This document shows positions 1 to 64,000 of a stretch of DNA of 64,000 bases, in pieces (position 1 is the first letter of the stretch; each line of letters starts with the position of its first letter). The position numbers and the translations under genes were made by a program. Under the pieces are notes generated by a model, which saw only the letters and a program-made list of their open reading frames with translations, was not told the origin of the DNA and searched no databases. Source of the stretch: an uncultured delta proteobacterium (lineage in GTDB: Bacteria > Desulfobacterota > Binatia > UBA9968); the NCBI GenBank assembly GCA_963745035.1, contig CAVUVW010000013.1:896001-960000 (forward strand). Reading direction: 5' to 3'.

Positions 1-651
1 CTCCGGCACGGGGACGGTGCCAGGCGGAATGGCGCCGCTCAAGCCGTGCGGCACCGCGGGGAATAACTCCAGTGAATTTCCCGACAAGATCGAAAAATCG
101 CGCGGCATGACCGCGATGTAACTCAAGATTTGCGCCAGCGGATTGTAGCTCGCCTTCATGCCGCAGAGCGAAGGGACCTCTTCTTTGAGCTTTTTGACCG
201 CCGGTGGGCTGAATTTATACCCCGCATACTTCTCGTTGTCGTACAAAAACAAGGGGCTTTTGACCGCGGCCGCCAGGGTTTTGAAATGCGCTGTGATTTC
301 CCACGGCGTGTGGTCGGTATAGTAAAACGGTGGGACGGCGGCCACCGCATCCACTCCCAAGCCGTCGGCGTGTTTTGCCAATGCCACGGTCGTCTGCACA
401 TCGGCGGTGCCGACATGCATGATGACCGGAAGCCGCCGGCGCACCTGTTTTACCACAAACTCCGCGGTCGCGATCCGCTGCTCCGTGGTCATCACCGGTC
501 CCATGCCCGTGGAGCCCAGGACAAAAAGGCCGTGCACGCCGCGCTCGATCATGAATTCGGTCGTGTCCGACAACGCGTCGAAGTCGACTTCACCGTCGTC
601 GCTAAAAGGAGTAATCAAAGGTATGTAGATTCCGCGAAATCTCGTTTGCAT
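1..651 (-). CDS. Dihydrodipicolinate synthase (DHDPS/NAL) family lyase, runs off left edge
   Basis: Manual translation from ATG at 651: MQTRFRGIYIPLITPFSDDGEVDFDAL...GLFVLGSTG...VPPFYY...LFLYDN...GMKAS; not in the ORF track because it has no stop in the window. Confidence 0.9.
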   Translation of the reverse strand, partial: MQTRFRGIYIPLITPFSDDGEVDFDALSDTTEFMIERGVHGLFVLGSTGMGPVMTTEQRIATAEFVVKQVRRRLPVIMHVGTADVQTTVALAKHADGLGVDAVAAVPPFYYTDHTPWEITAHFKTLAAAVKSPLFLYDNEKYAGYKFSPPAVKKLKEEVPSLCGMKASYNPLAQILSYIAVMPRDFSILSGNSLELFPAVPHGLSGAIPPGTVPVPE

Positions 652-789
652 CGTATGCTCGATCCCCCAATGGTTTGTTGGTAGACCATCGTTTAGCTTT
701 TCTCTTGTATCTAGGTCAAGAGTCGGCGGCAAAAGCTAGCCAATTTGGTTCTTTGAAAGCTTGCGTTTTCGAAACTTCCTGAGACGCGG

Positions 790-885
790 CAGCGGGACTA
801 TCACACGCGGGATCAAGCAAGGAGTGAGATCTTCGAATGCATTGAGCTATTTTACAATCGCCGCAGAATTCATCAGACGTTGGCC
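790..885 (+). mobile_element. IS3-family transposase C-terminal remnant
   Basis: Frame from 781 reads QRDYHTRDQARSEIFECIELFYNRRRIHQTL, matching the IS3 OrfB 'IFEYIEVFYNRxRxHSxL' motif; the rest of the element is absent. Confidence 0.75.
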
Positions 886-1015
886 TCTCAGAGACGATCA
901 ACAAGGAGTTGTCCGGCCCGCCAGATGCGTCCGCCGCGGCGACACTCTGAAATATGCAGCGCCGTCGAGGACGTGACTCGTCAAAGCGGCCGGTCCTTAA
1001 ACCGCCAACGCGCGT

Positions 1016-2095
1016 TTAACGGCGAGCAGGCAACGGCCCTGAACCGCCAATGCTATTGAAAAATGAGATGATGTCATCGTCCCGGGGCATCTCGCGGATC
1101 GCCTTCTCCTGCTGCTCTGCGAAGAGCGGGTGCGCCTCCTCACCGGCGAGCTTTTTCCATTCGCTCAGAAATTGCGGGTCCTTGTACATGTCGTTGAACG
1201 CTTTTCTCAGGATCATGATCCGATCGCCGGATACTCCAGGGGGAAGAATGAAAGGAGAGCCGACCAATCGTAAGCTCCGCTGTACGTTGAGAACTTTTCG
1301 CTCCCAGTCTGATCGCGCGAAAGACTGGAACTCCGGCAGCTTCGCAAAGGCGGGATGCTGCACACGGTAACCCAGCGGTGTTTCAAAGACGGTTTGGAAG
1401 TTCACGAGCTTCTTGTCGATCCATTCGCCGTTTTGCTTGATGACGGCGTCGACCGCGTCGACGCTTGCGTCCACTTCCCCACGCATTAAGGCGAAGTCGA
1501 CTTCGCGTCCGGAAAAACCGACGACGAATTTCGGCTCAGGCAAATCCATCAGCCACGATGCGATTCTCGCGATCACGTAGAGGTCGTGGCCTACGGATTG
1601 CGCGCCGATCCGCAAGCCGCGATGGGATCGAAGTTTGCCAACGCCTTCGGCGGCGACCTCTCCCCTGGTCAAAAATACATTGTTGACGCTGCTGTTTCCG
1701 GAGCCGAGGTAAGACAGCTTGTCGATGTCGTACTGCACGCCGGACTCCTTCATGACCGCCGCCGATATGACACCCGAGCCGATGTTCGCGATCGTGAGGC
1801 CGTCCGGGCGCGTCACCCGATAGAGATGATTGACCGCCTTTTTGCCGCCGGCGCCCGGCATATACTCGTTCACGACAGCCGGATTTCCCGGAATGAACCG
1901 CGGCAGGTGAGCTAACACCGCGCGCACGCGCAGATCTCCCAGACCTCCCGCATCGCGTCCCTGGATCAATGTGATGGTCTTATTCTCGAAGAACGACGGA
2001 CTTTGCGCCGACCATGCATGGCTGGCCGGAAGCAGTAAGGCGATCAAGAGAACAGGTAATGACTTCGTTCTATGCCGTGACCATGGTGTGTTCAT
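1016..2095 (-). CDS. Tripartite tricarboxylate transporter (TctC/Bug-like) substrate-binding protein
   Basis: Signal peptide, PGNP..V.EYMPGAGG, PDGLTI, C-terminal GPLP. Confidence 0.85.
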   Translation of the reverse strand: MNTPWSRHRTKSLPVLLIALLLPASHAWSAQSPSFFENKTITLIQGRDAGGLGDLRVRAVLAHLPRFIPGNPAVVNEYMPGAGGKKAVNHLYRVTRPDGLTIANIGSGVISAAVMKESGVQYDIDKLSYLGSGNSSVNNVFLTRGEVAAEGVGKLRSHRGLRIGAQSVGHDLYVIARIASWLMDLPEPKFVVGFSGREVDFALMRGEVDASVDAVDAVIKQNGEWIDKKLVNFQTVFETPLGYRVQHPAFAKLPEFQSFARSDWERKVLNVQRSLRLVGSPFILPPGVSGDRIMILRKAFNDMYKDPQFLSEWKKLAGEEAHPLFAEQQEKAIREMPRDDDIISFFNSIGGSGPLPARR

Positions 2096-2362
2096 ACCGC
2101 GCTTCTCCTCGTTTTAAGATTATCGCCGCCTGAGCACGAGTATCGCTTGGAGCGTGCGAGACCTCGTCGAACAGCGGCGCGATCATACGCATGGAAAACC
2201 ATGCGGTCAAATACGAAGCCGCCGAGTCTCTCGGGCGGGTTTCGCACAACAGTCCGCCTGAGGTCGGGGCAGTCCGTTGCCGAATCGTTGACGGTATAGG
2301 TAAACTGTGAGAAAGCATGGTCACTGCAAAGTCCAACTCGATCGTAAATAAAAGGAAGCATT

Positions 2363-4009
2363 ATGAGCCAGGGCGCTACGGCAGCCGCGACCACGCTCGT
2401 CGTTCGAGGCGGCACCTTGATCGACGGCACGGGAAAGCCGCCAATGGAGAATTCCGCCATCGTCATCGAAGGCGCCCGATTCAAAGCGGTGGGGAAAGCC
2501 GGCGAGGTTTCTATTTCGCCTGGCAGCGAGATCATCGACGCGACCGGCAAGACCGTACTGCCGGGCTTCATCGATGGTCACGGGCATTGGGAAGATTGGT
2601 TCGGCGAGCTGTATCTCCATCTGGGCATTACGACTTGCGTCAACATCGAGCTTTACCAGGACGGGCCGTGGATCCTCGCCCAGCGCGACGCGACCAATTC
2701 GGGTAAGATTCGCGGACCGCGGCTCTGGGCCTCCGGCCAAGCGCTCGGCACCCGAGAGGCGGAAGCGGTGCGAGAGAGTGCGCGCGCCGCCCGCGGCGAG
2801 ATCAGCGTGGCGAGCGCGGCGGAGGCGAGCGCGGCGGTCCAGAAAAAAAAGCAAGACGGGTACGACATCATCAAGGTCAACGAATTCGTCCCGCTCAACT
2901 GGCTCGAGTTCGTCACGAAAGAGGCCGAGCATCTTGGCATGCCGGTCACCGGCCATAGCTGGGACGCCATCGGCTCCGCGCGCGCCGGCATCGGCGGCAT
3001 CGAGCACATCTGGTCGGTCGGTTACTCTTCCATCACCGACGATCAGAAGCGGCGCCAGATCGGCGCCGATCGGCTCCTGCGTAAGATCGATGCCGAACAG
3101 GTCGGCGCGTTTTACGAGCTGGAGAATTACGACAGAATCATCGGCGCCATGGTGGAACGCGGCGTCGCCTGGACGCCCACGGTCGCCAAATGGCTCTGGC
3201 CTCTGTCATCGAATGCCGAACGCTTCTGGGCAAGAGCCCAAGCCATCCTGGGCGATCCCGCGGCGCGATATTTTCCCGCGGCGTTTCCCTATACCGTGGC
3301 GCAAACGCGCAATCGGTTCGAAAAATACAATCCCGAGCAGCTTCGGTTGGCGCAAACCGCGCACGAGAAAAGCCTGGAGTTCATTCGCCGTTTCGTTCAC
3401 GCGGGCGGCATTCTCAAGGAAGGATCGGACCCGCCGCAGGGAATGGCCGGATTGCAGATGCACATCGGCATGGCGATGGACGTCGAAGCGGGCGTGCCGC
3501 CGATGACCGCGATCCAAGCGGCGACTCTCAATGCCGCGAAGACTTTCAAGAAGGAAAAAGATTTCGGCAGCGTGGAGACGGGAAAGGTGGCCGATCTCGC
3601 GATCATCGAAGGCGATCCGCTCAAGGACATCTGGATGACCCAAAACGTCAAGATGGTCGTGATGAACGGCAAGCTCATCGACATCGGCTTTCACAGCGAC
3701 TGGCGAAATCCCATCCCGGCCGCTCTCCCCGGACACTCCGTGCCGCGCGACATCGAGATCAGTCCGGTCGCCGTCATTCAAGGAACTCCGACTGTCTTGA
3801 GAGTCACAGGCAAAGGCATCCGTCCGTACCTCAAGGTCAAACTCAACGGCAACGACCTGGAAACCCGTTTCGTTAAAGGCGAGCTCGAAGCAATCATCCC
3901 GCCCCAAGCCATCGAGCACGTCGGTCTCTATTTCGTCACGGTGACCAGCCCAGGAACCGCCGGCCAACACTCCTACCCGGCGCATCTCATCGTCCGGTTC
4001 AGAGACTAA
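2363..4009 (+). CDS. Amidohydrolase with C-terminal Ig-like (IPT/TIG-type) extension
   Basis: LIDGTG, LPGFIDGHGH, IEH, GSD, GKVADL motifs; about 95 aa beta-rich tail. Confidence 0.85.
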   Translation: MSQGATAAATTLVVRGGTLIDGTGKPPMENSAIVIEGARFKAVGKAGEVSISPGSEIIDATGKTVLPGFIDGHGHWEDWFGELYLHLGITTCVNIELYQDGPWILAQRDATNSGKIRGPRLWASGQALGTREAEAVRESARAARGEISVASAAEASAAVQKKKQDGYDIIKVNEFVPLNWLEFVTKEAEHLGMPVTGHSWDAIGSARAGIGGIEHIWSVGYSSITDDQKRRQIGADRLLRKIDAEQVGAFYELENYDRIIGAMVERGVAWTPTVAKWLWPLSSNAERFWARAQAILGDPAARYFPAAFPYTVAQTRNRFEKYNPEQLRLAQTAHEKSLEFIRRFVHAGGILKEGSDPPQGMAGLQMHIGMAMDVEAGVPPMTAIQAATLNAAKTFKKEKDFGSVETGKVADLAIIEGDPLKDIWMTQNVKMVVMNGKLIDIGFHSDWRNPIPAALPGHSVPRDIEISPVAVIQGTPTVLRVTGKGIRPYLKVKLNGNDLETRFVKGELEAIIPPQAIEHVGLYFVTVTSPGTAGQHSYPAHLIVRFRD

Positions 4010-4405
4010 CGCTCGGAACCAGGCAACGGTTGAACCCATTACTGACGGCCGGTTGCGCATTTGCGCAATCGAGCAAAGATGGACTAAAGAGGCGGGATGG
4101 TTGACGGCAGGCAGGCGCGCTACCGTTTAAAGCATTCCCGCGAAAGTTGGGAGCTTCTCGATGCGTTTGCAAAATTTATCGATACGTCCGCTGCCTTCCA
4201 GCGATAGTTGCGGACTTGCGCAAATGTACCCTGAAGATGATCAAGACCCAAGAAACTGGACGTAAACGAAATGCCAGGCCTTCGTCGTTACGCGAGGCAA
4301 TTTCGATGGCAAAAATAGGCCCACTATCGCGGAGAGAGAAACCTCGGAATGCTAACGGCTTGGCGTGCTCCGACCCAAACTTACCTGCTGTAGACTGCCG
4401 TACGG

Positions 4406-5318
4406 CTAATCGGCGATCGACAAAGCTGTCCGGTGATAGGAGAGATCGACGTACTTCTCCACGGGGGGAATAGGATGCGCCAAATAACCGAGCTCGGCTC
4501 GTAACTGGAGAGCGGCGGTAACACCCGACATATTCAAGACGGCGTTTGCGTAAAGACCGTGCTTCGGATGGAGTAGGGCATCTAAAGTATGTGCGGCGGC
4601 GGCTCCGTCGATTTCATTATAGCGAGCGAGAATGTCGAGGCACGCTCGGCGATTCGGTCTCTCGAAACACCACTGCGTCGCTGCCGCATACGCTCGAATG
4701 TACCGGACGAGTCGGTCCGGATGCCGCTCCGCCCAACGCCGACTCGCGGCGCCGCACGTCCCTTGGTAAGACGGGACCATCTCGAAGTCTCTGGCAAGCA
4801 GATGACACCCCGCCCTCAGAGCATTCAAGACGAAAGGTTCAGTCAACAAGAGTCGCAGCGATTTTCCCTTCCATCAATGCGCGGTAGCGGCTTTCCCACC
4901 CGCCGATTTCGATCAGCTGATAATTGTCTCCAGCAAAACCTCTGGCGTGAAGCATCCTCTCCAGCACTAAGGCAAAGCCGCTCGTCCTGGCATCAACGCC
5001 GATGGATCTGCCGAACAGCGCGTCGATGGATGCGCAATCCGGAGCGCCTACTAGAGTAAAAAGCCCGCTATGCAGACCCATAAAAATGAAGAGATCGGAG
5101 CCGTCATCGTTTTCAACAGCGGCGATGATGTCATCCGCGCCGGTATGGCCGATATCATATTGGCCCTCTTTAAGAGCTTGGCTGATGTATAAGGAGCCTG
5201 GTGTGTAAGCTGTTTCGAGAGCGAGCCCGTGCCGGGCAAAAATCCCCGTCTCGATTCCCGCATGAACGGGCAGGTTGTAAGCGGCGCGAAACTGAATCAG
5301 CTTGAGTGTTTCTGTCAT
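4406..5318 (-). pseudogene. NMT1/THI5-like ABC substrate-binding protein, split by +1 frameshift near 4849
   Basis: ORFs 4839-5393 and 4406-4849 join as ...KIAATL|LTEPF after removing one base; likely start MTETLK at 5318. Confidence 0.75.
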
Positions 5319-5594
5319 ACAGATGCGTCTCGCAATGCTCCTATCACGCCGCGCGAGAAAGCGACAACTCTGAGTTGTTCGTTCGTTCCGCATGCCTTTG
5401 AGAGGGAATTTAGGCGAATTCTAAACGGACCCTCATTAAATTTTCAGGTGATAAGAATAACACGAAGATTTGGAGGTTCGCACCAAGCTGCCCGGTAATT
5501 TCATTGGAACCGCCACGAGAGCACCTAAGTTGACAGTTATCTTACTTTCGATTACTGCTCGCGTAGTTCAAGCAAAGAATTTGGAGGTGAGCTT

Positions 5595-5984
5595 ATGCCA
5601 GTGAAGGTTATGCGCATAGAGGACGCGCCGGTCAGAGTCATGCGATGGGATCGCGGAAAGGCGCTCCGGCTGGTGGATGAAGCCGACGGCGCAAAGAACG
5701 TCGATGTGCACATCAATCTGATTAACGTCGATTCGGGACCGGGGCCGACCCATTACCACGCCAAAGCCGAGAATATTTATGTCGTGTTGGAGGGAACTGT
5801 CGAGGCCATCGTCGAGGGAAAAAAAATTCGCCTGGGTCCGGGAGAAGTTGCGTTCATTCCGCCCGGAGTGCGGCACCAAGCCGGCAACTGCGGTGATAAG
5901 GTCGCGCGCGTCCTCGAGATTTACGCTCCCGCGGGCGAGGATTTTCACATTGTCGATGATTCAGAGAATAAGCCGCAAACCTAA
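5595..5984 (+). CDS. Cupin domain protein
   Basis: HYH...E.IYVVLEG...GEVAFIPPGVRH; GGAGG RBS. Confidence 0.9.
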   Translation: MPVKVMRIEDAPVRVMRWDRGKALRLVDEADGAKNVDVHINLINVDSGPGPTHYHAKAENIYVVLEGTVEAIVEGKKIRLGPGEVAFIPPGVRHQAGNCGDKVARVLEIYAPAGEDFHIVDDSENKPQT

Positions 5985-5991
5985 GAGCAGA

Positions 5992-6099
5992 ATTTCACCG
6001 CAAAGACGCAGCGTACAAATAGATTGTTGCGCTGGCCGATTTCTGTCATTTCGACTCCTTCGGCGACCGTTCAGGATAAACTCCGGGAGAATCTTTCTT
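5992..6099. repeat. Composite intergenic REP-like repeats
   Basis: ATTTCACCGC..AGACGC (5992-6009) matches the reverse complement of 10960-10990; GTCATTTCGAC...GGGAGAATCTTTCTT (6045-6099) matches the reverse complement of 40062-40092 with an internal insert. Confidence 0.6.
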
Positions 6100-6157
6100 C
6101 GCAAGCCGGATTTCAAAGATCCGATTCCCGTAAAACAGAAAGGATCATTCAAGACCG

Positions 6158-7123
6158 ATGGCGAAAATGCAGTTCGGCGTTTTGTTACCCCACTTTGGCA
6201 AAGAAGCCTCACCGTCTCGGATCATCGACGGCGCCAAAATGTGCGAGGAGCTGGGATTTCATTCCGTATGGGTGAGAGATCATTTGATTTGGCATCCGCA
6301 CGGCATGGAAAAGTCAGGCCTCAAATTCGTCGAACCCATCGTCACGCTTTCGGCGGTGGCGGCGGTGACGAAAAAAATCATTTTGGGCATCGCCGTGCTT
6401 GTTCCAGTGCGTTGGCCGCTCAAAGTCAGCCAGGATCTCGCGAGCCTTTCCTACATTGCGGGCGGCCGGGTGATCGCCGGGATGGGGTTGGGATTTAATC
6501 CCGCCGAGCTTGCGACCGTCGGCTTGCGGATCGAGGATCGCGTCGAAATCCTGCGCGAGACCGTCGAGATCGCGCGGCTGATATGGAAAGAGAATAATGC
6601 GTCCTACAAGGGCAAGATATTCTCGTTCGACAACGTGACCATCGAGCCCAAGCCCGTCGAACCGATCCCGATCTTTTGCGGCGGCAGTACTCGCGCCGCG
6701 ATAAGACGGGCCGCGGAATACTGCGACGGCTGGATTCCCGGTCGGGTTCCCATGGCGACTTTTGATGACAGGATACGGTACTTGCGGCAACTGACCGACA
6801 GGAAGATTACTTTGGGCAATATCCCGATCACGCGCATCGATAAGGACCGAAAAAAAGCTCGGGCAAGTATCGACGTTGCGGCGCTTGCGGAGAGCTCGGA
6901 GGGAAACAGCCACTGGATAAAGCCGCCTTCCGGAAAGTTTCAGACGATCGAAGATCTCGAAGGTCTGTTGATCGTAGGGAACCCCGATGACTGCGCTGCG
7001 GAGATCGAAAAGTTCCGCGCACGAGGCGTCGAACACTTGGTTTTCGATTTGAGACTACAATACGACCGCTACGAAGAGAGCTTGGAACTGATCGGTAAGG
7101 AACTACTTCCGCGGTTCGAGTAA
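6158..7123 (+). CDS. LLM-class flavin-dependent oxidoreductase
   Basis: EELGFHSVWVRDH, GGRVIAGMGLG, IEPKPV, CDGWIP. Confidence 0.9.
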   Translation: MAKMQFGVLLPHFGKEASPSRIIDGAKMCEELGFHSVWVRDHLIWHPHGMEKSGLKFVEPIVTLSAVAAVTKKIILGIAVLVPVRWPLKVSQDLASLSYIAGGRVIAGMGLGFNPAELATVGLRIEDRVEILRETVEIARLIWKENNASYKGKIFSFDNVTIEPKPVEPIPIFCGGSTRAAIRRAAEYCDGWIPGRVPMATFDDRIRYLRQLTDRKITLGNIPITRIDKDRKKARASIDVAALAESSEGNSHWIKPPSGKFQTIEDLEGLLIVGNPDDCAAEIEKFRARGVEHLVFDLRLQYDRYEESLELIGKELLPRFE

Positions 7124-7150
7124 ACGGTTTGAACCATTCACAGCCGGACG

Positions 7151-7184
7151 GCGGCCGCCGGAGTCAAACTTGGCGGCAACGTCG
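7151..7184 (+). repeat. 34-bp copy of NIPSNAP gene 3' region (14825-14858)
   Basis: GCGGCCGCCGGAGTCAAACTTGGCGGCAACGTCG vs GCGGCCGCCGGAATCAAACTTGGCGGTAACGTCG, 2 mismatches. Confidence 0.8.
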
Positions 7185-7228
7185 AGCGACAACTCGGTCC
7201 GTAACCGGCGAGACTAAAGAGGGCCTAA

Positions 7229-7663
7229 TTATTTTTTCTTGCCGGGTTCCGCTTGGTAACCTTGGTCTTTCCAATTGCTAACGGGACAAAATGTCGTGCT
7301 CGTAAATCCGAGGTCTTCGGCTAGCTTCGCAGCCTGCGAGCTTGATGCTCCGGTGCCTCACGTGAAAACGATGTAGGTCTGCGTCGAGATCTTTTTCAGA
7401 TAACCTTCGAGCTGCTCCAACGGAACGTTGATGGCGCCCGGGATGGTTTCTTTTTCGAAATTGGCCGGCGGCCGGACATCGATGATCATCACCGCGCCGG
7501 CATCGACTTGCTTCTTTAGCTCGTCGGCGGGCGTCTGTTTGGCGCCGACCGCCCACTTCGTTTTCGGATCTACTTCGTACTTGCGCTGCTGTTGGGCGAA
7601 GGACGAAGCGGCAACGAGTGAAACTACGGCGCCAATGGCCAGCCGCGCGATCAATGATTTCAT
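7229..7663 (-). CDS. Secreted rhodanese-like protein, probable selenoprotein (UGA at 7358-7360), 144 aa
   Basis: AAAGGAG RBS, signal peptide, IIDVRP..F...IPGAINVP, then YIVFT-TGA-GTGASSSQAAKLAEDLGF...NWKDQGY...KKK-TAA in frame. Confidence 0.85.
7323..7342 (-). promoter_or_regulatory. Candidate bacterial SECIS hairpin
   Basis: mRNA AGCU-CGCA-GGC-UGCG-A-AGCU starting 15 nt after the UGA; apical GCAGGCUGC resembles E. coli fdhF GCAGGUCUGC. Confidence 0.65.
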
Positions 7664-7775
7664 ATACGCTCCTTTCAAGGATTGGTTAGACGTGTCGCAG
7701 GCTAACCGGAAAAGCTTACCGACGTCAATCCCGGGCAAGCTGAGGCGGTTAAAAACGACCGCCCCGCATTCGCGC

Positions 7776-8765
7776 TTAAAGCCGGAGCTTGTATTTCCGT
7801 TCGATCTCCTCGACGTATCCGCTCTTGACCACCTTAGTCAGAATACGCTGATCCAGCAGTTCCTCGACATTGAACTTCATGATTTTGGGATCGCGCAGCG
7901 CGATGGCGTCCTGGGCGGTTTTCAAACCCTTGACGGTGACAAAGGTATAGGGCGTCAGATCCTCGAGCAAATATTTATAGCCGAGCTCGGCGAGTTGCCG
8001 GTCCACCTTGAGATGTTTTTGCAGAATGGCCTGGCCGCGCTCTTTCTGCGCGCGCATGATCGCGCTCGCCTCGATGAGCGCTTTGATGACGTTCTCCACG
8101 GTCTGCGGATTCTTCTGAATGAATGCCTCCGAGGACATGAACGGGCTCGAGGGCAGAGGGATCTTGCCCAAGTCGAACAAAACTTTGACCCCGAGCGCCT
8201 GCAGCCGCGCGGACTGCAATCGATCCAACGCCGCGCCGTCGATGATGCCGCTCGCCAAAGATTGGGCGATCACCGTGCTATCGCCGATAGCCTGAATATT
8301 GATATTGTCTTTTTGCGGGTCGAGACCCATCTCTCGCAGCGACAGCATGGTGAGGCTCCAGAGCAGACCGCTGAAGTCCTGCACGCCGATTTTCTTGCCG
8401 CGCAGATCACTGGGCTTGGTGATCGACGGCGCCACGAGAAAATCGTAGGACGCCCGCTCGGCGAACAGCGAGAGGATGATTTTGAGCTTGGCCCCTTGCG
8501 CAGCCGCCGTGAGCATACTGGAGGCGCTGCCCCGGACAAACTGCACCTCGTTGGAGACCAGAGCCGTGACTTGGAGAGGAGCGCTGCGCACGGTGACGAG
8601 GTCCGCTTCCAGTCCATGCTTGGCAAAAATGCCCTCCTCCTTGGCAAGCCAAACCGGCGTGCCAGACGCCGACACCCCGGAGTAAGCGATTCTAATCGGC
8701 TCAGCGCTGGCGGGCGCGACAAACAAAGCGAGAGCTAAAGGGATCCAGAATTTTGCAGCGACCAT
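7776..8765 (-). CDS. NMT1/THI5-like ABC substrate-binding protein
   Basis: Signal peptide, PVWLAKEEGIFAKHGL, DLRGKKIGV. Confidence 0.85.
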   Translation of the reverse strand: MVAAKFWIPLALALFVAPASAEPIRIAYSGVSASGTPVWLAKEEGIFAKHGLEADLVTVRSAPLQVTALVSNEVQFVRGSASSMLTAAAQGAKLKIILSLFAERASYDFLVAPSITKPSDLRGKKIGVQDFSGLLWSLTMLSLREMGLDPQKDNINIQAIGDSTVIAQSLASGIIDGAALDRLQSARLQALGVKVLFDLGKIPLPSSPFMSSEAFIQKNPQTVENVIKALIEASAIMRAQKERGQAILQKHLKVDRQLAELGYKYLLEDLTPYTFVTVKGLKTAQDAIALRDPKIMKFNVEELLDQRILTKVVKSGYVEEIERKYKLRL

Positions 8766-9019
8766 GGGGATTGCCCTCCTGCACACAGAGAAGAATGCAT
8801 GCTGCTGGATTTGCGCAATTCGCCTTACCAATCAACGTAGCCACTACTAACACAGCGCTCGTTGCCCCATCAATCAATAAAACCTTATCCCTTTCTCCCA
8901 GCCGCGCAGTGAGGATAGAAAGGCCATAATTGCTCGCGCTCTCTGCACGCAAACAAAAATCGCGGGGAAATGTTCGAGAAGCCCGACCCGGCAGCCGGTT
9001 GGAAATGTCCAGCGCAGCA

Positions 9020-9532
9020 CTAAAGGATGATACTCACGGCGCCGTGCTCGCTCAGCGCTTCCAGGTCGAGAACGGCTTTCCGGTGATGGATCTTCAGCTC
9101 TCCGTCTACCCGTTTCAGTCTGTGCTCGTACCACCCGATATAGGGACTCGATTCGGCCATGCGCAAACGATAGACGATAAACGAGGAAGTCACGACGATG
9201 GCGCCGTCCTCTACTTTGATTCGTATATTGGAAATGAAGTGCCGGGTGCGCGACGAAGGATATTCTCTGTGACCGTGGCGGCTCTTCAGCCTTTCCACGC
9301 GAGCGCGCAGCCGCACCATGTCGTCGTCGATAAACACCAGGTCTTTGCGGGGATCTCCGTCCGGGAGATCCGTGGTCGGGACCAGATATCTGCCGTCGGC
9401 GGTGAAAAGTGCCAACCACTCATCCAGCCGCCAGGCGTCCAGTAGAGCCGCCTCCTGATAAAGAAACTCCTCCACCGACTCGCGCAAAGTGGCTGCGCTG
9501 CCCTGGTTTCTCACAGCGTTTTCGTCCGGCAT
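9020..9532 (-). CDS. Aromatic-ring-hydroxylating dioxygenase beta subunit
   Basis: EFLYQEAALLDAWRLDEWL...P.SRTRHFISN. Confidence 0.92.
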   Translation of the reverse strand: MPDENAVRNQGSAATLRESVEEFLYQEAALLDAWRLDEWLALFTADGRYLVPTTDLPDGDPRKDLVFIDDDMVRLRARVERLKSRHGHREYPSSRTRHFISNIRIKVEDGAIVVTSSFIVYRLRMAESSPYIGWYEHRLKRVDGELKIHHRKAVLDLEALSEHGAVSIIL

Positions 9533-9546
9533 GACTGCTTTCGTTG

Positions 9547-10854
9547 TCAGCGGGCGACCGCCGCTTTCTGCCGAATCACCGGATCGTTGGTTTCAACTTT
9601 CCCCAATCCTGAGAGATGGCCGAACCACTGGCGCCAGAACGCGCGGAGCTGAAGCTCGTCCTCGGCGATCGCTTCCCGGTGCATGCCTCTGGATAGTTCG
9701 GACCATTCGACCCCCTCGGCCTTATAACCCGCTTGACAGGATTCGATCGCTTCGACGTCGTCGGGCGTCGCGAATCCTCCCGGCCCATGGAAGGTGAGAA
9801 AATTGTCGAGCCGGCGCGCGAGGAGCTCGGGCTTCTCTTCCCTGGGGGCGAGGTGCCAGGCGGTCACGTCCATCAGGTCGGGACTTATCGGCCAGAATAT
9901 TCTTACGGTGATGTCGATGGAATCGATGATGAGGAGATTAGGATAGACCAGGAGGTTGCGGCTGATATCGGCCATATGCCGAGCCTTCTGCTCGCCGAAC
10001 TTTCGCACCAGTCCTGCGCGGATGGCGGCGATCTCCTCCTTGTTCTCTTCGCCGAAGAGCGGGCTCCAGCGAGCAATCGGCCGGCCCCTGATGCCGTCGT
10101 GTTCCTCCACCGCGTGACCGTTGCCGAGGACGAGGGCCGGCCGGCTGAATGCGGTTTGCACGCCGCTGGTGTTGATGCCCACGCTATTTACATATTCGAA
10201 GTAAGTCTTGTGCGTCGGCCTGACGTGGTATCCGTCCAGGCTGTTCTCGACCAGCAGCTTCCAGTTGGCCTTAATCGAATAGCGATTGGAACCCGGCACG
10301 ATCCGCATGCCTTTTTCGGCTTGATCGACGATCAGGTCGAGATACTCGCGAGCGCCCGCGAGATAAGTCACGAGCTCTTCGACATCGGGATTGAAGCTGA
10401 CAAAGACAAACCCGCGGTAACTTTCCACCCGCGGCGGCGGCTTGAGGCCCATCGCCGCGCGATCGAAACTATCAGGGTAGCCGGCTTCGTCCGGCACGCC
10501 GACGAGGTCGCCCTGATTGTTGAAGCTCCAGGCATGATAGAAGCACTGCAAGACGTCGGCATGCCCCTGGTCGTGCCGGCAAATCAGCGCGCCTCTGTGC
10601 GTGCATGTGTTCAGAAAAACCCGCAGTTTGCCGTCGCTGCCGCGGATAAAGAAAAGCGGCCTCCCCGCTACGTTCCGGCGCCGGTAGTCGCCCGGCTTCT
10701 CGACTTCGGATTCGTGGCACAAATACAGCCAGCATTTGTTGAAGATCCGCTCCTGCTCCATCTGGAGAATTTCGCGCGACGTCATAGCGGAGCGATGGAC
10801 TCGAAATACACCTTCGTCCGGATTGTCTATGATCAGATTTTTAGGGTCGAACAT
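9547..10854 (-). CDS. Rieske aromatic-ring-hydroxylating dioxygenase alpha subunit (p-cumate/benzoate group)
   Basis: CTHRG...CFYHAW Rieske motif; NWK...DGYH...TH; PGGFATPDD. Confidence 0.93.
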   Translation of the reverse strand: MFDPKNLIIDNPDEGVFRVHRSAMTSREILQMEQERIFNKCWLYLCHESEVEKPGDYRRRNVAGRPLFFIRGSDGKLRVFLNTCTHRGALICRHDQGHADVLQCFYHAWSFNNQGDLVGVPDEAGYPDSFDRAAMGLKPPPRVESYRGFVFVSFNPDVEELVTYLAGAREYLDLIVDQAEKGMRIVPGSNRYSIKANWKLLVENSLDGYHVRPTHKTYFEYVNSVGINTSGVQTAFSRPALVLGNGHAVEEHDGIRGRPIARWSPLFGEENKEEIAAIRAGLVRKFGEQKARHMADISRNLLVYPNLLIIDSIDITVRIFWPISPDLMDVTAWHLAPREEKPELLARRLDNFLTFHGPGGFATPDDVEAIESCQAGYKAEGVEWSELSRGMHREAIAEDELQLRAFWRQWFGHLSGLGKVETNDPVIRQKAAVAR

Positions 10855-10959
10855 TGCGCGTCCCTCACAGATTAATTACCTCGAGTCACGAACACCGAGT
10901 CTTATCCTATTCTACGCTGCAAGGTCGTGGCAAGGACGGTTCGGTTCACGTTTTCCGAA

Positions 10960-10990
10960 CTCTGCGCTCTCCGCGTCTCCGCGGTGAAAT
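10960..10990. repeat. Intergenic short repeat CTCTGCGCTCTCCGCGTCTCCGCGGTGAAAT
   Basis: Internal 9-mer periodicity; related copy in opposite orientation at 5992. Confidence 0.5.
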
Positions 10991-11012
10991 CGCCCCGGTA
11001 TCGGCCCGTTCA

Positions 11013-11990
11013 TCACTCCACGTCCGCTGCGAACAACTCGTCGGGGCTGACGATACGGGGCGAGAGACCCTGTTCGTAAACATATTCGCCGATCGCCTTC
11101 AGCGTCGGCCGATTCGGCTCCAGCCCGTACGCCCAGAAATCCTTCCCCATGACCCGCCAGGTCTCCTCGATGTGATGGATCAGCCAGGGAAGCGAAAGGC
11201 GCAGGGCGTCCGTGTCGTAGAGTCCCTCGACCGCCAGGTCGCGAGCTTCGCAGAAGGCCCGATAAATGCTCCGGGCCGCCCAAGGGTACTCGCGATAGAT
11301 ATCGTCGCGGAGCACCACCGTATGCATGATCGGGAAGATGCCGGTGCGTCGGAAATAATCCTGCTCGACTTCATAGTAGTTCGGAAACAGGCGCGCGATG
11401 CGCGGCGAGCCCTTCTCAAAGATGGAGGGGATAAAGATCGCCAGCAGCGCGTCGAGTTCGCCGCCCTCCAGCATTCCCTCGAGGGTTTGCTCCGGCGGCA
11501 AAAACTCGACCTTGACCTTGTCGGACAGCTTCAACGGAATCAGCGGTCGCTGGGTCGGTGTTGTCATCCCGCCGATGAACCAGTGAATGTCCTCCATCAT
11601 CACACCGTATTCGTGTCTCAGCATGCCGTTCATGAAGATGGTGGCGGTAGAACCGAGCTGCGTCGTTCCCACGCGTTTGCCGTGGAGATCCTGAGGCGTC
11701 CGGATCCCCGCATCGGTCCTTACGTAAATACACGAGTGTCGAAAGATCTTGGACACCGCGACCGGTAGCGCAACAAAGGGGCAATCACCGCGCCCGATCA
11801 AACTCGCGTAAGAGCCAAGCGACAGCTCCGAAACCTCGAACTCTTTTTCCTCCAGCATGCGCGGAAAGGTCTCGCGCGGACGCAAGACTTTGACTTCCAG
11901 ATCGATGCCTTCGGCCTGGACACGGCCGTCGATGAGCGGGCGGGTGCGATCATAGTCCCAACACGCGAGAGTGAGTTTGAGCTTCGACAT
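11013..11990 (-). CDS. 4,5-dihydroxyphthalate decarboxylase-like protein (SBP fold)
   Basis: LTLACWDYDRTRPLIDGRV, FRHS, GIFPIMH, DFWAYGLE.NR; no signal peptide. Confidence 0.85.
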   Translation of the reverse strand: MSKLKLTLACWDYDRTRPLIDGRVQAEGIDLEVKVLRPRETFPRMLEEKEFEVSELSLGSYASLIGRGDCPFVALPVAVSKIFRHSCIYVRTDAGIRTPQDLHGKRVGTTQLGSTATIFMNGMLRHEYGVMMEDIHWFIGGMTTPTQRPLIPLKLSDKVKVEFLPPEQTLEGMLEGGELDALLAIFIPSIFEKGSPRIARLFPNYYEVEQDYFRRTGIFPIMHTVVLRDDIYREYPWAARSIYRAFCEARDLAVEGLYDTDALRLSLPWLIHHIEETWRVMGKDFWAYGLEPNRPTLKAIGEYVYEQGLSPRIVSPDELFAADVE

Positions 11991-12491
11991 CGGTGTGCAG
12001 CCTATCTCCAGAGAAAATCTGATTGAATTTAAATCGTGTGCGTAGAACTAACATACCGCGAAGAGCTGTCAAGAAATCCGGTCATCGGTCAGTTTGAGAG
12101 CGATTACCCCCGATTCCCCGAGTAGGCTGCCGACAGTCGTTATTGAAAGGAAGGTGTGCTAGCGCTTCAGCTTAAAGCCAGAATGAACCGGTCTGAGAGT
12201 GTTCACGGTTTGAGCCTGAGGGAGGTGATTCGCGACTTCGCTTTCGGCGGGCCGGACCTTCGCACTTTGTATCTCATCCCACGCGCTTCGCTCTTAACAC
12301 TCGAGGTCAAAAACCGGGTATTGGGACATTCAACTCGTCGGACACCTGAAAACACTCTGAGGCCCACTCATTGGCAGACGGCGTCCTCCAAGCCGCCCTT
12401 GCTTACGCAGCTCAAAGGCCCTATTGTTGCATTTCCGCAAATCTCTCAAACCCAATCCAATTCCGTAGTGAGTTCGATTAGGAGGTTTCAT

Positions 12492-12683
12492 ATGTACAGA
12501 ATCTTGTGCGACCGGCAGCCGGCTCGCGAACTCGGTTCAGGCCTGACTTGGTTCATGGAAGACGGCAAGATCGTCGAGTTCTCTACGAGCGAAGAAGCCG
12601 GGGCTATGGTGAAAAAGTTAAGCGAAGGGCCTAGAGCTGCGATGACTACATACACGGCAAGAGAATATAACCCCGAGGATTAA
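12492..12683 (+). CDS. Small hypothetical protein (63 aa)
   Basis: TAGGAGG RBS before ATG; MYRILCDRQPARELGSGLTWFMEDGKIVEF... Confidence 0.65.
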   Translation: MYRILCDRQPARELGSGLTWFMEDGKIVEFSTSEEAGAMVKKLSEGPRAAMTTYTAREYNPED

Positions 12684-12870
12684 TTCAGCCAAATACGCTG
12701 CCCAATAAGGCGGCGCTGCTTCCTCGCCCACACAGCTCTGCAAGCCGTTCCTTGCCGATGAATCGGTCGGAAAAGTAATCCGTCCCTTTGTCCGAGAAAC
12801 TTCGGCAATGCAAGAACGGACCGTGCAGCTAGACCCGACATCTCAAGATTAAAGACCTAACCTTCAGTTT

Positions 12871-13239
12871 TTGCTTAGTTTGGTACAAGGCGCTGGCTTC
12901 GTCCCGGGTGACGCTTTGAGCATCAATCATGCCTGCTCCGGCAGCCGGAAAAACTCTGGGCGCGCCAAGCTGTGGTTCAATGACCCGATCGCAAATACGC
13001 GGCTGGAAGGTTCAGTTGATGGTTTAGTTACTCATCATCTCTTGAGCGGGTTTACGCTCGGCGACCAACCAGGGCTGGGCCCAAAAAAAGTCATCGACAT
13101 AGCTGCGGGAGCTAAATGTAGTGCGTACAAACTTTTCGGTACTTGGACGGGACCGTGGACTGAAGTCGTTTCATTTCACAAAAGCGCTGAGACGATTGAA
13201 CCAGTAGGAACGGCCTATTATTGGGAGTTCGCCGACTAG
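12871..13239 (+). pseudogene. Probable C-terminal remnant of a secreted/surface beta-rich protein
   Basis: Protein-like GRAKLWFND...GPKKVIDIAAGAKCSAYKLFGTW; no RBS or credible start. Confidence 0.35.
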
Positions 13240-13333
13240 CCACTCAGGATCAACGGCTAGTCGAAGGATTGGAACGATTAGCACGCCCCGAGTTACCTTG
13301 AACCAAACGTTGAACCTGAACACTTTCTCGCGT

Positions 13334-14416
13334 TCATCTTCTCCGGATGATGAACTTTTGAATGAGCGCTTCCCATTCCGAAACTTTTTTCTCGTACTCT
13401 TCCACGGTGTATTTGGCTTCGAAGTAGGTCTTCTTGAACTTCTGATTGACCAGTGACTCCACATCGTCGCGCGGCGAGCTGAGGCCGCCTTTGACGATGA
13501 ATTGCTGACCTTCTTTGGAATGGATGTAGTCCAAGAAGAGCAGCGCCGCATGCGGGTGTGGTGCTTTGGCGACGAGACCGGAGTATCCGACGTTGGCGAC
13601 GACCGGATCGAGCGGGCGCCACTCCACCGTGGCTCCTTTGCGCTTGGCGACGAACATGTTGGAATCAAAAATCGTCGGCGACATCGGCACTTCACCGCTG
13701 ACAACCAGATTGGCGAGCGCAGCGCCGGAGAGCTTATGAACATTGACGTCCTGGCCGGCAAGTTTTTCGATGAATTCTCTTCCGGCCGTCTCGATCACGG
13801 CGCCCACCCACCTTGCTGCGGTCGCGCCGCCCGCCAGGGACATCTTGCCCTTCCACCTGGGATCGAGAAGGTCGTTCAGACGCTTGGGCGCATCGGCGGC
13901 AGGAATATGACTGGTGTTGAAGCCTAGACTGATATAAGTTTCCCGGTCCGCCCAGTAGTAGATCCCGCTCTTTCCCTTCTTCACCACGTCGTCGTCGAAG
14001 AAGCGCAGTTCCGGCGAGCGATGCTCCTGAAGCAGACCGGCATTATAAATGCCGCCGATGTTGCCCGCCGTGCTCTCGACCACGTCGGCGATGAAGCGTC
14101 CGGCCTGGCTTTCTTCGATGACTCGCTTCATCACGTCCGCGCCGTCGGCGCGCCATTCCGCGACTTTGATGAACGGGTACTTCTTCTCGAACTCCTGGGC
14201 GACCTGCTTGAACCAGGTATGCGAGTTATAGAAAACCAGCTGCCCTTCCTTCTTTGCGCCCTGGATGAGAATCGCCTCGCGATCCGCGCCCTGATAGAGC
14301 GCAAGCTGCGAAGCGGACATCGGCGCGCCGGCGGCAAGCGCCTCCGTCACGGCGAGAACTAAAATGCCGATGGTAAGTAGAGCCCTCGCCGTTCGAATTC
14401 TTGGAAAGAGCGACAT
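13334..14416 (-). CDS. Extracellular solute-binding protein (Fe3+/thiamine-type ABC SBP)
   Basis: GAKKEG.L.FY, DLLDPRWKG, APHPHAALLFLD; GGAGG RBS. Confidence 0.88.
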   Translation of the reverse strand: MSLFPRIRTARALLTIGILVLAVTEALAAGAPMSASQLALYQGADREAILIQGAKKEGQLVFYNSHTWFKQVAQEFEKKYPFIKVAEWRADGADVMKRVIEESQAGRFIADVVESTAGNIGGIYNAGLLQEHRSPELRFFDDDVVKKGKSGIYYWADRETYISLGFNTSHIPAADAPKRLNDLLDPRWKGKMSLAGGATAARWVGAVIETAGREFIEKLAGQDVNVHKLSGAALANLVVSGEVPMSPTIFDSNMFVAKRKGATVEWRPLDPVVANVGYSGLVAKAPHPHAALLFLDYIHSKEGQQFIVKGGLSSPRDDVESLVNQKFKKTYFEAKYTVEEYEKKVSEWEALIQKFIIRRR

Positions 14417-14529
14417 ATGACCTCCTTTGCCGAAACTATCGCTGTCCGGATGCTAATCACAATTCCGAGAGCACGGCCAGCGCTGTGAGATCACGTGTCC
14501 TGATCCAATCTGTACGCGAATAGATTCGT

Positions 14530-14559
14530 TTGACTGCCGACGCGAGACTTCGGTAGTGT
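14530..14559 (+). promoter_or_regulatory. Putative sigma70 promoter
   Basis: TTGACT-N18-TAGTGT upstream of the NIPSNAP gene. Confidence 0.35.
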
Positions 14560-14608
14560 CCAAGCTGAGCCAAGCCCGGAAATCGTCGAAACACAGGAGG
14601 AGAACGGT

Positions 14609-14899
14609 ATGATTTCGCAGATTCGCATTTACACGATCAACAAGGGTGAGATGGATAATTTTCTCAAGCACTTCAAAGAGGACATCATTGGCCTGCACGA
14701 AAAGATCGGCGTACCCATCGTCGGCACCTGGGTAAACCGGCCGCAAAACGAATTTATTTGGGTCAGGACCTACAAAGACAAGGCGGAGCTCGAAGCGAAG
14801 ACCAAAGAGTTCCAAGCCGCGGTCGCGGCCGCCGGAATCAAACTTGGCGGTAACGTCGCGAAGATGGAAGTGCGCGAGGCCGAATCGGTGTTCGCGTAG
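14609..14899 (+). CDS. NIPSNAP family protein
   Basis: QIRIYTINKG.MD.F...GTW...NEFIWVRTY; AGGAG RBS. Confidence 0.8.
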   Translation: MISQIRIYTINKGEMDNFLKHFKEDIIGLHEKIGVPIVGTWVNRPQNEFIWVRTYKDKAELEAKTKEFQAAVAAAGIKLGGNVAKMEVREAESVFA

Positions 14900-14910
14900 C
14901 AGTTGCGGAA

Positions 14911-15549
14911 CTATTTATCCTGCAAGGCTAGTTCGCTTGCTTTCTCAGAATTTGAAACCCATTCAATGCGGACGGTCGCTATCCCTTGTTGCATCATGCC
15001 GAGCGCTCTCGCCGCTGCCCGCGAGACATCGATGATGCGGCCTTGCTTATAAGGTCCGCGGTCATTGATGCGCACGTCGACCGACTTTCCATTGTCGAGA
15101 TTGATGACTTTCACTCTGCTGCCCCAGGGGAGAGTTGGATGTGCGGCGGTGAGCCGGTCCTGATTAAAAACTTCGCCGCTCGCCGTGCGCTTGCCGTGAT
15201 GCTTTGCGCCGTACCACGAGGCGAGACCGGTCTCCGTTGTTGTCGGCTGCGACGGCGCGGGGATCCTTGCGGCTTCGGGCACCTGCTTAGTTTCCACAGG
15301 TGAAGGGACGTTCGCTGCAGGCGGAGTTTCACTGCGTTGGACAGGCGCCGGCGGCTTGTCGCTGGAAAGATTATTGGACTTAGATTCCGCAGGCGGGACT
15401 ACTCCCGTCGACAATGCGCGGGTAGGCGTGTCTGCGATGATGCCGCAACCTTGAGAGGAGATGAGCGCCGTTAGAACGATAACACCCATGCGCCAATCTA
15501 ATGCGGTCACGCCACAGAGCGGGTTTGGTCTCCGAAATAAAGATTGCAT
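14911..15549 (-). CDS. rlpA: RlpA-family lytic transglycosylase lipoprotein
   Basis: SQGC lipobox, GLASWYG, TASGE, TAAHPTLP, VRINDRGP, RIIDVS. Confidence 0.88.
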   Translation of the reverse strand: MQSLFRRPNPLCGVTALDWRMGVIVLTALISSQGCGIIADTPTRALSTGVVPPAESKSNNLSSDKPPAPVQRSETPPAANVPSPVETKQVPEAARIPAPSQPTTTETGLASWYGAKHHGKRTASGEVFNQDRLTAAHPTLPWGSRVKVINLDNGKSVDVRINDRGPYKQGRIIDVSRAAARALGMMQQGIATVRIEWVSNSEKASELALQDK

Positions 15550-16051
15550 GGGCCACCTGAAGGAATACCTTCAGCAATGGCCATGCCCCAAAGGTGGTAC
15601 GTGACAGCGGCGGCTAAGATGACCAGAAGCGGCAGATATGGCGCATCACACGACAGAAGAACCGTAAATATAGCGTGCGCCCGTACAACGGCGTACGAAA
15701 ATGTGCTTTCGACGCGGTTTGATCATTAACGCACTTGCGGGATAGGGAAGATTGCTGAGAGCACGGGATCGCCTTTGAAGTCTGCTTACTGGCCGGCGGT
15801 GCACCGTGGTGTTGTCCGCATGACAAAATGCCGGATCTGCCGATCTGCGGCTACTGTCTTTACGCCGCTAGGGCTTTTTTCGGACTCATTTTGCGAGCAG
15901 GACCACGGTAGTGATTCGTGTGTGTTGCAGCAAAAAATCGGCTCAAACGCATTAACCGTATTTTTATCTACGTGCTATAAACAATCACGGACTCCGTTAT
16001 TATGTGGAACGTGTTCGAACTACTTACTGTCTCAGCGAAAGGGGAAATGCG

Positions 16052-17113
16052 ATGGGATTACGAGTAGCGGTATCCGCTCGAGTTCGTTTCTCTCTAGCTC
16101 TCATGATCTTTTGTGCTGCACTGCACGCTCAACTGGGCTTCGCGGCCGCTGCGAGTACGCCGGTTGGGGGCAAAGGCGAATCCCTAGACGCCTTATACCA
16201 AAAAGCGAAAGCGGAGGGTCGGGTGGTGGTGTACGCGGCCGCGTCGACAAATACCGAGCAAATTGTCTTTCCCGCTTTCGAAAAGCGCTTTCCGGGGATC
16301 AAGGTCAATCATGTAAACGCCACAGCCGACAAGCTTCTAGCGCGCGCCATTGCCGAAGCGCGGGGCGGCAAAACTCTCGGCGATGTTTTGAGCGGTACGC
16401 TGAACTATGTGGCTCAGGCGCGGGAACAAAAGCTGTTGCTCGATATCAACTTGCCGGAGGCTGCCGCTTATCCTACCGGCATGAAAGGCGCCGACTGGGT
16501 GGCCACCGACACCGAATATTTCATCGCCGCTTGGAATACGACTCGGGTCAAAAAAGGCGACGAGCCGAGAACGTTTGAAGACTTCGGTGACCCGAAATGG
16601 GCTAACCGGCTCAGCGCTGAACCGAGAGACTATCCGGTTTTGTTGGGTCTGGCGAAGTACAAGTATGGGAGCGACGACAAAGCCATAGAGATATTCAAGA
16701 AGATCGCGTCCAACAAACCTGAGTTTTTCAAGGGCCACTCGCAACTCGCGGAGCTGCTGACAGCGGGACAGGCGGATGTTTGTGTGACCTGCTACGCGCA
16801 TCATATCCCGCCGCTACAGAAAAAAGGCGCGCCGTTGCAGATCATGGTGACTGAAGGCGTCGGCCGCATCGGCGGCAGTGTGACCTTGCTTCGTGGCGCT
16901 CCCCATCCCAACGCCGGTTTACTTTGGGCGCGCTGGCTGATCAGTGAAGAGGGGCAAAAGGTATTCGCTCAGGCGGGTGAGACCCCCGCTCACCCGAAGG
17001 TGGAGCCGGTGGAGAAAATTCTTCCCGCGAAAACATATATGCTTTCAGCGGATGACACGAAGAATTATCCCAAGTACGAGAAGCTTTGGAACGAGATCTT
17101 CCAGCTTCGCTGA
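16052..17113 (+). CDS. Extracellular solute-binding protein (ABC SBP)
   Basis: AKAEGRVVVY, DPKW, APHPNAGLLW. Confidence 0.87.
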   Translation: MGLRVAVSARVRFSLALMIFCAALHAQLGFAAAASTPVGGKGESLDALYQKAKAEGRVVVYAAASTNTEQIVFPAFEKRFPGIKVNHVNATADKLLARAIAEARGGKTLGDVLSGTLNYVAQAREQKLLLDINLPEAAAYPTGMKGADWVATDTEYFIAAWNTTRVKKGDEPRTFEDFGDPKWANRLSAEPRDYPVLLGLAKYKYGSDDKAIEIFKKIASNKPEFFKGHSQLAELLTAGQADVCVTCYAHHIPPLQKKGAPLQIMVTEGVGRIGGSVTLLRGAPHPNAGLLWARWLISEEGQKVFAQAGETPAHPKVEPVEKILPAKTYMLSADDTKNYPKYEKLWNEIFQLR

Positions 17114-17196
17114 AAGTTTTCTGTGAGCGCACACACCGCAGTTCATCATTCTGAGGGAGCGCCCGGGCAATACCCGACCTCGCTCGGAGATTCTGA

Positions 17197-17883
17197 GTGC
17201 TCGAAGAAAACTTGGTTCAGATCGCAGGGGTGATCGACGCCGCTGAAGCGCAAATGCTTCAGCAGTGCGGCGTTCGCTATCTGGGATTTCCGCTTCGGCT
17301 CCCGGTTCACCGTGAGGATCTCACCGAACACGACGCGGCGGCGATCATCAAGAGCCTGACGCCGCCGGCATTCGGAGTTTTGATCACCTATCTCGATCAG
17401 GCGAGCGAGATCGCCGTCTTCTGCCATGCGCTCGGCGCCCGGATGGTGCAGCTTCATGGGGATATCGAGCGCGACGAGCTAAAGCAGCTAAAAACCTTGG
17501 ATCCGAACTTGACTGTGATCAAGAGTCTCGTCGTCGGCATGCGCGATGACAAAGAGCTCGAAGCAACGCTCGATGAATCGTCGCCGTTTGTCGATGCGTT
17601 CATCACCGACACCTTCGACCCCAAAACCGGCGCCTCCGGAGCGACCGGTAAAACGCACGACTGGCGTGTGAGCCGGCGCCTGGTGGAAATCGCCGATCGA
17701 CCGGTTATCCTCGCCGGCGGACTCACACCGGAGAACGTCAGGCGAGCGATCCTGGAAGTAAGACCGGCAGGTGTCGACTGCCACACCGGCGTCGAAGACT
17801 CCACCGGCCGCAAGAGCCGCGAAAAAGTCCGCAGATTCTTGGCGGAAGCGCACGAAGCTTTTGATCTCGTCAAAGCAAAGTAG
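17197..17883 (+). CDS. trpF: Phosphoribosylanthranilate isomerase family
   Basis: VQLHG, GATGKTHDW, ILAGGLTPENV, GVDCHTGVE. Confidence 0.85.
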   Translation: MLEENLVQIAGVIDAAEAQMLQQCGVRYLGFPLRLPVHREDLTEHDAAAIIKSLTPPAFGVLITYLDQASEIAVFCHALGARMVQLHGDIERDELKQLKTLDPNLTVIKSLVVGMRDDKELEATLDESSPFVDAFITDTFDPKTGASGATGKTHDWRVSRRLVEIADRPVILAGGLTPENVRRAILEVRPAGVDCHTGVEDSTGRKSREKVRRFLAEAHEAFDLVKAK

Positions 17884-17922
17884 TGATATCTTATATTATA
17901 GAATGTGCTCGGGACTGTAAGA

Positions 17923-18498
17923 CTACAGAGTTCGCAGCACGCGACATGGGTTTCCCGCAGCAACGACTCCCACGGGGAGATCCCGAACCACGACGCTGCC
18001 GGCTCCAACCGTTGTGTCGGCGCCGATACTCACGCCGGGACAGACAATCACGCCACCGCCGAGCCAGACCCGCGCGCCAATGTTGATCGGATGCGCCGAT
18101 TCCGGTCCGGCCGCGCGCGCGGCCGCATCCCGTGGATGATCGGCGGTCAACAGCTGCACATAGGGCCCGAGTTGAGCTTGCTCGCCGATACTGATTTGCG
18201 CCGGGTCCAAAAATACCGCGCCGAAATTTACAAAAACTCCCGCGCCAAGCGTGATTTGCGTCCCGTAATCACAATAAAAAGGCGGCTCGATCGCTGCGTC
18301 AGCGCCCGCATACCCGAGCAACTCGCGCAGCAACGCAGCCCGGCCAGTGATGTCGGCAGGATCACTCGCGTTGTAACGCGCAAACAGCCGCCGCGCACGC
18401 ACCCGCGCCGCGACGAGCTCCGGGTCCATTGCCGAATACAGCTCACCGCGCAACATCTTGCTGCGCTCGGTCTGGACGGAATTGGAAGTCTTATCCAT
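17923..18498 (-). CDS. Sugar O-acetyltransferase (maltose/galactoside type)
   Basis: KMLRGELY, PPFYCDYG, hexapeptide repeats, AGNPCRV. Confidence 0.9.
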   Translation of the reverse strand: MDKTSNSVQTERSKMLRGELYSAMDPELVAARVRARRLFARYNASDPADITGRAALLRELLGYAGADAAIEPPFYCDYGTQITLGAGVFVNFGAVFLDPAQISIGEQAQLGPYVQLLTADHPRDAAARAAGPESAHPINIGARVWLGGGVIVCPGVSIGADTTVGAGSVVVRDLPVGVVAAGNPCRVLRTL

Positions 18499-18762
18499 GT
18501 ACTCAAGTATAACGACTTGGCCGGAAAATATTAGATTGACCCAAATTTGTTTACGGAACTTTGCGTAGGTGCCGCCGGGAGTTTGATCATTCGCCGATCC
18601 GTGCGATCTGGGGAGATCGCCGGCCTTTTTTAAGGCCATTCCGGCCGTGCTTTCCCGCTGTGCCTGGTCCGAGCGCATTGCACGGTCAAGGAAGCTGGGA
18701 TATACGGTTCTCGTCTATTTCACGGATCTTATATTTTCGCCGAATCTCACAAGGAGTTGGCA

Positions 18763-19548
18763 ATGGCGCGCGTTGTGGCCCTGTACCGCTACCCGCTCAA
18801 AGGGTTTACACCCGAAGAATGCGCCACGTTGACGGTACTCGCCGAAGGCAGAATCGCCGGCGACCGCGTTCTCGGCATTCGCTTCGCCGATACGGAAGCA
18901 CCCGATTTCGCCTGGAGCAGAAAACACGGGATGGTGGCGCTGATCAACACTCCGGGTCTGGCGCCTCTGCGCGTCACTTTCGACGCAAACGCCTCGCGGC
19001 TACGTATACAGTTGGGAGCTTCGATACTAGTCGACGAGGTTTTGAATGCGGAAGGCAGACGGCGGATCAGCGCTGTCCTGGCCGATTACGTGCTCAAGCT
19101 CGACGACAATCCGTTGACCGGTCATCCGGAACGGTTGCCGCTTCGGCTAATCGGCGACGGCCATACGCCGCGCTATCACGACGAAGAGCCCGGGCGAATC
19201 ACATTGCACGCAAGGGAAAGTCTTCGAGCACTTGAAAATGCTCTCGGGCATGATGTCAGCGAGCTGCGCTTCCGCTCGAATATCGCGGTCGAGGGAGTAA
19301 CCGCCTGGGAAGAGCAGAGCTGGGTCGGTCGAAAGATCCGCGTCGGCGCCGTGGAATTCGACGTTGTCAAACCGAAAACCCGGTGCCTCGCCACCCACGC
19401 CAATCCAACAACCGGCGAGCGTGATCTGCCGATTCTCACCACGCTGACGCAGAAGCTAGGCCAAGAACACCCGACTTTCGCCGTCGCGATGTTCCCCAGC
19501 CGCGGCGGCGGACAGATTCACGTCGGCGATGAAGTGCGGATCGATTGA
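18763..19548 (+). CDS. MOSC domain protein
   Basis: LYRYPLKG, GDR, RFRSNI, RCLAT. Confidence 0.9.
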   Translation: MARVVALYRYPLKGFTPEECATLTVLAEGRIAGDRVLGIRFADTEAPDFAWSRKHGMVALINTPGLAPLRVTFDANASRLRIQLGASILVDEVLNAEGRRRISAVLADYVLKLDDNPLTGHPERLPLRLIGDGHTPRYHDEEPGRITLHARESLRALENALGHDVSELRFRSNIAVEGVTAWEEQSWVGRKIRVGAVEFDVVKPKTRCLATHANPTTGERDLPILTTLTQKLGQEHPTFAVAMFPSRGGGQIHVGDEVRID

Positions 19549-19594
19549 TCGCAAGTGAAATACCCTAACGCGTCGAACCGATCGGAGAAAGACA

Positions 19595-19954
19595 ATGGCT
19601 AAGATCAGGCACATCTCCTACCGCGCCGAGGACGTCGATGCCATGGCGAAATTTTTCATCGATGCCATGGGCATGACAATGATTCAGAAGCGGAAGGATA
19701 ACTCGATCGATCTGAGTGACGGTTCGATAAATGTCGCGATTCTTCCGCTGGCCGCAAATAGGAGCCGGAAAGCGGGTCTCGACCATATCGGGTTTACGGC
19801 AAAAGACGACCAGGAACAAATCCGCAGGATCGAAGCCGCCGGCGGAACGAACGAGATTACGCGATCGCCCTATGAAGAAAAGTTCCGGGGTCCAGAGGAC
19901 ATCATCGTCGATATCGGCCGCTGGCCGGGCGCGGCGCGGCTCGACGAAAAATAA
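19595..19954 (+). CDS. VOC/glyoxalase family protein
   Basis: KIRHI, LSDGSIN, GLDHIGF, GPE. Confidence 0.85.
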   Translation: MAKIRHISYRAEDVDAMAKFFIDAMGMTMIQKRKDNSIDLSDGSINVAILPLAANRSRKAGLDHIGFTAKDDQEQIRRIEAAGGTNEITRSPYEEKFRGPEDIIVDIGRWPGAARLDEK

Positions 19955-20082
19955 GACCTTGTACTTTCTCCTTCGAGGTTAAAAGAAAGCGTTGCCAATG
20001 CGGCCACTAGCCAGCGTTTGCGGTCGACTCCAACAATGCATGGGAACAAGCCGATCTCGTTGCCTTTCGCTTCCGAATCATT

Positions 20083-21138
20083 TTACCAGGCGCGTGTTTC
20101 GCCGAGCTTGAAAATCCAGGCGCGCGCCGGATCGATGCCGCGGCGGCGGACTTCGGCGAGCATGCGTTGCGGCGGCTCGTCGAGCGGCTCTTCCGCCAGA
20201 TCGAAAGTGCCCCAATGTATGCCGAGCAGCACGCGCGCATCGAGATCGATGAATGTCTGCACCGCTTCTTCCGGTGTGAGATGTACGGCCTTCATGATTT
20301 CGGGCGGCAGATAGGCGCCGATGGCGATCGCCGCAACGTCGAACGGTCCAAGCCGCTGGCCTGCTTCCTTGAAGCCCGTGAAATAACCGGTGTCACCGGA
20401 AAAATAGAGCCGCCGCTTCGCGCTCAAGACCGCCCATGACGCCCACAATCGCTCGTTGGCGTCCCACAAGGTGCGTTGGGAAAAATGCTGCGCCGGCACG
20501 CACACAAATCTCACGCCGCGGTATTCGTGCTCCTGCCACCAATCCAACTCCTCGACCCGTATCATTCCGTTATCAGCAAACCAGGCCTTAAGACCGAGCG
20601 GAACCAAAAACAGCGGGTCGTGGGCTGCGGCTAGACGCTTCACCGTCGTCAGGTCGAGATGATCGTAGTGATCGTGCGAGATCAAAACCGCGTCGATGTG
20701 CGGCAGATCTTCGAACGCGAGTCCGGGCGGGCTCATGCGGCGCGGCCCACCCCAGGACACCGGACTGGCTCGCTCGTTCCATTGCGGGTCGGTCAAAATA
20801 TTGACCCCACCGATCTGCACTAAAAGTGTAGAGTGGCCGATCCAGGTAACGCTGGGATTGACACTCCCGCCCCGGAGGATGGCGCCATCGTTGAAGACCC
20901 GCGGCGTGGCGGAGCGACGCGGCGAGATGGACGTCGTCCACAGGCGGCGTATAACGAAGCTCCAGCGCGTCCACGGCGATGGACGGTGAAAATTCACATC
21001 GGTATTGCGAAAGCCGCCTTGCACGTGGTGCGCGGGCTGACCGGGAATCGGCTCCGTGCCGGGGCCGGAACAGGCGATGACCAAGATCGAAAAACACAAT
21101 GCAAGATGAAGCCGTATCATTCTCATCGAAAAAAGCAT
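20083..21138 (-). CDS. MBL-fold metallohydrolase (NAPE-PLD/RomA-like), lipoprotein
   Basis: TWIGHS, TDP, SHDHYDHLD, PAQHFS, GDTGY, IHWGTF. Confidence 0.9.
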   Translation of the reverse strand: MLFSMRMIRLHLALCFSILVIACSGPGTEPIPGQPAHHVQGGFRNTDVNFHRPSPWTRWSFVIRRLWTTSISPRRSATPRVFNDGAILRGGSVNPSVTWIGHSTLLVQIGGVNILTDPQWNERASPVSWGGPRRMSPPGLAFEDLPHIDAVLISHDHYDHLDLTTVKRLAAAHDPLFLVPLGLKAWFADNGMIRVEELDWWQEHEYRGVRFVCVPAQHFSQRTLWDANERLWASWAVLSAKRRLYFSGDTGYFTGFKEAGQRLGPFDVAAIAIGAYLPPEIMKAVHLTPEEAVQTFIDLDARVLLGIHWGTFDLAEEPLDEPPQRMLAEVRRRGIDPARAWIFKLGETRAW

Positions 21139-21367
21139 TCTTGACGGCTGGCGCCATCGATTCCCGAGATCTCGCCGCGCTCCGCCGCAGAAAGGAATTG
21201 ATTTCGAGCGTGCCGAAGGAAACAGGCGGAATCAACAACCTCGCTGAAAAACCAAGTGAGGCAGAATCATGAAATCAATCCTAGTGCGAGCCTATTTGCC
21301 GCTTTGCACACCAGATTTCTTTGTGCCGTCCTTGCACTTGAAAAGAGGAGCTCATGGTGCTGCACCG

Positions 21368-21460
21368 GAGATCATGACCGGTCCGAGAGACCTCTCGCCG
21401 ATAACCGTCAAGTACATTCGCGCCTCCGCGAAAAAAGCCCAGCTCAAAACTCGCACGTAA
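21368..21460 (+). repeat. Diverged copy of the 3' end of the downstream ThDP decarboxylase gene (23189-23282)
   Basis: 93 bp with about 9 substitutions and 1 indel; reads EIMTGPRDLSPITVKYIRASAKKAQLKTRT*. Confidence 0.9.
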
Positions 21461-21606
21461 CCTGGAGAGATCTGGCCTTTCCCCTTTGACCTTCAAAACG
21501 CTGCGAATCGACGCGGCCTTAAACTGCCGGCCCGAGGGTTGCCGTGAACGCTGATCGTTGACCGGGATCGGCCGGCGAATTATTTTGGCGGCAAGGAGCC
21601 GCCGTC

Positions 21607-23282
21607 ATGGAACTCAAGATGAAGTTGGGCGATTACCTCGTCGCTTATCTCAAGAAGATCGGCGTTTCCCACCTCTTCGGCATTCCCGGAGATCTGGTCA
21701 TCAATCTGTTCTTCAAGTTCGGCCGCGCTCGGGCGCTCAAGGTCATTACGCTTTCACACGAACCCGGCGTGGGCTTTGCCGCCGATGGTTACGCGCGCGC
21801 AACCGGCCGCATCGGCGCCATCTGCGTAACCTACGGCGCCGGCGGTCACAACATGGTCAACCCGGTCGCCGCCTCGTTTTCCGAGCGCGTGCCGATTCTC
21901 GTCATCAGCGGCGGCCCGGGAGAGGAAGAATGCAAGCTCGGCGTGCTGATCCACCATCAAGCGCGAGAGATCGAGTCCCAGCTCCACATCTACCGGGAAG
22001 TCACCTGCGCCGCCAAGCTCATCAACGATCCGCTGCGCGCGGCCGCCGAGATCGACGAGGTGATCCGCTCCATCTGGCTGAATCAGCAGCCGGGCTACCT
22101 CGAGATTCACCGGGACATGGTCGAATGCGAGATCCCGGTGCCCAAAGAGATCGTTTCGTGGAACGGTGAACTGCCCCATCTCCAATCGGACCGGCGCAAG
22201 CTCGACGAAGCGGTGCGCGAGACCGCCGAACGGTTGAGCCGCGCGCAACGGCCGCTCGTGCTGGTGGGCATCGAGGCCTACCGTTTCAAAGTGGCGAGAG
22301 AGATCGTCAAGCTCGTCGAGAAAATGGGCGTTCCTTGCTGCACCTCGGTGCTCGCCAAAGGCGCTTTTCCGATGAACCATCCGCTGTTCATGGGCGTCTA
22401 TGCGGGCGCAATCAGCCCGCCGCCGATTCGCGCGCGCGTCGAACAGGCGGATCTGATCATCGGTCTGGGCATGTTCCTGACCGACATCGAAATGGGCGGC
22501 GGCCAACCGCCCGAAGCGCTCCGGCACCGGTCGATCTGGGCCGTGGAGAACCGGGTCAACGTGAGCTTGCATACTTACACCGACATCACGCTCCGCGATT
22601 TCGTCGCACGCCTTGCTCCGCGCCGAGCTCAAGCGCCACCGGGAAAAGGTCGTGTACAGCGACAATCTACCGGCCACACACACCTCTCCCCATCGTCCCG
22701 TGCGAGTCGCGGACGTGCTCCGCGAGATCAATCACTTTCTCGCGCAGCAAAAAAAATTCCTGGTGGTGGCGGAGTCGGGCGATTCCCTCTTCGGCGGCAT
22801 CGACATCAAAGTCGGCAACGACGGCCTTTACCTCGCGCAGGGATTTTACGCCTCCATGGGCTTCGCCATCCCCGGAGCATTGGGAGCCCAAATCGGCACC
22901 GGACTTCGCCCACTGATCTTGACCGGCGACGGCGGATTTCAGATGACCGGCGTCGAGATCGCCCATGCGCCCCGCTACCGTCTAAATCCTATCGTCGTGC
23001 TCTTGAACAACGGCGGCTGGGGAATCTTCCGGCCGGTGGTCAAACGTCAAGATTTGCTCGCGCTTCCTTCCTGGCGCTACGCCGAGCTGGCCCGTCTGTG
23101 GGGCGGCCGCGGTTTTCGCGTGGAGACCGTGGGGCAGCTCCGCCGCGCGCTCGAACAGGCGGCCAACTCGTCCGCATTCACGATCGTCGAGGTCATGATC
23201 GGTCCGAAAGACCTCTCGCCGGTCAGCGTCAAGTACATCCGCGCCTCCGCGAAAAAAGCCCAGCTTCAAAACTCGCACTTAG
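21607..23282 (+). pseudogene. ThDP-dependent alpha-keto acid decarboxylase (indolepyruvate/phenylpyruvate type), two +1 frameshifts (~22613, ~23266), possibly sequencing errors
   Basis: LFGIPGD, HE, DGYAR, HH, GDGGFQMT...NN; the two ORFs join at FVARL|LRAELK. Confidence 0.85.
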
Positions 23283-23654
23283 CCTGCAGACAACTCGTCC
23301 GCCCGGAACCGGCTACCTGTGAATCACAAACCGATCACACGGTCAGTTCTGATGGCAAAAATGCGCCTCTAAGACTTAGCAACGTTATCGAGGAGAAACC
23401 TTGGAATGCTAACATCAGCGTAAGCCAACTCGAACTCATTCTTCAGAAGACGAGCAAAATATGTCAACGCGGACCCCACCCTCACGCTTGCTCACGTTTT
23501 ATGGGAGACCGGCCTCTAATGCGGCCGAAGTTTGATCCTTTCCGACACAGTTGTGACCAGCGAGGAGGCGTCGAGGACTTCCAAACTCCCGCTCACCGCA
23601 AGTATCATCGCAAAGACGACAATGCTGACTAATTTCAAGAGCTCAGGGTCTCCG

Positions 23655-24720
23655 TTATTGACGCGGCGGCAGGGGCTCGGGCCCGGACATCTTTTTTAAC
23701 AGATCGATGACCTCGGGATCGCGGGGCATCTCCTGGATCATCTTGGTCAACTCTTCGGGCATCAGCGGCGACGCGTCGTCGGTGATGACTTTCTTGAACT
23801 CGGCGCGAAATTCCGGGTCCTTAAAAGTTTTGCGCATGGCTTCCTGCACTATCTCGACTCGATCCTTAGGCGTGCCAGGCGGCAAGACCCACGGCATGGA
23901 AGCGGTTCTGAAGCTCCGCCACATCGACAGGAGCTTTCTCTCCCGATCCGTTTTCGCGAAGGTCTCGATCTCCGGAAGTTGGGCGAGTTTCGGGTGGGCC
24001 GGCCTATCGTTTTTCGGCACGGCCAGGATGGCATGAAAATCCATGATACCCTTGTCGATCCAGTCGCGATTGCGGGTCAGCACCGAAGTCGCATTGTTCG
24101 ATCGCGAATCGATTTCCCCGTTGTTGAGCGCCACGTCGGCTTCCAGCGCGGAGTAGCCCGTAACGAATCTCGGCGCTTTCACATCGAGAAAATAGGCGAA
24201 CAACCGCGCCGAGATATAAGCCGCCCCGCCCACCTCCTGGGCGCCGAGCTTGAGCCCGCTCGCCGCTCGCAGTTTGTCCAGACTGTTGAGGCCGAGCACG
24301 CTGCGCGTGTAGATCACATTGTGGTTCTCGCTGATCGGCGTGCCGAGATGGATGAATTTGTCGATGTCGTACATCACGCCGGTCTCGCGCATGACCTGCA
24401 GGCCGACGACCGAACCGCTGAGCGCGCCGATTGTGAGACCGTCGGGCTTGGCGTTTTGGAATACGTTATTGGCCGCCCTGCGGCCGCCACCCCCATCGAT
24501 AATTTCGACAATGATCGTCGGATTCCCAGGAATGTATTTGCTCAGATATTTTGAAACGGTTTTCACCCGCAAGCTGACAACCCCGCCCGGATCGTTGTTG
24601 ATGATCTTCAGCACTTTGCCTTGATAAAAAGGCGATTGGGAAAAACCCGGAACCGGAAAAACTCCCGGCGACAAAACAAGAGCAGCGACGATTAATCAGC
24701 AGCGGATATCTTGTTCTCAT
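23655..24720 (-). pseudogene. TctC/Bug-like substrate-binding protein with +1 frameshift in the signal peptide (~24693)
   Basis: RBS and ATG at 24720 give MRTRYPLLI, which joins IVAALVLSPGV...QSPFYQGK after removing one base. Confidence 0.75.
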
Positions 24721-24997
24721 GAGCGTCTCCTCGAATCCAAGCCATATACGGACTTTCCATTCTAGACAATCTTTTCAAATGAGAAGCCAAACGATGCAGC
24801 AACGCACAGCCGCCAATCGGATCATGGCGCCCGGTAAAAACTCTGTCGCTTCGACACCATCGCGCGAACTGATCTCTTTCTATATGCCTCTCTGTTTTGA
24901 GATTAGTTCGCTCCCAATTTTCCAGCCACTCGCTTGACAATGGCTAAGAATCGTAATGAAAATTACCACCACGCAAGAACACTCGATAGGAGATCCT

Positions 24998-25739
24998 ATG
25001 GCCGAACGGATTTGGGACAAACTACTGAGCGAGCAAGACCGCGCGCATTTAGCGGCGAGCACGCGCAAACATGTCGGATTCGGCACGAAGCCCGCGCTTC
25101 TTTTGATCGACCTCTACCGTTGGGTTTTCGGCGACAAGCCGGAACCATTGCTCGAAGCGATCAAAACGTGGCCGTTGAGCTGCGGGCTCGCCGGTTGGAA
25201 CGCCCTTCCGAATATTCAGAAACTATTGACTGTCGCGAGAGAGATCGGCATTCCCGTAATCCATGTCGTGAACATGGACGGCAACGGCGTGGAGGGCAGA
25301 TATCCGAATAAGGGACGCGAAGACATGAGCCCTGAAGCGCTCGATCGCCGGAGGCGGAAGTACGAAATTATCGATGAGCTAAAACCCATCCCGGGTGAAA
25401 CTCTCTTGCAAAAGTCTTCCCCGAGCGCTTTTTGGGGCACGCCCCTGATCGGCCATCTGAACTGGCTACGAGTGGACACGATTCTGGTTTGCGGCGAAAG
25501 CACGAGTGGATGTGTTCGCGCGAGCGTGGTCGATGGCTGCACCAATCGTTTTCGCATGGTCGTGGCGGAGGAATGTGTCTTCGACCGCCACGAAACAGCT
25601 CACGCAATGAATTTGTTCGATATGGACCGAAAGTATGCAGCCGTGCTGCCTGTCGACGACGTCATCAAATATCTCCGCGGGTGGCAAGCGGAAATAGGCG
25701 GTCAGGGTGCCGGCCGGCGGCCGCCCTACCGGTCACTGA
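24998..25739 (+). CDS. Isochorismatase-family cysteine hydrolase (maleamate amidohydrolase-like); true 3' end uncertain
   Basis: PALLLID, K..PSAFWGT, GESTSGCVRAS; the raw ORF runs to 25891 over the convergent gene, while a 1-base correction stops it at TGA 25737-25739. Confidence 0.85.
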
Positions 25740-26764
25740 ACCTTAAACACCTCCCTGTACTCGTCGTAGTACTTTTTATAGTCCTTGGCCAAGCTGATAT
25801 CGCTCGCCATCAGATTGACCCCTTCGACGAGCGTGGGCGGCTCGGCCTTGACATCGGACCGCACAGGCACCCGAGCGGTCTTGACCAATAATTCCTGCCC
25901 TTCCCTGGAGAGCAGGAAATCGACGAAAAGCCTGGCGGCATTCGGGTGGGGCGCATGAGCCGCTACGCCGACGACATAGTGATAAGCGATCACCGGATTT
26001 GCCCTCACCCATTCTATCGGCGCGCCGCTCTTCTTCATGACTTCCATCCTGGGAGTATACAGAACGACGCCGAGCTTGAACTCGCCCGCCGCCACTAGCT
26101 GCGCCATCAAGGAGTGGCCGGCGCGAAAAGTAAGGCCCTGAGTCGCCAATCGCCGCATATACTGGATGCCCTTCTCGCGCCCCGTAAATTTCAACATATT
26201 GGCAAACCATTCCGTCTCTTCCCGATCCATGACCATCTGGCCCTTCCACTTTGGATCCAAGAGATCGGACCAATCCTTCGGAGCTTCAGCGCGTGGAACG
26301 AGCTTCGTATTGTATCCGATGGTCGCGGGATTCATGTAGAAACTCGTCCAGTGTCCTTCGCGATCCTTGAAGTCGTCACGATAGAACTTTGAATGAGGCG
26401 AGGCATACTTCGCGAATAAGCCTCTCTCGACGAGCACGTTGCCCTCGAACGAACGGATATTGAATACGTCGGCCTCGCGTCTTCCCGCCCGCGCCTCCGT
26501 GAGAACTTTCTGCAGGAGACTGTCCGACCCGGCGCGAAACTGGGTTGTCTTCAGGAACGGATATTTGCTTTCGAATGCTTTTCTAAGGGTCTCCGATTCA
26601 CTCGCGGTAATCGATCCGTAGAATACCACCGAGCCTTCCTTTTTTGCGCCCTCGACCAGCCTGTCGTGCCTTTCCTTTTCCGTTTCCGCAGCCGCGGCAT
26701 GGCTGGCCGACGGCAAAGTAGACAGCGCTGACGCGATCAACAAAACAATGTAAAATGTTTTCAT
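25733..26764 (-). CDS. Extracellular solute-binding protein (Fe3+-type ABC SBP)
   Basis: GAKKEG, DLLDPKWKG, APHPNAARLFVD. Confidence 0.88.
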   Translation of the reverse strand: MKTFYIVLLIASALSTLPSASHAAAAETEKERHDRLVEGAKKEGSVVFYGSITASESETLRKAFESKYPFLKTTQFRAGSDSLLQKVLTEARAGRREADVFNIRSFEGNVLVERGLFAKYASPHSKFYRDDFKDREGHWTSFYMNPATIGYNTKLVPRAEAPKDWSDLLDPKWKGQMVMDREETEWFANMLKFTGREKGIQYMRRLATQGLTFRAGHSLMAQLVAAGEFKLGVVLYTPRMEVMKKSGAPIEWVRANPVIAYHYVVGVAAHAPHPNAARLFVDFLLSREGQELLVKTARVPVRSDVKAEPPTLVEGVNLMASDISLAKDYKKYYDEYREVFKVQ

Positions 26765-27039
26765 TCCCTGCACCTCTGTTGTCGAATGGAAAGACCCATG
26801 ACAAAATAACTTTGCGCGGAGTCTCAGAAATATTAGAGGATTTACCGACTGTCAATATAACCGGAGATCGATTCCACGGGTGAAGTACATCAGCTGACCG
26901 TTGTTAGCCCCATGCCGATTCAGATCGATCGTAAGAAAGCAGAGAATCTTGCGCCTCAATTCGACGAAGCGCTCGAACTCGTGCGCAATGAATTCGACGG
27001 GCTCGACCCACATTGCCAGTACCGCAATGCCCTTCGCAA

Positions 27040-27411
27040 GATGGCGTGTGGGACGCCTTTCCCAAGCTGAGAGTTGGTTTTCTCGAAGGCGGCACAAGCT
27101 GGATCCCCATGGTCATCGATCGGCTGGAACGCGAACGCGAGTACGGCGAGTTGCGTTGCGAGAAGCCCATCATCGATTACTTCCGCAGCGACAGATTTTT
27201 CGTCGGTTGCGAGGGAAACGAAAGCGCGCTGTCCTACGTCATCGATCGGATCGGTCCGCAGGGGTGCGTGTTTGCCTCGGATTTTCCGCACGAAATCGCG
27301 ATGGAAGACGCATTGCACGAGATCAACGAAATTCTCGAACGAAAAGATATCAACGATAAGCACAAAGCCATGATACTCGGAGAAAACGCCAAGAGATTCT
27401 ACAACCTCTAG
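27040..27411 (+). pseudogene. C-terminal fragment of Amidohydro_2 protein
   Basis: GVWDAFPKLRVGFLEGG.SW...FASDFPHE...ILGENAKRFY; N-terminal two-thirds missing. Confidence 0.85.
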
Positions 27412-27791
27412 TGTGAGATTCTCCCTGTTACCGTTCGCAAACTGGCAAGAATGGATGCGATGTTCGGCGTGCAGAGCAAAAAAGCAAAACTGCGCCTGTA
27501 GCAGGGGAACAATGAATCTTCCGACCCAACTGAAGATGCGAGCAGGGTGATTTAAAGCGCTGTCAGGCGGTCAAAGAATTGTGTTGCAACGCAAGACATG
27601 ACCCTGCGGCACGTGAGGCCGACTCGCCCGCTCAGCAGGATTCTGGCGCAGCCTGCCAAATCGGTATAGCATTGCCCCCGCTGCTCGCCGTGCATCAAAA
27701 GAAAGCCGACATTCCTCGCCTGCGAAATGACATCTGATGGCTTCAATACCATCTCAGAAAGGTGACTGAGGCGAGTGGAAAATTCTAAGCC

Positions 27792-29345
27792 ATGAATGAT
27801 CCGAGTGCCCCTAAACTGTTTGAAAGCGGTTTTAGAATCCATACAGTCAATCTGATCAAGTGGCTTGATAGCTCAATCACGATGAAGTCCGCCTGCGTGG
27901 TGTTTCTCGGCGTGGCCATAAGCTGGGTTTTGTATTTGTTATTCGGACATCGACTTATCGAGACGATGTACACGACTACGCCTGGTACGATCATCGATCG
28001 GATCCTAAAAGGTAAAAGCAGCACACCTTTGGAAGACTATCTGGAAGCAGCAGACACGCTGATTGTGCTTACTACATTCCACTTCTTTGCAGTCTTCCTG
28101 CCTTTCGTACTTCTGATTAAAAAGCCGCGCCTGCTTCTTTACGGTTCTGGTTTTGTTGCGGCGCTCTCATTCGCGGTTTTTTGCGCGGTTGAGTGGTTTC
28201 CCTCAGTCGGCGACTATATTTGCTTGGATAACGTTAGGTTCCACTATTACAATAAACTGTACATCGGAGACGATAAGTTGATCCATAGGCTGCGGCCTTA
28301 TCTCCGCACTCATAGTCGTTCTGAGCCGCAACGTTATCCCTTGTCGTATGGAATTGAAGTTGAACCAACGACTATTGAATGGATAACGGATGAGGATGGA
28401 TTCAGAAACGCCGACACGACGAGATTTAGCGATGTTATAATTATAGGGGACGGTTTCATTGAAGAAGGACAAAGTCTCGTCGATACTTTTGCCAGCAGGC
28501 TCGAGAAGCATTTATCGCCCATACGAGTAAGGAATCTCGGCACGGGCGGGCATGGCCCGTTCCAGTATCTAGAGGTCCTCAAGAGATATGGCATAAAGCG
28601 TGGTCCAAAGTATGTACTCATTGGTTTCAATGAAGTGAACGATATCACTGACACCGAAAGGTATTTACAGTGGCAAGAGGGAAAGGAGAAAGGCGCAAGC
28701 GTGCTCTACGATTCCAGAACGAGAGTAGTATCGAGACCTTTTTTTGATAGATACGGGCAGACGTTGTTAGGCACGTTTCATCATATTCAAAATGCGGCTT
28801 TGATGATGGCTCACAGGACTCTCGAAAACTTCAACACCTACCGAAAACAGCCAATTCACAAGGACGTAGTTCTGGTCGAACTAGGGAACGCGATCCATAG
28901 AATGCTGTTTATCGACAGGCTAATAACAAAAGCTCCTGAGGAAATATTGGCGTCGAACAGCGGGCGGCGCCTAAAGGAGATACTGCTTGAGTTCAAGAAC
29001 TTGTGTGAGCGGAACAAAATCATTCCAATGATCATGTTTATTCCCTCTGCTGACCACATTTACGCGGAGTATTCCACCCAACAGAGCGGGAGAAGTTGGC
29101 TCAAAATACGACCTGAGCAAATCGCCGCAAAGGCGAATGTGGAGCAGGCAATATCTACCCTGGCCCACGCTCTTGGGATCGAGTTTGTGAGCTTGAGTAT
29201 TGCTTTCGAATCCGCGGCAAAGAATGGCAAGATGCTCTACTATCCCTTAAGCACTCATTGGAATTCTGAAGGAATGGAAGTCGCGGCTGTCTTTGTGGCG
29301 GGTATGTTGAAATCGAAGATTACTACACCTGGAATGAGGCAATGA
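27792..29345 (+). CDS. Membrane-anchored SGNH/AlgX-like protein, AT-richer than flanks
   Basis: N-terminal TM segments, TDEDGFRN, IIGDGF, NLG.GG.GP.QY, NDITD, HWN..G. Confidence 0.7.
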   Translation: MNDPSAPKLFESGFRIHTVNLIKWLDSSITMKSACVVFLGVAISWVLYLLFGHRLIETMYTTTPGTIIDRILKGKSSTPLEDYLEAADTLIVLTTFHFFAVFLPFVLLIKKPRLLLYGSGFVAALSFAVFCAVEWFPSVGDYICLDNVRFHYYNKLYIGDDKLIHRLRPYLRTHSRSEPQRYPLSYGIEVEPTTIEWITDEDGFRNADTTRFSDVIIIGDGFIEEGQSLVDTFASRLEKHLSPIRVRNLGTGGHGPFQYLEVLKRYGIKRGPKYVLIGFNEVNDITDTERYLQWQEGKEKGASVLYDSRTRVVSRPFFDRYGQTLLGTFHHIQNAALMMAHRTLENFNTYRKQPIHKDVVLVELGNAIHRMLFIDRLITKAPEEILASNSGRRLKEILLEFKNLCERNKIIPMIMFIPSADHIYAEYSTQQSGRSWLKIRPEQIAAKANVEQAISTLAHALGIEFVSLSIAFESAAKNGKMLYYPLSTHWNSEGMEVAAVFVAGMLKSKITTPGMRQ

Positions 29346-29467
29346 ATGAGTCCATGTTCAGACTCGCCTTTTCGCCTAGCTGTCCTGATAGCAGAAGAGC
29401 AGAATCGATAGGATGACAGGGTCGTTGAGGCGTCAAATCTTTTGTTGATAGTAACCGGCCTTTACGG

Positions 29468-29716
29468 TTATTGCGCGGGAAGCGGGCCCTCCTCGGAAAC
29501 CTTGCAGCACCTCAATCACCTCGGCGTCGCGCGGCATTTCTCGGATCGCTTTCTCCATCCCTTCGGGCACGAGCGGATCGCGGTCTACGCCGGTGAGCTT
29601 TTCACACTCGCGGTGTAATTCGGTGTCTTTGAACGCCCTGCGCATGGCGTTCTGAAGAACCATAACCTTGTCCTTCGGGCGTTCCCGGCGGCAAGGCGTA
29701 CGGCACGCCCACGAGC
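29468..29716 (-). pseudogene. C-terminal remnant of TctC/Bug-like protein
   Basis: RLVGVPYALPPGTP|KDKVMVLQNAMRRAFKD...REMPRDAEVI, with frameshifts. Confidence 0.8.
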
Positions 29717-29878
29717 CGGTACACGTGAAAAAGCAAACGGGGTTAAGTCTGGAGTTGAGTAAATTTGAGGAATCTCGACAGGCGACATGATCAACAATGG
29801 AACCATGGAGCCGGACAAAGAATCATTGATCGCTTCCGTGAAACGTGGAATCCCTTTGGCAGCGCAGAGATTCGACGG

Positions 29879-30109
29879 TCAAGGCTGCATAGGTCGTTGC
29901 TTCAGGTCCGTCATTACCGACTCACGTTTTGTCTTTTCGGCTCGTTTCTCCGATTCCATTCTCACTGTGGGTAACCCCAAGTTCTTCGCCAGTCGCGCAC
30001 ATGAAGAGCATACAAGCATATTCAGCATAACAACGCCGGCGTTCTCGGAGGTGACGCGATAGAGTTTCTGTTTTGTAATCCGGTTGCAGCGCCGACAAAT
30101 GAAGCTCAT
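29879..30109 (-). CDS. Small putative Zn-binding protein (CxxC...CxxC), 76 aa
   Basis: GGAG RBS; CRRC and CSSC. Confidence 0.65.
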   Translation of the reverse strand: MSFICRRCNRITKQKLYRVTSENAGVVMLNMLVCSSCARLAKNLGLPTVRMESEKRAEKTKRESVMTDLKQRPMQP

Positions 30110-30260
30110 GGGCCTTCTCCTTGTATTTACAAGCGCGAGCTGCTTCGAACAGGTTGACGAACAGTCACCGTAAAGTGCGTGAAAAGTTAAAGGGAGATTA
30201 CAGCAGCGTTAGCAGAAGGAGAAGAAAAAAATCGGCGCGTCGGTTTTTTCGGATGCTAGA

Positions 30261-30295
30261 TTATCCACAGCACGGTGTGAATAAATTGTTTATAA
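30261..30295. promoter_or_regulatory. Cluster of DnaA-box-like 9-mers
   Basis: TTATCCACA (30261-69, +), TTATTCACA (30276-84, -), TTATAAACA (30287-95, -). Confidence 0.5.
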
Positions 30296-30347
30296 AGTCC
30301 ATTAAGCGTTGATTTCGCCAGCTATTCTGCCATTAGCCTCAGATTGC

Positions 30348-30575
30348 CTAATGCATGAGCGCTGGCGAAAAAAGTTGCCGCACTACTCCAATTTGTTTCC
30401 GGTTGTTCAGCTCGCCCGAGTTTGTGGTCAAATTCACGCACAGCACAAAGCTTTCCACAGTTGCAGCCAAACGAGAGTCAACGACAAGTTGCAGCGCGAG
30501 ATCAGCGTGGGTGCCGCTCAGCGTATCAAGCCACCGCCGCAGGTGGCGCCCCCAGCGGGTGTTCGACTTTGCCAT
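30348..30575 (-). CDS. Possible small hypothetical protein
   Basis: MAKSNTRWGRHLRRWL... helical-looking ORF with no clear RBS. Confidence 0.35.
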   Translation of the reverse strand: MAKSNTRWGRHLRRWLDTLSGTHADLALQLVVDSRLAATVESFVLCVNLTTNSGELNNRKQIGVVRQLFSPALMH

Positions 30576-30804
30576 CACGCGCAAACTGCTCGAGACGCCA
30601 CATCAATCATGAAACAACCGGCATGAAACAACTGGAGAGCCAATCGTGTCAGACTTGCTTAACTCCATTAATTCACCATTCACTGAAGATGCGCCGACTG
30701 CGCCCTGAGTTTCTGCGGCGGGTCAACAATCGCGCACAACAAGCATCTCGCCGGGCGGGCCCCATGCGCCGCTCTGGGGAGGTTCTGTTTTTAGGTCAAG
30801 CGAT

Positions 30805-30950
30805 TTTTTGCTAGAGGTCTAACATGAACTTGCCCTTCCAGAAGCCGACGCCGCTACTGCTGCGGAAGTGAGCGATTGGCTCGAGCGCTTCACCGCGTAC
30901 GTGAGCGAGGTCGACTATGCAGCGGCGCGTCCGTTCTGGCATCCTGACAT
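30805..30950 (+). repeat. Diverged, frameshifted copy of the RBS and 5' end of the SnoaL-like gene (31845-31991)
   Basis: 146 bp direct repeat, about 90% identical, with a 1-base deletion. Confidence 0.9.
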
Positions 30951-31178
30951 GAATGAATCAGCGAGGTTCAGGTCTTGCAATGATGTATTCAGCGCATGTG
31001 TGCTTCAGTCCGGCAAAACGCGCCGCCGGAGCCAAAAAGTTAGGGCGCGCTCCAACGGCATGGACATCACGTCTAGACTTGTAGGCCGCTTACCGGCCCG
31101 CTCTCAATACGTTAGGTTGACTCTCAACGCGCGTCCGCATTATCTTTGTCGTCGTCGCGATCTTTGCTCGGACGAACC

Positions 31179-31799
31179 ATGCTGATCGAACTCGATTACC
31201 CTACTCCTAACGCGGTCGAATTGAAGGCGGCAAACACGCTGCTTTTGATTATCGATATGGAGAACGAAAACGCGCATCCTTCAGGCGCGCTCTATATCGG
31301 CGAGCCGGTAAGAAGAATCATTCCAAAGATCATTGAATTGCGGGCGCGCGTTCGTCAGGTAGGAGGACGTGTCGTTCACACGCAGTCGATTCGCTCACCC
31401 GATGCCCTGGAGTTTACAGTCTTCAAGAATACTTTGCGCAAGGTTGAAGGTTCATGGGGAGCTGAGTTGATTGATGAGCTGAAGCCGGCTCCGAACGAGC
31501 CTCTGGTCGTAAAGCGTACTCATGACTGCTTCTATCAGACCGAAATGGAGTCTCTTCTGAAGCAATTGGGGCTACGACCCGGGGAAGGTCACGTGATCGT
31601 AACCGGAATTTCGACACGCAATTGCGTTCAGAGCGCCGTAATGGGCTTGAGTGTCCGGGATTACCACGTCTACGTTCCGATAGATTGCACGACGCATAAT
31701 GACGAAAAGCAGGTATTGCAAGCCTTTTCGCTCTTCACCAGTTTCGGCTACAGACACAACGTCACAATGACACGATCGGATTTGATCGGTATCCAATAA
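31179..31799 (+). CDS. Isochorismatase-family cysteine hydrolase
   Basis: IIDMEN, VKRTHD, GISTRNCV (D-K-C triad). Confidence 0.88.
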   Translation: MLIELDYPTPNAVELKAANTLLLIIDMENENAHPSGALYIGEPVRRIIPKIIELRARVRQVGGRVVHTQSIRSPDALEFTVFKNTLRKVEGSWGAELIDELKPAPNEPLVVKRTHDCFYQTEMESLLKQLGLRPGEGHVIVTGISTRNCVQSAVMGLSVRDYHVYVPIDCTTHNDEKQVLQAFSLFTSFGYRHNVTMTRSDLIGIQ

Positions 31800-31863
31800 C
31801 GACACGCACCGCTTGCGGTCTTGTCTAAATCGACCACCACCGACTTTTTGCTAGAGGTCTAAC

Positions 31864-32328
31864 ATGAACTTACCCCTTCCAGAGGCCGACGCCGCTACTG
31901 CTGCGGAAGTGCGCGATTGGCTCGCGCGCTTCGCCGCGTGCGTGCGCGAGGTCGACTATGCGGCGGCGCGCCCGTTCTGGCATCCCGACATCGTTATCTT
32001 CGGCACATATCAAGAGCTGGTGAAAAGCCTAACGGCGTGGACAGAGCGGCAATGGGACAATGTCTGGCCGCGCACGGCTGAGTTCCGTTTCGACCTAGAG
32101 AACACCATGATCATGGCCGCGCCCAACGGCGCCATGGCCGTCGCGATCGCGCCCTGGACGAGCACCGGATTCCATGAAGATGGAACGCCCTTCGACCGGC
32201 CGGGGCGGGCCACGATCGTGCTGGCACGGCAGGCAGACGGGCGCTGGCTCGGTGTTCATTCGCACATGTCGCTGGCGCGCGGCGTGCCGCAGGATAGCCA
32301 CGGTAAGCGTCCGGTGAAGGCGCGTTAA
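31864..32328 (+). CDS. SnoaL/NTF2-like (YybH-type) protein
   Basis: QWDNVWP, RPGRAT, W.GVHSHMS. Confidence 0.8.
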   Translation: MNLPLPEADAATAAEVRDWLARFAACVREVDYAAARPFWHPDIVIFGTYQELVKSLTAWTERQWDNVWPRTAEFRFDLENTMIMAAPNGAMAVAIAPWTSTGFHEDGTPFDRPGRATIVLARQADGRWLGVHSHMSLARGVPQDSHGKRPVKAR

Positions 32329-32407
32329 AGGCGCAAAGGTTTGCCTTTATGGCTGGCGGGAGACTTTGAAAAAGATCCTCGTTAAGACGCGATCGGATGG
32401 TGCGAAC

Positions 32408-33034
32408 TTACAGCGGCTTGATCTGTACATTGCGCCATTTGATTGCGCCGCCCGCCGCGCCTTTCTCAGGGTTGCTAAACTGCAGCGATATCGGACCTTC
32501 CGTGAACTGGCCGTGCTGAGCATCCGCAGTCTTGGTACCGTTCAGCACGACGGTCAGATGCGAGCCTTTGGCCGTGATCTCGATTGTATTCCACTTGCCG
32601 CCGGCCTTGGGCATCGGTGAAACTTTCGAGACATTGACGATCGCTCCGGTACCGTATTCCGGCTCCGGGCGCTGATCGTAGATATTTGCCTCGTACGCTG
32701 TCTTGGAACCGATAGCTTTGAGATCGGAAACACGGAAAAAGATGCCGCTATTGGTGGTGTGATCCGCCCAGAACTCGGCACGAAGCTGAAAATCCCTGAA
32801 GGAGTCCTTCGAGACCAGATGGCCGCCTTTGCCTTTGTCGGCGACGATGGCGCCGTCCTCGGCCCGCCAATTGGCGTCGCCGATCCGGTTCCAGTTGTCG
32901 AGGGATTTGGGATTGGCGCCGTCGAGAAGAGTCATCCACCCCCGCTCGCCTTGATCCGACATCCATGGCGAGCACGCGCTCATCGCGAGTCCGATAACCA
33001 GCAGCGTCACGGTAGCAGCAGCGAAATGTTTCAT
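32408..33034 (-). CDS. DUF1080 / 3-keto-disaccharide hydrolase domain lipoprotein
   Basis: MSAC lipobox, NSGIF, YEANI, TGAI, WN..EI, GPISLQ. Confidence 0.88.
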   Translation of the reverse strand: MKHFAAATVTLLVIGLAMSACSPWMSDQGERGWMTLLDGANPKSLDNWNRIGDANWRAEDGAIVADKGKGGHLVSKDSFRDFQLRAEFWADHTTNSGIFFRVSDLKAIGSKTAYEANIYDQRPEPEYGTGAIVNVSKVSPMPKAGGKWNTIEITAKGSHLTVVLNGTKTADAQHGQFTEGPISLQFSNPEKGAAGGAIKWRNVQIKPL

Positions 33035-33087
33035 TGTGCTTTCCCCTTTCACCATTTTTCGCTCGTATTCGAACGCCAATCGGCCGA

Positions 33088-33273
33088 TCACTCTTCCGGC
33101 AAATGCTTTAACTCACGCAACAGCGGCGCGAGATCAACTGTCCTCAACGCGTCGACAGCCGCTTCCCAACGCCCTTCTTCGCAGAGGCCCAGTATGCCCG
33201 CATCTTCGTATGCTTGGAGGGCCGCTTGAATGCATGTTTCGCGAATGCGTTTGACGAGATCTTCCAATTCCAT
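33088..33273 (-). CDS. Small conserved-looking hypothetical protein (61 aa)
   Basis: GGGAG RBS; AAL.AYEDAG..GLC.EGRWE.AVDA. Confidence 0.7.
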   Translation of the reverse strand: MELEDLVKRIRETCIQAALQAYEDAGILGLCEEGRWEAAVDALRTVDLAPLLRELKHLPEE

Positions 33274-33760
33274 ATGGCTCCCGGGCAAACGGACCAAAGT
33301 TTATTGTTTGGCGTGGAATCAACTAAACACAGCGAAGAAGAGTATTGCCAATCATCGCCCGTCGAGCTGATTCACAAGCCGCTTTTCTCTACAGATCCTC
33401 CTTCCACATTTCGGAGTTTCGCGCTCTCTCTCAATATGGAACAGCGGGGCGCCGTGTCAACGGCATATCCCATCGGACCGGAATTCATTAACTGTCGCCG
33501 ATCAGCATCTTGAGCCGGCGGTTTCCTTTTTACACCTGCCGTTGAGTCGTAGTGAGGAGCACTGGCAGGAAGCGTTTCCGAGAGGCTTCCGGATCGAGTG
33601 TCACAGATTGCGCCTCAGGGCAGACGATCTACTTTCCGCTCAATGAATAGGGTGACATTTCGCTTAACTATCAAATCCCAGAAGAATGCGCTTGACAAGA
33701 TGAGCATGCCGGAGATAGCGATGAGTCTATCTCGAACGGGTCTCACCAAGGAGATTATTC

Positions 33761-34531
33761 ATGCCAGCAATCCGACACATGGCTATGTGCACCGAGAACA
33801 ATCGGCGCCTCGCGCGCTTTTACCGCTTGATCTTCGGCATGGACGAGGTCTGGAACTACGAGCAAAACAGCCCGCATGCGTTTTATGTCGGTGACGGCTA
33901 TTTCAACCTGAATTGCCTGCAGATTCATCGCACCATGGCCGAGCAGAAGCGCGACGTTGGCATTAACCATTACGGTTTCAAGGTCGAAAGCATCAAGGAA
34001 ATCGGTGAGAAGCTCGGTCAACTGAATCCACCCATCAAATTTGCAGACAGGCCGAAGGACGGCCGCTATACTGAGATCCGGATCAAGGATCCAGACGGCA
34101 ACGGTGTCGATATCGCCGAGAAGGGCTGGGGTGCCGAAGAAGAAACGAGGAATCCGGGAGTGCGGCATGTCGGCATCCAAACCGCCGATCCCGAGCGGTT
34201 AGCCGACTTCTACAAATTTGTTTTCGCGATGAAAGAAGTCGGCCGCAGCGAAACCGCGGCCGGCGCCGCCATCTATCTCTCCGACGGCACCATCAATCTC
34301 GGCCTGACCAAAGGGGCACCCGCTCCCGGCGCCGGCATTCAGGTGCTGGGGTTCCAAGTGCCGAGCCTGCGCGAAGTCGAACAGCAGATAAAAAAACCGC
34401 TCGGCCTCACCTATCCCGGCGAACCAGCGCTGGAGATGCTCCAGCCGGCGGAGGGCCCGTACAAAGTCACGCGGATGAAGGACCCTGACGGCAATCAACT
34501 CGACCTTTCCGAAGAAGGCTGGCCGCTTTAA
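33761..34531 (+). CDS. Two-domain VOC family protein
   Basis: IRH/VRH, DG.FNL/DG.INL, two DPDGN motifs. Confidence 0.88.
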   Translation: MPAIRHMAMCTENNRRLARFYRLIFGMDEVWNYEQNSPHAFYVGDGYFNLNCLQIHRTMAEQKRDVGINHYGFKVESIKEIGEKLGQLNPPIKFADRPKDGRYTEIRIKDPDGNGVDIAEKGWGAEEETRNPGVRHVGIQTADPERLADFYKFVFAMKEVGRSETAAGAAIYLSDGTINLGLTKGAPAPGAGIQVLGFQVPSLREVEQQIKKPLGLTYPGEPALEMLQPAEGPYKVTRMKDPDGNQLDLSEEGWPL

Positions 34532-34591
34532 CGCGTTCTGTTCGTCAGCGGCGCCCTAAACATCCTTTCGTGCTTTGTGAAATTCGCAATC

Positions 34592-35620
34592 ATGAATGGC
34601 TTTTGCCGGCATAGTACTGCCCGCTTGAGTGCGATTAGAAACGGATTCTGGGCGTTCGCTCTGATGGCTTTGCATCTTTTGGCGTCCGGCGCGTCGGCAC
34701 AGCCCACGCGTCTGTCGGTAGCCTACACGGGCGTAGGTCCCACCCATCTGCCGGTATGGATTGCAAAAGAGGCCGGTATCTTCGCGCGCAACGGACTCGA
34801 TGTGCAGATCATCAGGGCACAAGCCGCAGTGGCGGCCATGTCGCTCATCTCCGGTGAAGTGGGTTTTATCCAGGCGGCCGCGCCGGCAGTTGTCTTGAGC
34901 AACTTGAGCGGCTCAGGAACGGTCTATGTTGCCAGCGGGTATGTCGGTCTCGACTATTGGCTCGTCAGCTTGCCGAAGATCAAAAATGGTGAGCAGCTAA
35001 AGGGCGGCATCGTCGGCGTCTCCGGATTGACCGGCGCCTCGTTTACCGCAACGCAACTGGCGCTAAAGAAGCTTGGTCTCAATCCCGGCAAAGATGTTTC
35101 GATTCTCGCTGTCGGCGGCACTCCGGAACGGCTGGCGGCATTGCGCAGCGGCCGCATCCAAGCCACTTTGCTAAATCCGCCGACGATTTTCATGGCGGAG
35201 CGCCAGGGCTTTCATATCTTGGCCGATGTGAGCAACCTGCCGTTTCAAAACAACGGTGTTGTCGCCACGAGAAAATTCATACGCGAGCAGCCGAACATCG
35301 TCCGTCGCTATGTCAAATCGCAGGTCGAAGCCGTGCATATCATGAAGACGGATCGCAAGACCGGTCTTAAAATATTCACCAAACATCTCGGCGGCGGGCG
35401 CGACGCCGACCCGCAGATCACCGAAAAAAGCTACGACGTGTCGATCACCGACGATAAATTTCCGCGCAACCAGTATCCGTCGCTCGAAGGGATCAAGCTC
35501 GTCATCGACTCCTTGGGCGAACGAGGTAAGGACGCCAAATCCGCGGATTTCGTCGATGCGACGTTTGTCCGAGAACTCGACGAGAGCGGCTTTACCCGCG
35601 ATCTCTACCAGCAGCGATAG
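34592..35620 (+). CDS. NMT1/THI5-like ABC substrate-binding protein
   Basis: PVWIAKEAGIFARNGL, GGTPERLAAL; start uncertain. Confidence 0.85.
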   Translation: MNGFCRHSTARLSAIRNGFWAFALMALHLLASGASAQPTRLSVAYTGVGPTHLPVWIAKEAGIFARNGLDVQIIRAQAAVAAMSLISGEVGFIQAAAPAVVLSNLSGSGTVYVASGYVGLDYWLVSLPKIKNGEQLKGGIVGVSGLTGASFTATQLALKKLGLNPGKDVSILAVGGTPERLAALRSGRIQATLLNPPTIFMAERQGFHILADVSNLPFQNNGVVATRKFIREQPNIVRRYVKSQVEAVHIMKTDRKTGLKIFTKHLGGGRDADPQITEKSYDVSITDDKFPRNQYPSLEGIKLVIDSLGERGKDAKSADFVDATFVRELDESGFTRDLYQQR

Positions 35621-36039
35621 CTTCGCAACGTCACAGCGTCAGCAAAATCACTTCATCCTACTCGCCCGAAGCCACGGCCGTCGCGAGTGTAGCCGGGCTC
35701 ACGCGCGCAATCTTTGTTAGCACTCAGAACCGATCCTCGCGGCTTGGCGAAATCAAAAAATTGTTGGTTCTGTTCAACCCGATCTGTCTACCGGGAAATC
35801 GCGTGGTATGGCGGTATTTAACCATCCCGTAACAAAAAAAGCCGCGCCATCTCATAATGTCTGGCGGTCATCATCGAGTGAGCTGCGGGTACGACGTGAA
35901 CGAAGGACGGGCAATTCGCCTGATATTGACAGCGGCTTGCACCGCAGTGGTACATTCCATGCTTCCTGTTAGCTGACACCACGTAGTCCGAGCCGAGTTT
36001 TATGAGCCAGCAGCAAAAATTATTGAAGGAGCGAATACA

Positions 36040-37101
36040 ATGCGTGCAGCGCGAATGCATGGTTACCGGCAGCCGCTTGTTCTCAAAGATGTCAAAGTTC
36101 CCGAAATAGCTGCCAATGAGGTCTTGTTGAAAGTCGCGGCGGCCGGCATGTGCCGGACCGACGCTCAGATGGTGGACGGCTATTTCGAGAAGTATCATCC
36201 GCTGACGTTTCCGATCACTCCCGGTCACGAAATCGCCGGCACTGTCGAAAAGATGGGCAGCCTCGTGCCTAAAACGGCTGCATTGACCGAAGGCGACCTG
36301 GTCGTCGTCGTCGGAGGTATGGGCGACGGCACCTGCCGCCTCTGCCAAGCAGGCAACACGCAGATTTGCGGGCACGGGAAATGGCCGGGATTCGGTCCGC
36401 CCGGCGGTTATGGAGAGTTTGTCCCTGTGCCTTACGAATATCTCATCCGCATCGACAAAAAATATAATCTGAAAGCCGAAGAGCTGGCGCCGCTGACTGA
36501 TGCGGGGCTCACGCCGTACAGAGGCATCAAGAAATTGCGCGACGCGGGAGCGCTTGGGCCGGACAGGGTTATGGCGGTGATCGGTATCGGCGGCCTGGGA
36601 GCTTACGCCGTCCAGTACGCGAAGCTGTTTGCGTCCGGGGCAACGGTGGTCGCGTTCGGCAGGAACGACGACAAGCTGGCGGTGGCAAAAGAATACGGCG
36701 CGGATCACGTGATCAACATCAAGGACAAATCCATCAACGATATCCGTGCCGAGTTGAACCTGGCGACCGGCCACAAAGAGATTAACGCCGCGGTGGACTG
36801 CGTCGGCGCCGAAGAGACCATTCAGATGGGATTCAATCTGCTCGCCACGGAGGGCACGTACTGCTCCGTCGGGCTGGTCGGCACGCGCATCGACATTCCG
36901 CTTTTCCCGTTCGTCGCCCGCGAGTTCACCTATCGCGGCTCCTTTTGGGGCAACTACAACGATCTGAGCGAAGTCATCGCGTTGGCCCAGCAGGGAAAGA
37001 TCAAGCACACACTGAAGAAAGTCCGGTTCGACGACATCAACGAGGCCCTGGAACAGCTGCGCGACGGCGACGTCATCGGACGCGCCGTCGTCACCTTCTG
37101 A
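36040..37101 (+). CDS. Zn-dependent NAD(P) alcohol dehydrogenase
   Basis: GMCRTD, PGHE, C..C......C, DAGLTPY, GIGGLG. Confidence 0.92.
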   Translation: MRAARMHGYRQPLVLKDVKVPEIAANEVLLKVAAAGMCRTDAQMVDGYFEKYHPLTFPITPGHEIAGTVEKMGSLVPKTAALTEGDLVVVVGGMGDGTCRLCQAGNTQICGHGKWPGFGPPGGYGEFVPVPYEYLIRIDKKYNLKAEELAPLTDAGLTPYRGIKKLRDAGALGPDRVMAVIGIGGLGAYAVQYAKLFASGATVVAFGRNDDKLAVAKEYGADHVINIKDKSINDIRAELNLATGHKEINAAVDCVGAEETIQMGFNLLATEGTYCSVGLVGTRIDIPLFPFVAREFTYRGSFWGNYNDLSEVIALAQQGKIKHTLKKVRFDDINEALEQLRDGDVIGRAVVTF

Positions 37102-37111
37102 CGGGCTCAAG

Positions 37112-37423
37112 ATGAAGCTGACGGAGTTATCGCAGCGCTGCTCGTATTTTCACAAAACCGTCATTGGATTTTTGGTCGTCTTTTCCGCAATCTCATGGGG
37201 AGCTATCGCCATGGCACAGTCCAAAGAGCAAATCGAGACACGCAACAAGGCCGCCGTTCAGTCTGGCTTCGACGCCTGGAAAGCGGGCACCGGCAGCCCG
37301 TACGACTTGCTCGCCGAAGACGCGAGCTGGACCATCGTCGGCCACTCGGCGGCATCGAAGACCTATCCGAGCAAGGAAGCCTTCATCAGCGAGGTGATCC
37401 GGACGTTCAAGGAGCAGGCCTGA
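37112..37423 (+). pseudogene. N-terminal fragment of SnoaL/ketosteroid-isomerase-like protein
   Basis: F.AW..GTGSPYDLLA.DA.WTI.G.S..S.TY.S...F...VI then an abrupt stop. Confidence 0.65.
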
Positions 37424-37442
37424 ATCTGGATTCTCTTTGCAG

Positions 37443-37527
37443 TTACCGCGCGGGAAGCGGGCCCTGTCGGAAAGTTTTTTGTAGCTCGATCATTTCGGCG
37501 TCGCGCGGCATTTCGCGATCGCTTTCT
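37443..37527 (-). pseudogene. 3'-terminal remnant of TctC/Bug-like gene
   Basis: REMPRDAEMIEL...GPLPAR*; aligns with 29468-29553. Confidence 0.75.
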
Positions 37528-37602
37528 GGGCGGGCCCGGTGTTAGTGCCCTGGGCTTTAGCTACGTTTTTGGAGTCACGGACACGAGCGCGTTCCGGTGG
37601 TC

Positions 37603-38349
37603 TTAAAGATACTTGGTCGGACGGCGGATGGTGCGCCACATGTGCGCGACGGGGCTGTTGTCGAAGCCCAAACCCTCCTTCGGCTGCTTGAAGTTGCGCC
37701 CGACGATATCCTCGAAAGGTTCCCAGCTCACCACCGCGTTGGGGTCGAAGGAGTAGATGTCGTGCACGGTGATCATGCGCGCGCTCATGTACCACTTGTG
37801 ATCGCGGGCGCGCTTGTACGCATCTTTGATGTAGTCGTCGGGCTCGTAGTCGCGCCCGAAATGTTTGACGTACATTTCCGGATACGCATAGCCGGCCGAT
37901 TCGTCGGGGAAGAAGCGCAGCGCCTGGTGCGCGCGCACTGCCCAGGTCACCTCCTCGTCCACGTAGGGCTCGATCAATTGCGCGCCCCAGTAGCCATGGT
38001 CGCTTTTGATGAAGATGGCATTGGAGATATCGTGCAAGAGGCACGCGAGAATCGTCTTCTCCGGCATCGACGCCTTGAGCGCGTGGTTGGCGCTTTGCAG
38101 CATATGGTTGATGCCGCTGGCGCGGTACGTGAAATAGTCTAGCAACGTCGGCTTGGCCGGCATCTTCGGCAGCCGCGGATCATCGTCCATCAGTTGATAC
38201 TTGTCGCCTTTGGAAGCCGGGTTGATCGCTCCGAGCTTGCCGTCCGCCATATTGAACAACGCCGACTTCGAGATCAGCACGTCGAGCTCGTCGCTCATCT
38301 TTCGCTCCAGCGCATCGGCGCGCTCGTTTAGTGACATCCCTTCAGCCAT
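37603..38349 (-). CDS. HD-domain protein (PhnZ/TmpB-like ligand pattern)
   Basis: HMLQSA, LLHDI, DHG.WGA, RAHQ, VHD. Confidence 0.7.
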   Translation of the reverse strand: MAEGMSLNERADALERKMSDELDVLISKSALFNMADGKLGAINPASKGDKYQLMDDDPRLPKMPAKPTLLDYFTYRASGINHMLQSANHALKASMPEKTILACLLHDISNAIFIKSDHGYWGAQLIEPYVDEEVTWAVRAHQALRFFPDESAGYAYPEMYVKHFGRDYEPDDYIKDAYKRARDHKWYMSARMITVHDIYSFDPNAVVSWEPFEDIVGRNFKQPKEGLGFDNSPVAHMWRTIRRPTKYL

Positions 38350-38493
38350 GGCTTGGCCCTCCTATAAGATTAGGCAAGATACAAGGCAACAGTAAGAAAA
38401 CAACCGCTTCAAATCGTTCCACAGTTCTTCGCGAATCTGCTTTTCTCTAGCTCGGCAACAAGGGAGTTGTCAATGAATTGTTGCTTCGCGACA

Positions 38494-38532
38494 GCTCCAG
38501 TGGTTCCAGCGTTCCAATCGTTCCAGGTGTTC
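38494..38532. repeat. GTTCCA-based 8-9 nt tandem microrepeat; related runs at 41364-41396 and (reverse) 13266-13322
   Basis: gctccagtggttccagcgttccaatcgttccaggtgttc. Confidence 0.55.
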
Positions 38533-38673
38533 GGCGACCGCCGGTCGCCACTTCCTTTTTCGCGGTGCTGTTTGCGTCCTTGTGGTTAGTCGATTCGGAC
38601 CAACATTTTTTGCCATTCTGTGGTGATTTCGGCGTTGATCTGGCATAGCTGGGAAGATCGCGCTGCTCCCGAC

Positions 38674-39888
38674 ATGCCACTCTCCCGCAACATAGTTCTG
38701 CTGCTCTGCGCCGGCGTCGTAACAATGACATCCATCGGCATGAATTCTTTCAGCCTGTTTCTGCGACCCATCGAGGCGGAATTCGGCTGGTCTCGGACCA
38801 CCGCTACGATGCCGTACATGTTCGGCATGCTCGGCTGGGCGGTGGGCGGCGTCTTCTTTGGCAAACTCGCCGACGACTTGGGCGCTCGCAAGGTCATTCT
38901 CGCCGGAATTCTGCTCATGGCGGCAGGTTTTTTCGGCATGGGCCTTTCGCAGAACTTGTGGCAACTGTCGCTCACGTACGGCATCCTGGTCGGGCTGGCG
39001 AAAGGAGCAGCCGGACTCGTGATCATCTCGCTCCTTGTCGCCAAGCACTACCAGGCCAATCGCCGAGGGCTCGCCGTCAGCGTCATACAGACGGCCGCGC
39101 CGCTGAGCCCGGTGTTCTTTTCTCCGCTGCTTTACTTCTTGATCGAAAGGTTCGATTGGCGCGCCGCGGCCTTGGCCAGCGGCGTCCTGCTCCTCGCGGT
39201 GGCATTTCCCCTGGGTTGGTTGGGCGCGCGCGACCCGCATGATGTCGCGACCGCGCGGCGGGACCGCGCAAGTTGGGGAAGTTGTCTTCCCTACCTGCGC
39301 GATCGTTCGATGATCATGATGTTCGCAGCGCGATTTTCTTGCGGCGTGGCTTTGTTTCAGACCGTCCATCTTGTGGCGATCGCGCTCAGCAAAGGTTTCG
39401 ATGCCGCCACCGGAGCAATCGCTCTCGGCGTTTTTGGCGGAGCGGCGGCGGTGTCGGCGCTGCTTTTCGGCTGGCTCTCGGACCATTACGGGCGAGCGCA
39501 TGTGCTCGCTCTCACCTACCTTGTGCGCGGCCTGGGCACCTTGGTCCTTTCCCTGGATATGACGAACGAGCTTTTCTTTTACGCCGTCGTGGCGCTCGCG
39601 ATGGGCCCCACCTTCGGCACGATCGCGGTGCAAAACGTGATGTTCTACGAGCTTGTCGGACCGAGAATGGCGGGAGTGATCCTGGGCTTGAGCTTCATCG
39701 TCCACCAGATCGGCTCCGCCGGCGGTCCGATGCTGGCGAGCGTCGCCTACGACATGACCGGCAGCTACGACGGCTTCATGCTCATCATGGGCGTGATTCT
39801 CCTGGCCTCCGCGGCGCTCGTCTATAGCTCGATCTCAGGGAAGCCCATCGCGGCGACCACTCTCAGCGTCAGTGAAGCGCGCACTTGA
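38674..39888 (+). CDS. MFS transporter (MCT/OFA-like)
   Basis: About 12 TM segments, G.LADDLGAR, GWLSDHYGR, YD.TGSY. Confidence 0.9.
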   Translation: MPLSRNIVLLLCAGVVTMTSIGMNSFSLFLRPIEAEFGWSRTTATMPYMFGMLGWAVGGVFFGKLADDLGARKVILAGILLMAAGFFGMGLSQNLWQLSLTYGILVGLAKGAAGLVIISLLVAKHYQANRRGLAVSVIQTAAPLSPVFFSPLLYFLIERFDWRAAALASGVLLLAVAFPLGWLGARDPHDVATARRDRASWGSCLPYLRDRSMIMMFAARFSCGVALFQTVHLVAIALSKGFDAATGAIALGVFGGAAAVSALLFGWLSDHYGRAHVLALTYLVRGLGTLVLSLDMTNELFFYAVVALAMGPTFGTIAVQNVMFYELVGPRMAGVILGLSFIVHQIGSAGGPMLASVAYDMTGSYDGFMLIMGVILLASAALVYSSISGKPIAATTLSVSEART

Positions 39889-39900
39889 ACCGCGCTACCA

Positions 39901-40156
39901 ATTTGAATTTTGGATTTTAGATTTTCGATTTCGGAAAAGCGTTGAGATGCGATTGATGATTCGGAATCTGATAGCCTCGGATTCAGAAATTCCTCCCGCC
40001 AAGGCGCAAAAGCGCCAGGCAACACGCCCCCGTATTTTTCTGAACAGAACGTGAGGGCTCTAAGAAAGATTTTTCCCCTTGGTCGAAATGACACTCGGGT
40101 CCCTTTGCGCCTGCGCGTCCCTTCGACGGCGCTCAGGACATGCTATGCGGGAGATA
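39901..40156. repeat. Composite intergenic repeat block
   Basis: Heptamers ATTTTGG/ATTTTAG/ATTTTCG/ATTTCGG (39907-34); CGCCAAGGCGCAAAA and CTTTGCGCC arms; GTCATTTCGAC element (40062-92); CTTCGAC..CTCAGGACATGC module (40121-43). Confidence 0.65.
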
Positions 40157-40286
40157 CTTCGACCTTTGCTCGGGGCCCGCGCTTGTATGGATCCGTGCTG
40201 CTCGTATAGGATTCACGCCGCAACGACTCAGAACTTCTCGATCCGGAAGGTTGGCAGAACGTCGGTAATCTCGGAGGGAGGCCACT

Positions 40287-41345
40287 ATGAAGAACGGCAA
40301 TATCCGCTTTGCCTTGTCCGGCGCCTGCGCTCTCTGGAGCTTTCTCATCTGGACCGGCTCGGCGCCGGCTCAAGCGCCGTTCTATCAGGATAAGACGATC
40401 ACCGTAGTCGCCGGCACCGACGCGGGCGGCACCGCCGACCTGCGCATCAAGACCGTCGTTGCGTCACTGCGCAAACATATTCCGGGGAATCCGACGATCG
40501 TCGTCGACTACATGCCCGGCGGCGGCGGGCGCAAGGCCGCAAACCATGTCTTTAGAACATCGCGCCCCGACGGCCTCACCATCGGCGCCATGCTCTCGTC
40601 TTTGGTGCCGAGCGCGGTCACCGGAGAAACCGGCGTACTCTACGACATCGACAAGCTGATCTATCTGGGCACGCCTTACAGCGGCCACCCGCATATCTTT
40701 CTTAGCCGCGGAGAGTTGGGCGCAAATACTCTGGACAAACTGCGCGCGCTTTCCGGTCTTCGGCTCGGCGCCCAGTCGGTGGGGCATACGATCTATTACA
40801 CGGGAAGAATGTTCACCTATCTGATCGGCCTGAAAGAGCCCAGGTCCGTCATCGGCTACAGCGGCCCCGAGCTCGACATCGCTTTCTTGCGCGGCGAAGT
40901 GGACATCCGAACCAACCATCCTGACAATCCCCTGCGCCAGCGGTGGTTCGATAAAGATCTGGTGCATGTCCACGGGATCATCGAAGTCCCCAAAGGCCGG
41001 CCTCATTCGCATTCCCGCTATGCCACGCTCCCCGATCTTGAAACCTTCGCGAAAAGCGACAAGGAGCGAAAACTCGTGGCCATGCACCGAACCTTCCAGT
41101 TGGCCGGTTCACCGTTCGTGCTCCCACCCGGAACGCCGCCCGAACGTGTGGAGGCCTTGCGCGAAGCGATGCGCCGCACATTCAAGGATCCCGAGTTTCT
41201 CAAGGAGTACAAAAAGACCGGCGACGACTCGCCGCCGCTGATGCCGGAGGAGCTCGAGCGCGTGATCAAAAATCTGCCGCGCGAGCCCGAGGTCGTGGAG
41301 CTTTTCAAAAATCTTTTCGGTGCCGGACCGCTCCCGCCGCGCTGA
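40287..41345 (+). CDS. TctC/Bug-like substrate-binding protein
   Basis: QAPFYQDK, IPGNP, YMPGGGGRKA, PDGLTIG. Confidence 0.87.
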   Translation: MKNGNIRFALSGACALWSFLIWTGSAPAQAPFYQDKTITVVAGTDAGGTADLRIKTVVASLRKHIPGNPTIVVDYMPGGGGRKAANHVFRTSRPDGLTIGAMLSSLVPSAVTGETGVLYDIDKLIYLGTPYSGHPHIFLSRGELGANTLDKLRALSGLRLGAQSVGHTIYYTGRMFTYLIGLKEPRSVIGYSGPELDIAFLRGEVDIRTNHPDNPLRQRWFDKDLVHVHGIIEVPKGRPHSHSRYATLPDLETFAKSDKERKLVAMHRTFQLAGSPFVLPPGTPPERVEALREAMRRTFKDPEFLKEYKKTGDDSPPLMPEELERVIKNLPREPEVVELFKNLFGAGPLPPR

Positions 41346-41451
41346 ATTTCAGCAAGACAGTCGCCAATCGCTCCAGCGGTTCCAGTCGTTTCAAAGCCTA
41401 AAAACGATCGGACCGCGCTGCCATCAACGCTTCGTGGGATGCAGCATCGAC

Positions 41452-42522
41452 TTATTTTCGTGTGATAAACAGCTGCTGCATCAGCTTGTCCCACTCGGCG
41501 TATTTCTTTTCCGCTTCTTCGACGCCGTATTTCTCGTCGATGTAGGATTTCTTGAATTTTTGTGTCAATGATCCGATGTCTTCGCGGGGCGACCAGAGGC
41601 CGCCCTTCTGGATCATCAGTTGACCTTCCTTGGAATGGAGCCAGTCGAGGAAGAGCAAGGCTGCGTGGGGATGAGGCGCCTTGAGGGTCAAGCCGGAATA
41701 CGCAACCGTGGTCACGACCGGTTCGAGCGGGCGCCAGTCCACCGGCGCGCCTTTTTGCTTGGCTTGGGTGATGTTGGCGTCGAAAATCGTCGGCGACAGC
41801 GGCACTTCCCCCGAGACCACCAGGCCGGACAGCGCCGCTCCGGACATGTTTTGCACTTTCACATCCTGCTCGGCGAGCTTATCCATATATTCCCGGCCGA
41901 AGGCTTCCAGCGTGCTGCCGATCCAGCGCGTTCCCGTCGAGGTGCTGACGATGGACATCTTGCCTTTCCACTTGGGATTCAATAGATCGAGCATGATTTT
42001 CGGCGCCTCGGCCGGCGGAATCACCGTGGTATTGAAGCCCAGGCTGGCGTAAGTCTCGTAGTGGCCGACATAATAGAAACCGTTCTTGCCCTTGTGTTTG
42101 ACGTCTTCGGGATAACTGCGCGCTTCCGGAACATGGTGCTCTAGAAATACTCCCTCGCGTTTCATCAGATCCATCTGCTCGCCGGTCGTGGCGATCACGT
42201 CGGCGATGTACTGGCCGGCGCGAATTTCCTCCAACGCCCGCTTGATCAAGGTTCGTCCATCGGTGCGGTACTCGGTCACCTTGATGAACGGGTACTTTTT
42301 CTCGAACTCCTTGGCCATGGTGCGATACCAGGTGTGGGAGCCGTAGAGGGTGAACGCGCCTTCTTTCTTGGCGCCCTCGATCAGGATCTTTTCCCGGTCA
42401 GCGCCTTGATAGAGCGCCAATTGTGCGATCGACGCCGGCGCAGCGGCGGCAAAACAGTCCACCGCAGCGAGCAGCAAAACCGCGTTAAGCCAGTTTTTGG
42501 TTATCCGAACAAAGCGGCCCAT
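41452..42522 (-). CDS. Extracellular solute-binding protein, paralog of 13334-14416
   Basis: QLALYQGADRE.IL, APHPHAALLFLD. Confidence 0.88.
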   Translation of the reverse strand: MGRFVRITKNWLNAVLLLAAVDCFAAAAPASIAQLALYQGADREKILIEGAKKEGAFTLYGSHTWYRTMAKEFEKKYPFIKVTEYRTDGRTLIKRALEEIRAGQYIADVIATTGEQMDLMKREGVFLEHHVPEARSYPEDVKHKGKNGFYYVGHYETYASLGFNTTVIPPAEAPKIMLDLLNPKWKGKMSIVSTSTGTRWIGSTLEAFGREYMDKLAEQDVKVQNMSGAALSGLVVSGEVPLSPTIFDANITQAKQKGAPVDWRPLEPVVTTVAYSGLTLKAPHPHAALLFLDWLHSKEGQLMIQKGGLWSPREDIGSLTQKFKKSYIDEKYGVEEAEKKYAEWDKLMQQLFITRK

Positions 42523-42597
42523 GATTAGCCTCCGGTTATCGATGGTGTTCCCGGTTTAAGTTCAAGGTCACTTGGAAAACACTTCGCGGCGCCCTTT

Positions 42598-43377
42598 TCA
42601 CAAGATGCGCAGGAACTCGACCAGGTCGCGCAAGTCACCTTCCGTGAGCTTCTCCGTCGTTCCCGCTTTTTGCTGATACTCCCACATGTAACGCACGGCC
42701 TGCTCGAGTGTCGCGAAACGGCCGTCGTGAAAATAAGGCGCGGTTAACGAGACGACACGCAGCGAGGGAACCTTGAATTTGCCGCCGGAAAAAATGTCTT
42801 CAACGTCCTTCTTTTCAAAGGTCGGAGGGAGGTGGCATGCCTGGCAACCCGCCCGCATAAACACCTGGTAGCCGCGCTTGGCCGCCGCGGGTGCGCCGGC
42901 GGACGGAGTTCCGTCGGCGTTCAGATTGGAATTTGCCGGATAGCCGAGCGACCTGACGTACGCCTCGAGGGCGTCTAGCGCGCCGGGCGAAGGCTCCGGT
43001 CCCTTCATCCGGTTGACGATGATGCCGCGCATGTTCGCCTGCAGGCTCGGCGCGGTGCCCGCCCATGAGAAGGCCTGGCGCGTGCCGACGCCCCAAAGAG
43101 TCGGCGTGCTGCGCCCTTTCGGGTCGCCATCCGCCACGACGTCCACCCCGACATAAGTCTTGTTGTTGGTGTGACCGTGGCTCGGGTGACAAGACGCGCA
43201 CGACCACTTGCCGTCGCCGGAGAGCTTCACATCGCTAAACAGCGCCCGCCCTTGCGCGATGAGCGGCGTTTCGGCCGCCTGCATCGGCGTCAACTCACGC
43301 CGCGTAGCACAGCCGGCCGCCAACAAGACGCAGCCGACCAACGCGAGCGGCACGAGCCGGTCCAATCGTATACGCAT
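42598..43377 (-). CDS. Compact diheme cytochrome c peroxidase/MauG-like lipoprotein
   Basis: AAGC lipobox, LF.D..LS...SCASCH, CQACH, FKVPSLR...TAPYFHDG. Confidence 0.82.
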   Translation of the reverse strand: MRIRLDRLVPLALVGCVLLAAGCATRRELTPMQAAETPLIAQGRALFSDVKLSGDGKWSCASCHPSHGHTNNKTYVGVDVVADGDPKGRSTPTLWGVGTRQAFSWAGTAPSLQANMRGIIVNRMKGPEPSPGALDALEAYVRSLGYPANSNLNADGTPSAGAPAAAKRGYQVFMRAGCQACHLPPTFEKKDVEDIFSGGKFKVPSLRVVSLTAPYFHDGRFATLEQAVRYMWEYQQKAGTTEKLTEGDLRDLVEFLRIL

Positions 43378-43421
43378 AAGCTTTCCTGTTGCCGTGTCCG
43401 GCTCGCCTTCTACTCACCTGA

Positions 43422-44507
43422 TCAGTTGGCCTTTCGTGCAGCGGGTGCCAAGTTTTTACTATCGAATCGAAAATACGCCTTACTGTTGTGGTAGGCGATC
43501 TTCTCCTTGGTGATCCGTGACAGATCAGGATGATTCCACAGGTACTTGAGGTTCTTGGGAAACTCTCCGTCCCAATGGGGAATGTCGGAGGCGTAGAGAA
43601 AATGTTCGTCGCCCACATATTCGATGGTCTGAGGCAGGAGTCGCTCCTCGGCCTCGAGACTGAAGTAGACCGGAGACTCGCGCACGACCTCGCTGGGTTT
43701 TTTCTTTAAATGAGGCGCCTCGAACTCGCCGCGGAGCTCCCAGTGCTCGTCCATGCGGTCGAGCCAGTAAGGGAGCCAGCTCGCACCGATCTCGAGAAAG
43801 GCCAGACGGAGCTTAGGAAAGCGCACCGGCACGCCCTGGAAAATGATGCTCGTGAAGTGGAGAAAGATGCCGACCGGAAACGTGTAACAGTGCACCTCGG
43901 CAAAAGTTCTGAAGGCGCCGGCTCCGACCTCCGCCGAAGAGCTGCGGTTACCGTGGACGGAGAGCGGCACGTCGAGCCGCTGCGCCTCTTCGTAAAGCGG
44001 GTCGTACATCGGATCGCCGAGCGCGGTGGGCAATCCCATCGAAAGGAGCTCGAAGCTCACCAGGCCTAACTCCGTGACTGCCCGGCGCAGCTCCTTGGCC
44101 GCTTCCTGGGGCCACTTGAGCGGCAGCACGCCGACGCAGTGAATGCGGTCGGAGAGCGCGTTGTATTCCTTGGCGAAGTGATCGTTGGCGGCGCGGCAAG
44201 CGGCGAGGCAGAACTCAGGCTCGCGCAGCTTCGGGATGTTGCCCGAGCCGGTTGGGAAGAGCACGGCCTGTTCGATATTGTGCTCGTCCATGATCTTGAG
44301 CCAGGTCTCGACCTGCTCAGCCGGACTCATGTTGCGCCCGTAGCCGGGATAGCCCAGCGTCTCAAAGAGATCCGTGTCGAAGGGCTGATCGGAAGGCCAT
44401 AGGCCGGTGTTGCGCCGGTTCCACGGCGGCTCGAGATATTTACGGATATCACTCTGCCGTTCCAGCACATGTCCATCGGCATCGATTACCGGCGGCCAGT
44501 CAGCCAT
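43422..44507 (-). CDS. Amidohydro_2 family protein
   Basis: IDADGH, FPKLRLAFLE, YASDIPHWD; GGAGG RBS. Confidence 0.9.
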   Translation of the reverse strand: MADWPPVIDADGHVLERQSDIRKYLEPPWNRRNTGLWPSDQPFDTDLFETLGYPGYGRNMSPAEQVETWLKIMDEHNIEQAVLFPTGSGNIPKLREPEFCLAACRAANDHFAKEYNALSDRIHCVGVLPLKWPQEAAKELRRAVTELGLVSFELLSMGLPTALGDPMYDPLYEEAQRLDVPLSVHGNRSSSAEVGAGAFRTFAEVHCYTFPVGIFLHFTSIIFQGVPVRFPKLRLAFLEIGASWLPYWLDRMDEHWELRGEFEAPHLKKKPSEVVRESPVYFSLEAEERLLPQTIEYVGDEHFLYASDIPHWDGEFPKNLKYLWNHPDLSRITKEKIAYHNSKAYFRFDSKNLAPAARKAN

Positions 44508-44772
44508 GATTCGCCTCCTTGAATTTTTTTTGAACTCACGGCGCCGGATCGTATCACCGCTCCGGGAAGTGTCAACCGTTTTGCCTACGCCGAAATGAAC
44601 GACACAGCCGATGTCCGCTTCCCGGATGCTAGCGACAAATGTCCTTGACGAACGCCGAGTCTCGGCAATATGTTCGAGCTCTGGGTTGCAGAAGAGTTTG
44701 CGCGACTTGCGCTGAAGCGCCGGCGCAACAACAGCGCGGCATCCGGAAACGTCGCAGGATAGGGAGCGAGCC

Positions 44773-45795
44773 ATGACAAATTACACAATCATCGACGCCG
44801 ACGGGCATGTGCGGGAATCGATTGCCGGGCTGCGGGAATTTATCGAGCCGCGCTGGCAGCGGCGGAATCTATTTCCCAACGACGCCTGGGACCGCGATCT
44901 GCGCGGCAAGCTCGGCGCCAAACCGGAAGGGCCCGAGGATCAGATCGCGGCGATGGATGAGGACGGCATCGACGTCATGGTGCTCTATCCCACCGCCGGC
45001 CTGCATGTCAGCAGCTTGCACGAGCGCGACTTCGCCACTGCGGTGACGAGAGCCTACAACGACTGGCTCTATCATTTTTGCAAAACCAATCCGGCGCGCT
45101 TGAAATTCGTCGCCTTGTTGGCGCCGCAAGATCCTCAGGCGGCGGCCGAGGAGCTCGTCCGCGCGGTGCGCGAGCGCGGCGCGGTGGCGGGCGTGTTGCC
45201 GACGTACGTCCCGCAGATGCCCGACTTCGGCGATAGTCTTTACGATCCGATCTACGCTGCCGCCGAAAAACTCGGCGTGGGGCTCGGTTTTCATACCGGC
45301 ACTTCCGCCGACTCGCTCGGCGGGCAGCGCTTCCGCAAATTTCTCTCGGCGCACACCATCGACCATCCGGCGGAGCAGATGATGGCGATGATCGCGACGA
45401 TCGTCGGCGGGGTCTTCGAGCGTTTCCCCAAATTGAGCATCGCCTATCTCGAATCCGGCATCGGCTGGGTGCCCTACATGATGGATCGGCTCGACGAGGA
45501 AGTGGAAAAGCGCGGCGCCGATGAAGCGCCCTATCTCAAAATGCTGCCCAGCGAATATATCAAGAGCGGGCGGATCTACTTCGGCATCGAGTGCGGCGAA
45601 AAAACCGTACCCGACGCGGTGCGTTGGGGCCTTGATCATACCGTGCTTTATTCGTCCGACTACCCGCACTGGGACGGCGACTGGCCGCACACGATCAAAA
45701 CCGTGCGCGAGCGCAAAGATCTGTCGGACGACACCAAGCGAAAAATGCTGCACGACAACGTGTCGCGCTTCTATAAACTCTCGGAAGCAGCCTGA
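44773..45795 (+). CDS. Amidohydro_2 family protein
   Basis: IDADGH, YNDWL, FPKL..AYLESG, SSDYPHWD. Confidence 0.9.
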   Translation: MTNYTIIDADGHVRESIAGLREFIEPRWQRRNLFPNDAWDRDLRGKLGAKPEGPEDQIAAMDEDGIDVMVLYPTAGLHVSSLHERDFATAVTRAYNDWLYHFCKTNPARLKFVALLAPQDPQAAAEELVRAVRERGAVAGVLPTYVPQMPDFGDSLYDPIYAAAEKLGVGLGFHTGTSADSLGGQRFRKFLSAHTIDHPAEQMMAMIATIVGGVFERFPKLSIAYLESGIGWVPYMMDRLDEEVEKRGADEAPYLKMLPSEYIKSGRIYFGIECGEKTVPDAVRWGLDHTVLYSSDYPHWDGDWPHTIKTVRERKDLSDDTKRKMLHDNVSRFYKLSEAA

Positions 45796-45835
45796 TTACG
45801 GTCTGGCTCTGCTTGCAAGTGGACACAACCACAAT

Positions 45836-46786
45836 TTAAGCTGGGCAACCCAGGATCCAGCCCTCCTCGCGACGGATCGTGTGATCTTCCGCTGATCCGC
45901 TCGCGATTCCCGTAGGAATCGCGAATTCGTTAATGAGTAAATTCTTTGCGTCGAGGTCACGTGCCCAGTGCCACATCGCGCGCACCTGGCCGCGGTCCTT
46001 GATCGTGTCGGTGAGAGGCGCGCGGACGCTCGGATAGATTTCCGCGTGTACGATTTGCACCTTCGGATCGAGCCATCTTCCGGTCGGCGGCACCCATCCG
46101 GTCTCGAAAGGCCAAACGGCGGAGCGTCTGGCGAACTGGGGATCGAATCGGATTCCTTCGAGTCGTGGAATGCCGGTGAGCACCTGGCTGCCGACGCTGC
46201 CGGTACCGAAGAGACGAAACGGAGTATCGCTTTTCGCTCTCCTGTCGGTGATCCGAAGCGACGCGACGGATCCGGCTGCGCAGACGAACGGCTGCGGCGG
46301 CCTTTTCTGCGGCACGCAAGAATGGCCGCCGGCCTTGAAGAGACACCAGAACGGACCGTGCAATTCAGAGCTCGATACCGCGGCGTTGATGGCGCTCGCG
46401 ACCTCGAAACGATTGCTGCGATTGTTCGGTCGTTGGCCCGGGCTTGTGCCGATGTCATCGCCAATATGCTTGCGCAGGTATTGCCAAACGATGCGCCAGG
46501 GCGGCAGCTTGTTGGAAACCGGCTTCGGCAGCAGCGATGCAAAGCCGGCGGGGTATCCGTATCCGAAGTCGGCGCAGAGCAGCACGCGCTTCTTGTCCGC
46601 CCTAACTATGGCCTGAAGCTGCGCACGGATGATCTCCTCCGCTTCGCTCCGCGACGGCGGGCTCACCGTCGTCGGCGTGTGGGCTGCGGCGGACCCATGC
46701 GCGATCCAGATGCAGTCCTGCTTTCCCGCACGACGCCGATCGCCGCCGGACCAGTCGATCATGATATAGCCGTCGAACAGCGGCAT
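45836..46786 (-). CDS. Hypothetical protein, DUF429-like RNase H-fold
   Basis: IDWSG, DF.YGYP, VWPFETG, AEIYPS, EEGWILG. Confidence 0.65.
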   Translation of the reverse strand: MPLFDGYIMIDWSGGDRRRAGKQDCIWIAHGSAAAHTPTTVSPPSRSEAEEIIRAQLQAIVRADKKRVLLCADFGYGYPAGFASLLPKPVSNKLPPWRIVWQYLRKHIGDDIGTSPGQRPNNRSNRFEVASAINAAVSSSELHGPFWCLFKAGGHSCVPQKRPPQPFVCAAGSVASLRITDRRAKSDTPFRLFGTGSVGSQVLTGIPRLEGIRFDPQFARRSAVWPFETGWVPPTGRWLDPKVQIVHAEIYPSVRAPLTDTIKDRGQVRAMWHWARDLDAKNLLINEFAIPTGIASGSAEDHTIRREEGWILGCPA

Positions 46787-46988
46787 CCTTCATTCACCGA
46801 TCTGCCTACTGGCCACAAATGAGTCGACTCTAAGCTGGTCGAACGGCACACGCAGCAGCAGGAGCGTTCGAGGCGGGCTCACGGGAATCACCCACCAATA
46901 CCCGGGTATTGCAGCAAAACCTCCATTCTTAGGCGACAAAATCGGATTTTCCTTGTGTTAAAACTTCAGACGGACTACCTTGTTTACC

Positions 46989-47183
46989 ATGGCTAGAATA
47001 ACCGTCGAAGACTGTTTGGATAAGGTGTCCAGTCGCTTTGAGCTCGTCCTGCTTGCGGCTAAACGGGCGCGACAACTCCAGAAAGGCGCCAAGCCGCTGA
47101 TAACTTGCGAGAACCGCGATATTGTTATTGCGCTTCGCGAGATCGCCGCTGCAAAAGTGCGGTGGGCTGCCCCAAAAATCTAA
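46989..47183 (+). CDS. rpoZ: RNA polymerase omega subunit (short, possibly a paralog)
   Basis: [10 protein letters not shown]...[15 protein letters not shown]...ALREIA. Confidence 0.92.
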
Positions 47184-47424
47184 CCATACCTTAAGCACGC
47201 GCGGAGTGAGCCACACGATGCTCCACATCGTGATCGTAGGGTAGCGTGTTCGCCATCCCGCGGGAAGCGAGCATACTTTCTGCCAGGCCGGAAGTCGCTC
47301 AACCCCGAAACACCGCGCTGCCAACTAAAATGTAAGCCCCCTTCGAAGCTGCAAAAGCAAGAGCCTAGCGCCAAAACTCGCTTCCTTGTAGACGCAAGAG
47401 TTGATCTGATAACTTTGTGGCTCA

Positions 47425-47453
47425 TTGACATTGTGGCTGTTAAGCCGTAGGTT
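47425..47453 (+). promoter_or_regulatory. Putative sigma70 promoter of the RRM gene
   Basis: TTGACA-N17-TAGGTT. Confidence 0.55.
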
Positions 47454-47625
47454 GAGATTCCTACTTCAGTATACGGCCTTCTGAATGAGGATGACCCAAC
47501 GTTGAAGGCCTACAATCCGTCTCTTTTCCTTGCGAACGATCTCTAATGGATATTGGCAGGATATGTTCTGCCACCGCAGTCGACTTCCCAGGGTCGAAGA
47601 GAAACATTCATGATAGGAGGACCAC

Positions 47626-47934
47626 ATGGGCACTAAATTGTATGTCGGCGGCCTGCCTTATTCGGTGACCGGAGACCGGCTGCAGGAAATCTTTTCAGCA
47701 CACGGCTCTGTCGAATCCGCGAACGTGATCTCGGATAAGTTCAGCGGACAATCGCGCGGCTTCGGCTTCGTCGAGATGAGCTCGAGCAGCGAAGCACAAA
47801 AGGCGATCGAGTCGTTGAACGGCACTCAGCTCGACGGACGCACGCTGACGGTCAATGAAGCCAAGCCGATGGCCCGGCGCGATAACGACGACGGTGGCCG
47901 CGGCAACCGCCAAGGCGGCCGGAACCGCTGGTAA
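47626..47934 (+). CDS. RRM (RNP-1) RNA-binding protein with Gly-rich tail
   Basis: KLYVGGL, SRGFGFVEM, GRTLTVNEA. Confidence 0.95.
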   Translation: MGTKLYVGGLPYSVTGDRLQEIFSAHGSVESANVISDKFSGQSRGFGFVEMSSSSEAQKAIESLNGTQLDGRTLTVNEAKPMARRDNDDGGRGNRQGGRNRW

Positions 47935-48164
47935 ATTTTTCTTCGCCTAACCAATCACCTCGGGCAACAGGTGGGGTTGCCCGTTTCCCGCGAATCTTTG
48001 CCGGCTCGATGCCCGCGATCCGGCAGTAGGATTATTTCGGCGCGCGTGGTTCGCTCTTTTGCAAGCGTGCCGGAACAAATTCTTCCATTACTTACTTTCT
48101 CATGGCGCCAAGTACATCCGGCAACTTGGCGCCCTTTATTGGGCCGCAAATCCTAGGAGGTTTC

Positions 48165-48530
48165 ATGACCGAGCAAGAAGCGGTTAAACAGAGCGCGGAT
48201 TTATTAAGAAGGATCATTCGCAGCGTGGATAAAAAGATCGAGTATCATTTGCTCGACCCGACCCAAGAGGGCCGGTTCTCTCTCCGCCTATCGGTACGAG
48301 GAAAGGCTGGAGTTGTCTCGCTGCTGTCCAATGACCTGCGGTCCGCGCTGGTCGACGATGTGCGCAAGAATCAGATCCGGCAAAAAATCAAAAGCGTGCG
48401 CGACCACATGTTGTCGAACTACGTGGTCGATGTGACGGGAAAGAAAATGGCAAGAATGCTAAAGCAGGCCACAGTTCACGGCGATGGCCCAACGTTCTTT
48501 ACTTTTAGGCGGTCGCCGAGAAGAAGATAA
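48165..48530 (+). CDS. Hypothetical basic protein (121 aa)
   Basis: TAGGAGG RBS; continuous protein-like ORF. Confidence 0.7.
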   Translation: MTEQEAVKQSADLLRRIIRSVDKKIEYHLLDPTQEGRFSLRLSVRGKAGVVSLLSNDLRSALVDDVRKNQIRQKIKSVRDHMLSNYVVDVTGKKMARMLKQATVHGDGPTFFTFRRSPRRR

Positions 48531-48740
48531 CGTTTGCTTGAGCCAAAATGGAAAAATAACTCGTGATCTGGCCCGCGAATAGCACGCTGTGCAACTCCCC
48601 TTGGCCTGCTTAAATCGAATATGAATGGTGCGTTTTCAGCGGGCGAGAATACGAGATTTCGGGGCGTTGCCTGAACGGATCGTTTAACCGGTTATGCTCT
48701 CGGTCACACAACCAATCGAAAGACGGGAAGGAAGGTTCAC

Positions 48741-49295
48741 TTGAACTTAAATGTCGGCCAGAAAATCTACTATGTGGGCCGCGGCCCTTGTTTCGTCGAA
48801 GGCCTCATTCGTAAGTCTGTTTGTGGAGCGTCGGCACTGTTTTACAATCTCACCCTATTGGACGATAGCAAAACCGAGTTTCTCGTCCCGGCTAGTAGCT
48901 GCTCCGACTTGCCGCTTCGCGCATTGCTCGACCGCGAGCAAGTTCCACGACTGCTGAGCCGCCTGCGAGCACGAGTGGGGCCGCCCCAGGCCTTGGCACC
49001 CTGGCCCAAACGTCAATCCGTTAGATCGAAGTTATTCAGCTCCGGATCCCCTTTCGATCTAGCCGATGTGATCGAATCGTTGACCCGCTCAAGCAGTGTC
49101 AGGAAACTGGCGATGGATGAGTGGGAAACCTTGCGGCGCGCCCGGAAGCTGCTGATCTATGAGATAGCGGAAGTAATGAACGAAACGACGAGCGCCGCGG
49201 AAGCCCGGCTAGACCACGTGGCGAATCCCAACAAAAAAGCGATGAAAAACCTGGAAAACGGTATTCGTTTCAACCAAGGACGGAAATCAAACTAG
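48741..49295 (+). CDS. CarD-family RNAP-binding regulator (divergent)
   Basis: VGQKIYY..RGPC.V, LRAL, W..R, SGS..DLADVI..L, ARKLLI.EIA. Confidence 0.8.
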   Translation: MNLNVGQKIYYVGRGPCFVEGLIRKSVCGASALFYNLTLLDDSKTEFLVPASSCSDLPLRALLDREQVPRLLSRLRARVGPPQALAPWPKRQSVRSKLFSSGSPFDLADVIESLTRSSSVRKLAMDEWETLRRARKLLIYEIAEVMNETTSAAEARLDHVANPNKKAMKNLENGIRFNQGRKSN

Positions 49296-49308
49296 CGACG
49301 TCGACTCA

Positions 49309-50280
49309 CTATGGTTTTGCTTGCCAGCCAGCCGATCTGAGCTCGCTATAAATCTTTTTGACGATGCTGTAGTCGAAGAGTCTGTCCTTGTCAGGCGGAT
49401 TGCTCATTTTGGTCAACTCCGCGCGGGTGGCAATTTCGTCTCGCAACACATCCTCCGATACCGATCCCTCCGCGGTCATACTCGCCACCGTGGCGTCGTA
49501 GTCGAGCTCGATGCCCTCGCGCGGCGACTTGTCGTACTTGGCGATGATCGCAAGGGTCTGCTCCTTGTAGCGGCGCGCGTATTCCCTGCCCCTGATCGCG
49601 CCGGCGAGGAATCGTTCGACCAAACCGCGGTTCTCTGAGAGCAACCGATTCGAGGTCACCGCCCCCGACCAGATGAGCTGGACTTCCTTGCCGATATCGG
49701 CGAGCACCGGTCCCTTTGACTGGCCGACTTGCAACACATCTCGCGGCAATAGCGGCGTTGCGTCGATCGCGGCGGTCTTGAAAGCGGCGAAACGAGTTTC
49801 GTTCCGGCCCATGGCGATGAACAGGACCGAGGTTGAGGGAATATTATGCTTCTTGAGGAGCAGTAATGTTGCCAGATGCTGGGTGTCGCCGAAGGTATTG
49901 ATCGCGATCTTCTTGCCGATAAGATCTTTCAGCGTCTGGATCTCGGGCTTGGTTGAGATGAATTTGTAGCTCGGCCTCGACAAATTGGTGTACACGATTT
50001 TCAGCGGCCCGCCGCGCAGGCCCGCGCTGAGCGCCGATCCGGCCGACGTGCTCAAATGCAGCTCGCCGGACATCAACGCCGGAGTCGCTACCCCGCCGCC
50101 CGCGCGAATGTATTCGACATTGAGATTTTGCTCGCGGAAATACCCTTTCTCGATAGCGACGAAATGGTCCATGTAAGCCGCGCTCGGCGTGACCAGAGAC
50201 ACGGTGATGTTTTCTGCAGCGGCCAAACTGCAACGGAGTAGAACGACAACCATCACGTAGAGCCCGCAGCGTTTCTTCAT
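49309..50280 (-). CDS. NMT1/THI5-like ABC substrate-binding protein
   Basis: YMDHFVAIEKGY, STSAGS, VYTNLSRP.Y. Confidence 0.87.
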   Translation of the reverse strand: MKKRCGLYVMVVVLLRCSLAAAENITVSLVTPSAAYMDHFVAIEKGYFREQNLNVEYIRAGGGVATPALMSGELHLSTSAGSALSAGLRGGPLKIVYTNLSRPSYKFISTKPEIQTLKDLIGKKIAINTFGDTQHLATLLLLKKHNIPSTSVLFIAMGRNETRFAAFKTAAIDATPLLPRDVLQVGQSKGPVLADIGKEVQLIWSGAVTSNRLLSENRGLVERFLAGAIRGREYARRYKEQTLAIIAKYDKSPREGIELDYDATVASMTAEGSVSEDVLRDEIATRAELTKMSNPPDKDRLFDYSIVKKIYSELRSAGWQAKP

Positions 50281-50428
50281 GCCGACCTCCAGGTCGTCGA
50301 GATTGTCCTCATTAGCAGCTCGTACTTGCCGCGCGGGTTACTGTCAAGCCACGGAAAACATGGGATGCGGTTCCGGCGCTGATCCGATTGACACCGAGAT
50401 GGGGTTTCTATAAGAGACGAATCATCCT

Positions 50429-51238
50429 ATGCGACTTCAAGACAAAATCATTTTCATCACCAGCGCTGAGCATCCGTGTGCGAGTGCGCTCGCCGGCGGA
50501 TTCGCCCGCGAGGGCGCGCATTGCGTCGTGCTGGACAGCGAAATGGCGCGAGCGGAACGGCTCGCAGCCGAAGTACGATCGCTCGGCAGGCGCGCGCTTG
50601 CCCTGCAATGCGACGTTACAAAAAAATCCCAGGTGGAGGAAGCTGTCCGGCGCGCGGTTGCGGAATTCAGGCGCATCGACGTGCTACTCAACTGCTCGGC
50701 GCTAAATCTCGAGAGCGATTTCTTGAGCCTGACCGAGAATACCTTCAACCAGTGCATCGATCGCGGGCCGAAGGCTTACTTTCTGGCTTGCCAGGCCGTC
50801 GGTCGGCAGATGGCCGAGCAACGCTCGGGCAAGATCATTAACCTTTCAACAACCGATGCGCGCATCGGATCGGGCGAATCGACGGCCAACAGCGCGGCCT
50901 ATGCGAGCATCGACTCGATGACCCGCGGCATCGCGCAAGCGCTCGCTTTCTACGGCGTCAACGTGAACTCGCTCGTTGCCGGACCGATGGAATATCTTTC
51001 GCTGACCGCCGAAGAGGCGGGCGAGCGGTTGCGGCGCATGCCTCTCGGCCGGCTCGGCAAGCCGGCGGACCTCGTCGGCGCGGCGATTTTCTTGGCGACA
51101 AACGATTCAAACTTTATCGCCGGCGAGAGTCTCGTCGTCGACTCCGGCTATGCGAACGCCGCGGTGACCGAAGACGGCTTTCGTCCCGCATGGGGCAAGA
51201 CCTGGGGTAGATTCGAAGTTCCGCCGCCCGGCAAATAA
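50429..51238 (+). CDS. SDR-fold protein lacking canonical motifs
   Basis: CDVT, RIDVLLN, GKIINLS, PLGRLG; no TGxxxGxG and no YxxxK. Confidence 0.8.
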   Translation: MRLQDKIIFITSAEHPCASALAGGFAREGAHCVVLDSEMARAERLAAEVRSLGRRALALQCDVTKKSQVEEAVRRAVAEFRRIDVLLNCSALNLESDFLSLTENTFNQCIDRGPKAYFLACQAVGRQMAEQRSGKIINLSTTDARIGSGESTANSAAYASIDSMTRGIAQALAFYGVNVNSLVAGPMEYLSLTAEEAGERLRRMPLGRLGKPADLVGAAIFLATNDSNFIAGESLVVDSGYANAAVTEDGFRPAWGKTWGRFEVPPPGK

Positions 51239-51264
51239 TTCAAGTACCTTTTGGAGGGCATTCG

Positions 51265-52156
51265 ATGGGAACTAAATTCAAGGAAGTGAACACACTTTCG
51301 TTCATCGGCAACATCGGTCCTAAAACGGAACGGGTCTGGAAAGAAGTCGACGAAGAAGTCGACATCGTCGGCTGCAAGGAAAAGTTCGACCGCCCCTGTC
51401 AACTGATCGCGCCGCTGGACTTGCTCAAAAAGGATCTTCCGGGCGACGGGGACACCAGACAGATTCCCATCTTCGTCAATGACGACGTGCGCATGGAGTT
51501 GATGTATTGTCGCTCCGGCAAGGGCGCGGACGGCCGCCGCCCGGCTGGATTTTGCGAAACGCAGATTCAGGTCGAGAACGGGCGCGTGACGAAAACCAGC
51601 GAAGGCGACTTCGAGCTCGCCATGGGCGATGTTCTGGTCGTGCCGCCGAACATCACTCACGAGAACACCGGCGACGGCCCGACCACCCGGCTCATCGTTT
51701 ATACGCGCAGCGCGGTGCAGATCGCGCAGACGTACCCCGTTCAGGAAAGCGTTGTGTCGAACAAGCAATGCACCCTGCTCAAGCCCACGACCGTGCTCGA
51801 CAAGGTCGAAGAAGGCGGCTCGGGCGGCAAACACTTCGAGCTCGTCGAAAACGCCGACATCATGATCGAGACCACGCATCGCTCGGACGCGCAACGGATT
51901 TATCACCGCGGCTTCAACCAGGACGAAGTGGCATTTCAGCTCTCGGGTCGCCGCGCGACCCGCACCAGCCAAGGCGAATATATGCTCGAGACCGGCGATT
52001 TCTTGCTGATCCCGCCGGGAACCTCGCACCGCAACGTCGGCGACATGGCGACGATACGCATCATCCTTTATACGAGAAACCCCGTGCGCTTGGCCGACGA
52101 GTACGTGGAGCGCGCTAAACGAGCGGGCCAACGCGCCGCGTATCGGGATGCAGTGA
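51265..52156 (+). CDS. Double-cupin protein (homogentisate dioxygenase-like); 3' end uncertain
   Basis: Two repeats of T..G.(F/Y).L..GD..V.P...H; the raw ORF continues through a REP element to 52506. Confidence 0.7.
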
Positions 52157-52205
52157 GAGTTTTACCGCCGAGTCCGTCCATGGAAACAGTGACGTCAAGA
52201 ATTCT

Positions 52206-52310
52206 AAATCCCCCTCTATTCGCGCTTTTTCAAAGGGGGACGTTTCCGGGCCCGCCTTTGAGAAAGCATGTCCTGAGTCTGTCGAAGAAAGCGGAAGGGG
52301 ACATTTTGCA
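52206..52310. repeat. CCCCCT..AAAGGGGG-type palindromic intergenic repeat with nested module
   Basis: AAATCCCCCT...AAAGGGGG...GAAGGGGACATTTT; insert GCATGTCCTGAGTCTGTCGAAG at 52266-87. Confidence 0.6.
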
Positions 52311-52336
52311 GACCAATTTAAACGCGAGCAAAACGT

Positions 52337-53318
52337 TTGCTGATCGCGCGTACGATGATAATCACTGCTGTCTCTTTCTGCGCTTGCGAGCGAGGCGCCC
52401 GCCGCTACTCCCGAAAGCATACGCGTTTCCTATGCCACTCTCAGCGCAGCGTACATGGATCACATCTGCGCGATGGACAAAGGCTATCTGCGCGAAGAAG
52501 GTCTAACTGTCGAGGTGATTCGCGCTCCGGGCGGAGTAGCGACTCCCGGTCTTTTGTCAGGACAGTTCCAATTCAGCAGCTCGGCGAGCTCGGCGGTCAG
52601 CGCGGCCGTGCGAGGCGGCCCGGTGAAGATCGTTTACACGAACCTGTCTCGGCCGAGCTATACGTTGGTGTCGGTCAAGCCAGAGATCACTTCCGCCAAG
52701 GAATTGATCGGCAAGAAAATCGCGATCAATAGCTTCGGCGATACCGGCCACCTATCCACGATCCTTTACTTGAAGAAGATGGGCGTGAACCCGTCGTCGG
52801 TGCTTTTCATCGCCGTTGGGCGAAATGAAGTACGTTTTCCCGCGCTCCGCACCGGCGCCATCGACGCCGCCCCATTGGTGCCACGGGATATGGTCGTCTT
52901 GAAAGATCAAAAGCACACCGTCCTTGCCGACTTGGGCAAAGAGGTCCAACTCGTATGGAACGGCGTCGCGGTATCGAGCAAACTCCTGGCGGAAAATCCG
53001 CAATTGGTCGAGCGGTTCCTGCGCGCCTTGGCGAAGGGACGTGAGTTTGCGCGCCGCTATCGCGATGAAACTATCGCGCTCATCAGCAAGCGCGATCCTT
53101 CTCCGCTGGACGCCATAAAGGTGGATTACGACGTGACCCGAGCGAGCATGACCGAAGACGGGTCGCTGCCAGATGAAGTGTTGAGGGACGAAGTCGCGAC
53201 GCGCTCGGAATTGACCAAGGCGGTCAATCCGCCCAGCGCGTCCGCCCTGTTCGATTACAGCATTACGCGCAAAAACTATGCTCAGCTAAAGGCCGCCGGC
53301 TGGCAGCCGGCTCGATAG
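52337..53318 (+). pseudogene. NMT1/THI5-like SBP, +1 frameshift in signal peptide (~52361)
   Basis: MLIARTMI joins SLLSLSALASEAPAATPESIRVSYATLSAAYMDH after removing one A; paralog of 49309-50280. Confidence 0.75.
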
Positions 53319-53323
53319 AGAAA

Positions 53324-54115
53324 ATGAAGCTCGAAGGAAAAATCGCGATCGTCACGGGCTGCAACGGTGAATTCGGCTCGGCCATCGTGCCGGGATTCGC
53401 CGCCGAAGGCTGCGACGTCGCGTGCGTGGATTTCAAGCAAGCCGATGCCGACGTTGCCGCCGAGAAAGTGCGGCAAAAAGGCCGGCGCGCTCTGGCGATT
53501 GCCATCGATCTGCGCAAGGGCGCCGAAGTCGAAGCGATGGTCGAGCAAGTTATCGATGAATTCGGCCGCATCGACATCCTGGTCAACACCACCATGGCTT
53601 CGCACAACCAGGAGTTTCTGAATTTCAAGGAAGAAGATTTTGACGACTCGCTGAGCCGCGGCGTCAAGAGCTACTTTCTTACCTGCCAAGCCGTCGCTCG
53701 AGAAATGGTGAAGCGGCGCTCGGGAAAGATCATCAATCTCAGCTCCATCGTCGGCGTGCTCGGCCCGGGACAAGCCGCTTCATGGACTGCCGATCGCGGC
53801 GGCGTCAACGGTCTTACACGAGCCGCGGCGCACGCGCTGGGATTCTACGGCATCAACGTCAACGCGGTCGCGCGCGGCAACACCGCGCGCAAGCCCTACA
53901 ACGCCGGGGTTCTCGAACGGGTTCGCCGATTGCCGCTAGGAAGAACCGAAACGCCCGAGGACATGGTCGAGCCCTGCGTCTTTCTCGCATCCGAAGGCTC
54001 GAGCTATGTGACCGGAACAATTCTCTACGTCGACGGCGGCTACACCGTCGCCGGCGTCACCGACGACCGCTACCGCCCCGAGTGGGCTCGCAAGGGCGCT
54101 CAAGAAAATCAATAG
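53324..54115 (+). CDS. SDR-fold protein with WxxxR instead of YxxxK
   Basis: TGCNGEFG, GRIDILVN, INLSS, SWTADRGG, YVTG..L.VDGG. Confidence 0.82.
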   Translation: MKLEGKIAIVTGCNGEFGSAIVPGFAAEGCDVACVDFKQADADVAAEKVRQKGRRALAIAIDLRKGAEVEAMVEQVIDEFGRIDILVNTTMASHNQEFLNFKEEDFDDSLSRGVKSYFLTCQAVAREMVKRRSGKIINLSSIVGVLGPGQAASWTADRGGVNGLTRAAAHALGFYGINVNAVARGNTARKPYNAGVLERVRRLPLGRTETPEDMVEPCVFLASEGSSYVTGTILYVDGGYTVAGVTDDRYRPEWARKGAQENQ

Positions 54116-54169
54116 TAGCACTCACTTACATTGGCATATTTCGACTGAGAGGCGAACTCTTTCTATCCC

Positions 54170-54256
54170 GTCATTCCCGCCCAGGCGGGAATGCCAGGCT
54201 GACCTCACTTGGCGCAAAATAAAATCTGGCTGCCCGCGTTACGGGCCTGCGATGGC
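54170..54256. repeat. GTCATTCCC-type REP palindrome pair
   Basis: GTCATTCCCGCCCAGGCGGGAATGCCAGG plus a degenerate right arm; related to 59366 and 62445. Confidence 0.65.
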
Positions 54257-54307
54257 AGCTAACTCCATACCGAAGATTGCTCAAATTTCAGCCGAGCATA
54301 GCAGCGA

Positions 54308-55273
54308 TCAGCATGTTTCATCGGTGAGCGTGCTCTCGGCAAACAACTCTTTGATCTCCAGCCTTCGCTCTGTAATCCCGACCATCTCCGCGTAGCGGAC
54401 CATTTTTTCCAAAACCACGCGGTTGTCTTTGATGTTGTACGGCCAGGCGTCGGGCCCGAAGAGCTCGCGCTCCTCTTCCACCTCGGCGCCGTACCAGGCG
54501 AGAAAAGACCGGCGCGTGTCGCTGACGTGCTTGATTCCCATCTCTTTCGCTTTTGTAAAGGCGTCCACCAGGCTTCGAGCTACCCACGGATGTTTTTCCA
54601 GAATGGAATTTTTCACCACCACAACGTGGCGGATCGGAAAAATCTTCGTGCGCAGATAGTATTCCTTTTCGACTTCGCGAAAATTCGGCCAGAGGCGGCG
54701 CACTCCCGGAAGCCGCGTGTGCTTCGGGCTGATCTCCGGCAGCATGCAAGCATCGACGCCGCCGTGAGGCAGAACGTCTTCGATTTTTTGCCCTTTCGGT
54801 AAGCGCTCGTAGTCCATCCAGTCCGGCGGTTGCCAGCCAGGGACTTGTTCCTGCTGGTTGGTGCGCAGGCGTAGGGAGCGTGCCGGCACGCCGTGGTCTT
54901 CCTCGAGCACGCCGCGCATCCATAGAGATACCGGATTGAAGTGAGCGCGCATGCCGATCACCTTGCCGGCGAAATCCTCGGGCTTGACGATACCGCTCGC
55001 AGTGTTCAAAAGCACGTTGCCGTGGCAGAACTTCCGGTGCGGAAACACCGGGATCGCGGTGAACGGCGCGCCGCGCCCCATCCAGCCGAGAAATACCCCC
55101 ATCTGCAACTCGCAGACGTCGAACTCCAGATCGCGGGAGAAGCGGCGGTGGCGCTCTTCGGACGGCAACGACGCGATGTTCAAATCGAGACCGTCCGCCT
55201 TAACGGTTCCATCCACGAGAAAGCGCGTCCGATCGTATTCGTTGCATGACAGAGTGAGGCGCAGCGGTGTCAT
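54308..55273 (-). CDS. 4,5-dihydroxyphthalate decarboxylase-like protein
   Basis: YDRT..L.DG.V, PVFPHRKF.H, IFPI.H.VV. Confidence 0.82.
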   Translation of the reverse strand: MTPLRLTLSCNEYDRTRFLVDGTVKADGLDLNIASLPSEERHRRFSRDLEFDVCELQMGVFLGWMGRGAPFTAIPVFPHRKFCHGNVLLNTASGIVKPEDFAGKVIGMRAHFNPVSLWMRGVLEEDHGVPARSLRLRTNQQEQVPGWQPPDWMDYERLPKGQKIEDVLPHGGVDACMLPEISPKHTRLPGVRRLWPNFREVEKEYYLRTKIFPIRHVVVVKNSILEKHPWVARSLVDAFTKAKEMGIKHVSDTRRSFLAWYGAEVEEERELFGPDAWPYNIKDNRVVLEKMVRYAEMVGITERRLEIKELFAESTLTDETC

Positions 55274-55274
55274 G

Positions 55275-56228
55275 TCAAGATGCCAATCGAGGTCTCAGCT
55301 CGTGGAGCAGGAGACGCGCCTGGGTACGCACGTCATCCGATGCCATGCGCGCGATGATCGTCGTCAGGCCCGCTTCGGGGTACCCTTTCAGCTTGTCGGC
55401 GCATTCTTGAGGCGTGCCGAAGATCGTGAAGTGATAACTGATTTTCTCTCGGGGTTGCTGGAAAAAATTTTCCATCCACTGCCAGCCTTCTCGGCGCGCG
55501 CGCTCACCGTCGCTGTTGATATTGAACGTCGCATAGAGAGCGCTCACCGGACACTTTCCGGCGCGACCATGCTCCTGAGCATGCTGATCGATCTTCCGCC
55601 GCGCGGCGCCAAACTGCTCTACGGTATGCGCCAAAGTGACCCAGCCGTCGCCCAAGCGCCCTACCCGCTTAAAACCGTTTTCGCTTCGGTCGGCGACAAC
55701 CCAGATCGGGATGCCGGGCTTTTGTACGGGATGGGGCAAGATGCCGACGTTCTTCAATTTGTAGTAGCGGCCATCGAAGTCGATGGTTTTCTCGCTCCAG
55801 AGCCTGCGCATGACTTCGATCGATTCGCTCAGGCGCCCGGCTTTCTCCTGCGGCGGAACTCCGCAGGCAGCGAATTGCCGTTGGATGTAATCCCGCACAG
55901 GTCCCACGCTCACGCCGAGAACGATCCTGCCTTTTGAGATCACGTCCAGAGTAGCGAGCGTGTGCGCCAGCAAGACCGGATTGCGCAACGCGGGCAGCAT
56001 GGGCACCGCACCGATCCTAATGTTGCTCGTGTGCGCCGCCAGCGCGGCCATGGTCGTGAGACAATCGCCCCGCGCCTTGTCCAGCACCGTCACGCTGTCG
56101 CCCAACCAGATATGATCGAACCCCAGCTCTTCTGCTTGCGCCGCATCCGACCACAACTGTTCGAAACTCTTCGCCGCCTCTTCCTGCCGGATGATCTGGC
56201 GCGTATGCAATAACAAACCAATTTCCAT
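55275..56228 (-). CDS. LLM-class flavin-dependent oxidoreductase
   Basis: AEELGFDHIWLGDS, ATLD..S.GR, P.PVQ.PG, GDGW. Confidence 0.9.
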   Translation of the reverse strand: MEIGLLLHTRQIIRQEEAAKSFEQLWSDAAQAEELGFDHIWLGDSVTVLDKARGDCLTTMAALAAHTSNIRIGAVPMLPALRNPVLLAHTLATLDVISKGRIVLGVSVGPVRDYIQRQFAACGVPPQEKAGRLSESIEVMRRLWSEKTIDFDGRYYKLKNVGILPHPVQKPGIPIWVVADRSENGFKRVGRLGDGWVTLAHTVEQFGAARRKIDQHAQEHGRAGKCPVSALYATFNINSDGERARREGWQWMENFFQQPREKISYHFTIFGTPQECADKLKGYPEAGLTTIIARMASDDVRTQARLLLHELRPRLAS

Positions 56229-56281
56229 GTTGCTACGAACCTCGGAATCTGACTATTCACTCCTCACAACTTACTCCTACC

Positions 56282-57310
56282 TTACTTATTCCCCTTCAGC
56301 ACCCGGTCGAGACCGGTTTCACGCAGCTCCTGATAGACTTCCCGCACCAGGCGAAAATCGAAAACCTGCTGCGGCGGTACGTCCTTTTGAATTCCCAGCG
56401 CGTGCCGCCCGATGTCGATGTCGGACTTTTGTGTTTCTAGGTCTTCCGTGCCGTCCGCCGTCATCATCTCCATGGTCGCGTCGTAGTCGGCGTTGCGCAC
56501 ATCGTCCGGAGAGCGATCATATTTTTTGCCGAGCGCCAGCGACTGGCTCTTGTAGCGTTTGAGATACTCTCGTCCCTTGACCGTCGCGCGCAGAAAGCGC
56601 CGCAGCAAATCCGGGCGCCTGGCGAGCAGCTCTTCCGAGGTCGCCAAACCGGTGTAGAGCATTTTGATTTCCTTGCCGATGTCGGCGACTTCGTGCACCG
56701 GATGGCCGCGCGTCTGCAGCAGATGAGAATCGGAAAAACCGAGCACGACCGAATCGACGTTCCGCGTCAGCAAAGAAGTGAGGCGTCCGCCGGTTCCCAG
56801 CGCGATCCAAACGACGTCTCTCATCGGATCCATGCCGTGCTTGCGCAGCAGCAGGTTCGCCGCGCCTTCCATCGTATCGCCGCGCGACGCCACGCCTATC
56901 CCTCTACCGCGCAGATCGGTGACCTTGCGAATCTCCTGGCGCCAGCTCCAAAGCCGATAGAGCGGCCGATCGAGATTGACATAGACGACTTTGAGCTTGA
57001 TGCCGCGCAGGCTCGCGTTTAGCGAAGACCCCGAGGACGTGCTGAAGTGAAGATCGCCGGCGACGAGCGCCTGGGTCGCCAGGCCGCCCGGCATGGCGAT
57101 GATTTCGATATTCAATCCTTCGTCCTGGTAAAAGCCCAGCTCTTTGGCGATGAAGTGCGGATAGTAAATCACGCCGAAGCTCGCGAACGACACTCTCACG
57201 TTCTCGAGCTTCGGACCCTGCGCCCCTAACGGCGCCACGTAGCCCATGAACATTGGCAACAGAAAAATGATCAATCGATAGATCTGCACAATCGCTCCGT
57301 TGTTTTGCAT
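56282..57310 (-). CDS. NMT1/THI5-like ABC substrate-binding protein
   Basis: GFYQDEGL, FSTSSGS, VYVNLDRP.Y. Confidence 0.86.
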   Translation of the reverse strand: MQNNGAIVQIYRLIIFLLPMFMGYVAPLGAQGPKLENVRVSFASFGVIYYPHFIAKELGFYQDEGLNIEIIAMPGGLATQALVAGDLHFSTSSGSSLNASLRGIKLKVVYVNLDRPLYRLWSWRQEIRKVTDLRGRGIGVASRGDTMEGAANLLLRKHGMDPMRDVVWIALGTGGRLTSLLTRNVDSVVLGFSDSHLLQTRGHPVHEVADIGKEIKMLYTGLATSEELLARRPDLLRRFLRATVKGREYLKRYKSQSLALGKKYDRSPDDVRNADYDATMEMMTADGTEDLETQKSDIDIGRHALGIQKDVPPQQVFDFRLVREVYQELRETGLDRVLKGNK

Positions 57311-57405
57311 ATCCTTTCACTACATTGAAACGCAAGCACCGACGACGCCGCGCAACTTGTCTGCCTCCAAGAGCTGCGATATAGAAACGAGGCAAGGAGA
57401 AGTTC

Positions 57406-58305
57406 ATGTCCACTCAAGTTTCCGAGAGCGCTCTCGAGCGCATCGACCACGGCGTGCTGCCGTCCAACGATCTTGGTCGCGCCTTTCGTTTCTGGTCCAC
57501 GTTCATGGGGGCGAAGCTCGGCTTTCATGCCAACTTGAACGCACGGGGCCTCAATCGCGAAGTGCCGATGATCGTTTTCTTCACCGTCGCAAATCACTCA
57601 GGCTTCGGTCTCGCCTTGCAGGACTTTCGCCTGTCGCCAACGCCGGCACGCCCCCAAGAAGGCGTAGTCTGGGGATTCGAAGTCGCGGCTGAAGATCTTT
57701 CGGTAGCCGCAGCCGAAGCGGAAAAGCAAAAGATCCACTGCGAGCACATCGTCGATTATCCGGCCTCGAGTCCGATCAAGGAGTCCCTGTTCGTGCTCGA
57801 TCCCGACGGCAATACGTTGGAACTTTGCATTCGAAAAAAGCCCGCCGACATGCCGGCGCAGCAAGGAGCGATTCCACTGCGCCGGATCAGCCATATCCGA
57901 ATCGAGGTTACCGATCTCGATCAGGCCCGCTCTTGGTACGGCGACACTTTCGGTCTCAAAGAAACCGATCCACTACCCGGCCGAGACCAGTTGACCTTGA
58001 CCGTGCCCAATTCAGGTCAGCTGATCGTCCTCCGCAAAGTTGATCAAGTGGCGGACCGCAGCACGCGCTGCTTCAAGGGACCGCACATCGACTTGCGCTC
58101 GAGCGAGGAGTGCTACCCGGAGATTTTGCGGCGCTTCAATCGCAAGGAAATGTACTGGGGGCCCGATCCCGATCTCATCCCCTGGCATGAGCCGGATCCC
58201 AACACGGCGTACGGCTACGATCCGTTCGGCAATCGCATACAAATCGGCGTCATCGCGAAACGGCCGATGCATTACGGCAACGTGTCGCGCTTCGCCCATT
58301 CGTAA
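57406..58305 (+). CDS. Two-domain VOC family protein
   Basis: RIDH, DPDGNTLE, RISH, DPFGNRIQ. Confidence 0.85.
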   Translation: MSTQVSESALERIDHGVLPSNDLGRAFRFWSTFMGAKLGFHANLNARGLNREVPMIVFFTVANHSGFGLALQDFRLSPTPARPQEGVVWGFEVAAEDLSVAAAEAEKQKIHCEHIVDYPASSPIKESLFVLDPDGNTLELCIRKKPADMPAQQGAIPLRRISHIRIEVTDLDQARSWYGDTFGLKETDPLPGRDQLTLTVPNSGQLIVLRKVDQVADRSTRCFKGPHIDLRSSEECYPEILRRFNRKEMYWGPDPDLIPWHEPDPNTAYGYDPFGNRIQIGVIAKRPMHYGNVSRFAHS

Positions 58306-58326
58306 ACGCTCAACCGTTTCGCTTCG

Positions 58327-59319
58327 ATGACCATCAAGCTTTTTGTTCTTGCTCTCGTCCTCTGGACCGGGAATCTATATTTGACAACGGACGCTTCGCC
58401 CGCCACGGCCGAAGAAAAAGTCCGGTTCTCCGTCGCCGCCGTCACCGGCAGCTACATGGATGAATTCGTCGCCATCGAAAAAGGCTATCATCGCGAAGAA
58501 GGCCTGGCGGTGGAAATGATCCGCGCGGGCGGCGGCATCGCCACCCAGGCGCTCATCGCGGGCGATCTGCACTTCAGCACTTCGGCCGGCTCGGCTCTCA
58601 GCGCCATGCTGCGCGGCGCGGAAATCAAAGTGGTCTATACCAACATCGATCGGCCCGGCTATCAATTGTGGTCGGCCCAACCCGAAATCAAGTCATTGAA
58701 AGATTTGATCGGCAAGAAGATCGGAGTCACCAGTCGCGGCGACACGCAAGAGCTATCGGTTCGCCTGTTGCTCCGCAAGCACGGCATCAATGCCAATTCC
58801 GTCGTATATATTCCCGTCGGCTTCGGCGGCACGCGGTTGGCCGCGCTGCAAGCCGGCACCGTCGATGCCGTGCCTCTCGGCGCTGGCGACTTCGCCCAGC
58901 TCAAACAGACCAAGGGTCATATGTTGGGCGATACCGAAAAGGAGATTCGCTTCGCCTACGTCGGCTTGGCGGTTTCGAGCCGGTTATTGGCGAAGCAGCC
59001 GAATCTGGTCGAGCGTTTTCTCCGCGCCGTCATCAAAGGCAGAGAATATGCGCGGCGGTACCGCGAACAGACGATCACCATCATCGGCAAATACACCCAG
59101 CGCAAGCGTGAATTCAACGAATTCGACTACGATTCGACTTTACCGGTATTGACGGCCGAAGGCTGGGTTTCGGACGATATTTTGAAGGACGACGTCGCCG
59201 TACGCGCGGAATTGGTCGGAGTGCCGCCGCCGGTCAACCACGCGAAATTCTTCGACTACGGCACCGTCAGGAAAATCTATGCGGACCTGAGAAAGACGGG
59301 TTGGAAGCCAACGCCATGA
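58327..59319 (+). CDS. NMT1/THI5-like ABC substrate-binding protein
   Basis: YMDEFVAIEKGY, STSAGS, VYTNIDRP.Y. Confidence 0.87.
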   Translation: MTIKLFVLALVLWTGNLYLTTDASPATAEEKVRFSVAAVTGSYMDEFVAIEKGYHREEGLAVEMIRAGGGIATQALIAGDLHFSTSAGSALSAMLRGAEIKVVYTNIDRPGYQLWSAQPEIKSLKDLIGKKIGVTSRGDTQELSVRLLLRKHGINANSVVYIPVGFGGTRLAALQAGTVDAVPLGAGDFAQLKQTKGHMLGDTEKEIRFAYVGLAVSSRLLAKQPNLVERFLRAVIKGREYARRYREQTITIIGKYTQRKREFNEFDYDSTLPVLTAEGWVSDDILKDDVAVRAELVGVPPPVNHAKFFDYGTVRKIYADLRKTGWKPTP

Positions 59320-59365
59320 GGAAACCCGACGGATTCTGGCTATCACTGGACATGACTGTCATGTC

Positions 59366-59449
59366 GTCATTCCGGCGGAAGCCGGAATCCAGGCGGTGTT
59401 TGGGTCCTGAAGCGCAATGAACCTGGTTGCCGGCCTCCGCCGACATGAC
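59366..59449. repeat. GTCATTCC-type REP palindrome pair
   Basis: GTCATTCCGGCGGAAGCCGGAATCCAGG ... CCTGGTTGCCGGCCTCCGCCGACATGAC. Confidence 0.75.
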
Positions 59450-59526
59450 GGACCTTCACCTGATTGAGCCGAGGGCTTAACCACTCCCGATTAAGACATA
59501 GAAACCAACCGGCCAAAGGAGCGACA

Positions 59527-60642
59527 ATGACCACGACCTACCAGATCGCCGACATGATGCTCGGCGTGCGTAACATGATCGAAGCCGCCGACCTACGCCA
59601 GCGCGACCAAGTCTTGCTCCTCGCCGACACGCGCAGCGACAAGACTACTCTCGAAGCGCTCACCGCCGGGCTGCGCTTTTTCGGCGCCGAGCCGATGACT
59701 CTGCTCACCGAACCGATCGCACGCTACGGGGAAGTGCCGCAAGCGGTGCTCGAAGCGATGCACGCCTCGGACGTAGTGATCTGGGTCTGGCCGGTGTTCA
59801 TCACGTTCACGCCCGCGCACCGCGCCATGGGACGCAAGCGCGAAGAAAGCGGCACGCAGCTCCACGAAAACCGCATGAAGCCTTATCACATTTATTTCGA
59901 AGGCAACGCCGGCCTTCTCGCGCGCGACTACGCGAAGTTTCCCAACAAGGTGCTCTGGAAGCTCGCCGAAAAGGTGCGCGAGGTCGTCGCCGCCGGAAAA
60001 GTGGTTCGTTTGGAAGACTCTCTCGGAACCAATCTTACGGCAACCTACGACGGCAAGCGTCTCTACGGCATGCAGTTTCGCGCCGGCGATCCGCCCGGCC
60101 GCTGCCATTTTCCTTGGGGACGGTGCGGTGTGTTCAACGGCGACGGCCAAGCCAACGGGGAAGTCTATTTAAGTTGCGTTCAAGGCGTCGCTGGAACATT
60201 GCCGCAGCCGATGCGCTGGAAAGTGAAAAATAGCTTGATTACCGAAGTGGACGGCGGCGGCGAAATTGGCGAGGAATGCCTACGACTATTTAAAGACGTT
60301 CCCGAATCGAACCGGCTGATCGAAATCATGTTCGGCTACCATCCGAAAGCCTCGGCGCGGCACGGCATCGCCGATCCCATGCACTGGGAGTTAATCAGCA
60401 AGATGCCGTGGGCCGGCCTTGGCACGCCGCGCAAGCATCCCAACTTCCGCCACATCGACGGCTCGGTGTTCGACGCACGTCTTTACATCGACGACCGGCT
60501 GGTCGTCGATAGACACGGCATGCTCGACCGCGCGCTGCTGCATCATCCGGAAGTGCTCGAAGCGGCGTCCGCATTCGGCGATCCCTACAAAGTGCTCGCG
60601 CCGGTGTCGCACGAAGCCCACGGCTCGGGATCGGCGTGGTAG
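59527..60642 (+). CDS. Peptidase M29-fold protein (NicX / leucyl aminopeptidase-like)
   Basis: VLLLAD, GT.LT, ANG.V, E..FG.HP, HID...D.RL.ID...VV; AAAGGAG RBS. Confidence 0.65.
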   Translation: MTTTYQIADMMLGVRNMIEAADLRQRDQVLLLADTRSDKTTLEALTAGLRFFGAEPMTLLTEPIARYGEVPQAVLEAMHASDVVIWVWPVFITFTPAHRAMGRKREESGTQLHENRMKPYHIYFEGNAGLLARDYAKFPNKVLWKLAEKVREVVAAGKVVRLEDSLGTNLTATYDGKRLYGMQFRAGDPPGRCHFPWGRCGVFNGDGQANGEVYLSCVQGVAGTLPQPMRWKVKNSLITEVDGGGEIGEECLRLFKDVPESNRLIEIMFGYHPKASARHGIADPMHWELISKMPWAGLGTPRKHPNFRHIDGSVFDARLYIDDRLVVDRHGMLDRALLHHPEVLEAASAFGDPYKVLAPVSHEAHGSGSAW

Positions 60643-60751
60643 CGATCAGTGACGCCGCCTGGCATTGGGCGATGCAGATCCGCCGAAGCGCTGGCGAGCT
60701 TCTGCTGGACGAGCCTGACCAGATCGTTTGTGCAAACGGCGATAGCAACTT

Positions 60752-61807
60752 TTACCGATCCGGCAACCGATCTCCACCGGCGATCTTGTTGAAGAGGGCG
60801 ATCACCTCGGGTTCGCGTGGAACTTCCTGGATGACTTTGTGAAGTTCCTCGGGCATGAGCGGCGTCGGATCTTCGCCGACGAGCTTCCGAAACATTGGCG
60901 GAAAGGCCGGGTCGTTCAGCGCTTTGCGCATCGCCGCCTGCAAGATCTCGACGCGGTCGCGGGGCGTATTCGGCGGCAGCACGATCGCCGAACCGCCGAG
61001 GCGGATAGCGCGCTGGAGCTCCAGCACCTTCCGCTCTCGCTCCGACTTGGCGAACGTCTCGAGCTCCGGCAAATGCGCGAAGCGTGGATGGCGATTTCCC
61101 CGCGGAGTTTCGAGCACGGCGTGAAAATCGACGAGGCCTTTGTCGATCCATTCCGGCGTTCGTTGGACCACGGACGCAATCAAGCTCGATCGCGCATCCA
61201 CCTCGCCGCGCAGCAGAGCTAGATCCACCTCGGGCCCCGAGTAGCCGACTACCATGCGCGGATCCTTCAGGCCCAGGAAGAACGCGAACAGCCTGCCGGT
61301 AATATAAATATTGTGCCCGATGGACTGCGCGCCGATCCTCAATCCCGCCGCGGCTCGGAGCTTCTCGAGTTGGGTCAGACCGATTTCCTTTCGCGTCGAA
61401 AAAATATGCTGCGTCGTGGCATCCGACGAGCCGAGATAGATAAACTTGTTGAGGTCATAGAGCACGCCCGATTCGCCCTGGATCGCCGCGGCCAGGAGCG
61501 TGGTTCCCATACTGCCGATCGTCAGACCGTCCGGCTTCACCGTACGGAAAACATGATTGGCCGCTTTGCGCCCTCCGCCGCCGGGCATGTACTCGACAAC
61601 GACGGTCGGACTGCCGGGAATATGTTTCTGCAGATACGGAACCAGCGACTTGACCCGGATATCGCTCGTGCCGCCGGCGTCGCTGCTGACGATGACGGTG
61701 ATCGTCTTGCCTTGATAAAACGGCGCCTGCGCATAAACAGATACGGCCGGCAAGACGATCAGCAGCAGAGCCGACGCCAGCCAGCGCAAAAAGTTTCCCA
61801 ATCGCAT
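60752..61807 (-). CDS. TctC/Bug-like substrate-binding protein
   Basis: QAPFYQGK, YMPGGGGRKA, PDGLTIG. Confidence 0.87.
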   Translation of the reverse strand: MRLGNFLRWLASALLLIVLPAVSVYAQAPFYQGKTITVIVSSDAGGTSDIRVKSLVPYLQKHIPGSPTVVVEYMPGGGGRKAANHVFRTVKPDGLTIGSMGTTLLAAAIQGESGVLYDLNKFIYLGSSDATTQHIFSTRKEIGLTQLEKLRAAAGLRIGAQSIGHNIYITGRLFAFFLGLKDPRMVVGYSGPEVDLALLRGEVDARSSLIASVVQRTPEWIDKGLVDFHAVLETPRGNRHPRFAHLPELETFAKSERERKVLELQRAIRLGGSAIVLPPNTPRDRVEILQAAMRKALNDPAFPPMFRKLVGEDPTPLMPEELHKVIQEVPREPEVIALFNKIAGGDRLPDR

Positions 61808-62154
61808 CTTACGCCCTCCGTGGGCTGCACGACGGCGATGGCCCTTCGCCTCGAAATTCGACCATGACTTTGCCCGTTTGCTCGTCAGCCGGAGTCTGCT
61901 CACCGCTGTGCAAAAAAACAATCTCGCTCGCGCGACGCCGCTGAGGCCGCCTCTATCACAGGTCAAGCAGCCAAGTCTATGGACTGTTCAAGGCGATGGA
62001 AAGCCCTCCAAACATAGACGTTGCCGGCGAGCATCAATGTCACGCGCGCAGTTTGCACTGCGCTATAGACGGCATGGAACGCGGATGCGATACTGCTCGC
62101 GGGCAAACAGAGCATGAGCTCAACGGAGGACGCAAGTAATTACAGGAGCTAACC

Positions 62155-62301
62155 ATGCCAGGCTTTTCCCAGACAACCTACGAGAACTTGATCATCGAGC
62201 GCAGTGAAACGCAGAAGCGGCTGTTCGCGCAATACAGCGGCAGCGATCCTCATTTCGACATCGTCATTGTCGGCTCCGGGATGCGACGGCCTATTTCTTA
62301 G
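62155..62301 (+). pseudogene. N-terminal fragment of FAD-dependent (GMC-like) oxidoreductase
   Basis: AGGAG RBS; MPGFSQTTYENL...FDIVIVGSGM breaks within the GxGxxG motif. Confidence 0.65.
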
Positions 62302-62444
62302 AGCATGCCCGCAAGCGAGCTCCGACGCGTCCATCCGTCGTTAGCGCCGACGCCCTTTGAGCCACTGTCTCGCGACGAGTGATTCATGAGCTTACGCTCG
62401 CCTGCTGAGAATGAAGGGGGAGTTCTCCAGGCTTCCACGTTACT

Positions 62445-62521
62445 CGCAATACCGCGCACGCGGAATCCAGGTTTATTCTCCGGCCCAATTAGCCTGGATA
62501 CCCGCTTGCGCGGGTATGACG
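62445..62521. repeat. GTCAT-type REP palindrome pair
   Basis: CCGCGCACGCGGAATCCAGG ... CCTGGATACCCGCTTGCGCGGGTATGAC. Confidence 0.7.
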
Positions 62522-62696
62522 GAGGGCAGCACTAGCGTACGTATCGGGAGCCTTATGTAGGGATCAGCGATCGGCAATTTTCGAAGGAGGGCTTTCCCAT
62601 ATTTACGGGAAACCAAAAAACGTCATGCCTTAGTAAATTACTGCGCAGCGCGGATGGGCCAAGAAACAACCTACGGCGGTTGATCGACCGGAATAT

Positions 62697-63644
62697 TCAG
62701 GCGCGCTTTTTCGAGCTTTGTTTTCTTGTGGGCGGCGCCAAAAACACGAGCGCGCCGGGATCGACTTTAATCGTGATCGCATGCGATTTGACCGGCAAGG
62801 GCTTGTGCGCGTCGGGCCAGCGCATATCGTCGATGTGAACCGGAGAGCCCTTCCACTCGATCTGGAGATGGCGGCCTTGGCGGCGGCGTGACTTCAGCGC
62901 CGCAGCGGCACCGCCCATCCGCTCCTTCAGGTATTTGTTGAGATCGGCTCGTTTGCCGTAGGGAACCGCAACAATATCCAAAAACCCGTCTTGCGTATCC
63001 GCCTCCGGAGCCAAATTGAGATTCGGTCCGATGAATCTCACGTTCAACGCTTCCAGAAGAACGTATTGGCCTGAAAGATCCTCGCCGTCCAGACGGACCG
63101 TCACCGGACTGGATTTGAATTTGCGGAGCCGCCCTCTGAGCATATCGAGGACCGCGTTCAGCTCTTCCTCGGGATCGTTCGCGTGGGCTAGCTCTTTTCC
63201 ATTCGAAGCTTCGAGCTGAAACATGGTCTCGGCGAATAGTCCGAGTCCAAAGCCTTCGATAAAGTGCGTCGATCCCCACGGGCCTTTCGCCACCCCTGCG
63301 TCGAAATGCACGCTTCGCGCGGCTTTCCATGCCGAGACGAGGTTCTTCGGCTTGCGCTCCGCTATGCCCAGCGAGGAGGCGATATTATTCGCCGTGCCCA
63401 TCGGGATTATCGCGATCGGCGTCGGGCTGCCGATCAACCGCCTCGCCACTTTATTCACGGTCCCATCGCCTCCGGCAACGGCAACCACATCGCCGGGGTC
63501 TTTCAAAATTTTATGCCACTTTTTCTCTTTGGAGGATTGATATTCTACTTTGTGTCCCGCTGCTCGCAGGATCTCCACAAGTTCATCACGAGAGGGTTGC
63601 TTTCCTTTGCCTGCTGCCGGGTTATGAATCAGCGTTATCTTGAT
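62697..63644 (-). CDS. Diacylglycerol/lipid kinase family protein, probable ATC start
   Basis: IHNPAAG, AGGDGT, PMGTANN, A...DG.LD, HIDD. Confidence 0.85.
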   Translation of the reverse strand: MKITLIHNPAAGKGKQPSRDELVEILRAAGHKVEYQSSKEKKWHKILKDPGDVVAVAGGDGTVNKVARRLIGSPTPIAIIPMGTANNIASSLGIAERKPKNLVSAWKAARSVHFDAGVAKGPWGSTHFIEGFGLGLFAETMFQLEASNGKELAHANDPEEELNAVLDMLRGRLRKFKSSPVTVRLDGEDLSGQYVLLEALNVRFIGPNLNLAPEADTQDGFLDIVAVPYGKRADLNKYLKERMGGAAAALKSRRRQGRHLQIEWKGSPVHIDDMRWPDAHKPLPVKSHAITIKVDPGALVFLAPPTRKQSSKKRA

Positions 63645-63663
63645 GGGCGCGCTCCTTTATTTG

Positions 63664-64000
63664 TTAATCAGAATCGGCTGCGGCAAAAGCGTACGGGAAG
63701 TCATCGGTCGGACAATTGTGCCACGCCGACTTACCCACCCCGGAGGAGGAAGAGGATCGTTCCTCAGCCTGCAGCATTTCATAAAACCGTTCTTGGAATC
63801 GAAAGGCAGGACGATCGTCCCTGCCGACACGGATGTAACTGCCATCCGGTTGCAGCGACCACCCTTTCGCGTTTTCGGCGAGCTGCAGCTCCAAAATCTC
63901 TTTCAACTTCGACTGCAGCCGGGGTTCGATCACCGGAAAGGCAATTTCGATCCGCCGGTCAAAATTGCGCGGCATCCAGTCCGCCGACGCGAGCCAAAAG
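63664..64000 (-). CDS. ppk1: Polyphosphate kinase 1, C-terminal part (starts beyond window)
   Basis: SADWMPRNFDRRIEIAFPV...W.L.PDG.Y. Confidence 0.92.
   Translation of the reverse strand, partial: FWLASADWMPRNFDRRIEIAFPVIEPRLQSKLKEILELQLAENAKGWSLQPDGSYIRVGRDDRPAFRFQERFYEMLQAEERSSSSSGVGKSAWHNCPTDDFPYAFAAADSD

Follow-up and report, generated by a model that had tools for sequence, protein, structure and literature searches.

In periplasmic single-domain rhodaneses of the PspE type, sulfane sulfur is taken up by the catalytic residue and then handed on. Rhodaneses in which selenocysteine (Sec) occurs have been predicted since 2004–2005. Three such genes, assigned to COG2897, are reported from the Sargasso Sea (PMC1088965), and eight rhodanese selenoprotein genes, together with a UxU form, are reported from Olavius symbionts (PMC1976440). 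A 2022 review names 'COG0607 (PspE) form 1 and form 2' and describes predicted selenoproteins as mostly homologs of thiol oxidoreductases (PMC9312934). A 2026 review distinguishes five rhodanese forms: UxxS, UxxG (twice), CxU, which is NF041203, and TsoB with UxxxxU (PMC13188914). These four sources also bear out a remark in the preliminary description of the locus studied here, namely that Sec-containing rhodaneses had been reported before. In the passages of the 2026 review that were consulted, neither a periplasmic location nor a signal peptide is mentioned (PMC13188914), and titles and opening lines of abstracts in the literature yielded no exported Sec-rhodanese of soil Acidobacteriota or Binatia.

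The gene described here lies in a 64,000-nucleotide stretch of DNA (the window) from an uncultured bacterium of the class Binatia and very probably codes for a small rhodanese of one domain, exported to the periplasm, with Sec as its catalytic residue. With the catalogued UxxG forms, 'form 2' (equivalent to COG0607 PspE form 1) and 'form 4', as summarized in the 2022 and 2026 reviews, the predicted protein has in common a single PF00581 domain, Sec in the place of the catalytic Cys, and the U-x-x-G motif (UGTG here and UNGG in relatives from Vicinamibacteria). Those forms and this clade alike are predicted from Sec/Cys pairs and a SECIS element. The clade may be form 2, form 4, or a further form, the comparison with those being one of motifs, and it may already be listed in published catalogues.

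Results

The gene and its reading frame

The features of the locus are compiled in Table 1. An ORF listing of the window gives this gene only up to a TGA, and the preliminary description had pointed out that the frame stays open beyond it. Direct reading of the sequence confirmed an in-frame TGA inside a longer rhodanese frame: 101 codons precede the TGA, ending in ...YIVFT directly before it, and 42 more sense codons (GTGASSSQAAKLAEDLGFTSTTFCPVSNWKDQGYQAEPGKKK) follow before a TAA at 7231–7229. The claim that these 42 codons complete a rhodanese fold likewise held, the Pfam match to residues 46–122 spanning the TGA, and the hairpin that had been placed 15 nt after the UGA was found there as a 20-nt element. 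The position of the start Met is common to homologs in the alignment.

Two contigs from RNA libraries cover parts of the gene. They stem from near relatives in metatranscriptome libraries, in which DNA may be present. One of 275 nt (run X16) spans 7239–7513 with six differences, none of them in the TGA codon, and the other (76 nt, run X15) matches the hairpin region with no differences. A DNA run (X1) gave no contig on this stretch, which bears on the codon in neither direction. These contigs show that the TGA is not an assembly error. Reads with TGC or TGT had been named beforehand as evidence that would speak against a Sec codon, and the X16 contig keeps the TGA unchanged. Because such libraries can contain DNA, the contigs leave transcription unproven. 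A promoter and terminator scan found nothing resembling a promoter and, on the strand of the gene, nothing of use.

Table 1. Coordinates of the features of the locus (positions in the window)
Feature	Position	Strand	Remark
Complete CDS, predicted exported Sec-rhodanese	7229..7663	minus	144 codons + TAA; in-frame UGA = codon 102
ATG start	7663-7661	minus	read from the sequence
Shine-Dalgarno-like AAGGAG	7669..7674	minus	5-nt spacer to ATG
Predicted Sec-type signal peptide, residues 1-23 (MKSLIARLAIGAVVSLVAASSFA)	7595..7663	minus	cleavage expected before QQQ
Rhodanese homology domain, residues 46-122	7298..7528	minus	Pfam PF00581; fold to about residue 140
UGA codon 102	7358..7360	minus	place of the catalytic Cys in the active-site loop of rhodaneses
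Candidate SECIS hairpin AGCUCGCAGGCUGCGAAGCU	7323..7342	minus	4+4 bp stem with one A bulged out 3' between the halves; loop GGC
Codon of Cys126 (TFCPV), end of the last beta-strand	7286..7288	minus	nearly invariant in the alignment
NMT1/THI5-like binding protein	7776-8831	minus	upstream, same strand as the rhodanese gene
Rieske ring-hydroxylating oxygenase, beta subunit	9020-9532	minus	upstream, same strand
Rieske ring-hydroxylating oxygenase, alpha subunit	9547-10854	minus	upstream, same strand
Luciferase-like monooxygenase gene	6158-7123		converges on the rhodanese gene

Homologs and conservation across the TGA

A search of a collection of 5.8 billion proteins gave 313 matches at E ≤0.001, the best 120 of which were examined and classed (P0077 and P0017 were added by eye). 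Among these best 120 of the 313, 99 have as their last residue the one encoded directly ahead of the TGA, 13 run to full length, carry Cys at the codon-102 position and read ...VFTCGTGRTSSQAAKLAEELGF..TFCPV..., two have a W called at the TGA (P0002 and P0003), and six are fragments or frameshifted. An alignment of 24 protein homologs displays the Sec/Cys pair together with conservation after that position.

DNA of relatives was drawn from genome contigs, metagenome contigs, and whole genomes; from one contig set with 58 loci, the 23 with E ≤2e-30 were taken in. In total, 61 loci whose frame is unbroken from 30 codons ahead of codon 102 to 38 codons beyond it gave 44 unique segments, loci with frameshifts or cut ends (among them L026/L092, L055, L060, L062–L064, L066, L067, L071, and L072) being left out. 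Codon 102 is TGA in 42 of the 44 unique close segments, TGC in one (L073), and CGA in one (L025, identical to L030). The Cys/TGA pairs that the preliminary description had led us to expect thus exist as 13 full-length Cys proteins and, at the DNA level, as the TGC form L073.

In the class of the window, a match at E ≤1e-10 was present in 7 of 301 genomes; five carry the TGA (G000, G199, G214, G121, and G237), one has CGA (G161), and the remaining match (G096) is to a distantly related Cys form embedded in a long frame. Within the genus, four of the six further genomes contain no rhodanese match, so that the gene has a patchy distribution. In the class to which the Cys-form genome belongs (Vicinamibacteria), a match at E ≤1e-15 was obtained for 46 of 301 genomes, and one in-frame TGA occurs at the same position in 45 of these 46 genomes and in 47 of the 48 matches. 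Given that nearly all relatives carry the TGA, the Sec form is the common state of the family.

When the window was compared with 15 relatives, hairpin codons left out, codons +1 to +37 after the TGA gave dN of 0.08–0.46 and dS from 0.65 to saturated, and the picture was the same for the 30 codons upstream of the TGA. Values of dN far below dS indicate purifying selection on the 37 codons downstream of the TGA that were compared, and the frame is open in all 42 unique TGA forms, as had been anticipated for a protein conserved past the UGA. Taken with the hairpin and the Sec machinery described below, these comparisons make it almost certain that UGA codon 102 is read as selenocysteine.

A quick unrooted tree (85 rows and 99 columns; P0108, P0127, P0184, P0187, P0218, P0261, and P0253 were left out, their sequences not matching the pattern) places the close Cys forms in a clade of 10 rows that includes L073. 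This clade nests in a starred one of 48 rows, whose other members are Sec forms. The tree has many open forks, and those relevant to the Cys clade have 85–91% support. The nesting would fit a Sec-to-Cys reversion and gives a hint of one.

The hairpin downstream of the UGA

The bacterial SECIS (bSECIS) model of Zhang and Gladyshev (2005), as quoted in the legend to Fig. 2 of PMC13188914, has a loop of 3–9 nt with a G in its first two positions, an upper stem of 4–16 bp, a UGA-to-loop distance of 16–37 nt, and an MFE of ≤−7.5 kcal/mol. The window hairpin falls within all four of these limits: its loop is GGC, or A-GGC-U of the form N-G-G-N-N, its stem has 4+4 bp, the loop lies 23 nt from the UGA, and it folds at −8.7 kcal/mol, the TGA forms ranging from −8.4 to −10.8 kcal/mol. 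In common with the bacterial SECIS consensus, it is a stem-loop just 3' of the UGA within the coding sequence and has a small G-G apical loop; unlike the consensus, it bears a bulge on the 3' side and is unusually fixed in sequence.

The hairpin falls within the codons for S-S-Q-A-A-K-L. RNAalifold, applied to 36 unique 78-nt segments, returned the consensus ((((((((...)))).)))) at the hairpin site. Synonymous change is absent from codons +7 to +11 (TCG CAG GCT GCG AAG) in 42 of 42 unique TGA forms, and third-position entropy is 0 in this stretch, as against mostly 0.5–1.9 bits for degenerate codons between −30 and +37. The Cys form L073, the one DNA sequence that serves as the Cys-form control for synonymous change, encodes the same S-S-Q-A-A-K-L by AGT TCA CAG GCC GCA AAA CTC, a stretch that folds at 0.0 kcal/mol and has no hairpin. 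Likewise, most TGA forms show a dS of 0–0.22 for the hairpin codons; the value rises to 0.52 in two of them, which carry a UCUU/AAGA stem, and is saturated in the Cys form. With synonymous change suppressed in the TGA forms and all bSECIS features present, the proposal of a SECIS-like hairpin was substantiated.

Three versions of the hairpin fold at equal distance from the UGA. Version 1 (AGCU-CGCA-GGC-UGCG-A-AGCU) is found in 26 unique 48-nt sequences, its 20 nt being identical in all; the bulge-free version 2 (UCUU-CGCA-GGC-UGCG-AAGA) is found in 3; and version 3, of the Vicinamibacteria type (GAGCUCC-C-G(U/G)GCN-G-C-GGAGCUC), is found in 24. When the 53 sequences are aligned, the first register is paired in 91.4% of cells, compared with ≤45% with a slid partner. 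Strict covariation in this alignment amounts to 0 pairs changed on both sides in either fixed register. The switch between versions is instead a register shift from G24/A34 (29 sequences) to C24/G34 (24 sequences), which includes the synonymous replacement of TCG by TCC. With no strict covariation, support at the RNA level comes from the suppression of synonymous change and from the register-shifted variants.

Folding of the single sequence of 76 nt around the UGA gave z = −0.44 relative to shuffles, with an MFE structure that does not contain this hairpin; the hairpin is therefore supported by sequence comparison and not by thermodynamics. An Rfam scan of 7200–7420 at E up to 10 gave only a chance miRNA match. 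The selD hairpins of the same genome differ from the present one, having loops CCA and GUU and no motif in common with it.

Selenocysteine machinery of the genome

The genome to which the window belongs comprises 7.43 Mb in 28 contigs, with a completeness of 92.6% and a contamination of 5.8%. The Sec machinery, the lack of which would have weighed against the preliminary description, is there: selA (592 bits), selB (347 bits), selD (385 bits), and selC, the tRNA-Sec gene, which scored 76.7 bits (gathering score, 47) and was also called by ARAGORN as tRNA-SeC with the anticodon tca. The frames of selA and selB are open and free of internal stops. In selD, one in-frame TGA occurs near the N-terminus within a G-U-A-A-K motif, and selD is thus a selenoprotein gene itself here.

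All four genes reside on contig C17, and the window is part of contig C13. In the class of the window, selA was found in 247 of the 301 sampled genomes (a tally that includes two genomes flagged as unpublished, G208 and G213, on which no other result draws) and in 6/6 of the genus, and every genome in the class that holds the rhodanese gene also has selA, which makes mis-binning unlikely.

Rhodanese domain and active-site loop

The match to PF00581 scored 59.3 bits against a gathering cut-off of 22.2 (E 5.5e-16) and crosses the TGA. AlphaFold2, run with an alignment of 32 sequences, gave a model with a mean pLDDT of 86.4 and a pTM of 0.76; means over 10-residue blocks were 93–96 for residues 31–140 and low for residues 1–30. 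The model comprises a strand at 98–101, U102 and the loop, a helix at 106–117, a strand at 123–125, and a helix at 128–133, i.e., a predicted alpha/beta rhodanese fold with the catalytic residue placed just after the central strand. The top Foldseek matches in the PDB, obtained with a query that included the signal peptide (query TM 0.60–0.65), were rhodanese domains only: 3tp9, 6mxv, 3gk5, 3ilm, TSTD1 (6bev), and GlpE (1gmx). A profile search of PDB sequences returned 1yt8, 6mxv, 3tp9, TSTD1, PspE (E 1e-13), GlpE, and, as a weak match, Sud (1qxn); thiosulfate sulfurtransferases are among these profile matches.

The active-site loop reads U-G-T-G-A-S-S in the subclade of the window, where position 5 is A, V, G, S, N, Q, or P. 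A loop without Arg or Lys is unusual for a thiosulfate-binding enzyme. Other Sec members of the family have U-G-S-G-R-Q, U-G-T-G-R-S, U-N-T-G-R-R, or U-T-T-G-R-S, the Vicinamibacteria-type loops are U-N-G-G-G-R-S or U-N-A-G-G-R-S, and the close Cys forms have C-G-T-G-R-T-S. Given the Arg in the loops of other Sec members, its absence is a feature of the subclade and not of the family. The Arg-less loop to which the preliminary description had drawn attention is therefore present here but confined to the subclade of the window.

Signal sequence and second cysteine

Residues 1–23, assigned by hand, contain K2 and R7, followed by a hydrophobic core (12-residue Kyte-Doolittle means of 2.0–2.6) and then S-F-A. 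The layout ...A-x-A followed by Q is shared by relatives from both clades, whether they are Sec or Cys forms. Inspection of the signal region by hand found no lipobox Cys and no twin-Arg, which indicates a signal peptide for the Sec translocon and a periplasmic protein. From these features, we infer that the protein is exported to the periplasm; the signal peptide noted in the preliminary description thus has a layout that is conserved in homologs. The N-terminus of the predicted mature protein, QQQ(R/P)(K/R)Y(E/P)VDP.T..A.GA, is conserved in closer relatives and is modeled with high confidence.

A second Cys had also been noted. It is Cys126 in the motif T-F-C-P-V, and it is conserved: the residue hardly varies, even among Cys relatives with 31–43% identity, and is present in all Vicinamibacteria-type relatives whose sequences were inspected. 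In the profile alignment, Cys126 aligns where ...(V/D)GG... follows the last strand in solved rhodaneses, the family being two residues shorter than these at the (V/D)GG site. The motif at the Cys126 site, CH2B of the rhodanese/Cdc25 superfamily, packs beside the active-site loop, and the strands that precede U102 and Cys126 are neighbors in the rhodanese sheet. Given this packing and the neighboring strands, a putative U102–C126 selenenylsulfide is plausible.

Gene neighborhood

The binding-protein and Rieske genes that the preliminary description had noted on the same strand do lie upstream here (Table 1), but this arrangement is not conserved and is uninformative on function. Sixteen relatives with long flanks have differing neighbors, e.g., TctC/PrpD/HpaB sets, Tad pilus genes, and an aldo-keto reductase with Zn-ADH and UbiD. 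An NMT1-type protein is encoded near 7 of 17 Binatia-type loci (the window counted) in varying orientation, and NMT1-type genes are plentiful in these genomes. In Vicinamibacteria, a PQQ-dependent dehydrogenase gene adjoins the rhodanese gene in 6 of 28 loci; many ORFs at these G+C-rich loci have no Pfam hit, and some ORF picks may be spurious. No conserved partner gene was found among the 17 Binatia-type and 28 Vicinamibacteria loci, and an operon role is therefore unsupported, the context giving no clue to function.

Discussion

The results suggest the following course of events, in which the steps up to the completed chain are strongly supported. UGA codon 102 would be recoded in translation, with the hairpin 15 nt downstream acting as a bacterial SECIS that recruits SelB with Sec-tRNA(Sec), the latter being supplied through the selA, selC, and selD of the genome. 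The ribosome would insert Sec and translate 42 more codons to complete the rhodanese fold. Guided by its signal peptide, the chain would cross the Sec translocon unfolded, and the peptide would be cut off after S-F-A. In the periplasm, the U102 selenolate at the first position of the loop may attack thiosulfate, polysulfide, or a persulfide and carry the sulfur as an Se-S intermediate to an acceptor, and Cys126, at the end of the neighboring strand, may resolve or guard U102 as a selenenylsulfide. For a role in periplasmic sulfur transfer, by analogy with known rhodaneses, we consider the chances about even, and a redox role through the selenenylsulfide is possible with a clearly smaller likelihood. 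The suggestion in the preliminary description of a periplasmic S/Se-transfer or redox component is thus in keeping with the predicted export and with the rhodanese family, whereas the function itself is one that we infer.

The decoding of the UGA leaves little room for other readings. It is extremely improbable that the UGA is a true stop, with a product of 101 residues and a relic or pseudogene frame downstream: although 99 of the best 120 clusters are annotated as ending there and the single-sequence RNA fold is unremarkable, such a product would have neither the catalytic residue nor two secondary-structure elements of the fold, the downstream frame is open and under purifying selection in 42 unique sequences, as it is in 45 Vicinamibacteria genomes, and the Cys homologs read straight through. 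Only marginally less improbable is a reading of the UGA as Trp, Cys, or Gly through a changed code or a near-cognate tRNA, with no involvement of selenium. The W in two public gene calls (P0002 and P0003) would agree with it, but the selA and selB genes of this genome contain no internal stops, and many homologs have frames that end in TGA just after GKKK, so that TGA is a stop in these organisms. Moreover, the homologous residue is Cys and not Trp or Gly, and the conserved, dedicated hairpin and the full Sec machinery would have no place in such a reading.

A weightier alternative, tentative as it is, accepts the same selenoprotein as a periplasmic thiol/selenol oxidoreductase that runs through a U102–C126 selenenylsulfide cycle and carries no sulfane sulfur; its substrates could be, for example, disulfides (to be reduced or isomerized), sulfenic acids, or peroxides. 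It draws on the near invariance of Cys126 from the Sec forms to Cys relatives of 31–43% identity, on the placement in the model of Cys126 after strand 123–125 and of U102 after strand 98–101, two strands that are neighbors in rhodaneses, and on a subclade loop without the Arg typical of thiosulfate binding. The predominance of thiol oxidoreductase homologs among predicted selenoproteins, as the 2022 review describes it (PMC9312934), also points in this direction. However, those neighbors in sequence and fold that have a known activity are all sulfurtransferases, and the Arg is kept in other Sec members of the family. Sulfur transfer by an exported Sec-rhodanese accordingly remains our preferred reading of the activity.

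As to the place of the protein among known families, several candidates were tried and rejected. Against NF041203 (rhodanese_LYCAU; form 3, CxU), it scored 30.9 bits (a Vicinamibacteria relative, 39.1 bits) with a cut-off of 115; both are small rhodanese-type selenoproteins, but the sequence here is F-T-U, with no Cys two residues before Sec. Scores on the two PspE equivalogs (TIGR02981 and NF007627) fell far short of the cut-offs, at 33.1 vs 102 bits for one and 30.4 vs 126.3 bits for the other. The model of the TsoB rhodanese/DsbD fusion (NF045694; UxxxxU) did not hit this protein, which has a single Sec only, and gave 23.7 for the relative with a cut-off of 805. No NCBIfam model reached its cut-off for this protein, and the clade probably lacks a database model. 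E. coli PspE (PDB 2jtq; E 1e-13), a periplasmic thiosulfate sulfurtransferase, is similar: it too is exported and consists of a single rhodanese domain (about 100 residues) whose one catalytic residue opens a six-residue loop; it differs in having Cys rather than Sec and in lacking both the second conserved Cys and the N-terminal extension QQQxxYxVDP. With its UxxG motif and its likeness to PspE, the protein therefore fits a known kind of rhodanese selenoprotein. On comparative grounds, the gene is a real selenoprotein gene and a fairly ordinary one within the known rhodanese selenoproteins, and it leaves the knowledge of Sec decoding and of rhodaneses unchanged.

A bolder interpretation, which we regard as rather unlikely, is that the clade forms a distinct, uncatalogued family of exported selenoenzymes widespread in aerobic soil bacteria, in which the rhodanese scaffold has become a U102–C126 redox catalyst, the selenol survives the oxidizing periplasm, and the close Cys clade is a secondary reversion. 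If this were true, selenium would have been selected because a lone catalytic thiol in the periplasm would be irreversibly over-oxidized.

With the predicted protein, the selenoproteome of soil Acidobacteriota and of bacteria of the Binatia type would gain a rhodanese that is exported and has two chalcogens (U...C). The public gene calls that cut the protein at the UGA, some of them under the name 'SseA', and the lack of an NCBIfam model mean that the catalytic half is missing from databases for many soil bacteria. The family offers a compact natural Sec/Cys pair with a well-defined candidate SECIS, which could be used for testing selenium preference in a periplasmic enzyme, and it is spread over 45 of the 301 sampled genomes of the class Vicinamibacteria and scattered genomes of the Binatia type.

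UGA codons in the Sec-rhodanese genes

The Sec-rhodanese gene of the window ends in TAA, whereas in many of its relatives (the loci L022, L023 and L038 and many others) the true stop codon after the ...GKKK terminus is TGA. The mRNAs of these TGA-ending relatives therefore carry one UGA as Sec and another as stop, approximately 130 nt apart, and this proximity in the same mRNA implies that the effect of the SECIS must be very local.

One relative, L025 (the same locus as L030, in genome G161), has CGA (Arg) instead of TGA at the codon aligned with window positions 7358-7360. The SECIS hairpin and the remainder of the gene are intact in L025 despite the CGA, and the closest relatives of this locus (L024, L061 and L065) keep the TGA. 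Two readings fit the CGA: a recent change that inactivates the gene, or a mistake in base calling or polishing. In the public gene calls, two homologous proteins (P0002 and P0003) have the Sec codon rendered as Trp, apparently because their contigs were called under a code in which TGA is Trp. These two entries are full length by accident, and their active-site residue is wrong.

selD and neighbouring genes

The selD gene of the genome to which the window belongs has its in-frame TGA close to the N-terminus, within a G-U-A-A-K motif, so selenophosphate synthetase is a selenoprotein too. The hairpins 3' of this UGA, with CCA and GUU loops, are unlike the rhodanese SECIS of the window.

Features outside the Sec-rhodanese gene
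Feature	Location	Strand	Basis or source
PQQ-dependent dehydrogenase beside Sec-rhodanese	Loci L142, L145, L146, L148, L150, L151		Vicinamibacteria-class genomes
Two abutting ORFs, 184 aa and 147 aa	Window 4406-5393	Minus	Pfam
selD with in-frame TGA	G000 (genome of the window), contig C17, around 318846 (locus L018), outside the window		G-U-A-A-K motif

A PQQ-dependent dehydrogenase adjoins the Sec-rhodanese in 6 of the 28 Vicinamibacteria-class loci. At two of the six, L145 and L150, the dehydrogenase and rhodanese genes are separated by a frame that has two CxxCH haem motifs. This setting could be a periplasmic redox neighbourhood particular to that Vicinamibacteria subclade.

Within the window, the abutting ORF pair looks like a single binding-protein gene broken by a frameshift or stop codon; the 184-aa ORF, the first of the pair, aligns with just the N-terminal two thirds of an NMT1/THI5 binding protein, and Pfam gives no hit for the 147-aa second one.
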